A DNA stretch of 63,801 nt, filler included, from Folioceros fuciformis (Eukaryota): assembly GCA_049999805.1 (NCBI GenBank). It is 7 parts of 7 records of this genome, joined end to end, with 100 filler letters (N's around TTAATTAATTAA, not from the genome) between each part and the next. Parts side by side here need not be neighbours in the genome. Positions count along the whole stretch, not along the records: positions 35,843 to 39,760 come from JBNGIO010001686.1; 6 more parts are not named here. One strand, written 5' to 3'. This document shows positions 1 through 63,801 of the stretch, in pieces (within the stretch, counting starts at the first letter, position 1; the number at the start of each line of letters is the position of its first letter). The notes under the pieces are model-generated. The model worked only from the letters and a program-made list of their open reading frames with translations. It searched no databases and was not told the origin of the DNA. Both the position numbers and the translations under genes were made by a program.

Positions 1-267
1 TCACCCAATGTGTCAGATACTCGCGCAAGATCATCATTACAACCACGAGGGAAGGGGGGGGGAGGGATTCCACATGCAACAGGGGAACTGCCCCCATTCT
101 CGGAGACTGGATTGAGTCATTTATTAGAATAGAGACGAAGCTTTCAAATGAATGCAATACAAGCTTCTACCACGGACCTCACTGACAAAAGAGGACTACA
201 GTCTCCCTCCACACGGAATCCGATGACTGTTCCAGCTCAACTTCAGCTAGGCTTCAAGCATCGCATC

Positions 268-564
268 TCAGTGATGCCCCTTCACATCAACTCCAGCGCG
301 TTTCAGCCTCTCCAGCTCTTCCTGATGGCGCAGGTGGCGGATTTCAGTGGGCCAGTTGACAGCATAGCTCAGGAGCCCCACACTGAGGAACATGTCGAAG
401 AGGGGCCGGATGCTGCCAGTCTTAATATACTTAGCGTGATAGTTAGTGAGCCAGGAGTTGAACTTCTCCCTCACAAAACCCTGATTCGCAATCTGCTTGG
501 CATAGCCCGGCACCTCCGACACCTTCATCTTGGCCAACTGTTGCAAGCCGCTAGACTGTGCCAT
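268..564 (-). CDS. Mitochondrial ATP synthase subunit f-like small protein (plant At4g30010/Fb15 family), single exon
   Basis: 98-aa ORF with MKVSEVPGY..., YHAKYIKTGSIRPLF, a single hydrophobic segment and EIRHLRHQ, matching the plant subunit-f family pattern as recalled. Confidence 0.8.
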   Translation of the reverse strand: MAQSSGLQQLAKMKVSEVPGYAKQIANQGFVREKFNSWLTNYHAKYIKTGSIRPLFDMFLSVGLLSYAVNWPTEIRHLRHQEELERLKRAGVDVKGHH

Positions 565-1224
565 AGCTCCCTCCGACAGGACGAAGCTCAGCTGCTGCCT
601 CTCTCGGACCTCCTTGCCGATCTGCAGCTCAGAGATAAGGAGCCAGGCGGACTTGCTGAAGCCACTTCGTCATTGCATGCTCGAAACCGTGCGCAGAGCT
701 TCACCAAAACCCCAGCCAAGCTCAGTAGCGAAGGAGCTCACCTCAATCCGAAGGAAAGCTGAAGCCCGCAACCTACAACCAGATATCCTGTTGGTGATGC
801 TCCACTTGGACTGATGGCAGCTTCAAGGCGACGAAACACTCCCATTCACCAAATAGCCGCGTCTATGTTGCCGGCATCTATGTTATTAATACTTCTCAAA
901 GCGAGTCTTTCTTGGTAAAATTCAAGAGTTTTTCTCGTCAAGGAGTTTTCAAGACTCATAGTAATCGGATTTTTCCCTTTCCTTGATGGTAGATTTTTTT
1001 TTCATATTGGTGATATTTTTTTAATATTATTTATCCCTTTCTCTACAAAGGATGTTGGCCAATACAATTAGAACATAAGCCATGAGACTCTTTGTCATTA
1101 TATCACAACATTGTGGAAGCAATAGATAATTATGCAAATATTTGCATATTTGCATTTATGAGCACGTCATCATCAACCCTCTTAGTTGGGCAGCAGAGGT
1201 TGTGCAAGTGCTAAAGTCCATAAG

Positions 1225-1440
1225 TATTCTTGCTCTTGAGACTCAAGAAGCTATGGGCAAGGACTTTTCAAGGTTTATCAAAGAGTGCGCCAAGGTTTAT
1301 TAAAGCAATAGGAATGGTGTTCTCCCTCTTTCTTTTGTGGTGCCCTTCTTTCGACAACGCATATCCATTGCTTTTCAATGAGCATTGACCAATGCAGTTT
1401 TGCTTTCCAATGAGCATTGGCCAATGCAGTTTTTAGAATA
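1225..1440 (+). mobile_element. Relic 3' end of a non-LTR retrotransposon with a restriction-like endonuclease (CRE/R2-like)
   Basis: Manual translation gives LALETQEAMGKDFSRFIKECAKVY*...FFRQRISIAFQ*ALTNAV, resembling the E-T-x-G...RQRxSIAxQR C-terminal motif. It has in-frame stops and a short tandem duplication. Confidence 0.55.
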
Positions 1441-1956
1441 GCAACAAGTGCAGGTCAAGCGGCTTCTTCGGCACCGATGATAGGTAGGCCTTTTGTTATT
1501 CCACATCATGACATTTTAGGAGCAGTAAGTAGTTTTTGAAAACGATATTCGTAAGGAGTACCTTTTTTTGCCCTAATGGGGTTATTCCTCCAAGATGGGA
1601 CTTTCCATCTCTTTTTCAATCAATAGAAATACTGCTTTAATATTTGCATCACGACGTTGAGAAAGGTAGTTAATCATTGATAATTATATTAATATTATGG
1701 GAGTAATAATAATTCTGGAAATGAAATTTGAGAGGGCTGGTCCACTTTTTGGCCTTAAGCTCTCGAGAGTTCTTGCTCCTTGTTTTAGGTAGATGGGATC
1801 TTTATCTCTTTTTCAATGAATTATATGATCTTTTGATACAATTAGACTTTGCTATATGAGACCTCAACATATTCATACTGCTCATAGAGCTTTTGATTGC
1901 AAATGGGTTGTCACTCATTGTACCTAAGACCTAGCTAGTGAATAGGTCATCTTTGA

Positions 1957-2055
1957 GGGTTGTTGCCGTGGGTTGCTTAGGGTTGTTGATGTGGGTCGCT
2001 TAGGGTTGTTGCTATGGGTTGCTTAGGGTTGTTTTGTGGGTCGCCTAGGGTTGTC
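1957..2055. repeat. Tandem repeat, about 23-bp unit, about 4.5 copies
   Basis: GGGTTGTTGCCGTGGGTTGCTTA-like units repeated directly. Confidence 0.8.
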
Positions 2056-2229
2056 ACCTACTTGGGTTGTTCCTCTATCTTTGGAGTAGATGAGACTTTC
2101 AAAAATGCCTTTTGATATTTAGTATATTTTTCTTGTACTTTGCTTTGATATCTTCCCTTGTAGATAGTTACAAAATGAACAACAATATCCTATCCACCTT
2201 CCCTTTACCTTACTTTGATACCATACCAC

Positions 2230-2450
2230 CATACAAGGTTGATCTCTTACTCTCAAGGGACTATTGAGAGTTGATCTCTTAGTCGATAGAAGGGTGATCT
2301 CTTAGGGTGATCTCTTAGTCCATACAAGGGTGATCTCTTATTGAGGGTTGATCTCTTAGTCCATAGAAGGGTGATCTCTTAGTCCATACAAGGGTGATCT
2401 CTTATCCTCAAGGGATGGGTTCATTTATTCTCAAGGGATGGGTTCATCCA
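2230..2450. repeat. Degenerate tandem repeat (GTGATCTCTTAGTCCATACAAGG-like)
   Basis: The TGATCTCTTA core recurs at least 8 times. Confidence 0.75.
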
Positions 2451-2725
2451 TCCAAGGTATTGAATTCAACTATTATTTTTCATAATAAAATCTATGAAAT
2501 ATGACTTATTGTGCTCCCTTACTGCCCAGTATGGACTAGAGGTTGCTAGACTCATGCCAGACGTGATACAATGGGGGTGAATATACATACATACAGAGTT
2601 CTCCCTCAGGTGATCCCAGACTGCATACCACCATTACAATGGCTGGAGTAACATTATAACCTTCAGATTCTTCGGCTGCCGTGGACACGCTATGATAGGC
2701 GTGCACTGACGAGATTAGTTTCAAA

Positions 2726-5252
2726 TTAACGTGAAGTGTAGGGCTGATAACCAATCCTTGATCTAGAGCCACGTTCGAAGTCCCTTGTTGGAGTACCAGC
2801 TCGGTCCGCCGTGTAACGGGCATGGCGAGATCGGTAACTGTCCAACGGGGATGAGGCACCCACTGAAAAGCCAGATGCCGACAGACGTGCAACATGGGAG
2901 TAGTCCCTAGTGGTTGCAGGTGCCAATGAGTGAGGGGTCCGGGAGAAGGTTTCGAAGCTAGGGCGGGTCACATCAGGTGTACGATGTCCAGGAGGAGAAG
3001 TTCCATCTGAATGGAGAGGCAGAGGTGCTGACACAGACCTTTGATTACCTGGAATGAGGAGAGCGGAGGGAGCTTTCCACAGCCGATGGTTGGCTTGCCT
3101 TGGAACAGGTGCGTTCACCCCTGGGTATTCCACAACCATCCTCTTCGTGACTGACCATCTGTTGTTAGGTGACACATATCTGTGATCTGCATCAAGACCT
3201 GTTGGTATTGAAGGAGGCCGTTCACAGATCTCCCCTTCCTCTGGTGACTCCGCATGTTTGGAAAGGTCACCTTCAATTATCTCAATCCCTGAAGGCTCAT
3301 CTTCATCGTCTAGTTCTGCGAACGAAAGGTGCTCATGTTACGAGGTGACAGAACACAACAAAATACAACACAACACAAACCTTGTGATGGCAATGAGAAG
3401 CTCAGTACCGAGGTATCCGGGAGGGTATCCAATCTCACGCATCCGATTCAGCCAGGGTGGTGGGTCCCATTCCTGTAATTAGAAGGGCCAAATGGATTAG
3501 CCAAGGGTTTACGGTAGGAAGATGTCAGATCGAGCGAAGATGACTAGTGAGGAAGACTTGAAACATACCCCGATGCCTAAACTTTCTCTCGTTTCCTTGC
3601 CCAAGATGCCAGGTTTTAAGCCTTCAAACTTCCAGCCTGCAGCCTCATTAAAGTACCTTACAGTGGTACGGGCGGCTGGAGTAGCAGATCTCTGTTTCCG
3701 GGCATTATTGATCACACCAAAGTCGTGCGGCCTTGGGCAGTCCTTCAATGCGTGGCTGTATGCATTACAGTTGAAACACCGCGGAGGCTCTCTCGCTATG
3801 ACAAGTGCACTGCAAGAAACATTTTTCAACCAAGCAGGGTCACCGGGGTACGACGAGCACACATGAAATCCTCGTCTCATCAGCCAACGTCCGCAAGGAA
3901 CAACCCTAGCCAATTCTGTGGAACCACCATGAGCCACACAAATCACACAAGATGCACCCTAGCGAACCACTCGCAGGTGACTTGGGCTACAGCTGGTGGT
4001 CTACAGGTAAGGCAGGAGAAAGCCTTGCTAAGACATGACAGACGACTAAGTGAAATCATGTACGATCTACTCCCAAAAAGTCTAGACTTATGAAAGGAAG
4101 GAAATGAAATTCACCATTCAGGACGATCAGGTGAATCCTGGGAGGGGACAGGATCACAAACGCGATCGTATAAAGGGATTTCGGCTTCTCTTTCCTTACT
4201 ACTGGTAAGTGCAACCCCTCCAAGAGCTTCTTCTGTACCACGTTTTACCAAGGGCCTGTCAATCCAAACGGGCTGAACCCAGAGAAACCAGAAAGAGATG
4301 CATCAAATATAGTTACGACGAAAGGGGTCTCCACGTCCGGGACGTTCAACGCAGCTCACCACAAGGCATGTTACCAGTGGCCGCCTTTTGTCCCAGACAC
4401 ACTGAAGACCCAATCTGCCCAGCACTTCCTACGAGGCTACAAAATGGACTAGCTGCAGAGTGTCAGCGGCTTATCAGATGACAGAATGCGGCTCTAAACC
4501 AATCAGGTTCTAACCTCCTGATAAACCCTATAACTGGCGGATAGAAACTAACCACAGAAACTCGTGTTGCATCACCGACTCCTAAGGGAGGGTAGTAGAC
4601 CTCTTCGCCATTTTCGTCGCAATCATCCTTTAACATGCGCGGCACATCAAACAATCACAAACATCTTCCCGAAGATACAGGCAGTCCCACCACGAAAATT
4701 CCCAGTAAATCATACCTCCCACGAGACCTCATGACCACTCCATTCAGCCCATTCCTTCAAAACGCTCTGAAGTTTCCTTTTGCTCCCCCTGCTCACAGAA
4801 GAACCAGAGCGTATCAACAGAATATAAACACTTCCTCCATGCTGAACCAACTTCTACTCCTGCAAACTGTCTCAACGGTTGCACACCTCGACAAGTTCCT
4901 GTACACCACCCGAACCGTAGCAGAAGAAGTAGACGACTGCCTGCGACGTTTTCGAGGACCCTCACCTGTACAACATCCAGGAGTTATCTCCAAGACCTCA
5001 CCCTTAGATCGACAAACTGACAGTCATGGTTCCCAGGCTCCAAACAATACCATCATCTGGCTGGTCCCTGGATGCCCACGTCCTTTTACCCTTTCCTCTC
5101 TCACTGTCCTCTAACGGCCTCCCTTCACCGTCAAAACCAATAAACTCCTGCTCATACTCGGGATCCTTCCCCTCTCCACCCGCGTAGCCATATCTTGCGC
5201 TGCTGCTCCGCAGTAAAACGGGCCCGGTGTCCTCCCACTCCATATCCGACAT
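2726..5252 (-). CDS. ZCCHC8: ZCCHC8-like zinc-knuckle/PSP-domain protein (NEXT complex subunit), multi-exon
   Basis: Exons encode CFNCNAYSHALKDC (CCHC), FEGLKPGILGKETRESLGIG, EWDPPPWLNRMREIGYPPGYL (about 3410-3472) and VEYPGVNAPVP. Putative ATG at 5252; internal exon boundaries not all resolved. Confidence 0.88.
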
Positions 5253-5672
5253 CCGCCTCCCGACCGTGACAACAGAAACCGGACAGGACCACCAAAACCT
5301 CGCCGTGACTCCTGATGCTCACAAGCCTGCACAAATCTTTCACCTGACCTCCCTTTCCTGTCGCCCCACGGACCCGCTCAAAGAAGCGACCTTCGATGCG
5401 ACACAGGGGAAGGAACGAAAAAGCACTATGCCGGACGTACAACCCTTAAAGATACGCTACCCTGTCCACACGGACGGTTGCGGTTATGGACGCCATCCTG
5501 AAGCAGCTTAGTTATAGCTCTGATGAGCTCGATCAAACTAAACAATCTTGCTTCTCTGGGAAAGAACGAACATAGCGAGAGCAAATATATCAAGCTCTAT
5601 TTTCACTAAAAAATGAAAAAAAAAGCAAAGAGCCTGGCTGAAGGCTGTAGCGGTGGGGTGAGCTTCTCGGCG

Positions 5673-7138
5673 ATGGCTACGGCGGCCGTGGCCAGAGCGC
5701 CAGGCCCGCTGCTCTCCCGTCTCGGCCTCGGCCTCGAAGCCGGGATGCGAAACCGTGGCTGCGCCTCGATGCTCAGCGCGAGGGCGATGCGGATGAAGTC
5801 GGGCGAGCCTGAAGTTGCTGTTACTGTTGCAGGGAGTGTGGAAATGGAGGTGGAGACGCCGCTCTTCCTCCGGCGGGAGCGGTATCAGGTCCCGCTCCGG
5901 GAGCTGGCGTCTTGGAGGGAGGAGGCGAGGGAGAGGATTGCGGCCCTAGGGAGCTCGCTGGCGGAGGCGGATGGCGGACCAGACGCGGCGGAGTTGCGTG
6001 CGGAGCTGGACTGGCTGCTGGACGATGCCGTGCGGGGAGTGGTGGCAGTTTTTTTTTTTTTTTTGTGTAGCTGGAGGGAGGTGAGGGGAAGGCGTGAGGA
6101 GGAGGGGGTGCGGCTGGTGATGCGGGCCAGCTTGCCGGAGCTGCGGGACGGGTGGAGGCGGCGGGTGGAGGATAGAGTGCCGTTCCAGTACCTGGTGGGA
6201 TGCGCGCATTGGAGGGAGCTGGTGCTGGCGGTGCAGCCGGGAGTTTTGATTCCCAGGCCTGAGACGGAGGTGCTGGTGGAGCTGGCGGGGGCGGGCATGG
6301 ATGCTAGTCCCGGGTTGCGGCATGGGGTGTGGGTGGACCTCGGGACCGGGAGCGGTGCCATCGCTATCGCGCTTCAGCGGCTCCTCCGGCCCCCGGGACG
6401 TGTCATCGCGGTGGACGCCAGCCCTGTGGCGGTTGCCGTGGCCACGGCCAATGCGGCCAGATGCTCGGTTCAAGTGCGTTGAACTACCAGTCCATCCATC
6501 CATCCATCGCCGCTACTGCTGCTGCTGCTGCTGCTGTTGTTGGTCTGGTTTCGCCCGTTTTCGGAGTCCAGGCAAGCACGGATGTGCACATTTTGCTTTG
6601 CAGCAGTAGCAAGGATTTTGCGGACCAGGACCTGACCTGTTCGGTTTTGCTTGTTGGAGGGCGGCAGGGCATGGTCATGGTGGATGTTCAGCACGGGTCC
6701 TGGTTCTCCGCCCCAGGGCCCATGCATAATCTTGCAGGCGTGGTGAGCAATCCTCCTTACATCCCTTCCCCGCACCTGGAAGGTCTGCAAGCCGAAGTGG
6801 GCAAGCATGAGCCTCGGACAGCTCTGGACGGGGGTGAGGATGGGATGCATCATCTGCGGATTATCTGTGATGGAGCAAGTGCGGCCCTTGGACCAGGTGG
6901 CTTCTTGGCACTTGAGGTACGGCGGGTGGGTTTGTTTGCACATCCCGTTCTTTTCCTCTGGTCGAGGAGCGTGGCGTGCTGAATGTCGAGTGTTGTGTTG
7001 TGTGACCAGACCAATGGGGACCAGCAGTCTCAAGAGTTGGCTCAGCTTCTTGCTCATGGGACTTCCGTCTTTCGACAAGTTGAAATAAAGAAGGATTTTG
7101 CGGGGATTGGTCGTTTTGTGACTGCGTTCCATGTCTGA
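5673..7138 (+). CDS. prmC: HemK/PrmC release-factor glutamine methyltransferase, probably plastid-targeted; exons about 5673-6473, 6668-6916, 7010-7138
   Basis: Motifs VPFQYLVG, VLIPRPETE, VDLGTGSGAIA, SNPPYIP, HEPRTALDGG and KDFAGIGRFV. GT-AG introns keep the frame. Confidence 0.92.
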
Positions 7139-8156
7139 AGACCACGAGGTGCTCAGGAACACAGCTGAATTCTCCAGGGGTTTCTTGCTTTCTGATTTCT
7201 TTCATGACAGAAGCGCGTGAAACCGGCCGTAGACCTTCTCAGTGGTGGCTTGACAACCATTCACCTCTCACGAAGCATCGCTTCACGCATGCCATGCCCG
7301 AGGTCAGCTGCGGCTATCATCAGTTGGTTGGATCCAGATGAAGAACATGAGACGCCTGAAGAGAGAGTTCCACATCGAAGCTCCTGGAACGCTGCCCTCA
7401 ACTGCCTCAGTCACGTGTGCCTGAAGGCACAGTTTTCTCGCGGATTCTGCCGTCACTCCCATTTGGTAGCTCCAGTGCTTTCGGGGCAAGCTGCACACTT
7501 TGTATATACCTCCCGGAATTCTCCCGTGCTGCTGCTCCTTTTCTCTTGCCTTGCCTGTTGTTCCTGCAAGGCGTGGAGGTCCCCAGGATGTTTTACCTCA
7601 ACTGTCACTGATGGCCAATGAGAAGCCCTTGGTGTGATCGGACATATTTCCAGCTTCAGCATAGCTTCGTGGGCACTGCCCGCCCCCGCTCTCGCTCTCT
7701 GGAATGCGTCCTGTGAACCCACCCACACCTTGAGCGCTGCACAGAAGCTGCATCCTTGGTGTGATCAGGATCGTGAGCCCGCGACGGAAAGCGCGTGCGT
7801 TGGTATTCCAGATGGCGTCTCCTCGTTTCCAGCGTTGTGATGAGCATGTTCCGCAGGAGCGGCGGCCTGGACGACCTCGCAAAGTTCTTGACGGCATCCA
7901 CATCCCGGAAAGGCGACGACGTGATCCGGAAGACCTGGCTCGCTTTCAGTGCGAGTACTAGCAGGAGGTATGCTAGGCTCAAACAGGAGGGGATGCCGCA
8001 TAACTTCAGTCGGAGCATGCAGGGGACGCAAAATTGCAGATTGTACTGTGCATGTGCTGCACACCGTCGAGACTGTCACAGGTGCTTTTCATGCCAGCAC
8101 CCAATTCCTGCCTCTTGAGATTTTCTCAGAATTGTCGATAAAATTCAACCTTTGAA

Positions 8157-10673
8157 ATGTTCAGGATGCCAGAGGATGCAGCCAAGACACAGGCAGGAAT
8201 ATCTGACCAGGTCCAGCCGATTCAGGCCATAGAGGGCTTGAACCTCCTGGTACAACGAGGGTTTTATGTTCCCATATCCCTCTTCTACAAGGTCCTCAGA
8301 ACTTCGTCGAAGAGGAACATATTGGCCGGACAAGCTCTTAGTGATCTTGTTCTCAGAGCTGGATTCGAGTCGAACAGATTCTTAGCCAACCACTTCATCT
8401 GCATGTACGCTTCTCATGGGAGGTTGCAGGAAGCATGGCAGGTGTTCATAGCAATTCTTGCTCCTGATTCGTACATGTGGTCCTCCATTATCTTGGCTCA
8501 TGCTGACCATAGACAGCCCCAGGAGGCAATTAGGCTGTATTGGAAGATGCGCCAGTCGTCAGTGTTTCCTGACAACCATATATTCGCAGCAGTCCTTAAA
8601 GCATGTGTCAATGGTGCAGATTTAGCATCGGGCAGGCATGTGCATGCTGACGTTTTGAGCAGTGTAGTTGAGCCTGACGTATATGTAGGCAGTTGCCTGG
8701 TGGACATGTATGGAAAGTGTGGGAGGTTGGAGGATGCCCGGAGGGTGTTCGACCATATGACCACAAAAAATCTGGTTACCTGGACTGCCATGATTGCCGG
8801 GTACGCACGGCACGGGCTTGGGCAAGAAGCCCTTGCTGTTTATGCTAGTATGGAGGACGAGGGCTTCACCGTTGCTGACAGCTTTATGTTTGCATCCCTT
8901 TTCCAAGCTTGTGCTAGCATTGGTGATGTACATCAGGGGAAGGAATTTCACTCTGAGATTAAGCGAAGAGGATTGGAGGTGGATGTGGTTGTCGGCAGCT
9001 CCCTGGTGGACATGTATGCGAGATGTGGAGCCTTGGATGATGCCCGTCAGGTGTTTGACAGCCTAGGTACCAGAGACGTGGTCACATGGAATGCCATGAT
9101 TGCAGGATATGCTCAACACGGGCTTGCACAAGAAGCTCTTGCAGTTTATGCCACGATGCAGGAGGAGGGAATCAGTCAAGCTGATGAGGCTACATTTCTG
9201 TGCCTCCTCAAAGCGTGTGGCAGCATTCAAGCGCTACATCAAGGAAAGCAACTTCACTTACAGGTTCAAGAAAGTGGACTGGAGTCTGATGTAGGCATTG
9301 GGAACGGCCTGATTGACATGTATGTCAAATGTGGGAGCGTGGATGATGCACGGGTTGTGTTTGACAATTTAGCTGGGAAAGATGTGTTGACATGGACCGC
9401 CATGCTTGCAGGGTATACTCAGCATGGCCTTGGAGAAGAAGCCCTTGCCCTATATGCTGGCATGGAGCAGCAGAGCCCTGTTGTGGCTGATCAGGCGATA
9501 TTTGTGTGTCTCCTGAAGGCATGTGCTGGCCTTGGAGCGATGCACCACGGTGAGCGACTTCATGTCCAGGTTCAGGAAAACGGACTAGAGGCCGATGTGG
9601 TCGTGGGAAGCTGCTTGGTGGACATGTACACAAAATGTGGAAGCCTAATTGATGCCCGCAGTGTTTTTGACAAGATGGCCACTAAGAATGTGGTCACCTG
9701 GAATGTCATGCTCGGGGGATATGTTGAGGCTGGATTTGGACACGAGGCCCTTGCTCTTTACGCAAGAATGCAGCAGGAGGGCACTACCACACCCACGCAT
9801 GTCACTTTTGCGTGCCTCTTGAGGGCATGTGGCAGTGTTGGAGCTTTTCTTGTGGGGAAGGCTCTTCATTCTCAAATTCGAGAAAGGGGACTGGAAGCTA
9901 ATGCAGTTGTCGGTAGCTCCCTGGTAGACATGTATGCTAAATGTGGAAGCCTAGACGATGCTCAATGTGTATTCGAGAACCTGCCCGTAAAGAACGTGGT
10001 GACATGGAGTGCCATGATCGCAGGGTATGGCCAACATGGGCTTGGCCAAGAAGCTCTGCTGTGCTATGAGGAAATGCTGTTGGCCGGTGTCAAGCCAAAC
10101 GGAGTCACATTCCTCTTGCTTCTCTCTGCATGCAACCATGCCGGCCTAGTCGACAGGGGATCTGAGTACTTCGAATCCATGAGCAGGAAGCATGATATAC
10201 AGCCAGAGATCGAGCACTATGTGAGTATGATAGACATGTTGGGTCGAGCAGGGCGCTTTTGTACACTGGAAAGGTTGCTGTCAACCATGCCCATGGAGCC
10301 TGATCTGGCCTCATGGCTGTGCGTTTTGAGTTCATGCAGGAAGCACGGAAATGTATTGTTGGGAGAGCGAGCTTTTGCTTGTGCACTGCGTTGTGAGCCC
10401 AGCCATTCATCAGCATACGCACTCATGGCACAGATATATGCTAGTGCTGGCCTTGTGGACCAGGCAAAAAAGGTGGGGACCTTGAGAGACGTGAATTGCT
10501 GTAGGAAAGAACGTGCTCAAACTTGGATCGAGCATGAGCTGGGAACAAAAACATTCTGGGTAGGAGATGGTGGACACGGACAGCATGAACAACTCTATGA
10601 CGTGTTGGAAAAGATCACGGAGAGGATGAATTTCAGGACTATGCCCATCGACAGACATGCTTGTCAGAAGTGA
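8157..10673 (+). CDS. PLS-class pentatricopeptide repeat protein with E/E+ extension, no DYW domain
   Basis: Repeated P-L-S triplets (LVDMYAKCG..., DVVTWNAMIAGY, TFxCLLKAC), then HYVSMIDMLGRAG and E motifs. It ends at a degenerate PG box (KERAQTWIE...TFWVGD) with no HxE/CxxC. Confidence 0.95.
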   Translation: MFRMPEDAAKTQAGISDQVQPIQAIEGLNLLVQRGFYVPISLFYKVLRTSSKRNILAGQALSDLVLRAGFESNRFLANHFICMYASHGRLQEAWQVFIAILAPDSYMWSSIILAHADHRQPQEAIRLYWKMRQSSVFPDNHIFAAVLKACVNGADLASGRHVHADVLSSVVEPDVYVGSCLVDMYGKCGRLEDARRVFDHMTTKNLVTWTAMIAGYARHGLGQEALAVYASMEDEGFTVADSFMFASLFQACASIGDVHQGKEFHSEIKRRGLEVDVVVGSSLVDMYARCGALDDARQVFDSLGTRDVVTWNAMIAGYAQHGLAQEALAVYATMQEEGISQADEATFLCLLKACGSIQALHQGKQLHLQVQESGLESDVGIGNGLIDMYVKCGSVDDARVVFDNLAGKDVLTWTAMLAGYTQHGLGEEALALYAGMEQQSPVVADQAIFVCLLKACAGLGAMHHGERLHVQVQENGLEADVVVGSCLVDMYTKCGSLIDARSVFDKMATKNVVTWNVMLGGYVEAGFGHEALALYARMQQEGTTTPTHVTFACLLRACGSVGAFLVGKALHSQIRERGLEANAVVGSSLVDMYAKCGSLDDAQCVFENLPVKNVVTWSAMIAGYGQHGLGQEALLCYEEMLLAGVKPNGVTFLLLLSACNHAGLVDRGSEYFESMSRKHDIQPEIEHYVSMIDMLGRAGRFCTLERLLSTMPMEPDLASWLCVLSSCRKHGNVLLGERAFACALRCEPSHSSAYALMAQIYASAGLVDQAKKVGTLRDVNCCRKERAQTWIEHELGTKTFWVGDGGHGQHEQLYDVLEKITERMNFRTMPIDRHACQK

Positions 10674-11248
10674 AAGTTCATGGGCTGGCCATCTCTCCCT
10701 CCCGAGGACTGTGGCTTCCAAGTCGTACTCCATCCTTTCTTGCAGGCTCTACCTCAGTTCTGAAAATAATACTTTTTTTTGAAAAACAAAACATAAAAAA
10801 TAGATAGCTAAAATGCTTCGAGTACACATAAGAATCCTTGCATCCCAATGCACTAACCAAGAGCATCTAAGGCTGTTTCGGAGAGGCTTAGCACTCACCA
10901 AGTCACGAGGATGCATCATGTAGACCTAAAGAGACGCAGTTGGCGCGTGCTATCGAAAGGTGACGGACCACTATGTTTGTTTCTGTTGAGTGAGGATTAC
11001 ATTTTGGTATGTTATTTACAGGACTGTTTAAGGTTGAGGAAGCTTTCCCCCTACCTGGTCCTTCATATGGCTGCGGCACTGATCCCTGGTTCCTCCTCTA
11101 GCCCTGTGCCAAGTCATTGAAGTCGACGCAACCGCGACGCTGTGCAGACCTACATGCGCATTCCCGTGGCGGATAATCCGTAGTCCTGAGCATTTTGAGC
11201 TGCTATTTATGCGTAGCGTACGGCTAGGGGTGGCTTCTTGGCGTGAAG

Positions 11249-13390
11249 ATGGCCTCGGGATCTAGATCGGAGCCGGTCTGCTGATGCGGTGACAAGGTGT
11301 TTCCTTCTTGCTGATTCTAGTCCAGATCGCAGTGAGGCCGGCGAGATGCATCTGCAAGAGAACAGCTGGTCTTCGCGGTGGAGCTCCCAAGCTGGCGGAG
11401 GCTTGGTGCGTTTGCTACCTTCCTCTCTTGCATGCATGATGGATGAGCAGCTGGATGGGGGACCATAATTCAGGAGCTTGGATAGGGACTGGATGAAATT
11501 TGGTGCTCCGACGATTGGTCAGTGCAGGATAGCAGGTTTTGTGCACATAATTTGGATTTGAGTACTCAGTTTTGTGCCGGCATTGGTGGTAGGCAAAGGT
11601 GTTTTCAACTGGATTCTCCAAAGTGTCGAAAGGGCTCGTCGCCTTCCTCCTCCTGGGATATGTTGCAAAGCTCGTCTTATCCGAAACTGTTGATTGCTTC
11701 GCACTTATACCTGGAAAGTAAGAGACAGCAATTGTATCTTGAGAAGATGCGGGTTTTCATGTCTGTAGAGCTTCTGACGGGTGTTGTGGCACAGAACAAT
11801 TCCTTTCGGATGGAACGTCGTCACAGCGGGGTATTTGGAGCTGAGTTTTGTCGGGGTAAGCTTCCTTGAGTATTGAGCTGGCACGGCTTTGTGTTGTTGA
11901 TCACAGCGGGGCCCTGGCCAGCCTCCTTGCCTTGTGAGCTGGTCCGTTCTTGATTTGTTTTGTCTAGGAGCGTTCTCTGACTTATGCTTTGCTGCAGCTG
12001 GTCGTCAGTGCCGTTTGCATATTGGCTTTCGGAAAGATTTTGCAGCCTATTTGGGGTTCTAGGGAATTCTTGAAGTTTATCATTGTCGTCAACTTCTTGG
12101 CAGGCATTGGCACCTTCATATTTGCCATTGTCCTCTACTATGCAACGGCTAGTGTGGATTTTCTGTAAGCGGCTTCTTTCTACCGGACCTCGCTTTTTGA
12201 ACTGCTTTGAGCTTAGCAAACAGATTGCTAGGATTGGCTTCTAGTTTCTTACAGCTCGTCCTGCCTTTGAGGGTTCACACGGAGATCCTGGGAGCTCAGG
12301 CACTCATCTCGAGCTTTATAAGCCTGCTATGTCTGATCTATGACTTGCTTGAGAATAGATACACGCCAATTGCTGGATTTCATGGAGCGATAGCCGGATT
12401 TGTTGTTGCAATCAAGCAAATTATGCCCGACCAAGAGTATACCAGATTCAAGCTTAAAGTGCGTGCAAAGGTACGGTTAACCCTGCCGAGAAATGAGTTT
12501 GCAGTGTGTGTTTAGCAAGAATAGTGACATCTCATTTGCTTCATATGTGGGTGGTTGGGTCTTGCCAGAAAGGGGTGGTAAGTTGTATGAACAGCGTCAT
12601 AATCCGCTGAACATCAGTCCATGTTGTTGACGATCTGTTGATCCAGTGGTTGCCATCTATCCTCGTGCTGGGCTCAGTTATCCTCAGCATCATTCTGAAG
12701 GACCCAATACGGTTTCTTCCTTTTCACCTTTTCGGAACCTACGGAGCATGGCTGTACCTACGCTATGCGCAGCGAAAGCCAGAGACAACTTATCGTGGTG
12801 ATCCCAGTGATGAATTCGCTTTTGCAACCTTTTTCCCCGAGTTCTTGAGGTCAGTCTGTCCACGGGTTCTCTTGCTTTGCTCATGCCTTGTTACCCTTCA
12901 TAGCTTTTGGTCTTGCGAAAGCCCATGCATCGGCGTTACTGCCATGCCACCGAGTGGCAGTTTACTCACTGAACGCTTTTCTGATGCAGTCCTGCTGTGA
13001 ACATAGTTGCCACAGTTGTTGAGAGGATCATTTGTGGACGGTCACACTTGAGTGACGAGCGAGGCAACGGTTACCCGCTTGGAGGGAAACCTCTACCAGG
13101 TTCAGACCCAGCAGATGCCAGCAGAAGACGGTACATCTCATCCTTTCACACCTTCTAGTACCAGACTTGCTGCAAGACCTGAGTTATTGAAAATGATCCG
13201 GTCTCTTGGCTCCCATGTTACTCAACGTTGGGTTTGATTGTGAAGGGAACGGGGAGCTCGGGCTCTGGAAGAGCGGCTGAATGCGAATACAAATCCTGCA
13301 GGAACAGAACCTGCTGCCCAGGATGGCGCACCCACCTTACCTCTCAGCGTTTCGGCGACAGAATCACTGGATGCAGCAGACATGGTGTAG
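11249..13390 (+). CDS. TMEM115/DUF1751 rhomboid-like protein 19 (RBL19-like), multi-exon
   Basis: Exons encode GFSKVSKGLV...ALIPGK, TIPFGWNVVTAGYLE, LQPIWGSREFLKFI, GFHGAIAGFVVAIKQIMPDQE, RGDPSDEFAFATFFPEFLR and ERGARALEERL. Stop TAG at 13388-13390; start codon tentative. Confidence 0.88.
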
Positions 13391-14368
13391 AGAACGAACG
13401 CGTGTGGCTGTTCCAGTCTGACACAAAAAATAGCGGAGCGTCCTTGTCATGCTCCCAGCTTCGGTTCTGTATATGTCACCTAGCAGCTTATCTACAGTCA
13501 TTCTGCTTCTCTTTACTGTTCACCGGGTAAAAGCTGTCATGATAACAGGTATAGAGATCTGAGATGATGACCCTTAGCATGGGAAAGGCGTAGAGCTTGT
13601 GCTCATCACTGTGAAAGCATATTTCACTGTGCCGCCTCCTGTTGAGAATGCGACATTGATTACACACGCATGCTACGTCGCGAACTAGCGACTGCATTCC
13701 ATTCGACGAACCATGCGGGAGGTGCGCTGTCTTATCTCATATCGAGTGGATGAGCACAGTCTTGCCTGATTTGGTTGTCCTAGCTCGTGCAATTCCCTCC
13801 TCGAGTGCGTGCGTGAATGAGCATGATGCGGCATGTCACGAAGAGCAGCCGACGATCCTGGGTCGATGCTTCCTGCAGCTTGCGGACAGCGTTGAGGCCG
13901 GGCTGGTCCCACTCCATTCAATACAGGAGAGAGAAGAGGGTGGTCTGCCCTCCAGTTCGCCAGTGGATGGAGATTACCCGACGTGGTGGATCCTGGTTCT
14001 GGGCATGGGAGTTTCCTGGTTTCCCTATCCCGACCACGGGCCAGGATGCCTGCGCAGCGCGTTTGCAGCACTCAGTAAAAAGGTGAAGAAAAAACGCGTT
14101 TCTGCCTGCTGCTGCGGGCGCCTTTCTCTCCCGTCTGGATTCCCCACGCTATGCGGGAGCCGCGGGAAGGCAGGACTTGAACGACGGAGAACGGACCACG
14201 CCGGTAGCAGCCTCTCGGAGCTCTTTCTGGTGTTATCCACCAGCTGCTCATGAGCTGATGTAGCAATTGCCAATTTCTTCAATGGTTGCAATGCTATTTG
14301 CTTCTGGGCTGCGGTGACATGAGGGAGCGGCTTTAGGTCGGAGTGAAACTGGCAGCTGGAGCTGCGGG

Positions 14369-16550
14369 ATGGGGAAGGTGAAGTCGCGTTGTGGTCGGCA
14401 GGAATTTGGAGGAGAGTCAGAGGAAAGGAAGCGCAGGGGGAGCTTCTGCTGTAGGACTCTGCCGCTGCTTTTGATTTTGTCGTGCGGGGTGGGAGCAATT
14501 TGTGGGCTATGCGGGGTTGAGACCAGGCGGACGGGATGGACCGCGTTTGCTGCGGGGGTGGTGATGGTGGCGGTGTTGCGGAGGTGGTCCTGGCGAGAGC
14601 TGTGGCGGGTGGAAGAGAAGGCCATGCTGTTGCACGCAGAGGTTCGGGAGGAGACTAAGGCTGAGTTTCAGTCCTTCCTGCACCCTGACTTTGACAAGGA
14701 CTTCCTGCAACTGCTTGGTACCCTGGATGAGGTGAGGGAAAGTTTTGTGTGTCTCGGGCGTTAGATGTTGCGGTCGTGGAGGTGGTGGTGGTACTTACGA
14801 GTGCGTGTGTGTGTGGTGTGGTGTGTGTGTTCCAGTCGTCCTTGTGGAGGTCTCTTGAAGCAAGGACTGGATGGTAAGCAGCCACCAGATTGTTTTCTCT
14901 TGTTCGCTGGAGAGTGTGAGAAAGATGGGTGACAAGGGTTGATGTTGGATGAGGAGGGTGTCTTGGCTGGCCGATGTGGGTGTCTGGGTGATGTGTTTTG
15001 TTGGGAGGTGCAGGAAGACCGGAGATTATGACTATGCCACCAAGCTGGAGAGCGTTGCAGCTGAGGCACGAGCTGTTGCTGCCAGGTTGAATGCTGCTGC
15101 CAGTCAAGCACATGCGTTTGCAGAAAAGTTATCCTTGCCAGGTCTCGGTCAAGGTGAGGATGAGCTGAGTCTGAGGACTGTTGCCACAGGCGTTTCTGCC
15201 TTAGGGACAGATGGGATGAGCACGAGAAGCAATGTGCTCTTCGAAGATTCTGAGTGTAAATCCGAAGATGAGCTGAGCCTTGACACTGGTTTGACCACGG
15301 AGACCTTCTTGCCAAAACCGGAGGACTGTTTGCTCAGCATCAGCTGCAGGGTCGGGGGCGTAGCTCCAGCAAGACCGTATGAGGCCAACTACTCTCCTCA
15401 GACTAGTTTTGTGGCAATTGATCAATTGTCGCACGGAGAAACGTCCACTGTTGCAGTTCGTGAAGATTTCGTATACCAACGAAGTGACCTGATGAGTGTG
15501 CCTGAGAATACCCTGAGGTCCAAAGACGATCTAGTGCCCTCCAACCAGTATGCCAGTAACATGCAGCCAGTTGTGCAACGGCAGCTGGACTTCACAGATG
15601 TTGGGGACGTTATTGGGCTTGCCGAACCTGAAGAGGAAGCTGTTGAGGACCTGGCCGATGGTGCAGATTCATGCCATGAGGCTGAAGACATTTGTCCAGA
15701 AAATGGAGATGAATGGCATGGAGGTACTGTGGTAACTCCTGATCTGTTCGAGGATGTGGCCTCGGAGGAAGCTACTCTCAATAGTCGCATCACTGATTCT
15801 GAAATACAAGGTAGTGTGTCTGGTGAGGGCTGCCCCATCGAATCTGCGGCCTCGAAACAGGGTCCAGCTAGTCATTTCGATGCCACGGCGTTGGGCCTGC
15901 ATGGGGTTGCTGGCACTGGGACTACGGCAAGCTACAGAACCACCTGGACAGAGGCATCATTTGACCAATCTGAAGATGAGTTGTCTTCACACGCCAGCCC
16001 TGATGAACGTTTTCCGTCAAGGACATTAAGCTTCCGGGAGGCGGGCACAGGTCATCGTCGTCTTACGACCGAGTCTGTGACGTCCAGGCATCGGGTCTCG
16101 AAAAGTGATGGGGAGTTTGTGTTCCAGGACTCCTTGGACGGCAGTGCATCTGAAAGGGAAAATATTTCAAGCGTGACCAGTAGTCCTCTTGGACATGGCT
16201 CATCCCTAAAACCCATGGGTAGCGTGAGCGCGTCACCAGCGGACGCTTCTCCCATCCACGTTGCAAGGAAGATCAGCAAGCCTCAGGGTATTGCCTCAAG
16301 GCTACGAGGTGTCCTGAAATCAAACAGGTTTACTAGTAGCAAGGTCGTCCCGAGACGAGATGAGACAGCATCACAAGGTACCAGGTCCAAGAAGGAGGAT
16401 GCTTCCAAAGCCAACGTTGCGCCGAAGCGGGAAGACGTGTTGAAAGGGAACAGAATACCGTCTGGGGAAGCCGCTTCAAAGGTGGGTACAGGCGCAAAGG
16501 CGCTGCGAAATGCGACACCCTTTTCTGCAAGGAGAAGGTTGATGTCCTAG
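14369..16550 (+). CDS. Uncharacterised protein with N-terminal hydrophobic segments and a long disordered acidic/Ser-rich tail; exons about 14369-14731, 14837-14874, 15014-16550
   Basis: Phase-compatible GT-AG junctions link the 131-aa ORF, a 38-nt microexon (SSLWRSLEARTGW) and the 533-aa ORF. Confidence 0.6.
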
Positions 16551-17793
16551 GTAGTTTGGGCCTGCAGGTGAAATCTGCTGCCCTTGTGTCACAAGAGTTT
16601 GTACAATACAGCAGCGGAGTCCCGGGTGGACTAGCGGTGGAGACAAGACTAATAGGGTCACTGATCAACGTCTCTGGAAAAACCATGCGTGATTCAATGT
16701 CCATGGACCAGGTTGTTGATTCTTGACCGTAGAAACCAGATCTTGACAGTTCAGGTAGGCCAGTGTTCCCCTCTCCCTCTTGACCCCCCTTCCTAGCTTT
16801 CTATCCTGGCTTTCTTTCACTCTTCGTCTTCACCTGTGTTAGAAATCAGAGGCCGGCCTCGAGCTACCACTGAAACACCATTCTAGCAGAGCTACAATTC
16901 TGTTCTTCTAATAGTAAGACTGACGAGCGAAGTGACAGCGCCACAAGTAGACAGTTTCTGCGCAATTGATACCTTGCCCGGAGATTTGCAATTGGCGAGG
17001 GAGACGAAAAATAATGAGCAAGTGGTGAACCCACGAGATCACAGGGTTTAGATAAGAAGCTCATCCACAACATCTCAAAAGAAGGGGAAGTCTAAATTTT
17101 GGATGCATGCATAGGTAGTGGGCCAAGCATTTAACAACACTTCTATGTAGAAGTAATTGCATTTTAATGGATTTTGGCAAGGTCTATATAAAGATCATTC
17201 CTCCAATTGCAAGGATCATAGCTGAGGTTCTTCCAAATGCAAAGGAAGGATTGAGCTATGAGCCCAATTATAGAGAACCCACATGTGTCATGCGCTCAAG
17301 AATTAAGCTTGTCCTAGGAGGATGTCTCCCAAGTGTAGGTTGGTTTCCTAAATTTAAGCAGGAAAGTGAAAGAGAGGATGCTCACCATACTGTTTGGGGT
17401 GTGGCATCCAAACTCTATTTGGGGTGTGTCATATGGACCACTTACAAGATGTAGTAAAGGAGCTCATGGGAATGTTGTGAACCCTATGGAAGAAAATGAC
17501 AATTTTGAAGATCTAGATCCTAGGCAGAACAAGCAAAGTCATACACTAGGTGTTTTGTTATTAGAGCTAATGCTAGCATTGACGTTCGATGTGCTTCCGA
17601 GGCTTGATTATGATTCACACAAATGTTTGCAAGACATGGTTGATCTAAAACCTATTAACCCTAATTAAATGTCTAAGTACAAGTAACTTAACAATTTAGA
17701 AGATGCGACTCTTCAATTGCCTGTGCCATAAAGGTTGTGATGTTCTTAAACTTTTTGAAAACCAATTACAAAAAGATCATAAGATTGTCATGA

Positions 17794-17967
17794 TTACTTC
17801 ATGGAAGTTTCTCAAAAGGTGCTTGTAACTTGGGCACAAGTTTTGCTAGCGATAACTTGAAGCCCAAGGACTTAAATTTATTTCCCTCTAACATAATACC
17901 ACTAGGAACATGCTAAAGTGTTAGGTCCAAAGCCTATTCTAGCTCCCTCTAAATAAGCATTACATGC
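17794..17967 (-). repeat. Tandem duplicate (about 174 bp, diverged) of the 3' end of the adjacent UBC gene
   Basis: TTACTTCATRGAAGTTTCTCAAAAG...AAATAAGCATTACATGC occurs at 17794 and again at 17968. Confidence 0.85.
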
Positions 17968-17972
17968 TTACT

Positions 17973-20678
17973 TCATAGAAGTTTCTCAAAAGCTGCTTCT
18001 AACTTGGGCACAAGTTTTGCTAGCGATAACTTGAAGCCCAAGGACCTACATATATTTTTCTCTAGCATATCATTACTAGAAGATGCTAAAGTGTTAGGTC
18101 CAAAGCCTATTCTAACTCCCTCTAAATAAGCATTACATGCTGCCACAATTTTTGTCCCTACTTTCTTAAAGTGCTCATTGACTAATTGTTCAAAATGTGA
18201 GGGAGGATTTCGCATCAAAAACAACATAGATTTGCAACATAAAAGGAAACAATTCTCATCGTATTCTTCAGAATTTTTTTCTCCTTCATTCGTGTTTTGT
18301 TGGTGATTAAAGTCGGGCTCGTTATAAAAAGGTTTCTCAGTCAGCACAAGACTCTGGATTGAAAGTAAAACTTGCATAATGGTAGATACCTTTGGATTCC
18401 AAGCTTCTGACGCCTCCCCATGCCATGTGTTTAACAAGCTAAGACATACTTCACCATTTTCATAAAGATTTGGATTAATGTGCAAACCCTTAGAGTGGTA
18501 ATGTGCTTGAGGTGGGCTATTAGGATACTCTGGTGGAAGATAAATATCAAAAAAATAAAGCCCATCATGATATGGGGTTCCATCTGTCCCAATGAGGCCT
18601 GCAGTTAGAAGATCCATCCGTTCTTCATATACACGCACGTAGATTGTATCTGGAAGATTTTTCACAAGGAGGTCCCACTCATGTTGGACTCGTTTAATCC
18701 ACTTTCTTTGAATGCCGACATCATTGATATTTGAGAAGAAATGATGGTTGCTTGCATCATTCACTATATCAAACTTTTTAAAAGGCTCTGCTCTTTGTCT
18801 CTCTTGGATTGTTATGGCTTCTAGTTCAACACATAAAAGCGGATTTAAATCCATTTTCGTGACATGAGGCTTGTTCTCATCTTCATGTATAGTGGGTCCA
18901 TGAGCTGGTCCAAAAGCAACATCTGTATGTGATCCTTGCAAGCCATCTTGAAGGTGCTGGTTCTCCTTTGTTTCCTTCTCATAGGTGGGTCTGAATTTAT
19001 TGCCCCCATGTTGACTAAGAACATGTTCATCTTTGTTGTCTTTATGATGAGCACAATCCTCCTCATCTGATTCATCAAAACTAGAATAGCTAAGATCATG
19101 GCTCTCGCATGAAGAGCTCGAGTCATATTCTGATGAGGATTGACCATCATATTTAATGGCTATATGTATTTCACTCATTGCCACTTGTGAGGTAGAGCCA
19201 TCTATCCATGTAACTTCAACATCTCCATTTTCAAACAACTGCCCAGAAATACAACCAAACCATGTAGTTGCATATTTCGAATTTGGAATATGACTGTCCT
19301 TTGGGTGTCGAATGACAGCATCTCTCACATTATAGTCATATTCGGCATGCTTGCAAAGCTCAAACACACTAACAACTTCCTCTTTGAAGGTTGCATCTCC
19401 ATGTAGAGAAGGTCCCAACCACCTTACACTTGCAATACGTTGCTTGAAATCCACCCATTGTATACTGCCAAGCCCATGTTGGACGATGTTTGAATCGTCA
19501 TCGTCATCAATATTCTTAAGAGTTACACATTGCCTTGGCCAAAAATTGTGCTCTCCAGACACATCAACATGAACAAGCTCACAAGAGTGCATATCTTTGT
19601 TGGTTGTTCCATCTTGCCAAAGCACATTAACTGTGGTTTTGATGCCAACCACTTTGTGGCAGCCTTGAGTAACACCTCCTTCTTCTTTTCTTTGGTGTTT
19701 TGGTGTAGATTCTATATTTTGGCGCCGTCCTTTTGATCTTTCTTTCACGTTTTCACCCTTGCCATAAAGGCCTTCACAACTAGACTCCACAACAATTGGT
19801 TTGTTGGCTTGACAATGTTCTACATGCTCATGCAAAAGGCATCGGTCACCTAGCTGCCAATCTGTGTGCAAAAATTGGTTCATGACAATCAAGTCTTTTG
19901 GCTTTTGTTGCTTTCTAGGCTTCCTCAGAATCCCAGGTGTATTACTATAAGTAGCAACCCATTCAACAATAACCATGTCGGTATCGATTTGTGAAATTGT
20001 TCCACATTTTGTTCTTCGCTTGTCATAGTTGCCAACCAACCAAGTTGCTTTTTGCAAAGTTTTATCATCACGTGCCACTACTTTTTGACCAATAAATAAT
20101 GGTATATCTTCCTCTGCCATATTCTCACATTCTAAGTGGTCAGGGTTTGTAAGCTTCAATTGGCACTTTGCTCCATTGCTAAAGACCATTGTCACAAGCT
20201 CAATCACTTCATCCACTTTTCCCAACCATCCAGCACCAATGACGAAGTCTCCCACTTCAAATGAGCTTATTCTCTTCAAACACTTGCTATCTAGAGCCCT
20301 CATGAGCATACCATTTGTGAGCTCCAAATCCACTACAATCATAACATTTGTCACAATGCCTCTTTGCCCTAATGGGTTTAGTGCAAGTGCCACTACATGG
20401 TTATGCCTTAGAGTTCTATCCACAAGATGGAGATGGTGTGGATTCACTCTAGTCTCATTCAAGTCCATCCACAACACTATTGTTTGAGTACTGGTTTCTC
20501 CTTCGTCATCATCGCTACAATATTTTGAGTCTGAATTCGAATCTCCAAATGTTCTTTGTACAATTCCTAAAATTGTAGGATTAGATTTCATGGAAACTAC
20601 ATCTTTGCAAAACACTCGAATCTGATGTAATTCCTGCCCCATTTTGCAACTTTCTTTCCCTTGCCCGTCCCTTTCCAT
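17973..20678 (-). CDS. UBC23/UBC24(PHO2)/UBE2O-like large E2 ubiquitin-conjugating enzyme, intronless
   Basis: 901-aa ORF. The C-terminal UBC domain reads LPDTIYVRVYEERMDLL...GTPYHDGLYFFD...NPNLYENGEVCLSLLNTW with the catalytic Cys; the N-terminal region has family motifs (WLGKVDEV, VLWQDGT). Confidence 0.92.
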   Translation of the reverse strand: MERDGQGKESCKMGQELHQIRVFCKDVVSMKSNPTILGIVQRTFGDSNSDSKYCSDDDEGETSTQTIVLWMDLNETRVNPHHLHLVDRTLRHNHVVALALNPLGQRGIVTNVMIVVDLELTNGMLMRALDSKCLKRISSFEVGDFVIGAGWLGKVDEVIELVTMVFSNGAKCQLKLTNPDHLECENMAEEDIPLFIGQKVVARDDKTLQKATWLVGNYDKRRTKCGTISQIDTDMVIVEWVATYSNTPGILRKPRKQQKPKDLIVMNQFLHTDWQLGDRCLLHEHVEHCQANKPIVVESSCEGLYGKGENVKERSKGRRQNIESTPKHQRKEEGGVTQGCHKVVGIKTTVNVLWQDGTTNKDMHSCELVHVDVSGEHNFWPRQCVTLKNIDDDDDSNIVQHGLGSIQWVDFKQRIASVRWLGPSLHGDATFKEEVVSVFELCKHAEYDYNVRDAVIRHPKDSHIPNSKYATTWFGCISGQLFENGDVEVTWIDGSTSQVAMSEIHIAIKYDGQSSSEYDSSSSCESHDLSYSSFDESDEEDCAHHKDNKDEHVLSQHGGNKFRPTYEKETKENQHLQDGLQGSHTDVAFGPAHGPTIHEDENKPHVTKMDLNPLLCVELEAITIQERQRAEPFKKFDIVNDASNHHFFSNINDVGIQRKWIKRVQHEWDLLVKNLPDTIYVRVYEERMDLLTAGLIGTDGTPYHDGLYFFDIYLPPEYPNSPPQAHYHSKGLHINPNLYENGEVCLSLLNTWHGEASEAWNPKVSTIMQVLLSIQSLVLTEKPFYNEPDFNHQQNTNEGEKNSEEYDENCFLLCCKSMLFLMRNPPSHFEQLVNEHFKKVGTKIVAACNAYLEGVRIGFGPNTLASSSNDMLEKNICRSLGFKLSLAKLVPKLEAAFEKLL

Positions 20679-21346
20679 AGTGATATGAATTATAAAGGTG
20701 TGCCTCCAAAGATGTTGAAAAGATCAAGACTAAGGAAACCAAAGGCACAAAACGTAGCAATGTCAATGACATAAAAGTCTTGACACAACTTCAATGTATG
20801 GTCAACTCACACATAGACTAAAATGAATGTCTTCCTTAGTAAAGTAAAGAGAGAAGCATGTATACCAAGGTTTGAAGAGAAACACAAACAAATTCTTAGA
20901 CTTACTACAAGTAAAGGGGTCTAACCACACATTTATAGACCAAACTGGATTTATTTCTCGAAAAAGAGAAAAACAAACTCGAAAACTAAAAATGAAAACT
21001 TTGTACACTTTTGAACTTTTCAATATGTGGCCTAATAATAGACGTTTAGATTAAAACCTAGGAATGTGTCTTCAAACACCTTATTCTTAACCTTGCAGTA
21101 TAGGCAAATATGTTGTCTTGAATCATCCTACAAGGATGGGCAACATAGGACATCAAGTAAGGTCCATAAATACTTTCCTATGCCATGGGAAAGGGTTTGT
21201 CCAAGTTTGTGAAGGACTGCACCAACTTGAAGGCCTATCACAACATAAGATTAAGGATAGTGTTCCCTTGAGAGGGGCTAGTCTTCCCTAATCGCTTGAG
21301 TTATATTCTTTAGATGGGGGTTTTAATCACCTTAGAAGTGGCATGT

Positions 21347-22330
21347 TGTGGAGGCAAAACCCCGGGCACTGATTGCCGACGGGTTCCACCTTTAGTGGCC
21401 ACCCTTATCCCACTGTCGTTGAAACATTGGGTTCCGTTCCCACGAAGGAGCGATGGGGTTCCTTGCTGCCGTGGATGGAGGGTCGGACTCAATCGACGCG
21501 ATGATGGATTCGAGGGCTCCCCTCTAGCTCCGATCAAGCGTAGGACAGGCCTCGCTCTCCAGTGGTCAGCTGCACCTCTCTTGGTGCCCATAAACTCACT
21601 CCAGTCACTACAACGACCCTAACCTTTCAGATCTGCGACTTCCCTCACTCACTTCACTCACTCTCTCACTCCAGCACCAACACCAGCAACTAACAACGAC
21701 ACCACTACCTTCTACACTTCCCTACTAACTCCTCCTACCCGGCAAGAGTCACTGGACTAACCCCAAAGAAAAGAAAGAAGGGAACACACTCCCCTCTCGG
21801 ATATCTCCTCCCCACAACCTTACCAGATGCCATGAAACATGGCCGACCTACAGCACTTGTCCAAACAGGGAACAAGAGTGGACAGGTCGAGAGAAAGACA
21901 CATCCTTTACAATCAAGAGCTAAGGGCAAGCCCCTTCACCCTGGTCATTACACCTTGTGATCCTACCAGACACTGTACAACCGGCAACACGGGGCTTGCG
22001 ATCCTACCAGGCGTTGCACAGCCGGCAACACACTGCAGGTCCTAAACCAAGCAGGGACAGACCACAAGAGCTCATGAAGAGAGTACCTCCAAGAGCTCAA
22101 GAAGTGACAGACTAACTCCCGAAGTGAATGACTACCTCCTCCTACAGGCTCACCTGATCTTATACGAGCCTCTCTCTCTCTGACTTCACCTCTCTCTAAC
22201 TTGACAAATATTATTTTAATAAGACCACTAGCCTAGCTGGCTGTCACCAGCCACTTATTTAGACTTCTAGCACATCCTGCCACCAATGAGCTGGCCCTAC
22301 CACCACAAGGATCTACCACCTCCTAGACTA
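21347..22330. mobile_element. LTR-like repeat, copy 1 (runs into assembly gap)
   Basis: Begins TGTGGAGGCAAAACCC; about 240 bp nearly identical to the copy at 35508 and about 155 bp to the copy at 43160. Confidence 0.7.
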
Positions 22331-22430
22331 NNNNNNNNNNNNNNNNNNNNNNNNNNNNNNNNNNNNNNNNNNNNTTAATTAATTAANNNNNNNNNNNNNN
22401 NNNNNNNNNNNNNNNNNNNNNNNNNNNNNN
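22331..22430. other. Assembly gap spacer N44-TTAATTAATTAA-N44 (also at 32666-32765, 35743-35842, 39761-39860, 43316-43415, 57794-57893)
   Basis: Identical 100-nt N-runs with a six-frame stop linker. Confidence 0.98.
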
Positions 22431-23459
22431 CTGCAAGGATTCCTGTCCGTCTATGTTTCTAGGCAGTCAGGGTTTTCAGCTGGGCTGCTTGCTGTTGCGG
22501 ACTATGGTGCCCTTGTCAAAATTGCTCTCCGATCTGTCGACATTTCAGCAGGTTTGGTTTCATCTGGGCTAAGATTTGCCACACGAGCTTGGTCTCGGGG
22601 CGCTGTCTCAGATCTGGTTGCCCTGGAGATCAACGAAGTCGTCCAAGTTTCACCACTGAAAATGCCCATGTCGACTAGCAGAGGTAACCTGCTCCCGCAG
22701 TTTCAAGACTAACTTATGCTGTGGCAGCCCAAATGGGTTTGAACGCTGTATTTTGAGGAACTGGGCCAGTTCCCGCATTGAATTTGGAAGTGGTTCAAGG
22801 CTGCCACTGATGATTCTGCCAATTGCGAAGTGAGCACTACTGAGACTGGCTGTGGACAGAGGGATCCGGATTCATCAGGAAGGGATTTGAGGTCGACGGT
22901 GTTGTCAGTAACAGCACCATATCAAGCCTTTGGGCTAGGAGTGGCCATCTTTGAGGATGCTCAGGGCATGTTTCACCGACTTTGCTACAGACATTAATGA
23001 TTTCCTGGGATAAGTTAGAGCAAGACACGCAAAGTGTGGCAGTTGGGCATGGAGCAAGCCCCGAGGTTGACGCTGCTCTTGCAAATGTAGCTGTGGGTAC
23101 ATCTGTTAGCTGCATGTCTCTTGCGGTTGAAAAGGGATTGATAACCGTAGGACCCGATCACATCACTTTTCAAGTTGCTGCATCCCGTGCACTCTTGATC
23201 CTTCCTACCTGTTGTCACCATGCTGCCATCGACCTCCTCACTTGACACAGGGACCGAGATCCTCTGCAACGGTAACGGGTCTGCACAGGTCATGTTATTG
23301 CTCCATGAGTGTCTGGGTTCGGAGCAAATCATGAGCTTTCGTAGCTAGTTTCTAAGCAATGACTCTAAATGTCGCTCCATGATGATGTGCCTGCAGGTCG
23401 GTAAGAAGCTGTTGCAGAGGTGGCTGAGGTCATGCCGATGCTCTCCTCTCTGTGAAGCG

Positions 23460-26110
23460 ACTCAATTCATTTTTAGAACACGCTAAAGTGTTGGCTCCAA
23501 AACGTATTCGAGCTCCTGCGCTGAATCAGTCATTCCATGTTACAATTTTAGTCCCTACTTTCTTGAAGTGCTCATTGACTAACTGCTCACAACGCAAGGG
23601 AGGATTTGGCATCAAATACAACGCGGACCTGCAGCATAAAAGAAAAAAGTATTCATGAGAATTCTCTTCTCTTCTCGTGTATTTGGATGATGATCAAAAG
23701 GTTATGGTAAGCTTTAGCCAGCAGTTGCCTCCATTATTAAACACAATTGCCACAAGCTCAATCACTTTGTCTACTACTTTTCCCAACTATCCAGCACCAA
23801 TGACGAAGTCTCCCATTTCAAATGAGCTGATTTTCTTTAAACACTTACACTATCCATAGCCTTTACGAGCATACGATTTGTAAGTTTCAAATCCAGAGAG
23901 AAAAACCCTAACCCTAACAAATCTAGTACAAGTGCCACTACATACAGTCAAACCCCTCTAGGGACCCCTATAAATGGGAACCCCCTTTAAATGGGATGCC
24001 CGGGCTTACTCCCTTGAATGTGCTAAATGGGAACCCCTCTAATTTGTAGATGGGAACATGTCTCCCAAACATTCCCAAACATTCAATGCAATTACATCTC
24101 TGTAAAAGGGAAAATACATCTTTAAATTTTTTTTGAGAAAATCGTCTTACCGAGATTAAATCATGAGTTATTGAGATTATATCAAGTTAAAGGCTATCGA
24201 GATTATATCATAAAACATAGACCGTCATCGAGATTGGGCCTATATATGTAGTAGTTCTGTACACTATAAAACATAGACCGTCATCGAGATTGGGCCTATA
24301 TATGTAATAGTTCTGTACACTATGCTTTGTGATCAGAAGTATTTCCTAGTACATAAGTTGTTTCATTACAAGTTGTCTTTATGGTATTGTGAGTTGTGTT
24401 ATGGTGTTGTAAGTTGTTATGTTGCTATGAAATATTTGGTATGTGTTCCTTTCCCATTCTCTTTGACGTGGAGGAACAATGCTGCCTTAGCCACCGCGCA
24501 AGCATGCTACCTTAACAAAGTAATAAAAGAAAGAGGTTTGCAAATATTATGTCCAACACTCTTGCACACTTAAGGATTTGACTAGATGGACAATATAGAA
24601 GTTTTCAATAGCAGCTTCTAAAAGTGCATTGTCTAGGATTGTGAATGACAAAGACAAATGGTTGGACCATACCATTGGTCCAACAACTAATATGGCAGGA
24701 ATGAGGGATAGACCAATTGTATGCCTACAGGTTGACCACGCAGTACACGTTTGGGCTCTTGCAATCCAAGCTCAAGGTGCCACAATTTCATATGACTTGC
24801 TTCGTGAGTGCATCAAGTTGTATCATGACTATCAAGCAGTGGTTATGCTGGTAAAAGCTTGAACTTCATTTGTGAGTCCTCATACCATACGCAATTGTTA
24901 GAGGCATAGCACTTTGGATGCGCAATTGCATGCACAAGATGCTTGGTTCCATAAGTCTTTGGATCTAAATAGCACACCATATGATCTAGAGGATCCGTTG
25001 TCGGATCCTCAAAATCACTTTAATTCGTTGGAAACGCAGGTAGAAGAGCTACAACAATCCAATGCAAAGCTTAGCATTATTAACATCTGAGGATATGACA
25101 AGAATTGCTGATGTTGGATATCCAACGATGACAGCTGAAGAGTATTTGAACTTTGAGGAGGATGAAGGATTGGATACTACGTATATTCCTACAGAGGATG
25201 AAATATGGCAAGCATTAATCCCTCCGCCTGTCAATGAGGAGGGTGAGGAGAATGATACAGCGTCAGTGGAGACCATAGCGCCAAGACCGCGTACGACAAA
25301 GGATGCTGTAGGTAATGCTATGAGGATAGCGAAGATGTTTTTGGAAGAGATGCTACATAACACTCTTGATGCTTTGAAGTTGCATTCTTAGTTGGAAAAA
25401 CATATTGCTAGTCATTGGATGAAAGCAACTCAGCATCAATTAAGGATTGATGATTATTTTAACCCAACAAACTAGAATTAGGTTGGCAGCTATATAGTAC
25501 AAGGGAGCATTTTGAAATTTTTGGATTTTTTGAAAGTTTCAAACTCTTTCGAATTTTTGATTTAAAGGATTTTTTTTTTAAATATTGTTTTTTTCAAAAG
25601 AAGATGAAAATGCCTAAATGGGAACCCTCTAAATGGGACGGTTTTTGCTACTCCCAATTGTTCCCAATTAAAGGGGTCTGACTGTAGTTATGCCTCCCAA
25701 TTGTTCCCAATTAAAGGGGTCTGACTGTAGTTATGCCTCATAATAGGGGTCTGACTGTAGTTATGCCTCATAATTCTACCACGTTATGCCTCATAATTCT
25801 ATCCATCTTATGCAGATGGTGTGGATCCCGGTGGTTTTGTTCATGTTCGTCGATAAGTCCATCCAGTTGTTTCTTCTTCCTCTCGCCGCCAAAGTATTCT
25901 GAGATGGGCTTTGGATCCGCAAATGTTTGTTGTACAATTCCTAAAAGTGAAGGATAAGATTTCATACAAACTCCGTCTTCGTAAAGAACTCATTGTATTT
26001 CTTGCCCCAAGTCACCTTTTCCTTTCCCTTCCTTGTCGATTCACATGGAAGACTCTACACAATTTTAATGTATGATCCAATCACACAGATGAATGTGTTT
26101 CTCGACAAAA
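23460..26110 (-). pseudogene. Decayed, internally deleted tandem duplicate of the UBC23/24-like gene, interrupted by a pogo element
   Basis: 23470-23670 resembles 18070-18275; 23720-23944 resembles 20160-20400; 25760-26110 resembles 20400-20790 (MKSYPSLLGIVQQTFAD vs MKSNPTILGIVQRTFGD). Confidence 0.85.
23945..25684 (+). mobile_element. pogo/Tigger-like (Tc1/mariner) DNA transposon, non-autonomous or decayed
   Basis: TIRs CAGTCAAACCCCT and AGGGGTCTGACTG with TA target-site duplication (23943-44, 25685-86); subterminal AAATGGGA repeats. Transposase remnants are SPHTIRNC, EEYLNFEED and the C-terminal QLRIDDYF. Confidence 0.88.
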
Positions 26111-26464
26111 GAAATCTAAATGAGGCCCAACAGTCTGCATGTAGACTAAACTGGAGGAATAGGAAGTGCAACACATGCTGTGCGTGTTCATGAGAGCTGT
26201 GCAGTCCTGGAGAGCTGCGTAGGTGAACAAGTGCACCGCATGCTACATGCTGTTCATGGAATGCCACGCCCGGTTTATACTTGTGCGTCCCCCGTGAAGG
26301 ACAAGACAGCCTCCACTCCGTCATGGGCTGCAGAGTGTCCTCGGAAATCGATTGCTGGAACTGGTGGAGATCTAGACCCTCGGAGATGACAGTCCAGCGA
26401 GAATTCTATTTTCTTAAGTCTTGGAGTCGCATGCAGCAGGCATATACCCATCCTTCCTTCGTCA

Positions 26465-29400
26465 TTAGCCAAGCGAACTACATCGTCTTGAGCCGCCTTG
26501 GAGTACATGGTTTTCGATTTCCTCAGCATCCTCCTTATGCCCAACCAAAAAACTGTGCACTACCCCATCCATGTCTGTCCACCAGCTCTGGCCTGGCTGC
26601 TTCCATGCCTCGATTCCTATCCTCCTTGCCTGTATCTCCAGGGCAGCCTCCCACATCTGGGCACCTGCATATATGCTTGACATGGCCACATACGCGCTAG
26701 CATCTTTCTTGTCAATGCTCACTGCTTGATAAAAAGCATGGCGTCCCACCTCCACATTGCTCCACTTTCGACAAGCACTCAATAACGTGTGCCACAATGC
26801 AGCATCAGGCAGTACAGGCATTGTCTTTATCACAGAAAGAGCCTCATCCAGTTTGCCTGCACGACCTAAGAGGTCCACAATGCACGTGTAGTGCTCCACC
26901 GTGGGCAATATGCCATGGTGTTTACTCATTACCTCAAAGTATTCTTGTCCCTTGGTCACGAGGCCTGCATGACTGCATACTTTGAGAACGCTGAGGAACG
27001 TGACAGCAGTTGGCTGTACGCCATCCTCTTTCATTCTTTGAAGCAAGTCAAACACCACTTCACTATTGCCCTGACAGGTGTAGCCCGCAATCAGGGCATT
27101 CCAAGCAACGACATCTCTTTTGGGCAATTCCTCAAACACCTGCAGGGCATCAGCTGTGCTACCCACTTTTGCATACATGTTCATCAAACTGACGGCTACA
27201 AACCCATCTGCCTCAAGCCCAAGTTTCACAATCTGCGCATGAAGCTGTCTGCCCAGATTCAAAGCTGCTACCTTTGCACATGCCTGCAGGAGGCAGACAA
27301 AAGTTGCAGAATCGGGTGCAACGATGCATTCTTCTTGCATATTTTTGTAAAGAGAAAGTGCTTCCTGTCCCATACCCTGCTGGGAGTACGCTGCAATCAA
27401 TGAGGTCCATGTCACAACATTTTTTTCACCGAGACCGTCAAACATACCATGAGCGTCCTTTAAGCTGCCACACTTTGCATACATGTTAACCAAAGCGTTG
27501 GCTACAGCCACATCAGCTTCAAGTACAGATTCCCTGATTTGCCCATGAATCTGTTTTCCCTTTTCCAGAGCTAGGGTGCCCACGCCTGCACATGCTTGAA
27601 GAAGGCACACAAATGTAACAGAGTCTGGTGCAGAGATGCCTTCTTCTTGCATATGTCCGTACAGATGAAGGGCTGCCTGCCCCATGCCCTGCTGCGAATA
27701 TCCTGCCATGATGGCATTCCATGTGACCACATTTTTTTGAACAAGTCCATCAAAGACAACCTGAGCATCAACTAAGCTGCCGCAATTCACATACATGTTG
27801 ACCAAGCAGTTGGCTGTGAACGAATCAGCCTGAAGACCTCGCTTTACAATTTCAGCATGCAGATGCCTGCCATACTCCAAACCCTGGTTGCCCACACTAG
27901 CACATGCCTTTAGGAGGCAGGCAAATGTTACGGAATCGGGGGCAAGAATGTCTTCTTTCTGCATATCCCTGTACAGGTGAAGGGCTTCCTGGCACATACC
28001 CCTCTGGGAGTATGCGGCTATTATGGAATTCCACGTCACCACATCTTTATGGTGAAGCAGGTCAAAGACATGCTGAGCATCCCATAGGCTGCCACACTTT
28101 GCGTACATGTTAACCAAACTGTTGGCGACAAACTCATCGGCTTGGAGACCCCGTTCTGCAATCTGGGCATGAAGTTGCCTCCCACTTTCAAAGGCTGGGA
28201 CACCCACACTTGCACATGCCTGCAGGAGGCCCACAAATGTCGCAGAATTTGGTGCAACGTCGCCTTCAAGTTGTTGGTAAATCACAGTGTAAAGATGGCA
28301 AAGGGCTTCCCGATCCATGCCCTGCTGGGAATATCCTGCAATTAGAACAGTCCATGTCACCACATCTTTTTTCAGAAAGCTGTCAAAGACTGATTGAGCG
28401 TCTTCCAAGCTGCCACACTTGGCATACATATTCACCAAACTATTGGCGACAAGCACATCAGCCTGCAGCCCCAGTTCTCCAATCTGGGCATGAAGCTCCT
28501 TCCCATCGTCTAAAGCCGGAGCGCCCACACTTGCACATGCTTCCAGGAGGCATACAAATGTCACAGAATTGGGCGTAGCCAAGCCTTCTTGCTGCATGGC
28601 ACTGTAAAGACGAAGGGATTCCTTCCCCATTCCCTGCTGGGAATATCCTGCCATAAGAGCAGTCCATGTCACCACAGTCTTCTTGTCAAGTCCATCAAAC
28701 ACAAGCTGAGCATCCCGTAGGCTCCCACACTTGGCATACATGTTTACCAGACTGTTGGCTACAAACAAGTTGCCCTGAAGCCCTCGTGCTTCAATCTGTG
28801 CATGGAGCTGCTTCGCCTTCTTCAGAGCTGGGATGCCCACACACGCGCATGCCTGCAGGAGGCACACAAATGTCACAGAATCAGGTTCAGCAATAGCTTC
28901 TCCTTCTTGTTGCATGGCATTGTAAAGGCTAAGGGCTTCCTGACCCATTCCCTGCTGAGAATATCCAGCTATGAGGGCATTCCACGTCACCACATCCTTT
29001 CGAGGAAGGCCGACGAACAGTGCTTGAGCGTCTTCTAACCTGCCACACTTGGAATACATGTCCACCAAGGAATTAAAAACAAACAGCTCGGGCTCAGGCT
29101 CAAGTCTAGCAGCCAACACATCGGCATGCACCTGCTGCCCAGTTCGGACGTCTCCTGTCCTTGCACAAGCCTGGAGTGCCGCCACAAATACATGGCCGTC
29201 TGGTTCCACATTTGAGGTGCGCATCCTATGATACAGTTGTATGGCCTGGCCAGCTTGTCCATGCTGCACATAAGCAGACATTATGGCAGACCAGGTAAAA
29301 GCATCTGGTTTAGGGATGATGGTGAACACATCCATCGCCTCTTCCAAACAGCCATGCGAGGCATACATCCGCAGAACCTGGTTGCACAGGAAGGTATCCG

Positions 29401-29980
29401 ACCCGCATCCCGTCTTCACGATAAGAGCGTGAACGTGCCGACCTAAACCAAGACAATGCTTGCTCAATACACATTGCTTCAGAAGGGTGCAGAAGAGAGA
29501 TTTGGAAACGCAGCAGTGAGTGTAGACCAGAAGACCCAAAGCCTCAACAGCCTCATTGAGCTGGCCTCGACGGCAAAGCTTCCTCACGGTTTCAGCCGTC
29601 ACGTCACTTTGGCGTCCTGCAGACTCACAGACAGCCGCAGTGGCAGGCAGACTCCTGTTGCTTTTCAAGGCAACCTGCACAGTCTCAACCTCCCGCAACT
29701 CTCCTCTACTCCTGATGGTCCTTCGCTTCTTCTTCTCGAGCCAACTACTCCACGAAAGTGTGGCCTCCCTAGAAGCTGGTGACCTCAAGAGCTCTTGACG
29801 GCTAATAGGCCCCTTGCTGCTGATGACAGATGCTAGTCCCGCTCCAGCCAGGCATCCTGAACCCTGCTTGCTCACGCCCCTGCTTCCTGGAATGCGTCCG
29901 GTTAGTCCACCGCTTTCGGCGCTCCAGACAAGCTCCACTGTGGCTGGCATCAGGATCCTCAACACCAGGCTTGATATCAC
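26465..29980 (-). CDS. PLS-class PPR protein with E domain and a WW-type PG box, truncated before the DYW catalytic region
   Basis: 1171-aa ORF (track start is GTG; first ATG near 29950) with a transit-peptide-like N-terminus, about 7-8 PLS triplets, HYTCIVDLLGRAG and C-terminal WKQPGQSWWTDMDGVVHSFLVG. Confidence 0.95.
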   Translation of the reverse strand: MISSLVLRILMPATVELVWSAESGGLTGRIPGSRGVSKQGSGCLAGAGLASVISSKGPISRQELLRSPASREATLSWSSWLEKKKRRTIRSRGELREVETVQVALKSNRSLPATAAVCESAGRQSDVTAETVRKLCRRGQLNEAVEALGLLVYTHCCVSKSLFCTLLKQCVLSKHCLGLGRHVHALIVKTGCGSDTFLCNQVLRMYASHGCLEEAMDVFTIIPKPDAFTWSAIMSAYVQHGQAGQAIQLYHRMRTSNVEPDGHVFVAALQACARTGDVRTGQQVHADVLAARLEPEPELFVFNSLVDMYSKCGRLEDAQALFVGLPRKDVVTWNALIAGYSQQGMGQEALSLYNAMQQEGEAIAEPDSVTFVCLLQACACVGIPALKKAKQLHAQIEARGLQGNLFVANSLVNMYAKCGSLRDAQLVFDGLDKKTVVTWTALMAGYSQQGMGKESLRLYSAMQQEGLATPNSVTFVCLLEACASVGAPALDDGKELHAQIGELGLQADVLVANSLVNMYAKCGSLEDAQSVFDSFLKKDVVTWTVLIAGYSQQGMDREALCHLYTVIYQQLEGDVAPNSATFVGLLQACASVGVPAFESGRQLHAQIAERGLQADEFVANSLVNMYAKCGSLWDAQHVFDLLHHKDVVTWNSIIAAYSQRGMCQEALHLYRDMQKEDILAPDSVTFACLLKACASVGNQGLEYGRHLHAEIVKRGLQADSFTANCLVNMYVNCGSLVDAQVVFDGLVQKNVVTWNAIMAGYSQQGMGQAALHLYGHMQEEGISAPDSVTFVCLLQACAGVGTLALEKGKQIHGQIRESVLEADVAVANALVNMYAKCGSLKDAHGMFDGLGEKNVVTWTSLIAAYSQQGMGQEALSLYKNMQEECIVAPDSATFVCLLQACAKVAALNLGRQLHAQIVKLGLEADGFVAVSLMNMYAKVGSTADALQVFEELPKRDVVAWNALIAGYTCQGNSEVVFDLLQRMKEDGVQPTAVTFLSVLKVCSHAGLVTKGQEYFEVMSKHHGILPTVEHYTCIVDLLGRAGKLDEALSVIKTMPVLPDAALWHTLLSACRKWSNVEVGRHAFYQAVSIDKKDASAYVAMSSIYAGAQMWEAALEIQARRIGIEAWKQPGQSWWTDMDGVVHSFLVGHKEDAEEIENHVLQGGSRRCSSLG

Positions 29981-30655
29981 GTGTGATCATCTTCCAAAGG
30001 ATGTCTCCCCGTTCGAGCACGGTGGTGAAAATGCAGGCAGAAGGCCGCCGCTTGGACAATAATCGCAATCAGTTTGACAGGAAGCATTTTCATGCACGTC
30101 TCAGGGCGAAAGGACAAGACGAGAAGGGCATGAACTTGTGGGCAACAAAGTTGATGAACATGGATGCAAACTCGGCAGCTTAGGCGGTCAGCCTGAATTT
30201 TTCACGACGGCAAAGATTGCCACGATCGATGGGCTTGAATTCACTGTGGTAATCTAGTTCCACTTGCACGAGACAGATCGCTTACCAGCTCCCATGATCT
30301 ACTGAGAAGAATGAAGAGTTCAGGCATGCTAGCTTTCAGCTTAAACGTGTGTGCAGCATTTCGGAGATTGTTCTCGTACAGGTAGGTGGTTCCTTTCCCT
30401 TTACCACTGTGCAACGGCCTCCATCTAATTCTACAGTTCCCCAGCATGAGCGTGACGCGTCCGGTCATGCTGGAGAAGAGAGGAGGCAGGGCAGGCATGC
30501 CGCCTCTGCGCTCCTCGCTACACTTTGGATCCGAATCGCACAAGCTTAGAACAGAACGTGTACACGTATTAAATTCACATAAGTACGTATTAAGGCTTAA
30601 TGTATTTATCACTGAGCTATATTATTTTGGACTTATATTATAGAGTATTTTCTTT

Positions 30656-32180
30656 TCATTTCTTCGTGGGATTTGGAGACTTGGGAGTGGACGGCGTTTT
30701 GGGGGAAGTTGGAGACTTGGGAGAAGCTGGTGTCTTCGACGGTGATGAAGCAGTTGTCTTAGATGAAGTCGGGGTGTCCGATTTCTGTGATGGAGCGATT
30801 GGCCCCTTGGCTATTGGCGTTGTGTCTTGAGCATTCAATTTAGTTATCAAAGCAGCTTCTCGCTCATTGTACTCTTCTTCTAGAATCCTCTTGGACTCTG
30901 CAACCTTCTCTCGTACGGCAAACTCTATTGCTTCATCAAGACTCTGAGGCTTCCGTTGCTTCTCCAACAGTTGTGCTGCGGCTTGTGCAGCAGCAAGTGC
31001 ATCAGCTGCAGCCTTTGCTGTAGCCTCTTCTGCACGTTTTCTCTCCAACTCTGCAGCAGCCTTGATTGCTTCCTCCCTCACCTAGACGCCAAGTCCAACT
31101 AAGCCTATAACGACTCACAGCGGGATATCGTAATGCTCAGGTTTTGTATTCAGTACCTTGATGAGTTCTAGTTCCTCAGCAGTAAACGCATCAAACAGTG
31201 GGAGAGTCTTTGCTGTTTGTACTGTCACTCTCTGCTCCTTGGTAATCACAACTGGCTCTTTGAGAAAGCTGTATCGATACAAGGAGTAGTGCTGAAAGAA
31301 GCTGCAATATGCGCACTTGTGTGTAAGGTCTTGAATCTTGTTTACAGTAGCACCATAGCTAGTCAAGCATAGCGTAGAATCACGCATACAGGCTCACGTG
31401 GTTGTAAAGAACCGGGTTATCTTCTTCATATCTACATTGGAGAAAGGAAGCATGACATCCTTGCCATATTCCTTAACACTGAGGAAAAAAAACCGTTCTT
31501 TGAAGAACTTTTCAGCCTCTGCAAAAACACCCCCTCCTAATGCGCAAAAGAAACATCGTTAGCCAGAACCACATCTGTCATTCCTGAATTAATGCATTAT
31601 TACATTACGAGAAGACCTGCACCTGTGAGTATGTACATGAGCTCCAGCCCAATTTTGTACAATAGCAAACATTGATCCAAACTAAAGCATGCTTCCTTTG
31701 CAAACCTAAAGATTGCAATGAGTCATGATCTTGAGACTGAGACTACATCGTTCAAATGTGATTCAAGAAGCACAAGCCCTACATTAGGATACCCAGACAG
31801 TAGTCCAAAAAGATGGCTTGTCGTGCATTTATAGTGTACTCTTGGAATCCTAAGATTTCAGCCAAGAACCTACAACAACCCAACATCTTTTTTTAAAAAT
31901 CACTTCATTTGAAACCTTGCAACAACTTTTCTTCTCACTTTGCAGCTTCAATGACATTCATTGTTTTGTCATAGAGCTCCTTCACTTGCTCTATTGTTAT
32001 CTCTTGTTTGAACTTAAATCGTTTAGCCAACTCAGGATCTTCTTCTTCTACCTTCACTTCTGGCTCTGGCTCTGGCTCAGGTTCCACATTCTTTGCATTT
32101 TTTTTGCTTGCCTTTTTGTTTTTATCATCTTTTCCTTTCTCCCTCTTATCTCCTTTGTCTTTCTTCTCCCCCTTTTGCAT
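30656..32180 (-). pseudogene. Degenerate multi-exon gene of unknown function (K/E-rich N-terminus, coiled coil, SPKT-repeat tail), probably transposon-associated
   Basis: ORF pieces 31935-32180, 31115-31387 and 30656-31081 with splice-like junctions and in-frame TGA stops. Confidence 0.4.
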
Positions 32181-33719
32181 TGTGCATGCAAATGCTGATG
32201 CTGATGCTAATGTAAGGTGTTTTTCTAGGGTATATTTGTGTGCTTTTACTACCCTATTGCTACAAGTTAAAATATAGGAAGCTAAATTATATACAAACCT
32301 AAGAGTTCTAAACCTTCATGATTATGTATGGGTTTACACCACAAAATATTTGTCCTAAGACCTCCAAGATTTTGGCTACGCTTCTAAAACAATTTATAAA
32401 CTTATGCTTCATGGTTAAAGAACATCCTTATGGCTTAGTCTTTCTTTTTCTTTTCTCCTTGCATGTTTACAACACCTACATCGAAAGGTGATTTTATTGT
32501 GTTATGTTAAAATAAATATTTTTAGAAGAAAATAAGTTTAAAAAAATATTTTTAAATATTTTAACATTTATGAGTAATAAATTTGATCAAAATTAAGCTC
32601 TTATTAGAATTAGTTGCTGAAGTACAACTAAATGATACAAACCACCCACAAGTAAGAATTTATTTNNNNNNNNNNNNNNNNNNNNNNNNNNNNNNNNNNN
32701 NNNNNNNNNTTAATTAATTAANNNNNNNNNNNNNNNNNNNNNNNNNNNNNNNNNNNNNNNNNNNNGCCCCACTCTCCCCATCGACGGGTGCGTCCACCAC
32801 AACTGCCAATGCTGCAGGCGTTGCTCCACTGCCATCCTTGGCTGCAAGCACCTGCAGCTCCAACTCTGCATGAATCTCAGGGATTGTAGCATCCTCACCA
32901 CCCTTGCTACCTGTAGCCTCATCGCCACCCCAGCTACCCACAACCTCGCTCCTGATCCCCGAAGATGCAGCCTCCATTGACCCTCCTACAGACGCAACCA
33001 CCATTGCCCTTCCTGTACGCGTTGTGGCCACCACCCCTGTATGCACGGGTTCAAGGTGGTTCCCTCCCATGCTGTCTGCTACCATTGCCCCTCCATCGAC
33101 TGCGGTGGACACCGGCCCCGCTCGGGCAATAACAGCTGTTGCCCCTCCTGGATTGGCAGCCTCCACTGCCACTCCTGGAAGGTCAGCCTCCACTGCCCCT
33201 CCTACAGCAGCAACGACCGTGGCACTGCTTCTTGGTTCGGCCTCCTTCGCGCATTTTCCAGCACCATCAGCCGCTGCCCCTGCTGTTGGTTCCGCCTCCA
33301 CCGACCATCCTCCATCACGGTTGGTCGCTGCTCCTCCTATTCTGCCGACCTCCATCGGCCATACTCCACCAGCAGCTGCCGCTGCCTCCACAGCGGTCTC
33401 CCCACAATCTGCAGCCACACCTGTTCCTCCTCCTATGTTTCCCTCCACTGGCCACCCTCCGGCCACTACCTCCACAGGTGTCTCCCTAATATCTGCGAGG
33501 CCACGTCCACCCTCACCCTCGCCCTCCTCCCCCTTCCCGCTCACCAAAACCACCACTCCTACGTCTTCCTCATCTCGCTGCGATGGGCTCCATTCCTCAT
33601 CTCCATCTTCTTCATGCCTTGTGATTTCCTCCATTCCTACACCCTGCACAGACCTGCTCCTGCAGCTATCGTAGCCTTCCCTTCCCCGCTGACCTTCTGT
33701 CCCCGCTCCTCGCTCGCTT

Positions 33720-33990
33720 ACCAGCCCTTGCCTACAACCCCCCCTTTGCAGTCAGTCCTTGCCTGCAACCCCCGCTTTGCAGTCAGTCCTTGCCTACAAC
33801 CCCCGCTTTACAGTCAGTCCTTGCCTGCAACCCTCGCTTTGTAGCCCTTACCTGCAACCCTCGCAACCTGCAGCGATTGCCTGCAACCCTCACAACCTGC
33901 AGCGATTGCCTGCAACCCACAGCCCTCCATTGCAACCCCCTCAACTCGCAGCCCTTGCCTGCAACGCGCAGCCCTCAACTGCAACCCTCA
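33720..33990. repeat. Minisatellite-like (CCTGCAACCC-core, about 30-bp units)
   Basis: CAGTCAGTCCTTGCCTRCAACCCCCGCTTT and derivatives are repeated in tandem. Confidence 0.8.
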
Positions 33991-35507
33991 CATGTCTGCA
34001 CTCACCTCACGTTCCAAGTCGCAGATGTTGTAGCCCTCACCCCTTGCACTGCGCGTTCAGGCTTGCACACCCCGCACTCCGCGCTACACTACCAGCCTTG
34101 CCCTTGCACCCCACTCGCCTTGCAACCCTCCCCACCTCACCCCTGCGCTGACTGCAGCCCACGCTGCCTGCACCTGCCGTCCACCACGGCAACTCCCGAT
34201 GCTCACTTCCAACACAAGGCCGCCGCCGCAGCTTCCACCCGTTGCAACTACAAGGGCGGCGCAACTAGGTCTTAGTGTCACCACGGAGTCCTGCACACAT
34301 CGCAAGCCGGTCAATTCCCAGCAACTGTCGCTTCTACCTATGGGAACTGACCCTGCATGGTGGCCGTCGACACCTCCAACCCTCTGTCCAACGCGTTCGA
34401 TTCGCCACCCTCCTAATGCCGACTCGAATTGGATGCTAACAGTAGCACGCAGCGGTGGAAGCAGCCCGCCCAAATCCTACAACCCACAGCTCCCGGCTGC
34501 CACGACGCTGCTCTCCACTCTCCCGCCCGCACGCTCATGGTTCAGCATGTCACTCCCACGAGGAAGGTGCCGTTGTTTCGGTTTTCGGGTCGCCAAAGTT
34601 TGCAAGCACAGCCCGTTTCATGCTTGACAAAAAAACGAAACCCTCCACAGCTAGATGCCCTGTCTACCCTCGTCAGTCGTCGCGGATGCACCCTCCCAAC
34701 ACCGGGTTTCACCACTACACGATTTCGGGTTGCATAGTCCACCTATCGGCCCAGGACGGGCTGCCATCCTTGCCCGTTGGACTACTTGCTACTCTGATGT
34801 TTATAGCTGGTTGTCACACATATCCCCGAGATGTCTCACCTCCTGATATTACGCCATTTCCTTTTCTTTTGCACCAAATACATACGCATGTAACCCCACA
34901 CCCACATCCCATCATGCCCTACGCCCCCGTCTCATCAGGCCATCCCGCCGAATCGCCTAATCGTGTTTCCAGCACATGCTGTGGCCCACAGCCGACCAGA
35001 TCCATCCCCTACCTGTACTTGAAATATGTTCAAGAACGGACCTCCACGCCATCCACCACCTTCCCTACGGGTCGCGCAATGTACGGACCCTACACGGTCC
35101 TCCAATGCTTGTTGTGCACAAACAGGACTGCGCAGGACGTGTCCACATCCCTCACGATTGCCATAAGCTGGAACTCACACCCGATTACGGGATCATGTCC
35201 ATGGATACTACCTCCTCAAACAGACGAATCGTGTCCTTAGTTGTGTCGCCGCTTGCAGGATTGCATGCTTCCCGATAAGGGTTTCCCCATCCATTGTGCC
35301 TCTGTAGTCCCTTTGGTGGGGTTGTTCAGTGGGAACATGTCCTTGCCCGCAGCTCGTTCTCCCCCACACCCTTCACCTTCACACGCCTAAACCCGCGGGT
35401 TGGTTTATCTTTTTATATACTACGTTATGTTCCTGAATTCTGGCAAACAGCTATCCTTCACGCCTCAGTGGCGGCTCCGTCTACCCTCACATGGCGTTAA
35501 ATGCATG

Positions 35508-35742
35508 TGTGGAGGCAAAACCCCGGGCACTAATTGCCAACGGGTCCCACCTTTAGTGGCCACACTTATCCCACTGTCGTTGAGACATTGGGTTTCGTTC
35601 CCACGAAGGAGCGATGGGGTTCCTTGCTGCTGTGGATGGAGGGTCGGACTTGATCAACTCGATGATGGATTCGAGGGCTCCCCTCCAGCTCCGATCAGGC
35701 GTAGGACAGGCCTCGCTGTCCGGCGGTCAGCTGCACCTCTCT
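35508..35742. mobile_element. LTR-like repeat, copy 2 (truncated by gap)
   Basis: Near-identical to 21347-21580. Confidence 0.7.
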
Positions 35743-36301
35743 NNNNNNNNNNNNNNNNNNNNNNNNNNNNNNNNNNNNNNNNNNNNTTAATTAATTAANN
35801 NNNNNNNNNNNNNNNNNNNNNNNNNNNNNNNNNNNNNNNNNNATAGAGTCACTATACAAGGGAGCTCAAGGGGGTATTTATACCCCCTAGAAGAGCTCCC
35901 TAGGAAGCTTCACAAGAAGCGCATAGGAAGCTGCTCAAGAAGCTTCCTACAAATTAGCTTAAGCTAATCTAAACTAATGGTACTTAATTAGACACTAATC
36001 TTAGACTAAACACATTAGTCTAAGCACATTGGGCTTTAATAACCCTACAGTTGTCATCCACTCACCCACTCTTGTTTGGGTTCTTTTGTGTGTGCTGACT
36101 GATACCACGGGAAGCCACGGGATTTAACATTGTGCCCAACAATGAAAGCTGTTTCAGTGACAGCTACTTCACCTCAAAAGAGGAGGAACAGGATGTCAGC
36201 TCTTGGGGCGATGCAGATGCTCGCGTAAGCAGAGATAAAAGGCCCAGGGTGCAAGTTTTGAAGAGGAGCCTACACGGGTAGTAGAGGCAAGCACAGAAAA
36301 G

Positions 36302-38924
36302 TTGGAGAGGGTTGCGCAAGACGAAAATAATTTGAATGCAGTCCACAGGAAAGCCCATGCAAAGCGGATTCGATCAACAACATTTGATCTTCATGTCAAC
36401 ATCCTTCATCTAGCCAGTTACATAACAGCAAATGCATAGATATGGGAGATAGATAAAGCGTGGATGAAGTGCCAGGTCAGACAGATGCAAGCAGGGTTAG
36501 TTAAGGAAGGCATTTTGCCTCTACTTTGTATGATAGATCCTAAAAAGGCTTCGAAGAAAGAAGTTTTGTTGAACAAGATCACAACGCAATAGTATCACAT
36601 GGGAGTGCTTGGAGAAAACCAATGCTTCATAGCTATGCAGAAGTTGTACCACATGTTCCCAGCTAAGACAAGTATGAAAGGATGGAGGGGCATGTATATG
36701 CAGGACTAACACAGGAGGAAATGAGGGTGCTCGCAGTTGATCATAATGTATATGCTAACAAGAGAAAGAGAATGGGCTTCATTGAGCAAGTTAAGTATAT
36801 CCATGATGAGCTTGATATCTTTTACAGAAAACACGGCTTGGATGAGAAGTCCCCTGTGAAGTGGAAGTTCAACCTATACAGGTTGCTTGGAATGAAGGCT
36901 GAAGGAGGAGACCCTCGCGACACTGATTGGGTGCAGAAAATGGTAGACAGGCAGACATTACCATATCGAGTGGCCAGGTGTAGTGGGATCCTGTGGAAAA
37001 ACATGGATAGGATATTCCTAATGTGGGAGAGGAGTGAGCTCCCTGAACATGTAGTAGGAGGAAGCCATGGGACAAAGAAACGTGCAAAAGCAAAGAGGAA
37101 ACCTGAGGAAGCTAGACTCGCTTCTAGTGGTGCATAGATGTTGGATTAGTCATCAAAGAAGGTTGCAGCAATGCAAGGAAGGCCTTGGAGGGCTTTTCAG
37201 GGAGTCCTAGTAGGGCTTAAAGGCAAGGAAATGCTAATAGCTGTGACGCAAAAGGTCATCCAAGGCAAGCTGCACTTGAAAGACATGGACACGGAGGTAG
37301 GGAAGAAGAAAAAGGTACATATGATACAACATGCTCTCAAGATAGCTTTGAAGTGTGCAACATTTCGGGAAGCGGAAGAGTTGTATCCCCAGCACACAAA
37401 AGACTGCCGTCTACTCAAGTTCCAAACTTTATTTGCTAGGAAGGTACGTTTTCCATTTCTTGAACTACGGGAGGAAGGGGGAGGGCGTCGGCCAGCCGGC
37501 GCCCTTCCTCTAGTGAATGCTCCACCCTAGCTTTCAAACGGAAGGAAGGGGGAGGGCGCCGGCTGACCGGCTCCCTCCCCCTTCTTCCCGTATGAAAGCC
37601 AGGGTGCCTATAGGGCAAAGTCATGGAAGATGTGACTTGGGGGCACTGTTTGGCCGACGCCCCCCCCCCCCTATCGCTCCCTTTTGTCTCTGCAATTGCA
37701 TATGGACGAAGTTACACCTAGTGCAAGCTTGCTCATGTATAATTTGTTGTTTTTGGGTTCCAGCAATTGAAGGATGTCGAGCATCTCTTAAAACTTCCCG
37801 AGGAGTTTCAGAAAGGTCTCGACAATGAGCAAAGGGCAATGGTAGACAGGGACTTGCAGGATGGGTTGTTCACCTACAAGTCCAATACGTCGTGGAAGCT
37901 TGGACAGTTCAAGATATGAGGGGATACATGCGCCACCGAAACTATGGCCTTTCAGTGATGGATGTTCCAAGGGGGTTTGAGATTGGACCTATGGATGGCC
38001 GTGTTGATGGAGGAGTATTCCACAATGTGTTCGCTAGCTTTGTTGAGAAAACAACAAACGATGATGTTTTGCTGGTCGTTATGCATGGTGTGGAAGATGC
38101 GCACACTATGAGAGACTCTATGAGGAAACTGTGTAAGGGGGTGGCCTGGTCTCATTTGTCTGGAACAAGACAAACATAGCAAACGATAGAGAAGGTTTTG
38201 AGACTGTGGAATATGTAAAAATTGGTTGGTGTGTAAAGGCAGGAAGTAGTAAAGGATGCACCACGATGATGCCAGGTCCACAGCAGGGAACCTTCAATGG
38301 TGGAAGATCTATTATACCACACGAAACCGTCATCAAAAAACATGTCTACTTCTCCCACGATAAGTGTGTCATTTGCCCATATTAGAGACCATTGGGGTTA
38401 ATGGGGATGATTATGCATAGCTTCAGCAGGGAGGGGAAGTGGGTTGTGGATGCGTGCTTAGCAGCGGGACTACTTTGTTGGTAGCGTTGCTTAGTGGACG
38501 ACATTGCGTTGCAAAAGAGGGAGACAAGAGATGCACTACCTATATTCCTCAGTGAATCCATGGGTATGAAGTGCTCCATGATGCAGAGGAAGAGCTAACT
38601 TTTGAGCCGCATCAACGAGGACCTTCCCAATTTCGAGCCAAGGAGGTTTGCATAAGCGAGAAAGACTTCACACGGGCTCAGGTTGTTTCTCTAACTACAA
38701 AGCGAAGGATCCGGCAAGCCACCGAGGCCTTGGAACACGGTTAGCAAACTCTCTAGAGTGTATGGGAGGGCCCTAATGGTGAGGATGGTGGTGATGAAAA
38801 CACTACAGTTGATGATAAGGCGCTAGAGGAGATTGACAACTTCAATGTAGACGATAGCTCGCGCCTGCACAATGTCAATGTTGTGTTGGATTCTGAGGCT
38901 CACCAAGATCCTCCTGTGGCATAG
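36302..38924 (+). pseudogene. Pseudogenised ParB/Srx-like domain + beta-class N4-cytosine/N6-adenine DNA methyltransferase fusion, one intron (37444-37763)
   Basis: Stitched translation: *IWEIDKAW...LPLLCMIDP...VLGENQ...VYAGLTQEEMRVLAVDHN (ParB-like); then YGLSVMDVPRG, FVWNKTN, VEYVKIG, PY*RPLGLMGMIMHSFSREGKWVVDAC/xSGTTLLVALLSGRHCVAKEGD (N6_N4_Mtase motif order). Confidence 0.8.
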
Positions 38925-40035
38925 AGTTTTCATAGAGTTGAGACAAGTTTTTGTAAATTGCTAATGTAGGAAAGAAAACTTGACATGTTCAATGCCTGAC
39001 CTTTCTGTTACATGGTATGATATTCATTTGGAGCCCACTCCATTTTGTCATTAAATAAGAAGCGGGCGCCGGTCGGCTGGCGCCCTCCCCGCTTGTCGTC
39101 CTGCATGCGTGCTGCGAACTCCCTGCATTTCATTGCCGGTTGTAGGGTAATAGGCTTAAGGATTCCGGTCATACGTCGATCTGATGTATACTACGAATGG
39201 TGTAGCTTTTTGTCAAGGCGGTCTACCCCTCTACTAAGGGGGGCAGGACATTAACATGTTGTAACTTTCTCATGTTGGCTCTTGAAGAGCTCTAGCACTA
39301 TGTGGCCTTAGTCACAGCATAGCACACGGACCTTTCGGAGGCCAAGTGGCGTCTAGAGTATTGAACACTTCGGAGAATGGTGGTAGACACTATCCAGCAA
39401 CTAGACGACTGTCATGCTGTGCCGCTAAACATCGCACTCATGCATGGTTCATTAGTTAACAATACTCACACTACACCACACCACACCACACCACATTACA
39501 CACACATTAAACACTGCATGTTGGTGCTGCAGCTTTATAAGAGTGAAGCGTTTGCTTCCTTCAGATACCACAAAATCTCCAGTTGCATCCACACTTCTCA
39601 GAGCTATGACTTGGTGTGGAGACCACATGGTAGATAGGTCTCTTAGAAGATGGGTAGTATTTGTTTTTTTTGGAGTTTTGATAGAATTCCTTGGAGAGGT
39701 AATTAGGAAACTATGTTAGATAGGGCTAGATTAGATAGGATGATCAGGGGATAGCGGTGGNNNNNNNNNNNNNNNNNNNNNNNNNNNNNNNNNNNNNNNN
39801 NNNNTTAATTAATTAANNNNNNNNNNNNNNNNNNNNNNNNNNNNNNNNNNNNNNNNNNNNACAAAGAAAAATAGGAAATATGACCAGAAAATCAAGGAAA
39901 ATTAGGGAAAATAAGTTGAAAAAGAAAACCAAACCATACCACTATTAACCCTTTTTCAACCAAAACAAACTACTACCCCAAACTTTGGAGGTTCACACAG
40001 GCGCCGATCCAGGTCTCGTCCTTGGAGGCGTCGAT

Positions 40036-41067
40036 TTAGATCTGGCAGGAGCCCTGCGAGGTGGAGTTCCTGCTGGACTCAGATCCCAAGGTTCCGACAT
40101 ACTCGAATACCATCTTTCTTGATTCTGCCTCGATTGACATGTGCGTCAAGAGTGCGGCAACTTCAGAGATGACATCATCCTTGGTTCTTCCTTCGGGTAA
40201 TCTTTCTGGCAATTTCGAGGAGAAATTTGGCAAGATCTGTTGAAGATTGATGAAAGTTGCTCTTTCCGGCTCAGCAGGTACTGCCTTTGACACTTGCTGC
40301 TTTGACGCTCTCTCCAGGTGCGCAACCTGTGTGAAGAGTGTGTTCAGGTCTTTCGACAGATGTCTGCACCTATTATTGATGTCGTCAATCTTGCAGCGAA
40401 GTTGTTCTTCTTGGACTTCGCGCATTCGCCGGAAGTCGTACAATGTGGCGTGCGCGTGACGGCACTCCTCTGCAAATCATTCAAGAAGCACCTTCGAGAA
40501 CACTTCTACTTGGCCAGTGATCAATCCGGGTGTGCGCGCAGTCAGCTGGTACCCGCTTCTTCCACAATGATTGCAAGACGACCCCACGTGGTGAGTGTGA
40601 CCAGGCGTGCTCTGCTGTGGTAAGCTTGAAAAGAACGACTGCTGGTCTGCAATATTGTTGAAGGGAGATGCTACTGGCCTTTGTGGATTGAAGGTGCGCT
40701 TAGAGCGGCCATTGCGAGGCATTGTTTAGAGTGACATACCTTGTGCAAGATTGTGGGCAGAAAAACCTGTGTGCGACGGACCGGGTTGGCTATACGAGTA
40801 CCCTAGTGTGTGATTTGACACTAGGATATCAGTGTAGCTTGACCTCGGTCTGTCGCTCTAGTTTCTTTGTCTAGAGTAGACAGCCTTGTATGCTGACCTC
40901 TTTTCTGCCGTGGCTACGACTTTGGACTCCTGTGGATTAAATGCATTCTGGGTAGGCGGCGCTTTGTACTGACTGTGTTGAGTTGCGCTTTGGAGGGCAA
41001 AAGACAGATCAGGACGCGTGTGACGTGCAAGAAACTGCAGCCTACCGAGTTGAGTGCGAGGATCCAT
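40036..41067 (-). pseudogene. About 343-codon reading frame broken by three stops; degenerate zinc knuckle and coiled coil; probably retroelement-derived
   Basis: ORFs 40858-41067, 40477-40722 and 40036-40443 share one frame, separated only by TAG, TAA and TGA. Motifs are LQFLARHTRPDLSFA and CNHCGRSG. Confidence 0.55.
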
Positions 41068-43159
41068 CAGGGCTACTACGAATTCTTAGCGGAAAGCACA
41101 TCTGCACTATGAGTAGTAGTGATTGACGGCGTTTGCCAAGAATGCGTCTGCCAGACTCCCAAATCGGGTGAGTGAGACTCTGAGTGATGCTATCACTGCT
41201 CTAAAATGCTCGTGAGCAAGATTTTTAATGCAGCACTCGAACTTGCAGGTCTTACACACACGCGATGGAGGCTTTGCAGATTCCATAGCATGCCTCTGAT
41301 ACCATAGCGTAGGATCGGTAGCACACGGCGTAGAGAGGAAGCTTAGAAAATCAGAATAGCCACTTGTGAATGTGGGTGTAAGGCCATAAGAGGCCGTGTC
41401 ATGTGAACCGGTACGGCGGTTGACTGTTAACGCTACGATTGTGCACTTGTTCATGCACTTATATAATAAATATATATATGTGTAACTATTCGCTTAACGA
41501 CCTAAACTATGCATGACGCCGGGATACGGGCTAGTTAGGGCAACCTATCTCGCTAATTCGATCCCAAGGGAATGAGTTGTGTTAAATAACACAGGCTTTC
41601 TCACAAAAGTCAGTGACTACCCAAGGTTAGTGTTTCTCATCTATCGTTCACCTACCGCCTATTCAACTACCTTGACCTTATCGCGACTCGACTACCACCG
41701 TCGCCCCCTCAACTACCTTAACCCTGGACTACCTGACGGTCTACTCGGCTACTGGGTGGGGTGCCACACCACTACCGGTCTTCGACTACTTAGTCGCCCC
41801 TACGGCTACCGCTATGCTCGGCTACTCCCGTTGCCCCTCCACAATGGTCGCCCAACCGACTTCCTCAGTGGGGTCCACCCTCTCTCTCTCTATCTCTCTC
41901 TCTCTAATTTACCCCACGGGTTACTTTTCCGGCTTGTGCCTCCTAACGGACGTGATCCGCCCCGGTCCTCTCTCTCTCACTTACGATCGCTCCTCCCTCA
42001 CGACTCACACCCTTCCTCCCACTCACGGTTGCTCACTGCCCCTCACAGGGCTCATCGGCGTTTAGCTTACACACACACACACATACACAGTTCCAAAAAA
42101 TCTGTCAGCACCATCTCAGCTCACTCACGCGCCCTGATCCCGACTCCAGATTAGTTTTCCACATACGCACCCACACCACTACGCTTCGGTTGCACGTGTA
42201 TATAGACTTTTCTTTGATTCACGGGTTTTTTTTCCAGCACATAGCCATCCCTAGCTCTTCTCTCTCTCTTGCGTTTCAGCTGTTCACTCACAAGCCACGG
42301 TCTCGGTTCCGCAGCGCGTCACGCTCACCTTTCCAGATACAACCCTCGGTCACCCACCGCTCACACATCAGTCACACTGGATCCCTAGTTATTCAGTCAC
42401 TCCATCTTCCGTCGCCACACTCACGACTCGCGTCCCCTCACAGTTCTCACAACAGCAGTCACCCAGCACTGCACTCTTACTACCAACGCACGTTCATCAA
42501 CGCTCTTACTCACACACTCTCATTTCTCAATCCACTTGCGACTCTCGACTTCTCTCACCAACGCGCCCCTTCAAGGCCTTCTCCTCCCTTTGAAGTTTGA
42601 AGGAATGATGGGTCACCGCAGGCTAAGGGAAGGGGTTTCCACTTCCACTCCAAACTCGCGGATTTGGCTTCCGACACTCTCACCACTCCACGCAATCATC
42701 CTGAGGATAGCTGGGGAGCTCGTCTCCCACTCGGCGAGGTCCCTCCTCCCGATTCGTCCCCGGAGCCCGGTTGCGGAGCATCCACCACCTGCACCCACAC
42801 CCTTAGAACACTACGTGCGCTCGCTTGCTTGGACCTCCTGTCTAGCAACGGCCATCGCTAGGCTTCCACAAGGTTGGAATGTTGGGCTGGTTTCTTGCTG
42901 ATTTTTCCGAGGCCTCAAACTGGCCTCTTGTACACGATAGTGGTGGTCTTTCCGCCATAAAGACTGTCAGGGGTCAGTTAGCGCTCCTAAATTCTGAACG
43001 GCTTAGGTCCAAGCAAAAGCAATCTAAAAAAAAACTAGTCTAGACTATAATTACTATCACCTCTCTTTTTGCCGCTGGCGCCTTCCTCCTGGCCGTCGCG
43101 CTCCTCCTCCCCCTATTGGTCCACCTCTGGCCCTCCTACCTCGCCTCTGGTCAGGCAGG

Positions 43160-43315
43160 TGTGGAGGCAAAACCCAGGCACTGATTGCCGACGGGTTCCA
43201 CCTTTAGTGGCCACACTTATCCCACTGTCGTTGAGACATTGGATTTCATTCCCACGAAGGAGCGATGGGGTTCCTTGCTGCTGTGGATGGAGGGTCGGAC
43301 TCAATCGACTCGATG
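43160..43315. mobile_element. LTR-like repeat, copy 3 (truncated by gap)
   Basis: Near-identical to the 5' part of the copy at 21347. Confidence 0.7.
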
Positions 43316-43415
43316 NNNNNNNNNNNNNNNNNNNNNNNNNNNNNNNNNNNNNNNNNNNNTTAATTAATTAANNNNNNNNNNNNNNNNNNNNNNNNNNNNN
43401 NNNNNNNNNNNNNNN

Positions 43416-43760
43416 TTGATTGAGATAGGCTTGATCAATCAAGGGAGGCAGTGAAATTGAGAACGATAGGCTTGATTGAGATAGGCTTGATCAATCAAGG
43501 GAGGCAGTGAAATTGAGAACGATAGGCTTGATTGAGATAGGCTTGATCAATCAAGGGAGGCAGTGAAATTGAGAACGATAGGCTTGATTGAGATAGGCTT
43601 GATCAATCAAGGCAGGCAGTGAAATTGAGAACGATAGGCTTGATTGAGATAGGCTTGATCAATCAAGGGAGGCAGTGAAATTGAGAGCGATAGGCTTGAT
43701 CAATCAAGGGAGAGGCGATAGGCTTGATCAATCCTCGCAGTGAAACTAAGAACGATAGGC
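43416..43760. repeat. 56-bp tandem repeat (about 5-6 copies) continuous with copia RNase H sequence
   Basis: Unit TTGATTGAGATAGGCTTGATCAATCAAGGGAGGCAGTGAAATTGAGAACGATAGGC, period 56. Confidence 0.9.
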
Positions 43761-46700
43761 TTGAATCCCAACTCTTCTAATAGACTACGCAACCATATCC
43801 ATGGCTGCAGAGCATGTTGACATGAACTCTGCTTCGGTAGAAGACAAAGCAATAGTAGATTGTCTCCTACTATTCCAAGAAATAGCTCCTCCATTCAACA
43901 TAAAAGGCATATTCAGTAGTTGACTTATGACTATTAACATCTCCTGCCCAATCAAAATCACAATGTCCTACCAATTTGGCTTCAAACTGATGCCTTTGTT
44001 GATACACCAAATTCCAATCCTTCGTACCATTCAAGTACCTAATGATCCTTTTTACGGCTTGAAAATGTTGTCCAGGGTTAGCCATGAATTGACTTGCAAC
44101 TCCCACTACCTCTACAATGTCTGGCCTTGTCCCTGTAGACAAATATGTAAGGCAGCCAACAATGCATTGCTAGAGAGTTTTATCTACATTTGCCTTCTCT
44201 TCCTCGATCGTAGGACTCATCTCCTTCGACAACTTCTTATTCAACACCATTGGTATCTTTACTGGCTTGCAGTCTTGCATCCCAAAGCGCTTAAGAACGT
44301 TCTCAATGTATGTCCTTTGACTCAAAGAGATCATCCTGTTAGTCATGTGCCTCATTACCTTTATCCCTAGAAAGTAATGAAGTTCTCCTAGATCTCTCAT
44401 GTCAAAACTATCATTGAGACTTTTCTTCGTACTCTTCAAGAGATCCAAATCATTGCAAACTAAAATGAGATCATCAACATAGAAAGCAATGATCATCATG
44501 GACTCTCCTACTCTCTTCACATTGATGTTCCAATCTCCATTAGTTTTCTTGAAACCTCTAGCCAAGAAGAACTTATCAATCTTCACATACCACGTAAGTG
44601 CATATTACTTAAGGCCATAGATTGCCTTTCGCAATTTACATACCTCATCTTCTCGACCTATTACTTCATACCCTTCTGGCCGATTCATGTAGATTTCTTC
44701 TTCCAAATCTCCATTGAGAAATGCCGTTTGGACATCCATGTGATGTATCTCCAGATCCATGGTAGCCGCTATCGCTAAGAGTTCACGAATGGATGTTATC
44801 TTGGCAACAGGGGAGAAAGTGTTGGTGTAATCAATACCTGGCACTTGTGTATATCCCTTCCCAACCATCCTTGCCTTGTAACACTCTATGCTCCCGTCGG
44901 CGTTGTGCTTGATCTTGAACACCCATTTCGATCCTATGCACTTCCTTCCTTGAGGAAGAGGAGTGATCTCCCAAGTCTTGTTCTTGATGAGTGAGTTATA
45001 CTCATTATCTAGAGCTCCTTTCCACTCCTTCGCCTTTGGTCCTTCCAACACTTTCTTCAATGTTTGTGGCTCATCGGCCTCTACTAACAGAGCCACTTCA
45101 TACTCACATGCATTCATGGACTCCAAGATCTTGTGTGAAGGTTTCCATCGTCTTGTTGATCTTCTGAGTTGGGTTGGTTGTTCCTCTTGGATTCTTCGAT
45201 CTTGCTCTTCTTCATCATCTTCGATGCTTCGAGTTTCTTCATCTCCTACGTCGTCTTGATGCAGAGGTTGCTCATGCTCCAGAGTAGGTTGAGTTTGCTC
45301 CAACGTATGTTGCTCAAGAACCAAATCTTGAGGGACTTCATCTAGTTGCCTCAACTCCTTGACAACAACTTGAGTTGCTCCCACTGTTTTGTTAGGTTCC
45401 ACAACTTCATGAAAAACAACATTTCTATTGAAGATGATCTTCTTGGTAGAAGGGCTATACAACCTATACCCTTTTACCTCATCGGAGCACCCAAGCATGA
45501 TGCATTGGGTGCCTTTAGGATCCCACTTGGCCCGATTCTGTTTCGGAACATGAGCATGAACCACAGAACCAAAAATCCTAAAATGACTTACATTTGGTTT
45601 GATACTAAACCGTGCCTCCTCCGGAGTCATTCCAAGCACAGCCTTAGTTGGAACTCTATTCAAAATGTAAGTTGATGTAATAACAGCCTCTCCCCAAAAA
45701 CATGCCTCCAACCCACTTTGATGGAGCATGCATTTTGCCGCTTCCACTAGGCTTCTTAGCTTGCGCTTCGCTACTCCATTTTTCTCTGGTGTGTGAGGAA
45801 TTGTGAGTTGTCTTTGAATGCCATACTCCTTGCAAAAGCTTTTGAGTTGAGACGAGATGTACTCCCCTCCATTGTCACTTCTCAGAGTCTTAAGGCATTC
45901 TCCACTCTCGTTTTCCACCAAGGCCTTCCACACCTTAAATGTGTTGAACACCTCGGATTTCTCCTTCAAGAGATACGTCCAACTCCTTCTTGTGAAGTCA
46001 TCCACGAAGACTAGAATGTAGCGCGCTCCGCCATGGGTAGGATTCTTCATTGGTCCGCACACATAGGTGTGTACAAGCTTCAACGCCTTTGTTGCTCGAC
46101 GCACTCCGATCTTGAGGAACTTTGTTCGATGAAGTTTTCTCATTATGCACCCTTGGCATAATTACGGCTCTCCATCCTCCTTCAAATCCAAGCCTTTCAC
46201 CATTTGATGACTCTTCATCAACTTGATGTTGTCCACTCCAGTATGTCCTAAGCGTTGATGCCATAGATCAATTGACCCTGTGCTTTGAGGCGAGCTTGAC
46301 ACAATTGTGTAAGCTTCTTTATCTCCTACAGAAGCACACAACTTGTAGAGATTGCCTTCTCGAACACCTCGAACTATCACCTTGACAGTAGGTGATTTGG
46401 GTTGCTCGGGTTGGTTGCGGCATCCTTTCCAATTGAACACAATCTCATTTCCTGGGTCAGTGATTCGTGCTACTGAAAGAATATTCTTCGCAAGACCAGG
46501 TACATGGTGTACATCCTTGATAGTACCTTTGGATACTCCTCCAAGTAGGTTTACCTTCATCACGCCTTTCCTTTTGATCTCATGTGACCAATTGTCTCCA
46601 AGTGCCACCTTATGCCCTATCGGCATTTCTTTGTAGCTTGAGATCCAAGGTCATTTGTAGGTGAAGTGTTGAGATGCTCCAGAGTCTACGTATAGACTCT

Positions 46701-48161
46701 CATCCTTCTTTGATGAGCACTCTCGCACTTGCTCTATTGTTGAAGCAACAAACATATGTTCTTCCCGCCCACTTGCTTGATTGACTTGTGACTATCTTCC
46801 CTTCTTCAAGTCAGCCAATCTTGTCCTACAGTCTTTTGCATAGTGGTTAGGTTTCTTACAGTAATGGCAAGTACCCTACGTCTTCTTCTTTGTAGCTTTT
46901 TGCTTTGATCCTTCACCAAAGTTGTCTTGTGAGGTCTTTCCTTGTGACTTTCCCTACCTTGAAAAGAGTATTGAGTCACCATTGTCTTCATTCTTGAATG
47001 AATTCTCCAGCTCCTCTTGTAGAAGCAAACCAACCACCTCTTCCAACATTGCTTGTTTGTCGCTTGGACGCATCGATGCCGCTATCTTAAAGGCCAAAAC
47101 AAATTGCTTGTACAGTGATGGTAAGCTACTCAACAACACCACAATGATCCTTCCTTCGGATGGTTTGATGTCCGCTGCCTTCATTTGATCACCCAAGTTC
47201 TTTAACTTGTTGACGTGTTGTTGAATGGTGTCCCCTTCAACCATCTTGAAGTTCGAAAGTTGTTGCTCCAACATCTCATTCACCATACTTCTCTTTTCGT
47301 ACATGTTGCAAAGGGTGCTCCACGCCTTCTTCGATGTTGCACACTCACTCAATTGAGAGAGTATGTAGTCAGACACTTTGAGAAGGATTGTCGTCAATGC
47401 TCGTCCATCCTTATCAAGGTCTCCTTCGGTGGGTGTGTCTTCGAGGCCCTTGTCGACGAATTTCCATACTCCTCTCTCAATGAGAAGCATCTTCATCTTC
47501 AACTTCCACAATGTGAAGTTCTTGCCTCCAAACTTCTCCACCAACCGCGTCTCAAGAAGGCGTGTCTCCACCCTTGTTGACCCCATCTATTGTATGCTCT
47601 CACTTCACTCTCAAGCACTAGAAGGATTGCTACCAAGTCCTTCACAATTGCACACAAGCACAAGGCTAAGAGTTTGGCTATTGCACGCAAGTTCTCACAA
47701 GCATCAAGCTAAGAACTATGCAATACAAGTTGACACAAGCATCCAACTAGGAGAAGTCTACAAGGCACTAGTACATTGCTCTAATATCATGTTAATAAGA
47801 AAAGGATCTACGCCTTTATAAAGAAGTCATACAATGTTCCCACACAGTATGGGACATAAGTGTGCTAGGCACACTTGTACAACAAGATGGCACACAAGCC
47901 TACACACAAGTATGCACTACCCTTGGGTAGCCTAGACCTTTATAAGCTTTTAGGCCTTCCATGCTATTGGTCCTTGACTTGCCCCTTCCCTTGTGGGCTT
48001 GACTTTGGCGTGCCCCTTCAAGATGCTCCTTTGTCTTTATGTAGAAGATGCTTCCTAGTCCTTATCTAGAAAACTCATTTTTATGGCACCTTTCATATAG
48101 ACTAGTTTAGGGCACTCTTCATAAACTTATTTTGATATGTTGTAATCAACCATTTCTAACA
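43760..48161 (-). mobile_element. Ty1/copia LTR retrotransposon, frameshifted; 5' LTR about 47790-48161, PBS about 47778-47789
   Basis: Domain order is gag (KNFTLWKLKM, 46954-47586), protease (YVDSGASQH), pre-integrase (LWHQRLGH), integrase (VDDFTR, LRSDNGGEY), RT (HMDVQTAFLNG, YVDDLIL) and RNase H (DFDWAGD). The LTR runs TGTTAG...TTAACA and is followed by TGATATTAGAGC (decayed Met-tRNA PBS). Confidence 0.95.
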
Positions 48162-49930
48162 CCCTTTTCATTAAAAAATTTGAACCTTTAAAGATTGGCG
48201 TCCTTAATGACTTGGAAAGTAACCAAGGAGAATTTCTGGAATTGTGAACATATCAATGAGTTGTCATTTCTCACAACAGCCCTTGGAATGCTTAGAACTT
48301 TCATTGGTTGAAGCCCTCATTGTCAAAATGGGTATATGACTCTAATTCTTGCAAGAAATCTTTCACATCCTTCTCTCTTTTTCCAAAGAAAGAGTAGGGC
48401 TGCTTGATTGTGACTCCCATCATGCTAGTTGTCATAACTACCATTGGACTCTCCTCAAATTGCTGAGATGTTGATGCAGAAGACAAGACAGGGCAAGTGT
48501 GCAATGCAACACAACCCACTATTGTCTTTGCACTTGCCCCTTTGTACGACAACCTAATATCGTCTACGAACTTGCCCCTCTACAAGACAACCCAGTATTG
48601 TTTGCACACTTGCCTTGATGTATTGATGTGATGGAAGGAAGCAAACACTTGAAGCCTTATGGAGCTGCAGCACCAAAATATAGCAATAAATAAATATGTA
48701 CAAAGTGTTGTGTGGTGTGAATAAAAAAAATAATCATTAACCAATGAATCCTGCATGAATATAGCATATTGGACAACACAACATCTATTTATCTTCATCA
48801 TGGTTTGGTTTAGAGTACTAACGTTTTTTCAATGATGTATTGTATCGAAGTATGTGGGGTGTGGAAATTACTTTAGAGCCTTGTTTTGAGTAGTACCTAA
48901 AGGTGGGAGTGGAGACTCTCATGTTCTTCGAGCCCAATACTTGCGTTTGGTTAATCCTTCTCTTGCCCTAAAGGTGTAAGTTTTTTGTTCTAAACCTTAG
49001 TTCTCTTATTTTATAGCTTGTACACATCTTCACCTTGGAAAGACCTATAATTTGCACTACCACATGCTTAAGTTGTCCTAACTAATGTATGATGACATGG
49101 ATGTTTCATCTATGTTTCCTCATTTTAACCATAACAGTATTAATTCATCCTATAGGGTTGCTTCAAATAGGGTACTATAATAGGTCTAACCCTTATAGGG
49201 TACTATAATATTGCTTCAAATTCTCAACTTTTATTTGATCTTCTTTAAGGTATTTGGTCCATGTGGTGTTAATGATATGTGTACAAAGCATCACCTATAT
49301 TGCAAATATTTTAAAGGTGGGGTTGATTTAGCTTTTAGGTGATAAATAGACCCTTCCTTTTCCTTTTAGAGTATACTTTTCTTATTATAAATTATGGCAT
49401 GAGACACTAATCTTGTAACTAGGAGGATACGAAAGGGTTGTAACGAAATACTGCTTTTTTTGTTTTATAGAAAAACAAAGAAATGCATCACTAATAATCT
49501 TATAGCTTGGGGATACGATGCTGCTTACTATGTGCTTAGTATAGGCTGGGATTCCTTACTTTGTGCTTAGCATAAGCTAGGATTCCTTGCGGGGTGATGG
49601 ATAGTCATTTTGTATATGTTTCCATTTGGAGAAGCGGATATCCATGCCCTAACTTCTTAACAAGTTGACTAGGCAGCTTTTTGTTGAAGCTTGTTCGCAA
49701 ATCCAACTTATCGAACTTGTGGCAGGGCTAGTCCCTTAGTTTTGAATTGCCCATAGGATGGATTGTTCTAATTGTAGAACTCTTTTTCATTCATTAGTTG
49801 AGACACGTTTTACTCCCAATACTTGAGGGTTGGACCCGAACGAGTCTTCGGGTGTCACTTATTCTGCGTGCCGCTTGTCTAGCTTTCAGCCTTGGCTGTC
49901 TGCCAGGTAGCTTGTTGCAGCCCTGGCAGG

Positions 49931-51616
49931 ATGAGCATTGTGCCCAAAGAGACGATCCAAATTATAGCGCAGAGTATGGGCTTGATCAACATCCCTGAAG
50001 ATGTGGCAGCAGCGCTGGCGGCGGATGTGGAGTACCGCATGCGAGAGATTATGCAGGAAGCGATCAAAAGCATGCGTCACTCCAAGAGGTCAATTATGAC
50101 AACGGAGGATGTCAGCTGCGCGCTGAGCTTCCGTAATGTGGAGCCCCTGTATCGTTTTTCATCTTCCGATCCTTCGCGCTTCAGGAAGGAGGCAGGTCAT
50201 CCCGACATCTATTACATTGATGACCGGGAGCTGGATTTTAAGGAGGTGGTGGAGGCGCCATTGCCTAGGGCTCCTCTGGATACCTCAATCGTGGTCCACT
50301 GGCTGGCTGTAGAGGGAGTCCAACCTGCCATTCCTGAGAACACACCAGTGGAAGGTTTTACTACCCCTCTGGAGGAGAAGAAAGGGGAGCACCAGGCGGG
50401 TGGGAAGAAAGAGGAAGACTTACCTTATGACATCAAGCCATCTGTCAAGCATAGCCTCTCTCGCGAGCTACAGCAATACTTCACCGCAATTACGGAGCTC
50501 CTGGTGAATGGAGCAGACGAAGGGATGGTGAAGGCTGCACTGGCTAGTCTGGCTACCGACTCGGGGCTTCATGCCCTGGTTCCTTATCTCACTCAGTTTG
50601 TCTCAGATGAAGTGACACGAAGTCTGGACGAGTTCCCCCTCTTGTTCTCCTTGATGCGTTGCGTGCAGAGTCTGCTTCTGAACCCTCACATCCATATTGA
50701 ACCCTATTTGCACCAGCTGATGCCGTCTGTGATAACATGCCTGGTTGCCAGGCGATTAGGAGGAAACTCTTTAGAAAATCACTGGCAGCTCCGAGATTTT
50801 ACGGCCAGGATAGTGGCTTTTGTTTGCAGAAGATTTGGACATGCATACCAGGACTTGCAACCCAGGGTGACGAGGACTCTCGTCCACGCTTTCTTGGACC
50901 CTAAGCGTGCAATTACCCAACACTATGGCGCCATACAGGGGCTTGCGGCTTTGGGCTCGAGGGTTGTAAGACTGTTATTGTTACCTAACTTGACGACTTA
51001 TCTTCAGCTCCTGGCGCCAGAAATGTGCTTGGATTCTCAGCCCAATGGGATCAAACGGTACGAAGCTTGGCGAGTGTACGGTGCGTTATTGGTTGCAGTT
51101 GGAGATTGCCTGTATGAGATCCTGAAATCTCAACCAAGCTTACTCGCTGTTAGGTCGAGAGCTGTTTTGAAACCTAGTGCAAAGGTAGCCGCAGGTTTGC
51201 ATAAAACTGACCTTGCAGTGAGCAGCGACACCCCAGCCTCAGCAGTTAGTGCATTTGGAAAAAGGCCCAATTCAACAACAGATCTTAGTCCGCAACCATT
51301 GCAGAAGAAAGCCTTTTGTCAAACAAGTTTGCCAGATTCACTGCCCATGCCTTCCAGTGATGTCCTTTCAGTTGATATGGAAATGAAAGATGGAGATGCC
51401 ACGGCAGGCGTGTTGACAGATGGTGCGGAAGCGAAAAGATCTCAAAAGGAGAGTCAATCAGACGTGCAGATGGAAAAGCAGGTGGCTGTTATGAAGGTGA
51501 GCCTTCTGGTAAAAGGGGAGGCCGACATCGGGCCTCTGCTCGACTCTGTTGTTGAAATGTTTGGGGAGTCCATGCTCCCGTTCGTCCCAACGAAGGAACT
51601 CTCCTTGTTCGTCTAG
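49931..51616 (+). CDS. TAF6: Transcription initiation factor TFIID subunit 6, intronless CDS
   Basis: Histone fold MSIVPKETIQ...DVEYRMREIMQEAIK, HWLAVEGVQPAIPEN, KHSLSRELQ, IEPYLHQLMPSVITCLVA and NHWQLRDF. Confidence 0.95.
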   Translation: MSIVPKETIQIIAQSMGLINIPEDVAAALAADVEYRMREIMQEAIKSMRHSKRSIMTTEDVSCALSFRNVEPLYRFSSSDPSRFRKEAGHPDIYYIDDRELDFKEVVEAPLPRAPLDTSIVVHWLAVEGVQPAIPENTPVEGFTTPLEEKKGEHQAGGKKEEDLPYDIKPSVKHSLSRELQQYFTAITELLVNGADEGMVKAALASLATDSGLHALVPYLTQFVSDEVTRSLDEFPLLFSLMRCVQSLLLNPHIHIEPYLHQLMPSVITCLVARRLGGNSLENHWQLRDFTARIVAFVCRRFGHAYQDLQPRVTRTLVHAFLDPKRAITQHYGAIQGLAALGSRVVRLLLLPNLTTYLQLLAPEMCLDSQPNGIKRYEAWRVYGALLVAVGDCLYEILKSQPSLLAVRSRAVLKPSAKVAAGLHKTDLAVSSDTPASAVSAFGKRPNSTTDLSPQPLQKKAFCQTSLPDSLPMPSSDVLSVDMEMKDGDATAGVLTDGAEAKRSQKESQSDVQMEKQVAVMKVSLLVKGEADIGPLLDSVVEMFGESMLPFVPTKELSLFV

Positions 51617-52464
51617 CCAGTCCCGGACTTTGTTTAACATGATGAAGCAGTTCACCAAGGGCTGGTTTTTAAGGCACACCTGTTCGCTCGCTCGTGCGTT
51701 GATAATAACCACGTCCCCTTTCCATGGATGTAGATGTTTTATCTTCGCCGCGCCACGTGCGCTCTCTCATGTGATTAACCGTAACCAAGCGCTTTGCAAG
51801 ATGCATCTTGCGAGGCAATCGGCCTGAACAGGATTTGTTGGGCATGTGATTCAGCCTGGATAGGTTTGATTAGGACATTTGTCAGGGCATCATCACTGGG
51901 TATTCATTTGAATGAAGATGTCCATTTAAGACCGCGTGGCAAAGACGAATATTTTATTTAATGAAGAAATGGCAGATTTATTTATCCCAAACAAAGAAAA
52001 AAAATCACCTTGTATATGGTTTGTGGGTCTAACTGAATTTCTTCTTTCATGAGGTAGATAAATTTTCCTATTGAGATAGATAAAATTTTCTATCTTGTTT
52101 TTCCTCTTTTATAAAGGTAGATGAATTATCCATTTTGTTCCACACTTTTTATCATTGGTTCCATGGATGAATTTTTCATCCTGTTTTTTCAATGAAGTAT
52201 CCATTCCACAAAGTTCATCATTGGTTGCATGCTTGAAGGAGTCATTTTATGAATGGTTCAAGCAATCAATGCGTGAGTATGCACCAAGGTGATTATAACC
52301 ATGCTGTAGAGAAAAGAAATCTAAGATACTTATTTATTTGAAAATAAGCAGCTCAATGCCGAGAAACAGATCTAAGATTCACTTACCCCTTGCGGGGTTA
52401 AATTCGATCCACCATCAATTATTTTCTCTGAAACAAAATTGCCACACTAGCACCTTGAGAAGCA

Positions 52465-55400
52465 TCATCTCTCTAGCAACATCACCATCTCACAGTGATT
52501 GGTATGAGGGAACATATCCACGCCAACTGCTTTCACGGGGCGGAATGGCGTAGATTCTGGCATGCTTTTAATCCTTTGCCTAGCATGGGTCATCTTGCTC
52601 ATTCCCTTAAAATTCCTCCTCGACTTACTGCTATCCTTGTCCACTGCCTTTTTGTCCAGTGGTGTGCACAGCTCCACAGCATTGGCCATCAACGTCTCAG
52701 GGTTACAAGAAATGTACCTGCCAAGCAAAGAAAAGTCAAGACAACCAAACCTTCGAGCGGTAGCTAGGAGACCCTGTATTCCGTTACTTTGCACTTACAC
52801 AATTCGGTTCAGCTGAGAATGTAGCCTAAGGGTTCGCAAGACCTGAACAAATCCATACCAGCCTGGAGTCAGTTTCAAACCAGCCTGCATTGCAAACCAT
52901 ACCAACACTGCAAGATATCAAAATCAACATTCCATGTCTACAAAATATTACCACAGGGTGCAGACCACTGCGGGGAGGATCCACTATCACCACTACGTCT
53001 TTGAACTTTCTGAGGCCTCCTTTGTCGACCGGAACTTCCGTTTCCTCCCTGTCATTCATGGCACCTGCAACACTGGCCGCATCTGCAGGTGGACATGCAT
53101 CTCCCTGCGTCGTTGCATCTACCTCGTCCTCACATGCCTGTGGGCCTGCCTCATGACTGCTGTCAGCGCTGTCAACTGAGGGCATCACATACTTGTCAAG
53201 CATGTCCTTCATCACATCTTCAGCCTGACATGGAAGCCCGATACATTAGCTCCAGATCTAACACACTGGCCAACAGCAATAAAATCCATCTCAAGCAAGA
53301 CGTTTCCAGCAGTTTAACCCCTAACTTATGCGCCTAGGCATATGATTCATTGATCGTGAAACCATCACACGGCCACAGAGAAATCGTTACCTTTCCACAG
53401 ACAAAGTCACAGTTATGGATTCCATTTATCTTCGCATTTGTCCATGCATCACTAACTGCCGAGGAGTTCATTTCAATCCCCACAACCTAGAGACAACGGG
53501 ACGTGCTGGGTAAATAACTGAAAACGCTGGCCCAATTGCAGGATGGTCAGAACGAGTTGCAGCATTCAAATAGTTTGGCAAACCTACCAGTCCCACGTGA
53601 TGTGCCAACGTGAGGCCAATTGTTCCAGTTCCACAGCAAACATCAAAGAGCAAAGTATCAGGTCCAAGTCGTGCCCACTCTCCTGCTACAGAGTAGAGCC
53701 TTTCGGCTGCTAGAGTGTTAACCTGCCAAGGGTGTCAACATGCATTGGAGCTTCAAAGTGGAGGATATCGCCATAAAGCAACGCAAATGGGATTCACTGG
53801 GAGCAGGCAACTGTTTGGTTTCTCCTTCACAACATACTTGAAAGAAGGCTGTTGGAGATATCTGAAAACAGAGATCTAGTATGTGATCGTGGATGTGCTT
53901 GGTGTTTGGACTTTCTTCCCGTGTCATTACGTCTGCATTCTCTGACAATGCTTGTCCCACCGGAAGCTCAATGAGCGGGCAATCGGCTGGTGCAGCATTT
54001 GAAATTCCGATGTGTTCCTGCTAACCACTTGGAATTAGGAAATGAAGATTCGAAAGGAAACATCTCCATTTTACCGAAACCAAAAAAAAACAAAACCAAC
54101 AACAACCTTGTCAGTCAATATCGGAGTCTCTCAGCAAAGCTTCTAAAGCAAGAAACAAGGTTACCTGAACTAGCAAGGCGGTTAGCGGAAGTTGTGGTTC
54201 TGCTTTACGTGCAACCTCTGAAAGAGCAATTGCTACATTCCTATACCCCTGAGTAAGCTTTTCCTGAGGGATTCCTACTGGGCATACCTACAAATTGGGC
54301 AAACAGGACTACAGCCATTAACAGATGGTAATGAATTTGGCTCATCAAAACATGAGTTGACTTGACGAATTACTGGTACCACCAATCACTACGCTTGCAG
54401 AATCGCAGAGCTTACAACCTGCACTATCAGCATCACTTCCAACACAGGTGGAATAGTGGAGCTGGCCAGATCCTTTCTCCCTCGTCCCTCCCGAACCTGG
54501 GTCAACATAAAAAACGAATATTAAAAGTCTTGACATAGGACGGTCGACAGAAAGCCAGAAAGTCTTACGCAGAGAAGCCAAGTTCAACAGCTTACTGTAA
54601 GCATGCGCCAGAAACCGCTGTTAGAGTACTTGTTCCAGACTGGCAGATCAGAGTTTTCCACCAAACCTTGTAAAGCAGATGCAAAAGCTTGTGCAATATT
54701 TGAGACATTCCTGCACTTGCTTGGCTCCGCAATAGCAGTTATTCCTTCTCTGCGTGATCACCAACGCACCTGTCAAATTCACTTCATATCAGAGCTTCCC
54801 ACCTACCTCGTTTAACTGTCACTGCATAAATGTTGGATACATTTCAAACTTGAACCTGAAGTTGCCGAGCTGAAACCCCACAACCCGTTTGCCATCCGTG
54901 GAAGAGCCAATGCTGAATTCGCACTTATTGCGATAACCATCAATAATAGGTGACGGAATTATATCTTCAAGCTCGCATGGTAGCGCATCTGTGGGACAAG
55001 ATAGATTGGTACTAGGAACTAGACGACCCTCATGTTATCCTGAGAATGTGCAAAACAGTTTGGCACCTGGGTCCCTTGCAGCACGGATCCAGTCAGGAAG
55101 AAGCACACCTGCCGCACAGCCCTTCCGGGTGTTGCGTACCTGAACAAACAAAAGTCAGGGTAATGATATGAATTAAAACACAACAAAGCACGTGTCAATG
55201 TGAAACCATCCAACAAGCTAACTTGGACTGCCATAGGAGCGGGCCGGAAGTTCGAGATGGCATACAAGTCGCTTGAGAATTTGTGCAAGTGCACTTTTTT
55301 TGGAATTAAGTTGCTCACTATAAGGTATCTTCGCAAGTGGCGTCACAGCATCACAAATATCCCTTATAGTCTTCCCGCACAGCTGATCAGTCTGCTTGCT

Positions 55401-56837
55401 CTCACTGCATAGTTCATTCAGCAAAGACTTTCCATCTTCCGCCTTCTTCTCCCATGAACGAGGAAGAACATCTGCCAGACTCAGCCGCTGCCGTTGAACT
55501 GAAAGGCTCTCAACAACCTGATAGACATCGACAATTTAGAGGCATTAGTAAGGGACACCTGAATTGGCACTTCTGATTGAATTTTGCAAATACATCGCTA
55601 AGCTTGGATACCGTGGTCGTCTCCAACACTTGGTCGATGTTCTGAAATGCTAGGAACCCCACATTGAGGCCCTTCTTCTTCTTGGCATGGGCGTACTCAA
55701 TACTCTGCTCACACAAACCGTAATGTAAGTCATACGATAATCGGTTCTTTGGGATGCTGGACTCCGCGACTACTATGCAACTGCCTAGAACTGCAATTGT
55801 CTCGAGCTCACGTTTTTTCCCAAAAACTCCTTGAATTTATCCGAATTCCAAGTTGCCGGTAAATTCCTGACACACTTCCATAATACATCTGAGCTCGAAT
55901 CACAGATCTCGTCCTCTGCATTAGCTGCCTCAGCATTTGCAGTATTTTGGGTTGTCATATTAGCCAGTATCTCTCGCTCTCTCTGTATCCTCTTGGCCTT
56001 CTCAGAAGTGGGATCCCAGGATCCGTCAGGTCTCTGCTGCAGCTCTTCCTCACCATGTGCGTAACTGCATTGATTGCCGTGATTGCACCCTCTCTTCCGA
56101 AAGAACGAGCACAGACTCGTTTTGTACAGGTCGACGCCACTTCTTTCTTTTCCATCAGGCTGCTCCGCCTTAGGTTCTACGTCATGGATTTCATTTCCCT
56201 CCTTTGCAGGTTCTGCAGCCTTAAGTGAAGTAGATTGAGGGCTTGGCGGTTTCCCCTCATTGTGCTGGACCATAGGACCTACAAAAGGCAAAAACACAAA
56301 TTTTGTCACGGCCTGCACGAAGTAAAAGAACTTCTCTGCTTCCTACACACTAAGCCTGCAAAAATGCATCGAGTCTACCTGTTTCACAAGGAAGATCACT
56401 TCTTATGTCGGAGGCCGGAGCTGATGGTCCTGCATCAGCAAGCGCACCGCCCTGCAACCCTTCGCCCACGTTTGTTTCCGGGCTATTTTCCCCGCTTGCA
56501 GCTCCTCCAGCCTTGAGTGGAGCCGACTGTGGGCTTGTCAATTGCCCATCATCATCATTATGACCTATCAGTGGCAACAACACAAAATTCTATCAAGGCC
56601 TGAACAAAGTGAAGGACTTTGCTGCTTCTTACAGCGCCAGCGTTCACTGACTCTACCTGTTTCACGAGGATGATCAATTCTCAAGTCGTAGGCCGGAGCT
56701 GGTGGCCCTGCATCAGCAAGTGCACCGCCCTGGGACTCTACGCCACTATTCTCGAGCGGAGAGAGCTTGGGATTCTTTGCAGGAGGCTGATCGTCTGCCT
56801 CAATTGTAGGGCGGGGATGATCCAGTGACAACGACAT
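52465..56837 (-). CDS. TRM2A: CCCH zinc-finger tRNA (uracil-5)-methyltransferase (TRM2A-like), multi-exon
   Basis: Exons encode YKTSLCSFFRKRGCNHGNQCSYAHG, GYRNKCEFSIG, FQISPTAFFQV, FDVCCGTGTIGL, IVDPPRSGLHP, YISCNPETL and VDMFPHTNHCEMVMLLER. Start codon tentative. Confidence 0.92.
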
Positions 56838-59222
56838 TGCTCTGGTAGCTCCAGACTCCTGCTCCCTGTGCGGTCTCCAGGTCAATTCATAGCCTTGTGG
56901 TGACCTGCCTTCGTGCATGAACTTCGCGTGGCCATTGTGGTCCAGTTTCCTGAAGGAAATTTACAAGCGTTTGGAGGGCATAGGGTTTAAGTGATTCTGA
57001 CCGTGTTCTATGTGGGGACTTGGTCGGGACGTTTCATCTTGCCAATTAATTTGTGCGATCTATATGTTGTCTCTAGCATGAGAGTGTGGGGTATGATCTG
57101 AATGCACTGGGACCAGCCTCGTGCACCAGGCAAAAGTCAGGCAAGCGGAGCATCCCACAGTTCTGGTCCCAGCTTGCGGGCCGTCACCTTGTGCAGGACG
57201 ATATTGGATAAGTTTTGCAATGCTGGCAGGCTCCCGTCATTGTGCGTGTCACAATCGATTATGGCACTCAAGGTGTGGAGGTGCCTGGCAGTGTCGTACC
57301 GTGTACCATCTCCGACATGGCGCACAACGCGGAACTGGGTCTCCTCATTCGAAGTGGAACGCCATCTCGGTCATTTTGTTGGGCAAAATGACACAGTTGT
57401 AGAACGTGGGTGGAACAAATTGTCTCTACTCGGTTTGGAGAAGGTGGTCGACTGGCTCTTTCGGGTAAGAACCTCGTGAATTTTCCCAGCAGGAAGATTG
57501 AGGAAAGGCTACCTTCAAAGCTCGTTGTCCGCTGGGGTTGCAAGTTCGACTGTTTGGGATATTAATTATCAGCTTCATTCCAGGGAAGTCACTCAAGGTT
57601 CTTGGAATTGTGTTCCTGGAAAGCATGTGAATCCTTGTGGATTCAGAGCTGGCTGAACCCCTTCTGTCCGACAGCCGAGTTAGCTGTCGTGGGAATCGCT
57701 GAACATGTTTTGCTTGCGGACTGTGAAGCCTCGGGTGAGCAATATGAGAGGTGTGAAGCCTGCGCTTTTCAGTTGCACTGCCTTCCCCTAGACNNNNNNN
57801 NNNNNNNNNNNNNNNNNNNNNNNNNNNNNNNNNNNNNTTAATTAATTAANNNNNNNNNNNNNNNNNNNNNNNNNNNNNNNNNNNNNNNNNNNNCCTCACG
57901 GTCATTAGGAACCCGAGCTTTATGCGTTTCACCTGACAAAAGAGACGCGGGACAAGCGGGCCTGGCCCGTTGCTGCCGGTTGCCCTGTGGGTCGTGACCG
58001 CGTGACCGGGAATCGGTCAAGGCGGGGAGGGCCTCCAATTATGGAGCACTGTGCCACAGCCAGAGCTGGGCTCCGTGGCCCTTGCCTCACCATGGCCTGC
58101 CTGGCGCTGCCGAACTTTGTTTCCTTTTCTATCATTATTTGTATGGAGGTCGGAGGAGGGGGCTGGAAACGGTTTTCACTGTATCGCCGTCCGCGGCACA
58201 TGTCCACACCATTATTACGCTCCACGTGACCGACCGGGAATTCCCGGTGGCCGTCCCTGCCACTAAGGGGTGGCTCGAATCCCGAGCCCAAGACCGAGCC
58301 GGAACCTCGACCCGAACGGGGCATGGTGAACGGGGCTGTTTCCTGTCTCCTGTCTCCTGGATCCTCCGTCCGTGTTGGATGTAGCGCTCCATGTGCTCTC
58401 TCTACTCGGCTGGACACCTCCAATAATGCACACAGGGGCTAGGGGCAGAGAGGGGTAGGTGGTCGGTGGACTCCCACTCGCTCCACTGTCGTGCTCCCTC
58501 GTCATTGTCACGGCGCCTGTGGAAAGGGCTTGAAACGTGGAAGCTTTTCACTCTCCTTCTACCTTGCCGTGCTTGCAATGTCAAGCTGCCTTGCCCCTTC
58601 CTACTGCTTCTCAAACTCCTTGCTCGCTACTGGAGGGAGGAGGAAGAAGATGAAGCAGCCTAGTCTAGCCTACCCTGGACTGGGCTGGCCTGGCCTGGCC
58701 TGGCCTGGCCTTGCCTGGCTAAGCTCGATGTAACTCCATTGGTCCCTCCTTCTACCCACCTTCCTTGCTGTTGCTCGTGTTGCAGTTGTGTAGCAGTATT
58801 GTACCTGGAATATCGTGGGTACATGCCCTCTATGTATGTAAGTGGTCACTTGTTGTACAACAATTAGGGCACGATGTTGCCCACGCGCAAGACACCAGCG
58901 GGGCATAAGCTTTGCGTGTCTCTGCTCATCCTTCACTTTTCTGGCCTGCTCAGGGGAGTCGTGTCGCGAGACCGACTGCCTTTGCGGCTATCACGCGTCA
59001 AAGCTTGCGAGTTAAGCAAGCACACCACGTTGTTTTCATACAGAGGAGGAAAGAAAGGGGGGAAGGAAGGATGGGCAAGGGCCCTTGAAGGGCAAGGCAG
59101 GGAAGGAAATTAAGGGAAGGCAACGCAACCGGAGACATTCAGTGCTGTTGCAACGGAATAGAGCGCTGGAGCTCACCGAGGGGAGGAAGTAGCGGGGTCC
59201 AGGGCCGGATCCATCCGCACGC

Positions 59223-59758
59223 ATGGCCCAAGCATCAGCACTGATTTCCGCACCTCTTACGCCATGGCAGATACGGAAGGAGGCCCAGCGGCTTGAGTCA
59301 GCTTGCACCATTCCTCATCGGAGTCCGAGTCCGAGTCCCTGTCCCAGACCAAAGCATGGCAGAGCAGAATTCGGGATAAACCTCCGGGGCGCCGGATCGG
59401 GTGTCCGCGCGTCGGCGGGAGAAGACAGGTCGACGCACCCGCACCAGCAACGCCTGGATCCTTACGCGATTCTGGGGGTCAGCAGGGGCGCATCAAGCCA
59501 CGAAATCAAGCAAGCTTACCGGCGTCTTGTGCTCCGTGTAAACCACCTGCCCCAAATCCCGTTCGCAATTGTCCCGATTCCCGATGCAATGTGGCTGCCT
59601 GCCACCGGGTGCTAGCCTCTGCCTGCTAATGCTATTACGCTATTCAAATCTTGCCGCTAACTCCCTTCACTATGCCACTGTGCTGCCAGTGCCACCCGGA
59701 CGTCTGCCGCGATGAATATAGCGGGCCCGAGTTTCAGCGCATTCACGCTGCTTACGAG
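59223..59758 (+). CDS. Small plastid-type DnaJ (J-domain) protein, first two exons (59223-59537, 59690-59758); 3' exon(s) not resolved
   Basis: Transit-like N-terminus, DPYAILGVSRGASSHEIKQAYRRLVLR, then after a GT-AG intron CHPDVC...FQRIHAAYE with the HPD motif. Confidence 0.85.
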
Positions 59759-61021
59759 GTATGTGTGCAGTGTGCATTGTGCAGTGTGCAGTGTGCAATG
59801 CATTGTGTAACGCACTTTGTATCGGTACGGGTCCCGGCATCGCTGCTGCTGCACATGATGCTGCACCGCAGCGCGCCGCACCATACCACACCGCAACCAG
59901 AATCTCCAGAATGGCCAGGAAGCAAAAGACGGACATGGCGCTGTAGCACCCGCATCACGTGCATTGGCCGTTATCGAAGATCCAATGAATTTCGTTTGTC
60001 GCCTGGGCTGGGCTGGGCTGGCCAGTCCCATTGACATCCTGTTATCATTGGCTGGCAGAAACTTGTGAACAGGAGCCGCCTCCATCCTCGTCGAGAGGAT
60101 CGAATCGATTCGAACGCCGCTGCTTTCTGCTACCAGCAAATGTCACATGTAGGGGAACGAGGATCTTGTGATAACCTCTATTCCCCTCCAGATGATGGCA
60201 TTGGCAATTGCACTTGCACTTGCACTTGCTTCTGCTACGTCAAAGGCACTTGCGATTGCAATCGCACGCTCCATTCAAACCCCCGGCAGGCCTTCGGTTC
60301 CAAGAGTGCATCAACATCGCGCTGGGAAGACTGGTAGGAGGAGCACGCCATTCATGGAAATCCAAGCAACAGCTCAAGTACGTAAAATTTGCAAATCCCG
60401 GCCACTAGTGCTACGCTGAGCTAGGCTGCAGCTAGCTAGCTACCCAGCTAGATTGTACAAGAAAACGTCAGCAACAATATTATACAACCCTCTTGTGGGG
60501 TGGAGGGAGCAAAAGAGGTGGAATCCTCAGGAGAGGCTGGACTAGCAAGATGAACAAGACAACAATCTGGATAACGGGTGGCTCACTGGAGCGATGCAGA
60601 CTAGCAGCACAAAAGAAAATGCAGCAGCTTGACGCTGAGATTCTTCTAGCCCCGTCTCCAACCGGAACCGGTACCGGAACGGGTACCGGAACAGGAGACT
60701 CCTGAGAGTACCACAATCGTGTCATGTTTAGAGGCTTGGGTCATGGGGAAAGGGGGGAAAAAAACAAGCAAAAGAAACCAGCAGCAGTAGTGGCACCATC
60801 CGGGAGCTGCCATGCCGTTGCCATGCACAAGGACGATGACTGAAAGGGGCCCCTCCTCCCAAGGCACAGATTGTGGCAAATCCATGGGGGCCATGGCATG
60901 CGTTTGCCACGTCGCAATTCCCGGACTGAGTGATGTCAACAAATTTGCGTGGAAAAGAATGGTACAGGCAAAGGCTAGCTAGCTGGGTAGCTAGGGTTTC
61001 CGCTGCAGGAACGCACGATTG

Positions 61022-61972
61022 TCACATATTGAGGAAGAAATGGTTGTCAGGCGATGCACCTGCGTACGCGAAGGCGGAGACGGAATCGGGATGGCTTGCG
61101 TCCACATCCAGGGGGCCCGGGAGAGACAGGAAGCAGTCGAAGTTCAGCTCGTACTCGTCCAGCTCCAGCTCCAGCAAATCGTCAAGACGGGCGATGGAAA
61201 AGTCAGGGTGGCCATGCTTGGATCTGGCCATGTGCTTGAGGTAGGCGAGAATGAGCTTCTCGTTGTGGAATCTGCGGAGCTTGCCCGTGAGCACGCCGTC
61301 GAAGGCGTGCATGATGCGCTTGCACATGGCGTCGGCCCAGTCGACAGGAGTGCCGGCGTACTCGGCGTAGACTACGCTGAGGAATTTCCAGGGAACCTTG
61401 CTCTGGTTGGAGCGCTCGTAGAAGAATTGGTAGCGCTGCTTGCACAGGTCCCGCAGCTTCTTGGGAGTAATGCTGTTCAATTTCACCTGCTTGTTGGCGG
61501 CGGGCAGCGCGGAGTGGTGCTGGATGAAGAAGTCGCGGGAGTGGAAGCAAGCCGCCTCCTCAAAGGGCACGGTGCCCGGCTGAAACCCTGGCATGAAGCG
61601 CAGCAGCATGTCGGGCGAGATTTTGATCACGGCGCCCTTGAATTGCACGGTGCAGTCCCGGATGCTCACGCCCTGGATGTCCGCCACCGAGATGGACCCC
61701 AGCTCCGCCTCCTCCTCCTCCCGCTGCACCTGCTGCTGCTGCTGTTGCTGTTGCCGCTGCCGCTGCCGCCCCCGCCCCGGCCCGGGCCCCGACCCCAGCA
61801 CGCAGTCCGCGAAGGCGTTCCTGCTCCCCTCGCCCTCGCCGGTCGCGTCCGCCTCGGGCTCCGCCTCAGGGTCATCAAACCCCATGCTCGTCATGCTCTT
61901 CTGCGCCGCTCCGGCTCCAGCTCGCTCACCGAGCCGCCGCCGCGGCGGCATGGCGTGACATCCCAGCTTCAC
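61022..61972 (-). CDS. Uncharacterised GC-rich protein (poly-Q N-terminus plus a globular domain)
   Basis: 316-aa ORF with strong GC3 bias (mirrored by an antisense open frame) and a natural amino-acid composition; family not recognised. Confidence 0.6.
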   Translation of the reverse strand: MKLGCHAMPPRRRLGERAGAGAAQKSMTSMGFDDPEAEPEADATGEGEGSRNAFADCVLGSGPGPGRGRQRQRQQQQQQQQVQREEEEAELGSISVADIQGVSIRDCTVQFKGAVIKISPDMLLRFMPGFQPGTVPFEEAACFHSRDFFIQHHSALPAANKQVKLNSITPKKLRDLCKQRYQFFYERSNQSKVPWKFLSVVYAEYAGTPVDWADAMCKRIMHAFDGVLTGKLRRFHNEKLILAYLKHMARSKHGHPDFSIARLDDLLELELDEYELNFDCFLSLPGPLDVDASHPDSVSAFAYAGASPDNHFFLNM

Positions 61973-63801
61973 CTCTCCCGCCTCGCCATGGCCGACGCCT
62001 GCCCGACCGCCCCCGTCTCCGGGCTCGGAGTCTGGGACGCTCCTCTACCCTGCGATGCCCTGCTCCGTGAGCTCGCGGGCACGGCCCTCGCTTCGCCCCG
62101 CGCACTCTCTGCACTCTGCAGCTCTGCACACTTGCTCCACTGCAGAGCATCTCCCCACGTGTTACCTTGCGCTGCCTGCGGAATATGCTCAGCCCTGCTT
62201 TGACATTGTAAACGTCAGCCCAGCCAGCCAGCAAGCCTGCCAGCTGATGCCGTACGAGTCAACCTTCCATTTCCTTCGCCTCTTCCCTTTTATACACCCT
62301 ATGTTACCCATGTACCCACATATGCATCTATTTCATATCACCCCACAATATTAGGTAAGCACATGTGCAGGTATCGGGGCACGCACAAACGCTTTTTATA
62401 TCCATATCTTTATGGTTATACAAGACTCTGTCCCCTAGTCGTGGTCAGAATTTCTGAGTAGTTGCACTGGGACTACCACCTACCCGCACGTCCAATCTTA
62501 AAAGTATTAAGTATATTAAAATATTTCTTAAATAATAATAATTACCTTCATAAAATAATCATATTCTCTTCCGATCCTATTATAAGCAAGTAACACCTCC
62601 TATGTCCACATGTTTTACTTACTATTCTCTGTATAAAACCGTTTCCATGTTTCCATGCTCACCAAGAGTGGTTTCATAGTATCCTCACTACCCAATCTTG
62701 TTCCATGATTGTGGGCTTGTCCAATCCGATTTGGTTCTAGTTGAGCTACAATTAAAATAGTAATTGGCCATGGGATGATGGAACTTTGATTCTCTAGTCC
62801 TTTCATCAAACAACACCAATTGAAATGCCCACATGAACCCACTTCCAAAAGCCACTTCCAAAACCATCAAACTAATGCCTAGATAACTTTTTCAGTGAGT
62901 ATGCGTTCTTAAACGTATACTTGGCGGGCACCGGCACTCCTTTCAACAAGATTTGAAAGATTGGATTGAAAAAATGAAAAGCTTGAGGAGAGACAACCAC
63001 TTCTAAGAACACAAGAACTAATGAGAGCTTGCCTCTCTTCGTCCTATGGGCCAAACTTTGTGAATGCTTTTGACAACATCCCTAACATTAGCTCTCATTA
63101 GTTCAACAGCATTATCATTATCAACATTATGTTGTTAATGAAGCTTTGATCTTTGCATGACAAAATCAAGTCAGCAAGAATAGAATCAGCCAAGTACCAC
63201 GCAATACTAGCTTTGAGATTTCGTAATGAGCCAAGTACCACACAATACTAGCTTTGAGGTTTCATATAAACTTCCATCTGCCTAGCTTTTAACAAAACTT
63301 AGCACATGCAATTCCTTGTTCAGTACAACATTCCATTCCACAGTTTATTGCTTCAAGCCATATAGAGGACTCTATATGAATTGGTTTTATCAAACTTGCA
63401 AGTACCAAAGACCTTACATACAAGTTTTGCAAGAGATTTTACTAAAGAACGGATTCTTTGAGAGTTCTAGCTTGATCAAGGTACCAGTGAACGACAGTGT
63501 TGGACGTTGAGCTGGGGTTCTCAGCTCGAGCACCAGGAAAGCTCGCGAGTGCTGTGGTGCCCCGTCGCGGGCATCAAAGTCGCACCAGGGCACGGCGGTG
63601 CTGGGCTTTGGGTTGGTGGACACCGACAAACTGGTGTGTGTGTGAGCCAGGAGCCGGGTGGGGAAAACGCCACCGAGTGTAGCCTGAGACTGTGCATGAA
63701 TTCGAGCTGACTGTGGGGAAGGCTTACTCACGGAGCTACGATGCGACTGCACGGCCTGTGACCCACAGGGCCATCCAAGCGGAGCTGAGCTTGCTTAGTC
63801 G

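Follow-up and report, generated by a model that had tools for sequence, protein, structure and literature searches.

A decayed copy of a ParB-methyltransferase gene family of probable phage origin in the Folioceros fuciformis assembly

Described eukaryotic captures of bacterial-type N6/N4 amino-methyltransferases are few, comprising rotifer N4CMT, Marchantia DN4MT1 and certain haptophyte and algal clades, and every such capture has shifted views of the DNA marks that eukaryotes can use. The N4CMT of bdelloid rotifers is a bacterial-type permuted PF01555 enzyme that a eukaryote has acquired and that has introns (PMC8885841), and Marchantia MpDN4MT1a/b are plant enzymes of prokaryotic amino-methyltransferase ancestry (bioRxiv 10.1101/2021.02.12.428880). 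The haptophyte 'clade 6' group-1 methyltransferases are a lineage-expanded family, whose reported ancestors are the methyltransferases of phage ParB-terminase loci (Iyer, Zhang, Aravind 2015, PMC4738411). The same paper describes ParB-HTH plus Dam-type methyltransferases in chlorophytes and chytrids, in which a ParB-derived module is combined with an adenine methyltransferase, and a published case of an inactive, element-borne domain, the DIRS1 methyltransferase domain (PMC4738411). The latter was set aside as kin of the family presented here, because it is placed there in a different, PCIF1-like group. A description of this family was absent from the full-text literature searched, which had supplements and subscription journals outside its coverage.

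The window, i.e., the whole stretch of 63,801 nucleotides that was analysed, consists of unrelated contigs chained through linkers of 44 N, TTAATTAATTAA and 44 N at six joints. A single gene copy of interest lies alone on a 3.9-kb contig (35843-39760) with repeats on both flanks; the 'plant transposon island' in which a sequence-only reading had placed it was therefore an artefact of concatenation. When relatives were compared with the whole 63.8-kb window by tblastn, this locus was the sole match site. The decayed gene spans 36287-38924 on the + strand, and contains eight in-frame stops, four frameshifts and one GT-AG phase-0 intron. It is interpreted as a dead copy of a phage-derived ParB-methyltransferase family, of which we infer the origin and the mechanism; the probability of this reading is put at about 0.88. 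Its features are as follows, where P numbers denote proteins or ORFs and L numbers denote metagenome loci.

35843..36049, no strand assigned: left flank, the end of a very high-copy host-genome repeat, outside the gene
36287..36664, + strand: exon 1, first frame; N-terminal half of the ParB/Srx-like domain (tblastn with P0004, 36287-36679, and alignments)
36667..37443, + strand: exon 1, second frame; remainder of the ParB-like domain (AGLTQEEMRVLAVDHN) and long helical linker
37444..37763, + strand: predicted intron of spliceosomal type, GT..AG, phase 0 (from the sequence and the boundary common to L002 intron 3)
37764..37862, + strand: start of exon 2, frame 0; pre-methyltransferase segment (KLPEEFQKGL...), which aligns with Adiantum and L002 past the common intron
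37865..38134, + strand: N-lobe of the methyltransferase, frame 2 (tblastn with P0047, 37865-38095, and the family/phage alignment)
38137..38457, + strand: middle part of the methyltransferase, frame 1 (tblastn with P0047, 38158-38451, and L002, 38299-38469)
38463..38924, + strand: motif I remnant and acidic tail, frame 0 (tblastn pieces at 38463-38597; the tail aligns with L002, L007 and L011)
39410..39760, no strand assigned: right flank, moderately repeated host-genome sequence

The first frame of exon 1 is interrupted by TAG at 36437-36439 and 36590-36592, and is separated by a frameshift near 36665 from the second frame, which itself contains TAG at 37135-37137 and 37147-37149; the ParB motif, GG[SN]HS elsewhere in the family, has become GENQC. 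The intron begins with GTACGT, ends with CAG and encloses a GC-rich palindromic repeat (37466-37606). A frameshift near 37862 precedes the N-lobe, in which a variant of motif IV, DVPRG, is found at 37961-37975. Loss of one base at 38134 shifts the frame again ahead of the middle part, where FVWNKTN (38155-38175) is followed by an E-containing strand and by PY*RP, with TAG at 38383-38385. A further one-base loss near 38459 precedes the remnant of the SAM-binding motif I (SGTT...GRHCVAKEGD), and the last segment bears in-frame stops at 38553-38555, 38742-38744 and 38754-38756 before a terminal TAG at 38922-38924. A paralogue in the host reads has one extra A behind each of positions 38134 and 38459. 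The N-terminal extension of the family, which varies between lineages, is missing here. Given the eight in-frame stops, the four frameshifts and the degraded ParB motif, the copy makes no protein; it is a pseudogene that belongs to a multi-copy eukaryotic family with introns. The sequence-only reading had already pronounced it dead, and had correctly located the N-terminal block (36440-36747), the intron (37444-37763), DVPRG, FVWNKTN, PY*RPLGLM with its TAG, SGTTLLVALLSGRHCVAKEGD and the acidic tail to the terminal TAG. One of its peptides, '...SNTSWKLGQFK', lay out of frame, as homology puts the frame change near 37862 and not near 37915.

Both flanks proved to be repetitive. Summed contig depth over 35843..36049 was 1e4-1e5 in two DNA runs, and 39 and 36 contigs, respectively, diverged right after 36049; over 39410..39760 depth climbed to 450-1300, with 13 contigs diverging before 39410. 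The flank repeats recurred in sequencing runs of other studies under the same species label. In run X2, a single contig joined 36049 to 39542; the joint had GT..AG ends, and its shorter side comprised 40 letters. An interpretation as the 'empty site' of a 3.5-kb insertion was dropped, since each side is a repeat and no second contig showed the joint. An Rfam scan of the contig at 35843-39760 returned no match, nor did a Pfam scan of its minus-strand and flanking ORFs.

Homology of the window to the family was found on both sides of the intron. Upstream, tblastn with P0001 matched 36658-37434 (5e-35) and P0004 was also significant (2e-14), and phmmer identified six true relatives of the second frame of exon 1. 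Downstream, a fern protein, P0047 (4.8e-9), and P0027 (6.5e-7) each matched 37865-38597 as three collinear pieces in three frames. A profile built from three phage fusion proteins scored 36.1 bits with P0027 and 27.8 bits with spliced L002; the X-joined read-through of the window had a weak score of 5.0 bits, exceeding all of 200 shuffles (maximum 3.3). None of 17 window ORFs (10 pieces and 7 further) showed a ParB- or methyltransferase-relevant family in Pfam, and therefore the domain identities rest on the relatives. A word-indexed search with 38137-38484 found no match, short out-of-frame pieces could not be placed in the family alignment by MAFFT, and a BLASTP comparison of P0003 with one piece of the window fell short of significance (0.36).

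The relatives define a protein that comprises, from N- to C-terminus, a variable extension, a ParB/Srx-fold domain, a helical linker of ~250 residues, a permuted, beta-class amino-methyltransferase domain and an acidic tail. The intact relative L002 has six exons, five GT-AG introns and an open frame of 1024 codons with no stop. Its alignment to the window stops at the end of its third exon, corresponding to 37440-37443, and the window intron agrees with its intron 3 in both boundary and phase; ORFs P0001, P0005 and P0008 likewise continue from here into a tail that starts with GT. The intron predicted by the sequence-only reading is thereby supported through an exon boundary common to L002 and three ORFs. 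That the ParB-like and methyltransferase parts belong together, as that reading had also proposed, was seen in 5 of 10 metagenome loci (L002, L003, L007, L010 and L011), the other five being too short to judge domain joining, and in Adiantum gene models (e.g., P0009, P0010, P0018 and P0039).

The family is multi-copy and decaying: 42 distinct protein records were found in Adiantum, and host reads over 36400-37420 assembled into roughly 5-25 variant contigs. Between copies, dN/dS for the ParB exon was 0.2-0.6, which is evidence of purifying selection on that exon. No element carrying the gene was found around the copies; their number and decay suggest that the family may have spread on mobile DNA. 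In the ESM Atlas, P0032 retrieved its own cluster and a fungal DUF3723 lead at 0.88, which is below trust level, and exon 1 of L002 gave no usable match; Pfam scans of the relatives, with E allowed up to 1, did not list PF12520.

The identity of the C-terminal domain rests on these relatives. Against a curated cut-off of 26.7 bits, Pfam PF01555 (N6_N4_Mtase) matched five of ten relatives (P0009, 42.3; P0027, 41.5; P0045, 39.0; P0037, 37.9; P0018, 36.4 bits) and an exon of L002 (35.1 bits), and a family profile matched M.RsrI (1e-5), 2zie (0.002) and M.MboIIA (0.008) in the PDB; the Pfam and PDB matches lie chiefly over the motif I end of the domain. The sequence-only reading had staked its claim on 37900-38530 being an amino-methyltransferase, and this was borne out by the relatives' PF01555 scores of 36-42 bits, by M.RsrI and by a phage ParB-methyltransferase (6e-13, see below). 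Motif IV precedes motif I in the window (DVPRG from 37961; SGTT...E-D at 38463-38526), in every aligned member and also in the phage enzyme, i.e., the order is permuted. Four lineages keep motif I and the acidic residue that follows strand 2 (FAGTGTT...VECDP in Adiantum; FSGSGTT...SIDNDP, across an intron, in L002), and in the window motif I is split by a frameshift into DAC and SGTT...AKEGD.

Canonical motif IV reads (D/N/S)-P-P-(Y/F/W). No eukaryotic member read shows this pattern: the motif is DAPY in Adiantum, DIPH in L002, DIPR in L007 and DVPR in the window, against DPPY in the phage control. The atypical character of the motif, which had been noted from the window sequence, extends to intact relatives. 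An AlphaFold model of the methyltransferase domain of P0027, built on 24 mostly Adiantum alignment rows, had a low mean pLDDT of 48. No chromodomain appeared in the Pfam scans of the relatives and L002. In intact members the ParB-like domain would hold the protein on DNA, the C-terminal domain would bind S-adenosylmethionine through its F-x-G-x-G-T-T...E/D-x-D-P elements, and a methyl group might then be passed to an adenine or cytosine at its exocyclic amine. With motif IV as D-[AIV]-P-[YHR] and not (D/N/S)-P-P-(Y/F/W), catalysis may have been altered, or lost, in some lineages.

The ParB-like assignment from the sequence-only reading was supported by fold and by no sequence profile. An AlphaFold model of P0041 (pLDDT 81), a relative that is 20-26% identical to the window pieces, was compared by Foldseek, and all matches listed through rank 47 were ParB, Noc, KorB, PadC, sulfiredoxin, SbnI or other ParB-like chains, with a probability of 1.00 to ParB, Noc and Srx chains. 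Structural alignment by VIA-align to Myxococcus ParB gave Z = 10.8 (rmsd 2.1 Å, 94 residues, 26% identity), and across five ParB/Noc structures Z ranged from 10.8 to 10.0 (rmsd 2.0-2.6 Å, 92-98 residues), against about 3 for unrelated rows. These comparisons of a model support a ParB N-terminal/sulfiredoxin fold for the N-terminal domain of the family. Pfam ParB_N (PF02195) was found in none of 16 relatives, nor in L002 ORFs or window pieces; the N-terminal family profile matched only a sigma-factor stretch among PDB sequences (E = 0.32), and hhalign of the family with the phage ParB-methyltransferase gave no match in the ParB part. The GERR motif of ParB is an arginine-rich box for CTP binding. 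Its equivalent is GG[SN]HS in the family, GENQC in the window and GGHQR in a phage fusion; since the arginines are replaced in the family, a role for the domain as a CTP-dependent clamp seems unlikely.

The prokaryotic relatives were found among phages. P0027 matched 39 phage records by tblastn, of which the best 15 were all annotated methyltransferase regions, and the three matches inspected were all fusions of ParB_N (24.0, 25.2 and 26.7 bits; cut-off 26.3) with N6_N4_Mtase (94-101 bits), one of them situated upstream of the genes for both terminase subunits, small and large. By blastp, P0027 matched the Javan100 protein over 257 residues (6e-13, 25% identity), with DAPY opposite DPPY. P0041 had no match among phages by tblastn, and no relative among viral contigs in a scan that detects close relatives only. 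No terminase was seen near the eukaryotic loci; their neighbours are plant-type repeats and the loci have introns. Because the two-domain order is common to phage proteins of 416-422 residues, the family most likely goes back to a ParB-methyltransferase gene of a phage or prophage that was transferred whole to a eukaryote, an origin judged from the best matches in one phage collection. After transfer, the gene would have gained introns, a longer linker and tails.

How the copies multiplied admits more than one account. The family could be cargo of a transposon or an integrated virus that copies it round the genome, the window holding a decayed insertion, and this has a little under an even chance. 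Many of the 42 Adiantum records are truncated or chimeric with retroelement domains (P0043 with gag/Ty3 capsid; P0028, P0036, P0058), host N-terminal fragments are numerous and have internal deletions (joints 36895>37156 and 36895>37262), and variously truncated copies adjoin LINE-like and Ty3 remnants (L007, L008); furthermore, a dN/dS of 0.2-0.6 is typical for element-encoded genes, and the prokaryotic relatives are themselves phage genes. However, transposase, integrase, terminal repeats and target duplications were looked for around the copies and none was found, similarity between loci ends with the gene, ~100 bases ahead of the ATG on one side and with the stop codon on the other, and viral contigs yielded no relative in the close-relative scan. 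The retroelement neighbours are separate insertions, with L007 having its own 300-base LTR pair, and the retention of introns is contrary to retrocopying. The absence of visible mobility machinery would suit an ordinary family of host genes that was acquired horizontally, became domesticated and multiplied by segmental duplication, the window copy being a duplicate that died. The intact, multi-exon L002 with its canonical introns, the intron position conserved across lineages and the purifying selection all favour this possibility, which we hold tentatively and at clearly less than even odds; dozens of broken copies in a single fern genome, and many fragments in the host, would be unusual for a housekeeping-type chromatin enzyme.

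A separate question concerns the activity of intact members, which could be pseudo-enzymes that bind DNA, and perhaps SAM, and methylate no longer. The second proline of motif IV is missing in all eukaryotic members read, L002, L007 and the window have H or R at its aromatic position, and the DIRS1 domain, described as inactive (PMC4738411), provides a precedent. We nonetheless consider this rather unlikely: aspartate and tyrosine persist in the D-A-P-Y of Adiantum, four lineages conserve motif I together with the acidic residue that follows strand 2, and purifying selection was measured on the ParB exon. It is very improbable that the gene is truly intact and its breaks are assembly errors. 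The frameshifts at 38134 and near 38459 do fall in short A runs where the paralogue has one A more, but contigs of two DNA runs (perhaps from the assembly's own sample) are identical to the window over 36027-36528, 37170-37471 and 37670-39447, all eight in-frame stops are due to substitutions, degradation is seen in the ParB motif as well, and the paralogue has indels of its own at 38180 and 38519. Chance resemblance, or bacterial or phage contamination of the assembly, can practically be dismissed; the contig is small and unplaced and the window itself has no Pfam match, yet E-values against eukaryotic relatives are 5e-35 to 4.8e-9, a GT-AG intron occupies a conserved position, and high-copy flank repeats were seen in other studies' runs under the same species label.

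Under the preferred reading of a dead member of a phage-derived family, the window copy is a pointer to the family and has no functional interest beyond this. The family adds a plant lineage in which a whole phage ParB and methyltransferase gene has seemingly been adopted, with introns, a long linker and dozens of copies. With at least one apparently intact gene and purifying selection, it offers concrete candidates for writers of 6mA or 4mC in ferns and their relatives, and through it the function of a ParB-fold domain inside a eukaryotic nucleus can be tested. A bolder proposal, which we regard as improbable, is that ferns and other plants harbour an active, self-amplifying family of phage origin, whose ParB-like domain would load a non-canonical (D-x-P-Y/H) amino-methyltransferase onto DNA, where it writes 6mA or 4mC. 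If this were true, methylation could serve to label or shield the DNA of the element itself, or add an unrecognised base modification to plant chromatin, and the family would be a further independent eukaryotic capture of PF01555, the first with its phage ParB partner retained.

Among known systems, the phage ParB_N plus N6_N4_Mtase fusions of the ParB-terminase locus (e.g., Streptococcus phage Javan100 QBX22820.1) have the same domain order as the family; the GG-x-H ParB motif is common to both, the whole methyltransferase domain aligns and motif IV lies upstream of motif I. At 416-422 residues, the phage proteins are intronless and combine a canonical DPPY with a short linker, one being beside terminase genes, whereas the members of the eukaryotic family reach ~1000 residues, are interrupted by introns, and have D-[AIV]-P-[YHR], an N-terminal extension, an acidic tail and a linker that spans ~250 residues. 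The remaining systems were compared by description. Haptophyte clade 6 enzymes are fused to an FHA fold, not ParB, and are reported from haptophytes only (PMC4738411). Unlike the family, N4CMT is described as an allelic pair with a C-terminal chromodomain and no ParB domain (PMC8885841), and MpDN4MT1a/b as a sperm-specific tandem pair with canonical TSPPY, 'ParB' being unmentioned in the text (bioRxiv 10.1101/2021.02.12.428880). The S-P-P-Y type of motif IV in MpDN4MT1 and N4CMT is absent from the family, where all members read have D-x-P-x. Finally, the chlorophyte and chytrid fusions combine an M.EcoKI/TaqI-like group 2 enzyme with a ParB helix-turn-helix (PMC4738411), while the window's family combines a permuted M.RsrI-like enzyme with the ParB N-terminal (Srx-fold) domain.

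The decayed copy at 36287-38924 (+ strand) is itself an ordinary pseudogene; its value was as a pointer to an undescribed plant family that joins a ParB fold to a permuted amino-methyltransferase. The peptides quoted in the sequence-only reading were all recovered at their coordinates when 36000-39300 was read in stop-to-stop frames, and that identification was right in substance. Pfam gave no relevant match for ten ORF pieces from the window. A HMMER search with the ORF at 36667-37137 (156 residues) against 1.84 billion representatives returned seven matches at E <= 0.001, six of which were true collinear relatives, including the top match (P0001, 1.2e-16) and a hypothetical protein of Adiantum nelumboides (P0003). 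The seventh, P0002, was set aside as a repetitive protein in which one 37-residue stretch matched five times. Searches with P0003 and then P0027 produced 39 and 34 matches, giving 42 distinct Adiantum records, of which 39 belong to A. nelumboides and 3 to A. capillus-veneris, and 9 JGI, ENA or Logan clusters. When relatives were compared with the whole window by tblastn, they matched this locus only: P0001 at 36658-37434 (5e-35), P0004 at 36287-36903 in two frames (2e-14), and both P0047 (4.8e-9) and P0027 (6.5e-7) across 37865-38597, split into three collinear segments, each in its own frame. Homology delimited the following reading path.

36287-36664, + strand, frame 2
36667-37443, + strand, frame 1
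37444-37763, + strand, predicted intron
37764-37862, + strand, frame 0
37865-38134, + strand, frame 2
38137-38457, + strand, frame 1
38463-38924, + strand, frame 0
36437, 36590, 37135, 37147, 38383, 38553, 38742 and 38754, + strand, in-frame stops

With eight in-frame stops and four frameshifts, the copy is dead, as had been proposed. Contigs from two DNA runs carrying the host's species label matched the window exactly across most of the gene. The same runs held a second copy, approximately 88% identical to the window over 37974-38667, with one more A after each of 38134 and 38459, two frameshift sites of the window, and with further indels, peculiar to it, at 38180 and 38519; both copies look dead. 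Host contig variants numbered roughly 5-25 for the N-terminal exon (36400-37420) and about 2 for the C-terminal exon (37800-39300), and some N-terminal-exon contigs had internal deletions (joints 36895>37156 and 36895>37262). In the host, the N-terminal fragment appears to have multiplied independently of the rest.

A scan of metagenome contigs with the relative P0025 identified ten loci. The ParB part preceded the methyltransferase part on the same strand in five (L002, L003, L007, L010 and L011), which upheld the proposed fusion; the other five were too short to tell. The L002 model had six exons separated by five GT..AG introns 91-134 bases long, with 1024 codons free of stops, the contig ending ahead of the stop codon. 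Its exon 3 ended in phase 0 exactly at the end of the window alignment (37440-37443), its exon 4 aligned to the window after 37764, and three ORFs (P0001, P0005 and P0008) also departed from the family alignment at this boundary, continuing in a V-initial (GT...) tail. Because these boundaries coincide, the phase-0 GT-AG intron predicted at 37444-37763 is read as inherited. The other introns of L002 were missing from the window copy. Much of the intron (37466-37606) was filled by a GC-rich palindromic repeat (core GGGGGAGGGCGCCGGC), seen once more further 3' on this contig, at 39064-39091, and nowhere else in the window (6 core matches, 0.02 expected); one possibility is insertion of a small hairpin element into the intron.

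The C-terminal half was borne out as an amino-methyltransferase through its relatives. N6_N4_Mtase exceeded the curated Pfam cut-off (26.7 bits) in five of ten relatives scanned (36.4-42.3 bits), and one exon of L002, a locus from an unrelated lineage, scored 35.1 bits. A 24-member family profile matched solved permuted amino-methyltransferases at the motif I end of the domain (M.RsrI, 1e-5; Thermus 2zie methylase, 0.002; M.MboIIA, 0.008). Among phage genomes, tblastn found 39 records (best 2e-5) spanning the whole methyltransferase domain, with query coverage of 69-72% in the 15 listed. The three phage proteins inspected out of these 39 (416-422 residues) contained ParB_N (24.0, 25.2 and 26.7 bits, against a cut-off of 26.3) on the N-terminal side of N6_N4_Mtase (94-101 bits), and one such gene lay directly ahead of those for the small and large terminase subunits. 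P0027 matched the fusion protein of Streptococcus phage Javan100 over 257 residues (BLASTP, 6e-13), the fern DAPY aligning to the phage DPPY. Against a profile made only from the three phage proteins, P0027 scored 36.1, spliced L002 27.8 and P0047 23.6 bits; the X-joined window read-through scored just 5.0 bits, yet was collinear and exceeded every one of 200 shuffles (maximum 3.3). At pLDDT 48, the AlphaFold structure of P0027 was of no use, which leaves the methyltransferase fold a prediction.

The 'ParB-like' label for the N-terminal half stood by fold but not by sequence profile: none called it ParB, whether for window pieces, relatives or L002 ORFs, in a PDB profile search, or by hhalign against the phage fusion. 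A model of the relative P0041 from an 18-row alignment reached pLDDT 81, and every Foldseek match listed through rank 47 was ParB, Noc, KorB, PadC, sulfiredoxin, SbnI or another ParB-like chain, with E-values starting at 1.4e-4. VIA-align against five ParB/Noc structures gave Z of 10.8-10.0 (rmsd 2.0-2.6 Å, 92-98 residues), where unrelated rows gave approximately 3. The motif was V-[IL]-G-G-[SN]-H-S in the family, as against V-I-G-G-H-Q-R in the phage fusion and GENQC in the window. ParB binds CTP through arginines, and arginines of this type were absent from the family motif. Full-length relatives (P0031-P0035, P0039, L002 1005-1457) were extended at the N-terminus by a further 150-300 residues that neither Pfam nor the ESM Atlas matched; the window copy lacked this extension, its contig beginning in repeat. 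An ESM Atlas feature search with P0032 returned fungal DUF3723 clusters (score 0.88, below trust level) and HMMER gave no such match; a ParB-like fold for DUF3723 is no more than a lead.

In a multi-lineage alignment, motif IV was DPPY in the phage, DAPY in Adiantum, DIPH in L002, DIPR in L007 and DVPR in the window. Since it is non-canonical in relatives too, the atypical motif noted previously is a family trait and not due to decay alone. Conservation was seen in motif I, in the acidic residue following strand 2, in a W-x-K-[PT]-N element and as far as the C-terminal tail. For the ParB exon, dN/dS was 0.20-0.27 among deeper pairs and 0.37-0.62 among closer pairs; judged from such comparisons, the family has been maintained at the protein level.

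The 'plant transposon island' was not borne out. Six identical linkers (44 N + TTAATTAATTAA + 44 N) occurred in the window:

22331-22430, linker, core at 22375
32666-32765, linker, core at 32710
35743-35842, linker, core at 35787
39761-39860, linker, core at 39805
43316-43415, linker, core at 43360
57794-57893, linker, core at 57838

The window is therefore artificial, with at least seven separate contigs placed end to end, adjacency across linkers is meaningless, and the pseudogene stands alone on a 3918-base contig (35843-39760). A copia element (44170-47586), PLS-type PPR genes, a UBE2O-like gene and TAF6 lie on other contigs and show nothing beyond the plant origin of the assembly. On another contig, 32714-35240 consisted mainly of long proline/alanine-rich open frames that overlap on the two strands, with tandem periodicities of 31 and approximately 27-29 bases at 33691-33992; this is therefore low-complexity repeat DNA rather than genes. 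A further contig began with a tandem array of 56-base units (43416-43756; five overlapping 117-base copies, 98-100% identical).

Whether the gene family is carried on mobile DNA was weighed from several sides, and the evidence leans slightly that way. Copy number and decay among Adiantum records and host reads, differently truncated copies beside LINE-like and Ty3 remnants, and Adiantum models chimeric with retroelement domains all favour mobility. However, similarity between loci ended at the gene's own boundaries, the copies examined showed neither a transposase nor terminal repeats or target duplications around them, a close-relative scan of viral contigs found no family member, and the Ty3 element of L007 comes with LTRs of its own. 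These LTRs (5406-5705 and 8969-9268; 300-base direct repeats, 95% identical) surround minus-strand Ty3-type gag remnants, and the whole is an LTR retrotransposon inserted 18 bases past the ParB-methyltransferase stop codon. In host DNA-run contigs, the flanks of the window locus were unrelated host repeats. One, 35900-36049, was extremely abundant (contig depths adding up to 1e4-1e5), contained 45-base 'goes back' joints and ended sharply at 36049 (...CCCTACA), where dozens of contigs diverged; an LTR or a satellite-like element may end here. A single contig of run X2 joined 36049 to 39542, omitting 3492 bases that have GT..AG ends. It was not accepted as an empty insertion site, both sides being repeats and no second contig showing the join.

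Full-text searches of the literature turned up no account of this plant ParB-methyltransferase family; domain lists of relevance may exist in supplements. In the available text of Iyer, Zhang and Aravind (PMC4738411), a haptophyte methyltransferase clade derives from ParB-terminase-locus enzymes, but is fused to FHA, whereas the plant family has a ParB fold; a chlorophyte/chytrid family there combines a ParB helix-turn-helix with a Dam-type enzyme, a different methyltransferase group from that of the plant family. Rotifer N4CMT is stated, in the available part of PMC8885841, to be without eukaryotic homologues, while the available preprint text on the Marchantia enzymes (bioRxiv 10.1101/2021.02.12.428880) gives a TSPPY motif and does not mention ParB. 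The locus points to an intron-bearing, multi-copy family of ParB-fold, putative permuted amino-methyltransferases in ferns and other plants, with at least one apparently intact member and a catalytic motif that departs from the canonical one. Its closest relatives were the phage fusions of ParB_N and N6_N4_Mtase.
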